A DNA stretch of 11,717 nucleotides, taken from Candidatus Tenderia sp. (GTDB lineage Bacteria; Pseudomonadota; Gammaproteobacteria; Tenderiales; Tenderiaceae). The notes below the pieces were generated by a model, which worked only from the letters and a program-made list of their open reading frames with translations, ran no database searches and was not told the DNA's origin. The DNA is taken from positions 1 through 11,717 of the forward strand of contig JANOSY010000070.1 of assembly GCA_031416075.1 (NCBI GenBank), given 5' to 3'. Below, in pieces: positions 1 through 11,717 of this stretch. The position numbers and the translations under genes are program-made. Position 1 is the first letter of the stretch. Each line of letters opens with the position of its first letter.

Positions 1-114
1 AAGATTATGGAATTCATTGAGGTCCACAATACCGATCCAAAACCCTTTGTGTGGACAAAAACAACTGAAGCGATTTTAGAGAAAATCGGGCGTGCTAAGG
101 CTGCCTTGGTATGA
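1..114 (+). CDS. IS630-family transposase, C-terminal fragment (5' part outside window)
   Basis: Frame 1 reads KIMEFIEVHNTDPKPFVWTKTTEAILEKIGRAKAALV* (TGA 112-114). The HN..PKPFVWTK...IL.K tail is characteristic of IS630 transposases. Not in the ORF track. Confidence 0.85.
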   Translation, partial: KIMEFIEVHNTDPKPFVWTKTTEAILEKIGRAKAALV

Positions 115-140
115 GTATATTATTTGTTACGGTACACTAG
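1..140 (+). mobile_element. IS630-family insertion sequence, right end
   Basis: The transposase stop is followed by TATTTGTTACGGTACACTAG (121-140). Ending in ..ACAC-TA-G fits an IS630 terminal repeat plus TA/CTAG target. The left IR is outside the window, so the pairing is not verified. Confidence 0.7.
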
Positions 141-358
141 AATCACCTGAAAATCAAGCATGGCCTAGGTTTCAGCCTATGAAAGTCCGACTGTTTTCTA
201 TGCTGACGCTGAAAACAAATCAACGCTGATTGACAGCGTGCGGATAAAAACATCAATGAATTGCTAAACAACCCAACGGTACATTCCACCGCTTGCATCT
301 GAGTGGCATCGATAAGGATGCCTACGGGTGATTGGATTCACTATGAACCAAAAGGAGA

Positions 359-3300
359 GTGATCATCATTAGCACATTAAAATTTTGGACTCGCGCACGA
401 AACGGGATGGCTAACGAGTGGGACTCTGAGGTGTTACGTTCGGAGCTGCTTAGTATTGAGCAGCTGAAGCGCCACGCGGTAACGCTGGCCGGGCAGCATC
501 GCATCGATCCACATAAAGGGCCAGATCGGCTATTGCCACGTCTGGCAGATAATGAGCGTGTTCTGCTGGCGGCCCATGATCTGGTGACACTCTCCGTAAC
601 CGTGGGGCAACGGATAGTCTCGGCCGAAGCGTGGTTGCTGGATAATTTTTACATCATTGAACAGCAGACCGGTTTGGTGCGCCGCCATCTGCCACGCGGT
701 TACAGTCGGCAATTGCCGCGCTTGGCGGGGGGGCCGCTGGCCGGTTTTCCGCGCATCTATGAGCTGGCCCTGGAGTTGATCTCTCACATGGATGGTCGCG
801 TCGACAACGACAACGCCACCCACTTTATCGCCGCTTACCAGACGGTTGCGCCATTAAAACTAGGCGAGTTGTGGGCATTTCCGATCATGCTGCAATTGGC
901 GCTGTTGGAAAACTTGCGTCGCGTTGCTGTGCGCATCGCTCGTCGGCGCGAGGAGCGCGACGCGGCTATCCGCTGGGCCGAGCGTATGCTGGCGACCGCC
1001 GAAACAGCGCCTAAGCGGCTGGTTCAGTTGCTGGCTGAGTTTGCCAATGCCGATGTGCCGCTGACCGCATCTTTTGTCGAGGAGTTTTATACCCGACTTC
1101 AGGCGCAAGGGTCGGCATTGGCATTCATTCAAACCTGGGTCGAGCAAAAACTGTTGGCGCAGGGGGTGACGGCGGCGCAGTTGTCGGAGGTGGCTGCCCG
1201 AACCCTCGCGGCCAATCAGATCTCCATTGCCAACAGCATCGGCAGTCTGCGTTTCATTGGTGCGATGGATTGGCAAAGTTACGTCGAGTCGCTCAGTGTT
1301 GTTGAGCAGATATTAGGCGAAGACCCGGCAGACATGCATAAGTACCAGGATTTTGCGACCCGCGACCGTTACCGGCATGTCATCGAGGATGTGGCAAGGA
1401 GATGTGTGCATAGTGAGTCAGACGTGGCGCGCGAAGCCATTGTGTTGGCGCGGGCGGAAGCAATACGCTCAGGCATCGATGATCGCCGTGCCCATGTGGG
1501 TTACTACCTGATCAATCACGGAAGAGAGCAGTTGGAACAGGTGGTCGGCGCCCGTTTGTCATGGCGGGTGCGTGCCAAACGGCGCTGTCAGCACGCCCGT
1601 CTGTTCCTTTACCTTGGTCCCATTCTGTTGCTTACGCTGGTGTCGACATGGGCGGCGCTCTCTTATGCCGGGCTTGCACCGGGTGACTGGCGTTACTGGT
1701 TTTTTGCCTTCACCGGCCTCATCGGTGTTTCGGCGCTGGCCCTGCCTTTAGTAAATCTTTTGGTCACGCTCGTGTTACCACCACGCACCTTGCCGCGGCT
1801 GGATTTTCCCCAGGGTATTCCGCTGACTCACCGCACCATGGTGGTGGTTCCGACCATGCTAAGTAAGCCGCAAGATGTAGACGATTTGCTCGAAGCATTG
1901 GAGATCCGTTATCTCGGTAACCGTGATCCCAATCTGTTTTTTGCTTTGTTGACTGATTTTTATGATGCGTCTGAGCGCACGCTGCCGGGTAATGAGGCTC
2001 TGCTTGCTCATGCACGGACCGCGCTGCAAACACTTAACGAGACCTACCGTGGGGATCGTTCATGCATCTTCTATCTGTTTCATCGGTCGCGACTGTGGAA
2101 TCCCATTGAACAGGTGTGGATGGGCTATGAACGCAAACGCGGCAAACTGGAGCAGTTCAATGCCTTGTTGCGGGGCGAGGCGACCACGGCATTTTCGGAG
2201 ATCGTCGGTGATACCTCCATCCTTGCGTCAATCAAATACGTTATTACCCTGGATACCGACACGCAACTGCCGCGTGAAACGGCGCACAAACTCATTGGTA
2301 ATATCGCCCACCCGCTCAATCGACCGCTGTATGACGCCGACAAGGGCCGTATCGTCGAGGGTTACGCCATCCTGCAGCCGCGTACGTCCGCTAGCTTGAT
2401 CAGTGCCGGTCGTTCACGTTTTAGCAAACTGTACGCCGGGGATTCGGGCATAGATCCCTATACGCGTGAAGTGTCGGATGTCTATCAGGATATCTTTGGC
2501 GAGGGATCGTTCATCGGCAAGGGCATCTATGATGTGGATGCCTTTCGTCAGGTGCTTGATGGTCGCTTGCCGGAAAACCTTATCCTCAGTCACGACCTGC
2601 TGGAAGGCGGCTACGCCCGTTCGGCCCTGGTGAGTGACGTAGAACTGATTGAGGAGCAACCGGCCAGTTATGTCACGGAGGCGAGTCGACGCCATCGCTG
2701 GATACGAGGTGATTGGCAGCTGGCCGGTTGGTTGTTACCGAGCGTGCCCGGACCGGATTGTTTGCCGGAGAGTTTGAATGACTCCACCGAATCACAAGAT
2801 AAAACCAGCGCAATAACATCAACCTCACAACGGCAACCAAACCCGCTCAGCGGCTTGTCGCGTTGGAAAATTTTCGACAACCTTCGCCGTAGCCTGGTGT
2901 CGCCTATGTTGTTTGTTTTGCTGGTCGGTGGCTGGTTGTTGGCGCCGGAATCGGCTTGGTTTTGGATCTTATTGGTTTTGGGGATTATGTTCCTGCCGGT
3001 TTTGCTGTCCAGCCTCATCGAGCTGACCCTGAAGCCGAAAGAGCGTGATTGGCAGGTACATCTGGTTTTGACCGGGAAATCTGCGAGTCGGCCGATAACG
3101 CTCGCCTTGCTGGGGTTGGTGTTTTTACCCTACGAGGCGTTGATTTGTTTGAGTGCAATGCTGCACTCAGGTGTGCGCATGCTGTTCACGCGCCGCAGGT
3201 TATTGCTCTGGCAACTGCGATCTTATGCAAACCGGAATGGGCGGAGTAGCTTGGCCGATTTTTTCAAGGAGATGTGGGTCGGACCGAGCGTGGCGTTGGT

Positions 3301-6300
3301 GTTGGGTGCTTCAGTGAGCGGTGAGACCTTGCTCTTCTGTGCACCGGTGTTGTTGCTCTGGCTGGTGTCGCCAGTGGTTGGTTGGTGGATCAGTACACCA
3401 ATAAGTCCGCCGCTACCGGCATTGAGTCTTGAACAACGAGCCTTCCTGCGCATCTCGGCCCGGCGCACCTGGCGCTTCTTCGCCGATTTTGTCGGTCCGC
3501 AGGAGAACTGGCTGCCACCCGATAACTTCCAGGAGTATCCCGCGACGGCCATCGCCTCACGCACCTCGCCCACCAACATCGGCATGGCCCTGTTGGCGGA
3601 TCTGGCAGCCTACGATTTTGGCTATATCGGCTGTGGTGAATTGTTGCAACGCGTCGAGAATACCCTGACCACCATGGAGAAGCTGGAGCGCTACCACGGT
3701 CATCTATTCAACTGGTACGACACACGCTCTCTGGCCCCTCTACAACCACAGTATGTCTCATCGGTGGATAGCGGTAATCTGGTCGGCAGCCTGCTCACCC
3801 TGCAAGCGGGACTGGCCGAGTTGAAACAACGACCGGTGTTGTCGGTCAATGCATTTCAGGGGTTGGCAGACACCCTGCAGGTGCTCGTTGAGCATGTGCC
3901 CACATCACCTGCCCCTGACCTTGCCAGGAAGGTCAGGTCTTTGCAGGAGAGACTTCAGGCAATGATCGCGACCGACCCGCCACAGACGCTGGCAGCGGCT
4001 AATCAGTTGTTGAATGAGCTTCACGATAGTGGTGGCGGGTTAGTGGCATGGTTACCGGCGGATACCTATATCGATGGTGAACTCTATTACTGGGCACAGG
4101 CCTTTGAGCAGCAATCCCGCACGCTTCAGGAAGAGCTTCTAAGCCTGGTTGCTGAACCACGGCACTTCAGCCATATACCAACACTGGTGGAACTGGCCGA
4201 AGAGCGCGCCGTATCGTCAACGGCGGCAGAGCGCTTGCGAGTGATCGATACGTTGGTGGATCGATGCCATCAGCTGGCGGAGATGGATTTTGATTTTCTC
4301 TACGACCGGTCGCGTGATCTACTGAGCATCGGTTACGACATGGGTGAACGGCGTCGCGATCCCTCCTGTTATGACCTGCTGGCCTCCGAGGCGCGTCTGG
4401 CCAGTTTTCTGCTTATCGCTCAGGGCAAGCTACCGCAGAAGCATTGGTTTTCACTCGGCCGTCTGTTGACTAGCCATGGTGGCGACGTGAGCCTGATTTC
4501 GTGGAGTGGCTCGATGTTTGAGTACCTGATGCCGAGCCTGATCATGCCCAGTTACGACAACACCCTACTGCAGCAGACCTGTAAGGCGGCGGTGTCGCGC
4601 CAGATCGAATATGGCAGACAGCGCGCCGTGCCCTGGGGGATTTCTGAATCCTGTTATCACGCCACCGATATGCAGCGGGTCTATCAATACCGGGCATTTG
4701 GTGTACCTGGTTTGGGTTTTAAACGCGGCCTGGGTGATGACCTGGTGATCGCCCCCTATGCTAGCGCACTGGCATTGACGGTGATGCCGCAGGAAGCGTG
4801 CAGCAACATGCAACGACTCGCGACCGAGGGGTTTGTGGGCGACTATGGATTCTATGAAGCGGTGGATTACACCCCCTCACGTGTGCCGCGAGGTAAAAAT
4901 TACGCCATTGTGCGCAGCTTCATGGCACATCATCAGGGCATGAGCCTGCTGGCCTTTACGCATGTGTTGCACGCTCAACCGATGCAACGCCGGTTTATGG
5001 CTAATCCCCTGGTGCGGGCGACGGAATTGTTGCTACAGGAGCGTATCCCGAAGAAGGGCGCGACGCTGCACCCACATGCGGCCGAGGTGAGTGCTGCGGC
5101 ACGTCCCCCGGCCGTGGAAGAGGGAGGGGTTATGAGCGTGTTTACCGATCCCGCTATGCGTATCCCCGAAGTGCACCTGTTGTCCAACGGCCGCTACCAC
5201 GTCATGGCGACCCATGCCGGTGGTGGCTACAGTCGGCGGGGTGATTTGGCAGTCACCCGTTGGCGTGAAGATGTCACTTGCGATAGTTTTGGTACCTTCA
5301 TCTATCTGCGTGATCGTGATACGGGCCGTTATTGGTCCAGCGCCTATCAACCGACGCTGCGCAAGGCCGAACATTACGAGGCAATCTTTGTGCAGGGGCG
5401 GGCGGAGTACCGGCGTCGCGACGAGGCAATAGAGGCGCATACCGAGATCAGCGTGTCGCCCGAAGACGATGTGGAGATTCGTCGCGTTACGCTCACCAAT
5501 CAGTCCTCACACAGCCGAAACATTGAGGTGACCACGTACGCCGAGGTGGTGCTGGCGCCGTTGAGTGCCGACCTGGCCCATCGTGCGTTTAGTAACCTGT
5601 TTGTGCAGACAGAGATCCTGCCCGAGCAGCAGGCGATTCTCTGCACCCGTCGACCACGTACTCCGGGCGAACAGGTGCCGTGGATGTTTCATCTGTTCGC
5701 CGCCCCTGGCGTGAACAGCAGCGAACCCTCCTACGAAACCGATCGCGCCAGGTTCATCGGTCGCGGTCGTACGGCGGCCAACCCGTTGGCGCTGGATGGC
5801 GGGGATGGCTTGTCGAACAGCGCCGGACCGGTGCTCGATCCTATCGTCGCGATTCGCCGCACACTCAGCTTGTCAGCCGATGAAACGGCCACCGTGCAGA
5901 TCATCTCCGGTGTTGCCGATAGCCGCGAGGCCGCCTTGGCGGTACTCGAAAAATATTGTGACCGCCACTTCGTTGAGCGCGCCTTTGAAATGGCCTGGTT
6001 CCAGAGTCAGGAGGTGTTGCACCACCTCAACGTTGGCGAAGCGGATGCGCAGGTCTATGGCCGTCTCGCCACCTCGGTGATTCACGGTAACGCCCTGCGT
6101 CGTGCCGCGCCCGGCATCATCGCCCGCAATCAGTTGGGGCAGTCCGGGCTGTGGCGTTTTGGTGTTTCAGGTGATCTGCCCATTATCTTTATCAGCATCG
6201 GCGATCTGAAGCGCATCGAGCTGGTAAAGCAGGTGCTGCAAGCGCATGCCTATTGGCGCATGAAGGGGGTGGCGTCGGATCTGGTGATCGTGAACGAGGA

Positions 6301-9001
6301 TTTTTCCGGTTACCGGGCTGTATTGCAAGACCAAATTATGGGGTTGATCAATGGCGGCCCCGAAGCGCATTTTATCGACAAGCCGGGCGGGGTCTTTGTA
6401 CGCCGTGCCGAAGAGCTTTCCGAGGATGAGCGTGTGCTGTTCCAGAGCGTGGCTCGCATCGCGTTCCGTGATAACGCCGAGACATTGATCGAGCAGGTGG
6501 AGCGTCGTGTCTCGTCCCGGCGGCCATCGGACCTGTTGGAGCCGGTGCGAAAACCCTCAGCAGAACCGATCCAGCCACTGTTGGCGCGTGAACGCATTTT
6601 CTGTAATGGACTGGGCGGCTTTACCCCCGATGGGCGTGAATATGTGATTACGCTAGAGCCGGGACAGACCACACCGGCACCGTGGGCCAATGTCATCGCC
6701 AGCCCGCATATCGGCACCGTTGTCAGTGAGAGCGGCAGTGCCTATACCTGGGTGGAAAATGCCCACGAGTTCCGACTGACCACCTGGCACAATGACCCAC
6801 TGAGTGACAGCAGCGGCGAGGCGCTTTATATCCGTGACGAGGAGAGTGGTGAGTTCTGGTCGCCGACACCCTTACCTGCGCGCGGCAAATCCGGCTATAC
6901 CTGTCGACACGGTTTTGGCTACAGCGTCTTTGAGCACTATCAGTCTGGTATAGCTTCGGAGCTGTTCATCTACGTCGCCATGGATGCCCCGGTGAAGTTC
7001 GCCGTGGTCAAGCTGCGCAACCATTCGAGACGTGCGCGGCACTTATCATTGACCGGCTACTGGGAGTTGGTGCTCGGTGAGTGGCGCCACGCCAATCTGA
7101 TGCACATCATGACCGAAACGGACACACACAGCGGGGCGCTGTTTGCCCGCAATAGCTACGGCCGTGAATGTGCGAATCGGGTTGTGTTTGCCCAGGTAAG
7201 CGATGCCCATATCAGCCTGACGGGGCGCACACTGAGTGGTAACCGCACCGAGTTCATTGGTCGTAACGGTTCACTGGCCAAGCCAGCGGCAATGCGCCGC
7301 AAACGCTTGTCGGGCAAGACCGGCGCGGGACTTGACCCTTGCGCCGCGATACAGACTCAGATTGAGCTGGCCGAAGGTGAAGAGTGCGAGGTGGTGTTTG
7401 TGTTTGGCGCAGCCGGCAGTAGTGACGAAGCGCGTCATCTCATCCAGCGGTTCGGTGGGCCAGCCGGTGCGCGCCAGGCGCTGGAGGCGGTGTGGGAATA
7501 CTGGAACCACACCTTGGGTGCAATCAATGTGGAGACGCCTGATCCTGCATTGGACATCATGACCAACGGTTGGCTGGTCTATCAGACACTCTCCTGCCGC
7601 TATTGGGCCCGCAGTGGCTACTATCAGTCCGGCGGTGCCTATGGTTTTCGCGATCAGTTGCAAGATACCATGGCGCTGATCCATGCGACCCCATGGCTGG
7701 CACGCGAGCAGTTAGTCCGTTGCGCCGGGCATCAGTTTCACGAGGGGGACGTGCAACACTGGTGGCATCCACCACACGGCCAGGGCGTACGCACCCATTT
7801 CTCTGACGACTATCTATGGCTGCCCTATGCAACCTGTCGTTATGTGCTGACAACTGGCGACACGGGTGTGCTTGATGAGCAGATCAATTTCCTCGAAGGG
7901 CGCGAATTGAACGCCGAAGAGGAGGCTTACTACGACCAACCGCAACGCTCCAATGACACGGCAAGTCTCTATGAACATTGCGTACTTGCCATCAAACATG
8001 GACTGCGTTTTGGTGAACATCAGCTGCCGTTAATTGGTTGCGGTGACTGGAACGACGGCATGAATCTCATCGGCCGGGAGGGCAAGGGTGAGAGCGTTTG
8101 GCTGGCGTGGTTCCTCTACGAAAATCTACAACAGTTCGCCGACCTGGCACTTAGCCGCGACGATGAAACCTTTGCCGATGTGTGCACCGAACAGGCCGCA
8201 CAGCTACGCAAAAACATCGAGGCCAACGCCTGGGATGGCGACTGGTATCGGCGCGCCTATTTCGATGACGGCACCCCCTTGGGCTCGGCGCAAAATGACG
8301 AATGCCAAATCGATTCGATCAGCCAGAGTTGGGCGGTGATCTCCGGCGGCGGCGATAGCAAGCGCGCCCAGCAGGCGATGGCAGCGGTAGACAAACGTCT
8401 GGTACGACGCGACGCCCAGCTGATTCAACTGCTCGATCCACCTTTTGATAAGTCGCCACTCGAGCCTGGCTATATCAAAGGCTACATCCCAGGCGTACGT
8501 GAAAACGGCGGCCAATATACCCACGCCGCCATCTGGACCACCATGGCGTTTGCCATGATGGGCGAGCGCGAGCGCAGCTGGGAGCTGTTCGCCATGCTTA
8601 ATCCCATTAATCACGGCAGCACGGCTGAGCAGATAGAACACTACAAGGTCGAACCCTACGTCATGTGCGCGGATATCTATGCTGCAGCGCCGCATACCCG
8701 CCGCGGCGGCTGGAGCTGGTACACCGGAGCAGCGGGATGGATGTACCGACTAACCGTGGAAACGCTATTGGGCCTACAGCTCGAAGTAGACCAGCTACGC
8801 ATCACGCCGTGTATCCCAGAGGATTGGTCGTCGTACAAAATCCACTACCGCTATCGCGAGACCGTCCACCACATCACCGTAAAACGCGCAGCTGAAGGGG
8901 CCGGGCGTGTGACGCTCGATGGCGTGGTGCAGAAAGCGCTTAATGTGATTCCGCTGGTTGATGATCGCCGTGAGCATTACGTGGAGGTGGAATTGCCTTA
9001 A
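359..9001 (+). CDS. ndvB: Cyclic beta-1,2-glucan synthase (Cgs/NdvB/ChvB family): GT84 glycosyltransferase, cyclase (glucoamylase-like/GH189) and C-terminal GH94 phosphorylase
   Basis: Uninterrupted 2880-aa ORF. GT motifs: WMGYERKRGKL, YVITLDTDTQLP, EGSFIGKGIYDVDAF, LSHDLLEG, RRHRWIRGDWQ, flanked by hydrophobic TM segments. Middle domain: PPDNFQE, RTSPTNIG, YVSSVDSGNL, YDLLASEARL, SWSGSMFEYLMP, PWGISES, FMAHHQGM. Two GH94 beta-sandwich modules (HLLSNGRY; PAPWANVIA), then catalytic motifs YYQSGGAYGFRDQLQD, GDWNDGMN, GESVWL, RENGGQYTHAA. The start is uncertain (GTG 359 vs ATG 407). Confidence 0.95.
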   Translation: MIIISTLKFWTRARNGMANEWDSEVLRSELLSIEQLKRHAVTLAGQHRIDPHKGPDRLLPRLADNERVLLAAHDLVTLSVTVGQRIVSAEAWLLDNFYIIEQQTGLVRRHLPRGYSRQLPRLAGGPLAGFPRIYELALELISHMDGRVDNDNATHFIAAYQTVAPLKLGELWAFPIMLQLALLENLRRVAVRIARRREERDAAIRWAERMLATAETAPKRLVQLLAEFANADVPLTASFVEEFYTRLQAQGSALAFIQTWVEQKLLAQGVTAAQLSEVAARTLAANQISIANSIGSLRFIGAMDWQSYVESLSVVEQILGEDPADMHKYQDFATRDRYRHVIEDVARRCVHSESDVAREAIVLARAEAIRSGIDDRRAHVGYYLINHGREQLEQVVGARLSWRVRAKRRCQHARLFLYLGPILLLTLVSTWAALSYAGLAPGDWRYWFFAFTGLIGVSALALPLVNLLVTLVLPPRTLPRLDFPQGIPLTHRTMVVVPTMLSKPQDVDDLLEALEIRYLGNRDPNLFFALLTDFYDASERTLPGNEALLAHARTALQTLNETYRGDRSCIFYLFHRSRLWNPIEQVWMGYERKRGKLEQFNALLRGEATTAFSEIVGDTSILASIKYVITLDTDTQLPRETAHKLIGNIAHPLNRPLYDADKGRIVEGYAILQPRTSASLISAGRSRFSKLYAGDSGIDPYTREVSDVYQDIFGEGSFIGKGIYDVDAFRQVLDGRLPENLILSHDLLEGGYARSALVSDVELIEEQPASYVTEASRRHRWIRGDWQLAGWLLPSVPGPDCLPESLNDSTESQDKTSAITSTSQRQPNPLSGLSRWKIFDNLRRSLVSPMLFVLLVGGWLLAPESAWFWILLVLGIMFLPVLLSSLIELTLKPKERDWQVHLVLTGKSASRPITLALLGLVFLPYEALICLSAMLHSGVRMLFTRRRLLLWQLRSYANRNGRSSLADFFKEMWVGPSVALVLGASVSGETLLFCAPVLLLWLVSPVVGWWISTPISPPLPALSLEQRAFLRISARRTWRFFADFVGPQENWLPPDNFQEYPATAIASRTSPTNIGMALLADLAAYDFGYIGCGELLQRVENTLTTMEKLERYHGHLFNWYDTRSLAPLQPQYVSSVDSGNLVGSLLTLQAGLAELKQRPVLSVNAFQGLADTLQVLVEHVPTSPAPDLARKVRSLQERLQAMIATDPPQTLAAANQLLNELHDSGGGLVAWLPADTYIDGELYYWAQAFEQQSRTLQEELLSLVAEPRHFSHIPTLVELAEERAVSSTAAERLRVIDTLVDRCHQLAEMDFDFLYDRSRDLLSIGYDMGERRRDPSCYDLLASEARLASFLLIAQGKLPQKHWFSLGRLLTSHGGDVSLISWSGSMFEYLMPSLIMPSYDNTLLQQTCKAAVSRQIEYGRQRAVPWGISESCYHATDMQRVYQYRAFGVPGLGFKRGLGDDLVIAPYASALALTVMPQEACSNMQRLATEGFVGDYGFYEAVDYTPSRVPRGKNYAIVRSFMAHHQGMSLLAFTHVLHAQPMQRRFMANPLVRATELLLQERIPKKGATLHPHAAEVSAAARPPAVEEGGVMSVFTDPAMRIPEVHLLSNGRYHVMATHAGGGYSRRGDLAVTRWREDVTCDSFGTFIYLRDRDTGRYWSSAYQPTLRKAEHYEAIFVQGRAEYRRRDEAIEAHTEISVSPEDDVEIRRVTLTNQSSHSRNIEVTTYAEVVLAPLSADLAHRAFSNLFVQTEILPEQQAILCTRRPRTPGEQVPWMFHLFAAPGVNSSEPSYETDRARFIGRGRTAANPLALDGGDGLSNSAGPVLDPIVAIRRTLSLSADETATVQIISGVADSREAALAVLEKYCDRHFVERAFEMAWFQSQEVLHHLNVGEADAQVYGRLATSVIHGNALRRAAPGIIARNQLGQSGLWRFGVSGDLPIIFISIGDLKRIELVKQVLQAHAYWRMKGVASDLVIVNEDFSGYRAVLQDQIMGLINGGPEAHFIDKPGGVFVRRAEELSEDERVLFQSVARIAFRDNAETLIEQVERRVSSRRPSDLLEPVRKPSAEPIQPLLARERIFCNGLGGFTPDGREYVITLEPGQTTPAPWANVIASPHIGTVVSESGSAYTWVENAHEFRLTTWHNDPLSDSSGEALYIRDEESGEFWSPTPLPARGKSGYTCRHGFGYSVFEHYQSGIASELFIYVAMDAPVKFAVVKLRNHSRRARHLSLTGYWELVLGEWRHANLMHIMTETDTHSGALFARNSYGRECANRVVFAQVSDAHISLTGRTLSGNRTEFIGRNGSLAKPAAMRRKRLSGKTGAGLDPCAAIQTQIELAEGEECEVVFVFGAAGSSDEARHLIQRFGGPAGARQALEAVWEYWNHTLGAINVETPDPALDIMTNGWLVYQTLSCRYWARSGYYQSGGAYGFRDQLQDTMALIHATPWLAREQLVRCAGHQFHEGDVQHWWHPPHGQGVRTHFSDDYLWLPYATCRYVLTTGDTGVLDEQINFLEGRELNAEEEAYYDQPQRSNDTASLYEHCVLAIKHGLRFGEHQLPLIGCGDWNDGMNLIGREGKGESVWLAWFLYENLQQFADLALSRDDETFADVCTEQAAQLRKNIEANAWDGDWYRRAYFDDGTPLGSAQNDECQIDSISQSWAVISGGGDSKRAQQAMAAVDKRLVRRDAQLIQLLDPPFDKSPLEPGYIKGYIPGVRENGGQYTHAAIWTTMAFAMMGERERSWELFAMLNPINHGSTAEQIEHYKVEPYVMCADIYAAAPHTRRGGWSWYTGAAGWMYRLTVETLLGLQLEVDQLRITPCIPEDWSSYKIHYRYRETVHHITVKRAAEGAGRVTLDGVVQKALNVIPLVDDRREHYVEVELP

Positions 9002-9109
9002 GGAAGTCGCGGATTCAAGTCTGAAGTGCAACTTTGATTAACGGCGACTAAGGGAGGTGAGATGCGGTAGCATCCCTGCCCCTTTAATCGCCAAATTGAA
9101 GTTGCAGAG

Positions 9110-9338
9110 ATGAACTACACGCACATCACCGAAGAGGAAAGATACCAGAGAGCCTGCCCCGCGAAGCGCTTTGGGCATTTATGAGCTTCGCCACTAGGGC
9201 TTTAAGCTGGAAGCGATAAGCATGGTACTTGAGCGAGACAAGTCCACTATCAGCCGGGAGCTAAAGCGCAACAAAAGCGCGCGTGGCTATCGCCCCAGGC
9301 AAGCCCAGGAGAAGTCCGAGGCGCGAGCGCGTAATTAA
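9110..9338 (+). pseudogene. IS30-family transposase pseudogene (N-terminal HTH only)
   Basis: With 9149-9176 removed it reads MNYTHITEEERYQ-IYELRH*GFKLEAISMVLERDKSTISRELKRNKSARGYRPRQAQEKSEARARN*. The STISRELKRN..GYRP..AQ motif is typical of IS30. Lesions: a 28-bp frameshifting insert, an in-frame TAG at 9195-9197 and truncation at about 9338. Confidence 0.88.
9149..9176. repeat. 28-bp REP-like imperfect palindrome inserted in the IS30 transposase
   Basis: AGAGCCT-GCCC-C-GCG-AAG-CGC-TTT-GGGC. Exact removal restores the expected ..ERYQIY.. reading frame. Confidence 0.6.
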
Positions 9339-9596
9339 GTGAGGTAAACCCCCGGCTCTGCCGGGGGACTCACAAAGGTTTGACCTATGCGGCGGTCGTG
9401 ATTTTTTAGCACGCCGATGTAATGAAGTTTTGAGTCACCTTTCAAGGGAGGTTTCTCATAATAAACACAAACTATTTGGGGGAGCGGTGCTCTTCTTTTT
9501 CATTCTGACGGTAGCTGAAAGCATGAAGACATCTCAGCTCTTGAGCGCCTTTGAGGCGCTGGATCAAGCCCCCGGCTCTGCCGGGTGTATTTGACT
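9339..9596. mobile_element. Non-autonomous IS200/IS605-type hairpin element (PATE/MITE-like, no tnpA)
   Basis: The hairpin CCCCCGGC-TCT-GCCGGG(G/T)G occurs twice as a direct repeat (9349-9367, 9569-9587), each followed by TTTGAC (9379-9384, 9590-9595). A further hairpin AGCGCCT-TTG-AGGCGCT lies at 9544-9560. This resembles IS200-type ends, but the interior is too short for a transposase. Boundaries are approximate. Confidence 0.72.
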
Positions 9597-9636
9597 CTAT
9601 GGGCACGTAAACGCCCAGCTGGCTTTATTATTTTTA

Positions 9637-9689
9637 GGCTAACAAAGCTAAGCGGCGGCGCAGCCGTCCGCTTGAGCGCCGGGTTAGGC
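9637..9689 (-). other. Integron attC site of the RDD cassette
   Basis: Minus strand: R'' GCCTAAC - CCGGC - L'' GCTCAAGC - GGACGGC TGC GCCGCC - L' GCTTAGC - TTT - R' GTTAGCC. It starts 9 nt after the stop codon and has the two expected extrahelical bases (extra C in L'', extra A in the inner stem). The L'-R' spacer is only 3 nt. Confidence 0.88.
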
Positions 9690-10448
9690 TTGGCACTACT
9701 ACTTTGTCCTCGAAATGTTGATTGAACAATAGATGATTACACCACACCAGAACGCCGCCCCGAGGTAGTATTGGTTTGCCAAGGTGCCACTCATGACTTG
9801 AGGAAGGAATAGGAACAGCAGCATGAATGCCCCGACTCCTATGCCGACGTAGTTCCATACGCTCGGCTTCTTGGCAAAAGGCTCTGCTCTCTGAAGCGTA
9901 GCGGAATACTCCGCAGTCGACGGCAACGAAACTGTTGATTGTGGAGTGCTTACCTTCGCCAGATCGCGCATGCGGATAACGTAGGTGTTTGCAACCATAT
10001 CCCCGATCCGCTGCTTCCGTTGTGAAAAAAAGGCCACAATACCTGCCGGAATGCCTCCTGCTACCAGTGGATTTACTTCAACAAGTCTGAATAGTGTTCG
10101 AACGAATATTTGGCCAAGGCTAGGTCGATTACCTTTCTCATTGACCACAATTGTCCCGGTGAGCAGTTTGCCGAGTGTTCTACCCCACAGCCATTCCGTG
10201 ACGACAAAATATGACAACGCCAAAACTAACCAGATGAACAGCGTCTTACGGTAAAGCTCATTGCCGAGAAGCCAATCTGGAATTAGCAGACATGAAACCG
10301 AGACAACCATGTCGACCCAACACCCAAGCCACCGATTCACAATGATGGATTTTCCGTAGTGCTCTGCGATACCGCGCACAGAACTCCGCTCCGGTTCAAT
10401 AACGCTTGTTTCTTCTGGCACAGTTCCTCCTTGGGATTAATAGGCTAA
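9643..10448 (-). mobile_element. Integron gene cassette carrying an RDD-family gene
   Basis: Bounded by G/TTAGCC crossover sites at 10449/10448 and 9643/9642. It holds a single ORF with only an RBS upstream and an attC directly downstream. No intI is present in the window. Confidence 0.85.
9699..10421 (-). CDS. RDD-family membrane protein with C-terminal two-helix extension
   Basis: 240 aa. GTG start with AAGGAGG RBS (10426-10432). RDD motifs: R(WLGCWV)D, YF..E..WGRTLGK.LTG..VV, R.LFR, QRIGDMVANTYV. A S/T/P-rich linker and two hydrophobic segments follow. Confidence 0.88.
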   Translation of the reverse strand: MPEETSVIEPERSSVRGIAEHYGKSIIVNRWLGCWVDMVVSVSCLLIPDWLLGNELYRKTLFIWLVLALSYFVVTEWLWGRTLGKLLTGTIVVNEKGNRPSLGQIFVRTLFRLVEVNPLVAGGIPAGIVAFFSQRKQRIGDMVANTYVIRMRDLAKVSTPQSTVSLPSTAEYSATLQRAEPFAKKPSVWNYVGIGVGAFMLLFLFLPQVMSGTLANQYYLGAAFWCGVIIYCSINISRTK

Positions 10449-10460
10449 CGTAAAGTTGAG
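10443..10460 (-). other. Distal part of an attC site split by IS110 (part of L', spacer, R')
   Basis: Minus strand CT-CAAC-TTTAC-GTTAGCC. Joining to 11717-11712 (GCCCCT) through the shared CT gives GC-CCTCAAC-TTTAC-GTTAGCC preceded by a further C-run, i.e. an L' box, 5-nt spacer and R' core just upstream of the next cassette gene. Confidence 0.8.
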
Positions 10461-10473
10461 ATACCGTCTTGCC

Positions 10474-10479
10474 TGTCAA
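10474..10479 (-). promoter_or_regulatory. -35 box (TTGACA) of the IS110 circle-junction promoter
   Basis: Perfect TTGACA overlapping the transposase TGA stop. On circularisation it sits exactly 17 bp from TATCTT in the left end. Confidence 0.8.
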
Positions 10480-11456
10480 GCATGATTTTCTGACAAAGAG
10501 GGATCGAAAGGTCTGCCGGATTTCAGTACACCGTAAACTATATGTATCAATTTACGCATCACCGCACCAATAATCACCATATTTGGTTTGCCTGCTTTCT
10601 TCAAACGATCAGCAAATTCCTTGATCACTGGATTATAGCGCCGTGCCACAATGGCGGGCATATACAGCGCTCTTCTTAATAGCGAGTTTCCTTTCTTGGA
10701 TAAGTGTGGCTTACCCCGCACCGAACTTCCAGATTGATGCACCGTGGGATTAAGTCCAACAAACGCGGCCAGTGCCTTGGCATGCTCGAATCGTTGTACA
10801 TCCCCAATAAACGCCAAGAGTCGGGCAATGGTCGCTTTTCCAATGCCTGGAATACTCTCCAGTAGACCCGATTGGTCTTTCAAATCGGAATGACGGTCAA
10901 TATGACCATGGATTAACGCTTCTACGCTTTTGATTTCTGCCTTGATGGTGGCTAATACTGTCGCAATAGAGGGACGAATCACAGCGGTAGCTGTATCCAT
11001 GCGATTTTGTTCCTGCCCTTCTATCTGAACGAGCGAGGACAAGCGTTGAACCAGCGCCTGTAGTTCACGCACATGCAGTGGCGGCGGTGTCCAGTGGCCT
11101 GGACACACCTTCTGATAAAACTCTGCAATCAGCTTAGCATCGGCTTTGTCGGTCTTGGCGCGCTTCAACTGCGCACCGCTAAAACTCTTAATCTGTGCGG
11201 GATTGACCACGCTCACAATAAAACCCTGATCATAAAGATAGGTCGCCAGCGCATCACCATAACAACCCGTCGCCTCCATGCAAGCAGCCACGGTGGTGAA
11301 GCCTTGTTTCAACAACCAGTTCGACAGTGCTTTAAATCCATCAGGCGTATTTTCGAACACATGAGTCTTCTTAATTTTACCTGCAACCATCAATGCTACA
11401 TCAAACTTCGCCTTGGAAATATCAATTCCCAGAATGCCGTTGTGTAAGTCCGTCAT
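10476..11456 (-). CDS. IS110-family DEDD transposase / bridge recombinase (326 aa)
   Basis: RuvC-like DEDD residues in GID, MEATG and KTDKAD; also VVNP, IPGIG, GLNP and the QSGSS catalytic-serine motif. ATG 11456 has an AAGGA RBS (11464-11468) and is preferred over the ORF-track start at 11513. Confidence 0.95.
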   Translation of the reverse strand: MTDLHNGILGIDISKAKFDVALMVAGKIKKTHVFENTPDGFKALSNWLLKQGFTTVAACMEATGCYGDALATYLYDQGFIVSVVNPAQIKSFSGAQLKRAKTDKADAKLIAEFYQKVCPGHWTPPPLHVRELQALVQRLSSLVQIEGQEQNRMDTATAVIRPSIATVLATIKAEIKSVEALIHGHIDRHSDLKDQSGLLESIPGIGKATIARLLAFIGDVQRFEHAKALAAFVGLNPTVHQSGSSVRGKPHLSKKGNSLLRRALYMPAIVARRYNPVIKEFADRLKKAGKPNMVIIGAVMRKLIHIVYGVLKSGRPFDPSLSENHA

Positions 11457-11516
11457 ATTATTATCCTTGCACACAAACCAAAAAAAGCACTCCATGCGGA
11501 AGTAACACCCCAATTC

Positions 11517-11700
11517 AGATCAACCTTGTGAATGCAGGATCATGATAAAAATCAGTCCTAAGATACCGTCCGATCTTAATGAATATAGGTGGGGGAAGGG
11601 CACCAATCTCAACTACAGGCTCAATGGCCTTGGGGCACGCCCGGCATCCCTTCTCCCTGCTCTTTCGCGTAAGAGCAATTTAGCTCATTTCTGAGCTGAA
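11517..11700 (-). ncRNA. IS110 bridge RNA (5' hairpins, target-binding loop, donor-binding loop)
   Basis: Hairpins at 11682-11697 and 11658-11677. Target loop 11591-11657 carries guides CGTGCCCC (11639-11632) and AGTTGAG (11614-11608) around inner stem AGGC/GCCT. Donor loop 11517-11576 carries GACGGTATCT (11570-11561) and ACAAG (11529-11525). All four guides match flank or element-end sequence in this window. Transcript ends are approximate. Confidence 0.88.
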
Positions 11701-11703
11701 GGT

Positions 11704-11709
11704 AAGATA
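11704..11709 (-). promoter_or_regulatory. -10 box (TATCTT) of the IS110 circle-junction promoter
   Basis: TAnnnT hexamer 2 nt inside the left end and directly upstream of the bridge RNA. Confidence 0.7.
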
Positions 11710-11711
11710 CA

Positions 11712-11717
11712 AGGGGC
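11712..11717 (-). other. Proximal stub of the attC site split by IS110
   Basis: Minus strand GCCCCT matches the left target guide (GCCCC) and supplies the CT core. The rest of the site is outside the window. Confidence 0.65.

What the first reader, a model, noticed from the sequence alone, without database searches (positions are those of the whole stretch)
10443..11717. IS621-like bridge recombinase naturally programmed to insert into integron attC sites
Seen: removing 10459-11711 restores GCCC-CT-CAACTTTAC-GTTAGCC, the L'-spacer-R' arm of an attC directly upstream of a cassette gene. The element's target-binding loop carries CGTGCCCC (matches all 5 visible bases of the left flank through the first core base) and AGTTGAG (7/7 reverse complement of CTCAACT). 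Established: IS110 bridge RNAs specify target and donor; IS621 targets REP repeats; attC targeting is well known for IS1111-type elements, whose long non-coding end is downstream of the transposase. Inference: this element has the IS621 layout (RNA upstream, CT core) yet targets attC, suggesting an independent retargeting to integron arrays. I cannot confirm that this is undescribed.
Basis: partly seen in the sequence, partly recalled or inferred. Interest (0 to 1): 0.9.

Follow-up and report, generated by a model that had tools for sequence, protein, structure and literature searches.

The report
IS621-like insertion sequence that targets attC
An intact jumping gene of the bridge-RNA type sits inside an integron recombination site, and its relatives carry guide sequences that match the same kind of site, so a second lineage of these elements appears to specialise in integrons.

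Summary
Window 10459-11711 (- strand) is an intact 1253-bp IS110-family element. It has a 326-aa DEDD transposase that matches IS621 over its full length (260 bits), a 255-nt upstream non-coding end, a 17-nt downstream end and a CT core.

It splits an attC site 9 nt before the R' core GTTAGCC of an RDD-family cassette. Contig C26 of the same genome continues the window with the missing attC half, more cassette DNA and a 45-codon intI remnant. The bases are GCG, which gives a G-U wobble with the guide.

Relatives behave the same way. In 28 of 34 relatives with a right flank and 21 of 25 with a left flank, the flank has attC signatures. The 7-nt right target guide matches the flank perfectly in 21 of 24 loci, across seven guide variants.

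The non-coding end folds into two internal-loop domains arranged as in the IS621 bridge RNA.

The published attC-targeting group is different. ISPa21 is 24% identical, has 13-bp subterminal repeats and a downstream RNA, sits at the 5' end of attC and is antisense (PMC3001079).

My searches found no earlier description. I could not consult ISfinder or paper supplements.

The parts
11712..11717 (-). Last 6 bases of the 5' part of the interrupted attC, including the left copy of the CT core (11713-11712). The rest of this attC half lies on contig C26.
   Evidence: The first 141 bases of C26 equal window 11577-11717, and C26 then continues with the stem, L'' and R'' of an attC.
10459..11711 (-). 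Complete insertion sequence, 1253 bp, counting the right CT copy at 10460-10459.
   Evidence: End-to-end alignment to relatives with the same termini. Two further contig ends in the same genome carry its ends at 100% identity.
11658..11697 (-). Two small hairpins at the start of the left end (11697-11682 and 11677-11658), 5' of the two guide domains.
   Evidence: RNAalifold consensus and pair counts. Helices 1 and 2 are 100% paired, with one compensatory pair.
11591..11657 (-). Target-binding domain of the predicted bridge RNA: an outer stem, an internal loop and an inner hairpin.
   Evidence: Helix 3 is 99.6% paired and pair 62/117 switches between CG (10) and AU (8). The layout has the left guide on the 5' side of the loop and the right guide on the 3' side.
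11632..11640 (-). Left target guide (GCGUGCCCC). It has the same sense as the left flank through the first core base.
   Evidence: It matches the flank on C26 at 8 of 9 positions, or 9 of 9 with one G-U wobble. The guide changes together with the flank in L046 and L057.
11608..11614 (-). Right target guide (AGUUGAG), the reverse complement of the core plus the first 5 bases of the right flank.
   Evidence: 7 of 7 here. Among relatives, 21 of 24 loci match 7 of 7, across seven guide variants.
11509..11589 (-). Donor-binding domain of the predicted bridge RNA.
   Evidence: Helices 5-7, with three compensatory pairs in the inner hairpin. Relatives at 32-50% protein identity keep this domain.
11561..11570 (-). 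Left donor guide (GACGGUAUCU), identical to the last 10 bases of the element's right end including CT.
   Evidence: Direct reading. Invariant in the alignment of relatives.
11525..11529 (-). Core-proximal part of the right donor guide (ACAAG), the reverse complement of CT plus the first 3 bases of the left end.
   Evidence: Direct reading. Invariant columns. It lies on the 3' side of the donor loop.
10476..11456 (-). Transposase/recombinase gene, 326 aa, intact.
   Evidence: Pfam DEDD_Tnp_IS110 (1.9e-26) and Transposase_20 (2.8e-28). IS621 transposase E 2e-76.
10474..10479 (-). TTGACA, a -35-like hexamer in the right end that overlaps the stop codon. On circularisation it would lie 17 nt from TATCTT at 11709-11704.
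   Evidence: A junction-spanning promoter-like site (10 of 12) in 24 of 24 computed circle junctions. None in 34 integrated right-end/flank joints. No sigma-70-like site inside the integrated copy.
10443..10458 (-). 3' part of the interrupted attC: the remainder of the L' box and spacer (CAACTTTAC), then R' GTTAGCC (10449-10443).
   Evidence: The same arm is present in intact attC sites on C58 and C74.
9699..10421 (-). Cassette gene, an RDD-family membrane protein of 240 aa. It runs in the same direction as the transposase.
   Evidence: Pfam RDD 1.3e-13.
9637..9689 (-). The RDD cassette's own attC, from R'' GCCTAAC to R' GTTAGCC.
   Evidence: Direct reading. It shows that the RDD gene is a true cassette.

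Best explanation
Window 10459-11711 is an intact, probably recently mobile insertion sequence of the IS110 group, IS621-like branch. Its upstream non-coding end encodes a two-domain bridge RNA.

One internal loop carries two guides for the target. [quoted passage not shown] The second loop carries guides for the element's own joined ends (ACGGTAT-CT-TGT).

The DEDD/serine recombinase then exchanges strands at the CT core. The element is therefore inserted in one orientation with CT on both sides.

The programmed target is the junction between the GC-rich terminal stem and the L' box of integron attC sites, 9 nt before the R' core. The element lies in the same direction as the cassettes.

It belongs to a clade of at least 22 sampled elements whose right guides have diversified in step with the L' boxes of the attC sites they occupy. 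Insertion separates R''/L'' from L'/R', so the attC can no longer fold and the neighbouring cassettes are fused.

Shown here: anatomy, homology, target identity, and guide-flank and structural covariation. Inferred: that the RNA is made, that a circle forms and creates the junction promoter, and the consequences for the integron.
For: 1. Protein. Both Pfam IS110 domains are present. The match to the IS621 transposase is full length, 260 bits, E 2e-76, and the alignment conserves the G-IDxxK, EATG and KTDxxDA stretches and the SGSS stretch.
2. Layout. 255 nt upstream and 17 nt downstream. No subterminal inverted repeat: the longest is 4 nt, which is chance level.
3. Target.
- C26 supplies the missing attC half, further cassette ORFs and an intI remnant.
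- The RDD cassette has its own attC.
- A second copy lies next to another attC arm on C74.
- Computed empty sites fold as attC-like bottom-strand hairpins.
4. Relatives. 28 of 34 right flanks have GTT[AGT] 7-11 nt after the core, and 21 of 25 left flanks have an R''-L'' motif.
5. Guides.
- The right guide matches 7/7 in 21 of 24 loci, 6/7 in 2 and 5/7 in 1.
- There are seven guide variants. 0 of 20000 shuffles reach the observed match, and 2 of 5040 class-level permutations do.
- The left guide matches 9/9 with wobble in 14 of 27 loci, 7/9 in 6 and 5/9 in 7.
6. RNA.
- 97.1% of cells are paired, against 32-44% when partners are slid.
- Seven pairs show double changes.
- A covariance model built from the clade finds the same scaffold just upstream of the transposase in 48 of 52 sources. 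It finds none in the locus holding the IS1111-type ISPa21 and IS4321.
7. Junction promoter. TTGACA-17-TATCTT appears in 24 of 24 computed junctions.
8. Published model. For IS621, the left guide pairs with the bottom strand on the left and the right guide with the top strand on the right, and the core is included in both (PMC11208160 passages). For the IS110 type, the bottom-strand match lies 5' of the top-strand match (PMC11187229 section 12).
Against: - There is no expression or activity evidence. No RNA run holds the stretch, and the contigs laid showed no joints.
- The left-guide match is only 5 of 9 in 7 of 27 loci, so recognition there would rest mostly on the right guide and GCCCC.
- Four to six insertion sites are not recognisable attC sites (L036, L042, L056, L057; L051 and L052 are partial).
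- Loci are not all independent. L004, L005, L005b and L006 come from one genome, L007/L041 share an identical protein, and L021/L087 share identical flanks.
- The RNA ends and the promoter in the integrated state are unknown. No sigma-70-like site was found inside the integrated copy.
- IS621 itself was not available as a sequence for the tree or for an RNA comparison.
- attC identity was judged by motifs and folding, not by IntegronFinder's model.
Confidence: 0.87

Rival explanations
1. The element is a member of the already described IS1111-attC group (ISPa21, ISPst6, ISKpn4, ISPa25) and adds nothing new.
For: It is an IS110-family element in an attC site, which is what that group is known for (PMC11187229 passages; PMC3001079 passages).
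Against: - It is 24% identical to the ISPa21 transposase with a gapped partial alignment, and 24% identical to IS4321. ISPa21 scores only 36 bits against IS621, whereas this protein scores 260.
- The two IS1111 references sit across a 100-support long branch in the tree.
- Its RNA region is upstream, not downstream, and it has no subterminal repeats, against 13 bp in ISPa21.
- ISPa21 in pME-1a sits a few bases after R'' at the 5' end of the smr attC and is antisense to the cassettes.
- The covariance model finds nothing in that locus.
Confidence: 0.02
2. The attC association is incidental. The clade recognises a GC-rich hairpin followed by CT, as its REP-targeting relatives do, and attC sites merely happen to contain such a motif in these hosts.
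For: - Relatives with the same donor ends sit beside REP-like hairpins.
- The left target is the 3' arm of the attC terminal stem.
- 4-6 of 34 sites are not attC.
- The 11-mer target also occurs three times outside attC sites in the host genome, all unoccupied.
Against: - 28 of 34 right flanks carry the R' core at a fixed distance that the guides do not read.
- Seven right-guide variants each match a different L' box. This is what selection to stay on attC sites while hosts and attC families change would produce.
- All 18 attC-sited rows fall in one 99-supported clade.
Confidence: 0.07
3. The window copy is a fixed, no longer mobile relic, or the junction is a metagenome assembly artefact.
For: - The genome is a 95-contig assembly that breaks at this element.
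- The host integron has only a 45-codon intI remnant.
- Relatives include decayed copies: L009 has a broken reading frame and L057 lacks the donor loop.
- No joints were seen in contigs of public runs.
Against: - The reading frame is intact, and both guide loops and both ends are intact.
- At least two insertion sites have 100% identical ends in one assembly.
- A 622-nt contig with no differences is present in runs of another study (records 10 and 18).
- The contig overlaps are exact over 141 bases.
Confidence: 0.08

Closest known systems
IS621 (IS110 group; bridge RNA-guided recombinase; PDB 8wt6) and ISCro4 (PDB 9t56)
   Same: - Full-length transposase homology: 260 and 259 bits.
- The long non-coding end is upstream and the core is CT.
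- The RNA has two domains. The left guide is on the 5' side and the right guide on the 3' side of each internal loop, and the core is read by both guides (model from PMC11208160 passages).
- The right end finishes in GTATCT and the left end starts with TGTAT. The likeness to the IS621 donor sequence is recalled from memory, not tested.
   Different: - The natural target is an integron attC arm, not an E. coli REP (IS621 target: PMC3184786 passage).
- The right target guide reads 7 bases including the core. The published analysis uses a nine-base left guide and a four-base right guide for IS621 (PMC11208160).
- My reading of the alignment puts protein identity at about 48%. The tool did not compute this figure.
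IS1111-attC group (ISPa21, ISPst6, ISKpn4, ISPa25)
   Same: IS110-superfamily DEDD transposases with an RNA guide. They insert site- and orientation-specifically into attC sites of cassette arrays, several copies can occupy one array, and they are associated with decayed chromosomal integrons. This last point is recalled from the Tetu and Holmes 2008 abstract; the paper is not held.
   Different: | Feature | IS1111-attC group | This element |
|---|---|---|
| Subfamily | IS1111 | IS110 group, 24% identity |
| Guide RNA | downstream of the transposase | upstream |
| Subterminal repeats | 13 bp in ISPa21 | none |
| Position in attC | near the 5' (R''/L'') end | 9 nt before R' at the 3' end |
| Orientation to cassettes | antisense | sense (PMC3001079) |

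Seen from each element's own strand, both have an R-box-like GTTAG a few bases beyond the right end. They therefore seem to use mirror-image positions on the two arms of the attC palindrome. This is an inference from one ISPa21 copy.
ISEc21 (IS110 family, seekRNA shown experimentally)
   Same: Upstream non-coding region, bottom-strand match 5' of top-strand match in the RNA, a circle junction that creates a promoter, and natural redirection by a few guide changes in a relative, ISMch6 (PMC11187229 section 12).
   Different: ISEc21 targets a linear site inside IS3-family transposase genes. Its transposase belongs to the 345-385 aa cluster, not the 315-330 aa IS492/IS621/Piv cluster (PMC11187229 section 6).
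Group IIC-attC introns
   Same: Another class of mobile element that has specialised on attC sites (PMC3001079 abstract and discussion).
   Different: These are retroelements with a different mechanism. [quoted passage not shown]

Membership tests
IS110 family (DEDD transposases) | N-terminal DEDD_Tnp_IS110 domain plus C-terminal Transposase_20 domain | tested here: met
   PF01548 at 93.1 bits and PF02371 at 98.6 bits, both above their cut-offs.
IS110 group, IS492/IS621/Piv branch | Transposase related over its full length to IS621, with a length of 315-330 aa | tested here: met
   326 aa. Residues 8-320 align to residues 9-321 of 8wt6_A, E 2e-76. The length class comes from PMC11187229 section 6. 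IS621 itself was not in my tree.
IS110 group, IS492/IS621/Piv branch | Longer non-coding region upstream of the transposase gene | tested here: met
   255 nt upstream against 17 nt downstream.
IS110 group, IS492/IS621/Piv branch | No long subterminal inverted repeats | tested here: met
   The longest inverted match between the two 40-nt ends is 4 nt. Shuffles usually give 4-6 nt.
IS110 group, IS492/IS621/Piv branch | Bridge RNA with a target-binding loop and a donor-binding loop. The left guides have the sense of the left DNA, the right guides are complementary to the right DNA, and the core is read by both. | tested here: met
   Structure and covariation. Guide-flank matches. The donor guides equal the right end and are complementary to the left end. 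Existence of the RNA was not tested.
IS110 group, IS492/IS621/Piv branch | Recombination activity that depends on the RNA | not testable with these tools
   Needs a bench assay.
IS1111-attC group | IS1111-type transposase forming a monophyletic subset with ISPa21 and ISPst6 | tested here: not met
   24% identity to ISPa21, E 4e-9 pairwise. The IS1111 references are separated by a long branch with 100 support.
IS1111-attC group | Subterminal inverted repeats of 7-17 bp and a guide RNA downstream of the transposase | tested here: not met
   (4 nt against 13 nt in ISPa21). (17-nt downstream end).
IS1111-attC group | Insertion near the 5' end of attC, antisense to the cassettes | tested here: not met
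   This element lies 9 nt before R' at the 3' end and is in the sense orientation. ISPa21 sits just after R'' and is antisense.
Integron attC site (as the target) | R''-L''...L'-R' imperfect palindrome whose bottom strand folds with paired R and L boxes. It lies at the 3' end of a cassette, within an array. | tested here: met
   C26 supplies R'' and L''. Computed empty sites fold accordingly. Neighbouring attC sites are at 9689-9637 and on C74. IntegronFinder's covariance model was not available.
Complete integron | Intact integron integrase next to attI and the array | tested here: not met
   The best TIGR02249 match in the genome is 86.7 bits, against a cut-off of 265. The copy beside the array is a 45-codon N-terminal remnant.

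The most novel reading that the evidence does not exclude
attC parasitism arose a second time, independently, within the IS110 superfamily. An IS621-like lineage that inherited a conserved donor and RNA scaffold from REP-targeting ancestors reprogrammed only its target loop onto the L' arm of attC sites. Its 7-nt right guide has since diversified in step with the L' boxes of different host integrons.

Because it inserts in the sense orientation, read-through from the integron's cassette promoter could supply the bridge RNA and transposase. That would tie the element's activity to expression of the array.
Probability: 0.45. Interest if true: 0.7.

Novelty: new variant of a known kind. Interest (0 to 1): 0.6.

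Why it matters
- **A natural reprogramming series.** The clade keeps one scaffold and one donor but carries at least seven right-guide variants, each found next to its matching target. This complements the laboratory reprogramming of IS621 and ISEc21.
- **Convergence on attC.** Integron attC sites have been colonised at least twice by RNA-guided IS110-superfamily elements. The two lineages use opposite arms and opposite orientations.
- **Relevance to integron decay.** Elements of this kind split attC sites and can sit in several places in one array, as in L005. They therefore bear on how chromosomal cassette arrays become frozen or rearranged.
- **Annotation.** Transposases of this clade inside cassette arrays are currently labelled only 'IS110 family'. 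The IS1111-attC label would not fit them.

Tried and rejected
- **Rfam.** A permissive scan of 9000-11717 gave only one chance-level hit, STnc490 at E 0.97, and no bridge-RNA family.
- **Donor guide misassigned at first.** I read TTAAGAT in the left end as the right donor guide. The consensus fold shows it is part of a stem, and the right donor guide lies on the 3' side of the loop.
- **Hairpin test.** My first test on left flanks demanded a perfect stem and scored 2 of 25, so I discarded it. A motif test replaced it.
- **Genome-wide attC finder.** A crude regular expression gave 224 mostly false hits and was not used.
- **Public runs.** No RNA holder was listed. All runs are kept as contigs, and the four I laid showed no joints. 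This says nothing about expression or mobility.
- **Close relatives in the host's lineage.** No other genome of the host's order has the element (1 of 17, which is the host itself). In the class sample, 2 of 400 had a match: the host and G072, a distant relative that matches only the donor domain.
- **Literature.** Searches for any description of IS110-group or IS621-like attC targeting found only the IS1111-attC literature and unrelated papers (and the review checked). Tetu and Holmes 2008 is not held and Post and Hall 2009 was not available. Supplements are closed. Supplementary Data 2 of PMC11208160 and the target logos of PMC11187229 could already contain members of this clade.
- **Closed or unused tools.** I ran no structure prediction, fold search or complex prediction, because sequence homology to a solved structure was unambiguous.
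Full report
**1. What is at the coordinates.**

Read on the - strand, the window begins with six bases of flank that end in CT (11717-11712). A 1253-bp element follows (11711-10459).
- Its left end is 255 nt and non-coding.
- It has one open reading frame of 326 codons (11456-10476).
- Its right end is 17 nt and finishes in GGTATCT.

Directly after the element come CAACTTTAC and GTTAGCC (10458-10443). Then comes a ribosome-binding site and a 240-aa RDD-family gene (10421-9699).

CGTGCCCC lies at 11639-11632 and AGTTGAG at 11614-11608.

The rest of the window is a 2880-aa GH94 / cyclic beta-1,2-glucan synthase-like gene on the + strand.

**2. The ends and the target are real.**

The window is contig C70 of a 95-contig genome.
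- Contig C26 starts with the last 135 bases of the element's left end. Its first 141 bases equal the last 141 of the window.
- Contig C74 starts with 135 bases of the right end.

C26 continues the window's left flank with a GC-rich stem, an L''-like box and R'' GCATAAC. After that come two small ORFs without Pfam matches, an attI-like region, and a 41-45-codon start of an integron integrase. The integrase fragment matches TIGR02249 positions 1-39 and Pfam Phage_int_SAM_4, and it breaks off against an unrelated gene.

The bases are GCG, so the left guide pairs 9 of 9 only if one G-U wobble is allowed.

Other evidence on the target:
- C74 shows a second copy followed by another attC arm (CAACTCTAC, then GTTAGGC), a GIY-YIG/NUMOD3 cassette and an intact attC.
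- The RDD gene is followed by its own attC at 9689-9637.
- Intact attC sites on C58 and C74 contain the target with a single CT.
- No intact integron integrase is present in the genome. The best match is 86.7 bits against a cut-off of 265.

The setting is therefore a decayed chromosomal integron whose array is scattered over contig ends.

One contig from a run that may be the source sample shows an alternative, also attC-like, left flank that diverges at the window's last base (loose end at 11716). This would explain why the contig stops there.

**3. The protein.**

It carries both Pfam IS110 domains. Its only matches among solved structures are the IS621 and ISCro4 transposases, collinear over residues 8-320 at 260 and 259 bits.

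To compare it with the published attC-targeting elements, I located ISPa21 in plasmid pME-1a. The paper PMC7232449 reports the array ...smr-ISPa21-qacEdelta1, and the IS110-family gene lies between smr and qacEdelta1.
- The window's protein is 24% identical to that protein, and 24% identical to IS4321 on the same plasmid.
- ISPa21 scores 36 bits against IS621.

I built a quick maximum-likelihood tree of 59 rows.
- Four rows with broken frames were dropped: L009, L024, L095 and L099.
- The window falls in a clade of 22 rows with SH-aLRT support of 99.
- That clade sits inside 57 IS621-like rows.
- The two IS1111 references are separated by a long branch with support of 100.

**4. Relatives and their sites.**

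A protein search returned 120 best clusters at 71-100% identity, almost all from metagenomes and named at most 'IS110 family transposase'.

Scans of genome and metagenome contigs gave 36 and 65 loci. From these, together with the window and contig C74 of the host genome, I could read 27 left junctions and 35 right junctions of elements at 67% protein identity or more. Every junction has the same termini and a CT on each side.
- Of 34 right flanks of 16 nt or more, 28 have GTT[AGT] starting 7-11 nt after the core.
  - L040 has GTTC at that place.
  - L051 has GTTC slightly shifted.
  - L036, L042, L056 and L057 look unrelated to attC.
- Of 25 left flanks of 60 nt or more, 21 have YAAC followed by an L''-like box 35-70 nt upstream. 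The exceptions are L042, L052, L056 and L057.
- Six computed empty sites fold, as bottom strands, into the attC hairpin with paired R and L boxes and a terminal stem.
- One genome carries two copies 2.8 kb apart in one array (L005).

**5. Guides co-vary with flanks.**

In the alignment of left ends, the 7-nt right guide occurs in seven versions. In 21 of 24 loci that have both the guide and a right flank, the guide is the exact reverse complement of CT plus the next five flank bases. Two loci match 6 of 7 (L050, L055). One matches 5 of 7 (L042, a non-attC site).
- Over the five non-core bases the mean match is 4.83 of 5, against 3.62 in shuffles. None of 20000 shuffles reached the observed value.
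- With one flank per guide class, 2 of 5040 permutations reach the observed score.

The left guide is less variable and less strict. Counting wobble, it matches 9/9 in 14 of 27 loci, 7/9 in 6 and 5/9 in 7. It does change together with the flank in L046 and L057.

Several loci are not independent: four copies come from one genome, and two pairs are near-identical.

**6. The RNA.**

RNAalifold on 20 left ends, followed by pair counting on a curated structure, gives two small 5' hairpins and two larger domains.
- In the first domain, the left target guide sits on the 5' side and the right target guide on the 3' side of an internal loop around a small hairpin.
- In the second domain, the 5' side of the loop is identical to the last 10 bases of the right end, and the 3' side contains ACAAG, the complement of CT plus the first three bases of the left end.
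- 97.1% of cells are paired, against 32-44% when partners are slid.
- Seven pairs show double changes, a level reached in 7 of 500 shuffles.

This is the arrangement described for the IS621 bridge RNA (PMC11208160 passages). It also matches the order reported for the IS110-type seekRNA (PMC11187229 section 12).

A covariance model built from the clade finds a full-length match just upstream of the transposase in 48 of 52 sources searched. These include relatives at 32-50% protein identity. The sources without a match were:
- the locus with ISPa21 and IS4321;
- two loci whose left end is cut by the contig start;
- L086.

In the hits, the scaffold and donor loop are conserved while the target-loop letters differ. 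For G072, the differing guides match its own flank, which is a REP-like hairpin rather than an attC.

I read the right flanks of ten further relatives outside the clade. None shows an attC arm. One (L011) has a GTT at the right distance, which I take as chance. Several enterobacterial relatives abut REP-like palindromes.

**7. Expression logic (inferred).**

The integrated copy has no sigma-70-like site by a simple scan.

Joining right end to left end would create TTGACA-17-TATCTT in 24 of 24 full-length elements. None of 34 right-end/flank joints gives such a site. A junction promoter is known for this family (PMC11187229 section 12).

Because the element lies in the sense orientation within the array, read-through from the cassette promoter is a further possibility. 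I did not test it.

**8. Comparison with what is known.**

attC targeting is established for the IS1111-attC group (PMC11187229, PMC3001079, PMC11616780 and PMC11089894 passages).
- Those elements insert near the 5' end of attC and are antisense. The ISPa21 copy I read agrees: it sits a few bases after R'' of the smr attC, is antisense, has 13-bp subterminal repeats, and has its long non-coding part downstream.
- The window's element differs in subfamily, RNA position, terminal repeats, attC arm and orientation.
- Seven literature searches found no description of an IS110-group or IS621-like element that targets attC. The two attC mentions in the bridge RNA paper are in its reference list. A 2026 review does not mention attC.

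**9. Verdict.**

The mechanism is the known bridge-RNA mechanism, and attC-targeting insertion sequences are a known phenomenon. What is new is the combination: an IS621-like clade programmed for the L' arm of attC, with a natural series of guide variants.

I rate it a new variant of a known kind, with interest 0.6. It should interest specialists in bridge recombinases and integrons but is not a new principle.

Noticed in passing
window 359-9001 (+): A 2880-aa ORF with GH94 supersandwich and catalytic domains, a glucoamylase-like domain and a weak GT2 match. It looks like a cyclic beta-1,2-glucan synthase, and it converges on the end of the cassette array.
   Followed up: no
L003 (contig C26) 1199-1324 (+): Only the first 41-45 codons of an integron integrase remain (TIGR02249 positions 1-39; Phage_int_SAM_4). 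No intact integron integrase is found in the whole genome.
   Followed up: partly
window about 9585-9565 and 9365-9345 (- strand): The same GC-rich hairpin (CCCGGCAGAGCCGGGGG) occurs twice downstream of the RDD cassette's attC, like a REP or terminator repeat. The 600 bases between the last attC and the glucan synthase gene have no clear gene.
   Followed up: no
L002 (contig C74) 174-902 (+): The cassette next to the second copy of the element encodes a GIY-YIG/NUMOD3 homing-endonuclease-like protein.
   Followed up: no
L057 610-1811; L009 213-1466: Decayed relatives. L057 lacks about 50 nt that cover the donor-binding loop and sits in a non-attC site. L009 has a disrupted transposase frame.
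   Followed up: partly
L117 and L118 (genome G072): Two 99% identical copies of a distant relative with the same donor ends. Both are inserted at CT on the 3' side of a REP-like hairpin (GTTGGGCT...AGCCCAAC), and the relative's own target-loop letters match that flank.
   Followed up: partly
L005 2243-3498 and from 5060: Two copies of a clade member 2.8 kb apart in the same orientation, in two attC sites of one array of a long-read assembled genome. This geometry would allow deletion of the cassettes between them.
   Followed up: no
window 11475-11717 in runs X3-X5: The summed contig depth over the left-end (RNA) region is roughly 10 or more times that over the transposase body where that is covered, and many variant letters are present. 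This suggests many diverged clade members share a conserved left end in these sediment metagenomes. Depth from contigs is a poor measure.
   Followed up: no

Follow-up and report, generated by a model that had tools for sequence, protein, structure and literature searches.

A candidate IS621-type bridge RNA with matching donor and target guides in an IS110-group insertion sequence of Candidatus Tenderia

The window considered here, meaning the whole 11,717-nt stretch of DNA that was analyzed, poses the question of why the same ten bases, AGATACCGTC, stand at exactly 10459–10468 and again at 11561–11570, and in no third place. The first-pass annotation read the first copy as the right end plus core of a mobile element and the second as part of the donor-binding loop of a bridge RNA, so that the loop would match the circle junction of its own element. 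We confirm the observation, and the interpretation is supported, with all of the claims made at the sequence level holding. With a probability of about 0.9, positions 10459–11713 of the reverse strand are a complete IS110-group insertion sequence of ~1.25 kb that carries an IS621-type bridge RNA of ~190 nt upstream of a DEDD/serine recombinase gene. The features are collected in Table 1.

Table 1. Features of the element and its flanks, in window coordinates. TBL, loop that binds the target; DBL, loop that binds the donor; RE/LE, right end/left end.
Feature	Position	Strand	Basis or remark
Target right half, CAACTTTACGTTAG in element sense	10445–10458	−	Within REP-like palindromic repeat; follows CT in unoccupied copies on C58 and C74
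CT core, right end	10459–10460	−	CT is the sole sequence common to both junctions and the empty sites
Left donor half ACGGTAT, last 7 element bases	10461–10467	−	Identical in 16/18 related elements tabulated
TTGACA, predicted −35 box; overlaps recombinase stop codon	10474–10479	−	In-silico RE/LE junction; complete promoter only in the circle
IS110-family DEDD/serine recombinase, 326 aa, ATG at 11456	10476–11456	−	Pfam and PDB matches
Spacer from DBL to start codon, with U-run 11486–11480 and ribosome-binding site AAGGA	11457–11509	−	Sequence reading
DBL: outer stem, left donor guide, inner hairpin, right donor guide	11510–11582	−	Covariance-model alignment to the IS621 DBL; compensatory pairs in helices 3, 4, 6 and 7
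DBL handshake guide GU	11523–11524	−	Letters as IS621 G166/U167; G can pair with target position 7 (C)
Right donor guide AUUCACAAG	11525–11533	−	ACAAG complementary to CT-TGT, AU to the next AT, two bases looped out
Left donor guide GACGGUAUCU (IS621-equivalent ACGGUAUC at 11569–11562)	11561–11570	−	10-nt identity with right end plus core
TBL: outer stem, left target guide, inner hairpin 11630–11617, right target guide	11591–11657	−	Alignment; helices 1 and 2 all with compensatory changes
TBL handshake guide AU	11606–11607	−	Letters as IS621 A81/U82; complementary to donor positions 6–7 (AT)
Right target guide AGUUGAG	11608–11614	−	Complementary 7/7 to CT-CAACT
Left target guide GCGUGCCCC	11632–11640	−	Sense of GCGCGCCC-C with one U.G wobble; next base, A 11631, mismatches core T
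Predicted RNA 5′ part, two small hairpins	11658–11697	−	Fold; start placed close to A11697, 7 nt past the −10 box, by IS621 analogy
TATCTT, predicted −10 box of junction promoter	11704–11709	−	In-silico junction
Right donor half TGTAT, first 5 element bases	11707–11711	−	Junction reading
CT core, left end	11712–11713	−	Junctions and empty sites
Left target half, last 4 bases GCCC	11714–11717	−	Contig end

Element ends, target repeat and recombinase

In gene sense, the left junction of the element reads GCCC-CT-TGTATCTTACC... and the right junction ...CAAGACGGTAT-CT-CAACTTTACGTTAG. Two further junctions occur in the same genome, a left one at the end of contig C26 and a right one at the start of contig C74, and they are 99–100% identical to the ends in the window over 141–149 nt. 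Unoccupied sites are present on contigs C58 and C74, where they read ...GCGCGCCC-CT-CAACTTTACGTTAGG (C58; a close variant in C74) and sit in an imperfect palindromic repeat of ~60 nt. Two right junctions, two left junctions and the unoccupied repeat copies thus fix the element ends at 10459–11713. The genome carries at least two insertions in the same repeat and at the same CT; this CT is the core at either end of the element and also in the empty target. For the window copy, only 4 bases of left flank are present, and the left target half used below was taken from the second copy on C26.

The target belongs to a small family of ~60-nt imperfect palindromic intergenic repeats of the form ...GTTCGAGCGGGAC-hairpin-CCCCTCAACTTTACGTTAGG, with copies on C58 (~133–202), C74 (~939–960), C37 and C24 and at 10445–10458 of the window. 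In the C74 copy the central hairpin is kept via changes on both arms, and in the C37 copy TT replaces the CT core. Related elements (L004–L008) are inserted in repeats of this kind whose right arm differs. The gene for an RDD-family membrane protein (9699–10421, reverse strand) starts 38 nt past the right end, placing the insertion in the upstream region of that gene. Elsewhere in the window, a single 2,880-aa open frame on the forward strand (359–9001) contains two GH94 domains, a glucoamylase-like domain and a weak GT2 match, the make-up of a predicted cyclic beta-1,2-glucan synthase.

The product of the element's own gene has both Pfam domains of the family above their cut-offs (PF01548, E 2.2e-26; PF02371, E 3.1e-28), and its best solved relatives in the PDB are the IS621 transposase (260 bits) and ISCro4 (258.9 bits). 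It is 46.3% identical to the IS621 recombinase. Based on the list of IS621 catalytic residues given in PMC11208158, residues D12, E61, D103, D106 and S242 align to IS621 D11, E60, D102, D105 and S241, and all five catalytic residues are kept. At 90% identity the protein forms a singleton cluster.

Fold and covariation of the predicted RNA

Folding of the 255 nt from the left end to the start codon gives two short 5′ hairpins followed by two stem-closed internal loops, and the range picked out by the first-pass annotation, 11517–11576, is precisely the loop closed by the proximal stem AGAUCGG/UUGAUCU. Relative to shuffled sequences, the folding energy is unremarkable (z = −0.90 for the 255 nt and +0.19 for the two loops alone; IS621, −2.59). 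With this thermodynamic signal absent, structural support rests on covariation, which was partly counted on a model-fitted alignment.

When the window was first aligned with ten relatives, drawn from betaproteobacterial and Wolbachia/Rickettsiales genomes, the consensus comprised 30 pairs, and 14 of these showed compensatory changes. In 18 of 23 sources, the covariance model built from these 11 sequences, R1, from which IS621 was left out, matches once, on the strand of the gene and upstream of it; it is without a match in L013, L020, L022, L037 and L038, which are truncated or very distant. R1 also recovers the RNA of the genuine IS621 locus (L040:336–485, 40.4 bits, E 1.5e-9). The match begins at L040:336, which is nt 34 of the IS621 RNA, the position at which the target-binding loop begins according to PMC11208158; nt 1 then falls at L040:303, 7 nt after TATTAT.

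In the model-fitted alignment of 20 matches, 93.3% of cells are paired, compared with 69.5% in shuffled and at most 47.3% in slid alignments; changes on both sides are found in 24 of the 30 pairs, and none of 500 shuffles reaches any of these measures, although this alignment leans toward the model and most of the covariation lies between two clades, betaproteobacterial and Wolbachia-type. The covariation signal is real, but the independent events behind it are fewer than the cell counts imply.

A search of Rfam with the window gave no match, whether at gathering scores or with E allowed up to 10. Rfam 15 misses the IS621 RNA as well, which indicates that the library is blind to RNAs of this sort and that the negative result for the window is uninformative. 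The flanks of the IS621 copy (L040:229–287 and 1608–1673) match Rfam naRNA4 at 47.2 and 43.1 bits, below the cut-off of 59.5.

The spacer that follows the donor loop contains no stable hairpin by folding (z +0.92) and no terminator in the scan. A run of seven U at 11480–11486 (reverse strand) lies between the donor loop and the ribosome-binding site, where close relatives are U-rich too; it might mark the 3′ end of the RNA or act as a brake on read-through into the recombinase gene.

The position of the RNA also bears on which group of elements is at hand. The IS110 and IS1111 groups are placed in one superfamily (PMC13604230), and the element could be imagined to belong to the IS1111 subgroup as a seekRNA element, whose guide RNA would lie downstream of the gene. 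There are, however, just 15 bases from the stop codon (10478–10476) to the right-end CT core; the structured RNA is upstream, R1 matches upstream of the gene only, and the closest solved relatives are IS621 and ISCro4. We therefore consider a seekRNA element extremely unlikely and retain the IS621-type assignment.

Guides and the DNA that they match

The 10-mer AGATACCGTC is expected at a mean of 0.01 copies in dinucleotide-preserving shuffles of the window, none of which reaches its two copies in 200 attempts. A second match, absent from the first-pass annotation, involves the other loop: ATCTCAACT at 11606–11614 is an inverted copy of 10454–10462, which comprises right flank, core and the last two element bases. 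This 9-mer occurs twice, as against 0.06 expected, and never twice in 200 shuffles; the match is as strong as that of the 10-mer. The annotation had also paired CTTGT at 11525–11529 (forward strand) with its inverted match at 11709–11713 (reverse strand). The location is right, but the bare 5-mer is not above chance, with 16 matches in the window versus 21.6 expected, and the match has meaning only through its position and its gapped extension AUUCACAAG (11533–11525), in which the IS621 right donor guide AUUUGCAAG is mirrored. If all of these matches were accidental, the 5-mer alone would look just as it does, no commoner than expected; the behavior of the two longer words in 200 shuffles each, and the recurrence of the same guide/DNA relations in independent orthologues, reduce the probability of such a coincidence to a negligible level.

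The donor-loop guides fit the joined ends at 9/9 (left) and 5/5 (right) positions, the latter with the looped-out pairing scheme described for IS621 A157–G165 in PMC11208158. The left target guide, compared with the flank of the second copy, fits at 7/9 positions by strict identity and at 8/9 with a U.G wobble, the core T being unmatched. The wobble and the unmatched core T count against the reading preferred here; Durrant et al. (PMC11208160) report a strong preference for guides that pair with both core bases. The right target guide fits its own flank at 7/7 positions in 12 of the 14 elements with known flanks, which represent six different flank sequences; the exceptions, both at 5/7, are IS621 at the fetched site and L016. 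In a guide/flank matrix of nine representatives (L005, L006, L016, L023 and L029 were omitted as near-duplicates), the cognate mean is 6.78/7, compared with a non-cognate mean of 4.82 and a maximum of 6 over 68 pairs. Handshake guides, as defined in PMC11208158, are present in both loops: for the target-binding loop, the bases after the best guide match are AT in 13 of 14 element rows, and after strand exchange both guides can pair with non-cognate DNA (AU with donor AT, and the G of GU with target C7). Two sites may be natural off-target sites, namely L009:202–210, with a left flank of 7/9, and L016:2163–2167, with a right flank of 5/7.

The predicted donor, ACGGTAT-CT-TGTAT, reads out from the element ends as claimed. 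The IS621 donor, which the first-pass annotation gave as differing by one base, is ACAGTAT-CT-TGTAT in a fetched E. coli IS621 copy, and guide and donor do share the change, the left donor guide being ACAGUAUC in IS621 and ACGGUAUC in the window. Matching guide changes accompany further donor variants as well: ATGGTAT with AUGGUGUC in L010, CGTAT with ACGAG in L011 and L012, and TATGT with AUAAG in an enterobacterial group. With ACGGTAT present in 16 of the 18 elements tabulated, it is the common state; IS621 is thus the variant and the element in the window is not. The target loop, in turn, is rewritten as had been proposed: AUCGGGCCU and GUAG in IS621 are replaced by GCGUGCCCC and AGUUGAG in the window, and the window version fits its own flanks.

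A direct repeat of an end sequence within an element might, as a matter of principle, bind a protein, and the 10-mer could accordingly be a subterminal recombinase-binding repeat that acts at the DNA level, with no RNA guide. Three results argue against this: (i) the 10-mer lies in a loop between stems whose pairing survives via compensatory changes; (ii) the second loop tracks the flanking target, which is outside the element, in 12 of 14 elements; and (iii) the region can be aligned, position for position, with the bridge RNA that experiments defined for IS621 (PMC11208158). A DNA-level repeat is thus very unlikely, and we interpret the loops as RNA guides.

An element of bridge-RNA type by descent could nevertheless have become immobile, with inherited guide/end matches and a crippled RNA or enzyme. 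The A at 11631, where IS621, L004, L007 and L009 have U, would be in keeping with such decay, as would a fold without thermodynamic signal. On the other side, the 326-aa frame is intact with its five catalytic residues, and there are at least two insertions at cognate sites with ends that are 99–100% identical. The same A variant is found in L008, in another genome and with 81% protein identity, again at a cognate site, and has therefore persisted through divergence and transposition. We regard immobility as unlikely and continue with a complete bridge-RNA element as the preferred reading.

In the closest relatives, the donor loop is unchanged and the right target guide follows the local repeat variant. 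These IS110-group elements from betaproteobacterial metagenome genomes (L004–L009 and L021; Gallionellaceae, Sideroxydans and Burkholderiales labels) share 77–87% protein identity with the window's recombinase, have a donor and donor loop identical to those in the window and occupy targets in the same REP-like repeat family. The right target guide changes along with the right flank, to AGCUAAG with CT-TAGCT in L004–L007 and to AGCCAAG with CT-TGGCT in L009, whereas L008 shares its guides with the window. The guides of close relatives thus visibly track variants of a host REP-like repeat.

Metagenome contigs from four runs (X1, X3, X5 and X8) break within the target loop, at window positions 11594–11640, and their loose ends carry other right target guides, namely the AGCUAAG type of L004 and two more types; in three of these runs, the donor-loop stretch 11505–11594 is the shared part with the highest summed depth. 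This contig evidence suggests several co-existing element variants that differ mainly in the target loop. Farther away, elements of Wolbachia and Rickettsiales (L018, L019, L024, L026, L031 and L032), with recombinases 37–54% identical to that of the window, keep the left end CT-TGTATCTT and, almost unchanged, the core of the donor-loop guides (GGACGGUAUC ... ACAAGGUU). A simple pattern search found no matching right end for several of them; in L026 and L027 the right end appears to be ...AATAGTAT-CT.

Proposed mechanism and comparison with known systems

By analogy with IS621, we infer that the element is excised as a circle, that the RNA is transcribed from it and that recombination is guided by the two loops. 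Joining right and left ends in silico gives TTGACA-17 nt-TATCTT, the same geometry as in IS621 (TTGCAG-17-TATTAT), and the same −35 place holds TTGACA in L004, L008 and L009 and TTGACT in L011. A promoter scan of the integrated window found none. The 20 public runs listed for the sequence are all stored as assembled contigs, with no RNA run among them. Contigs of four runs from four studies contain no joint between 10461 and 11711, but assembled contigs drop rare forms and are uninformative on the circle. In the circle, the junction would build the promoter that drives the RNA. The 5′ guide of the donor loop, ACGGUAUCU, which has the sense of right end plus core, would pair with the bottom strand, and the 3′ guide, AU..ACAAG, would be the complement of core plus left end; together they would specify the RE–LE donor ACGGTAT-CT-TGTAT, while the target loop would specify CGCGCCC-CT-CAACT in the REP-like palindromic repeat of the host. 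A recombinase tetramer would then hold donor and target on the two loops and exchange strands at the CT cores, and the handshake guides AU and GU could pair with the opposite DNA after the first exchange.

The element is a new member of the IS110 bridge-RNA family described in 2024, and its differences from IS621 are variation within that kind. In terms of biology, it confirms the published picture for IS621 and its predicted orthologues and opens no new question. Thousands of orthologues of IS621 were predicted by Durrant et al. (PMC11208160) and 72 were tested by Perry et al. (10.1101/2025.05.14.653916), and the orthologue tables of both may already list this element. The label of candidate orthologue for programmable recombination is fair at the level of sequence, but it applies to one among very many. 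As a tool, the element would offer one more candidate; it shares only 46% identity with IS621, and its right target guide is naturally long. As a natural example of a bridge RNA, it allows the donor, the target, both guide pairs, the handshake guides and the predicted junction promoter to be read from its sequence.

A further, doubtful idea is that this lineage is a naturally 'improved' bridge system, already equipped with three features that had to be engineered into IS621 for efficiency or specificity (a right target guide of 7 nt, a canonical A:T where IS621 has G161, and productive-type handshake guides). Its left target guide would manage without a pair at the second core base, and the lineage has nonetheless lasted through divergence and several insertions. 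If the idea were true, pairing between the left target guide and the core T would be dispensable in some orthologues, and the element could possibly serve as a more specific starting scaffold than IS621.

IS621 itself was reached via a protein search of plasmids, which found copies annotated as IS621, and one copy (L040) was fetched; its product matches PDB 8wt6 at 732.6 bits over 326 residues. The ends of this copy are ATCAGGC-CT-TGTATTATCC... and ...ATAACAGTAT-CT-ACGTG, and its guides are AUCGGGCCU, GUAG+AU, ACAGUAUC and AUUUGCAAG+GU. It agrees with the wild-type target ATCAGGCCTAC quoted in PMC11208160 and with the donor ACAGTAT-CT-TGTAT quoted within a donor oligo in PMC13396178. At the DNA level, blastn found no similarity of the window element to IS621; with the window element as query, the hits were limited to five unrelated IS110 genes on plasmids (68% identity, covering 18% of the query), and a search with an enterobacterial relative matched only a 53-nt flank repeat and no IS621.

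The likeness to IS621 of E. coli (PDB 8wt6; PMC11208160, PMC11208158) extends to a two-loop RNA in the left end upstream of the recombinase gene, CT as the core, a target of REP type, the handshake guides AU and GU, the right donor half TGTAT, a predicted junction promoter whose spacer is 17 nt long, and the DEDD+S catalytic residues. The differences include: a left donor half ACAGTAT in IS621 and ACGGTAT in the window, with the matching guide change; unrelated targets, ATCAGGC-CT-AC and CGCGCCC-CT-CAACT, respectively; a right target guide of 4–5 nt in IS621 versus 7 nt in the window; G161 of IS621, in place of which the window has an A that pairs canonically with donor T12; a left donor guide match in the window that spans both core bases; a left target guide in the window without pairing to the core T (A at 11631, U in IS621); one long 5′ hairpin in IS621 versus two short ones in the window; and an RNA that ends at the start codon in IS621, compared with ~50 nt including a U-run before the start codon in the window.

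ISCro4, or IS622, of Citrobacter rodentium (PDB 9t56) belongs to the same family (258.9 bits to the window's protein) and, at a reported 88% identity to IS621 (10.1101/2025.05.14.653916), is far nearer to IS621 than the present element is. By its description, ISPpu10 of Pseudomonas putida (10.64898/2026.03.19.712850) is similar in habit, being an IS110 element with all insertions in copies of one conserved intergenic repeat, and that work proposes an extra structural layer in target recognition.
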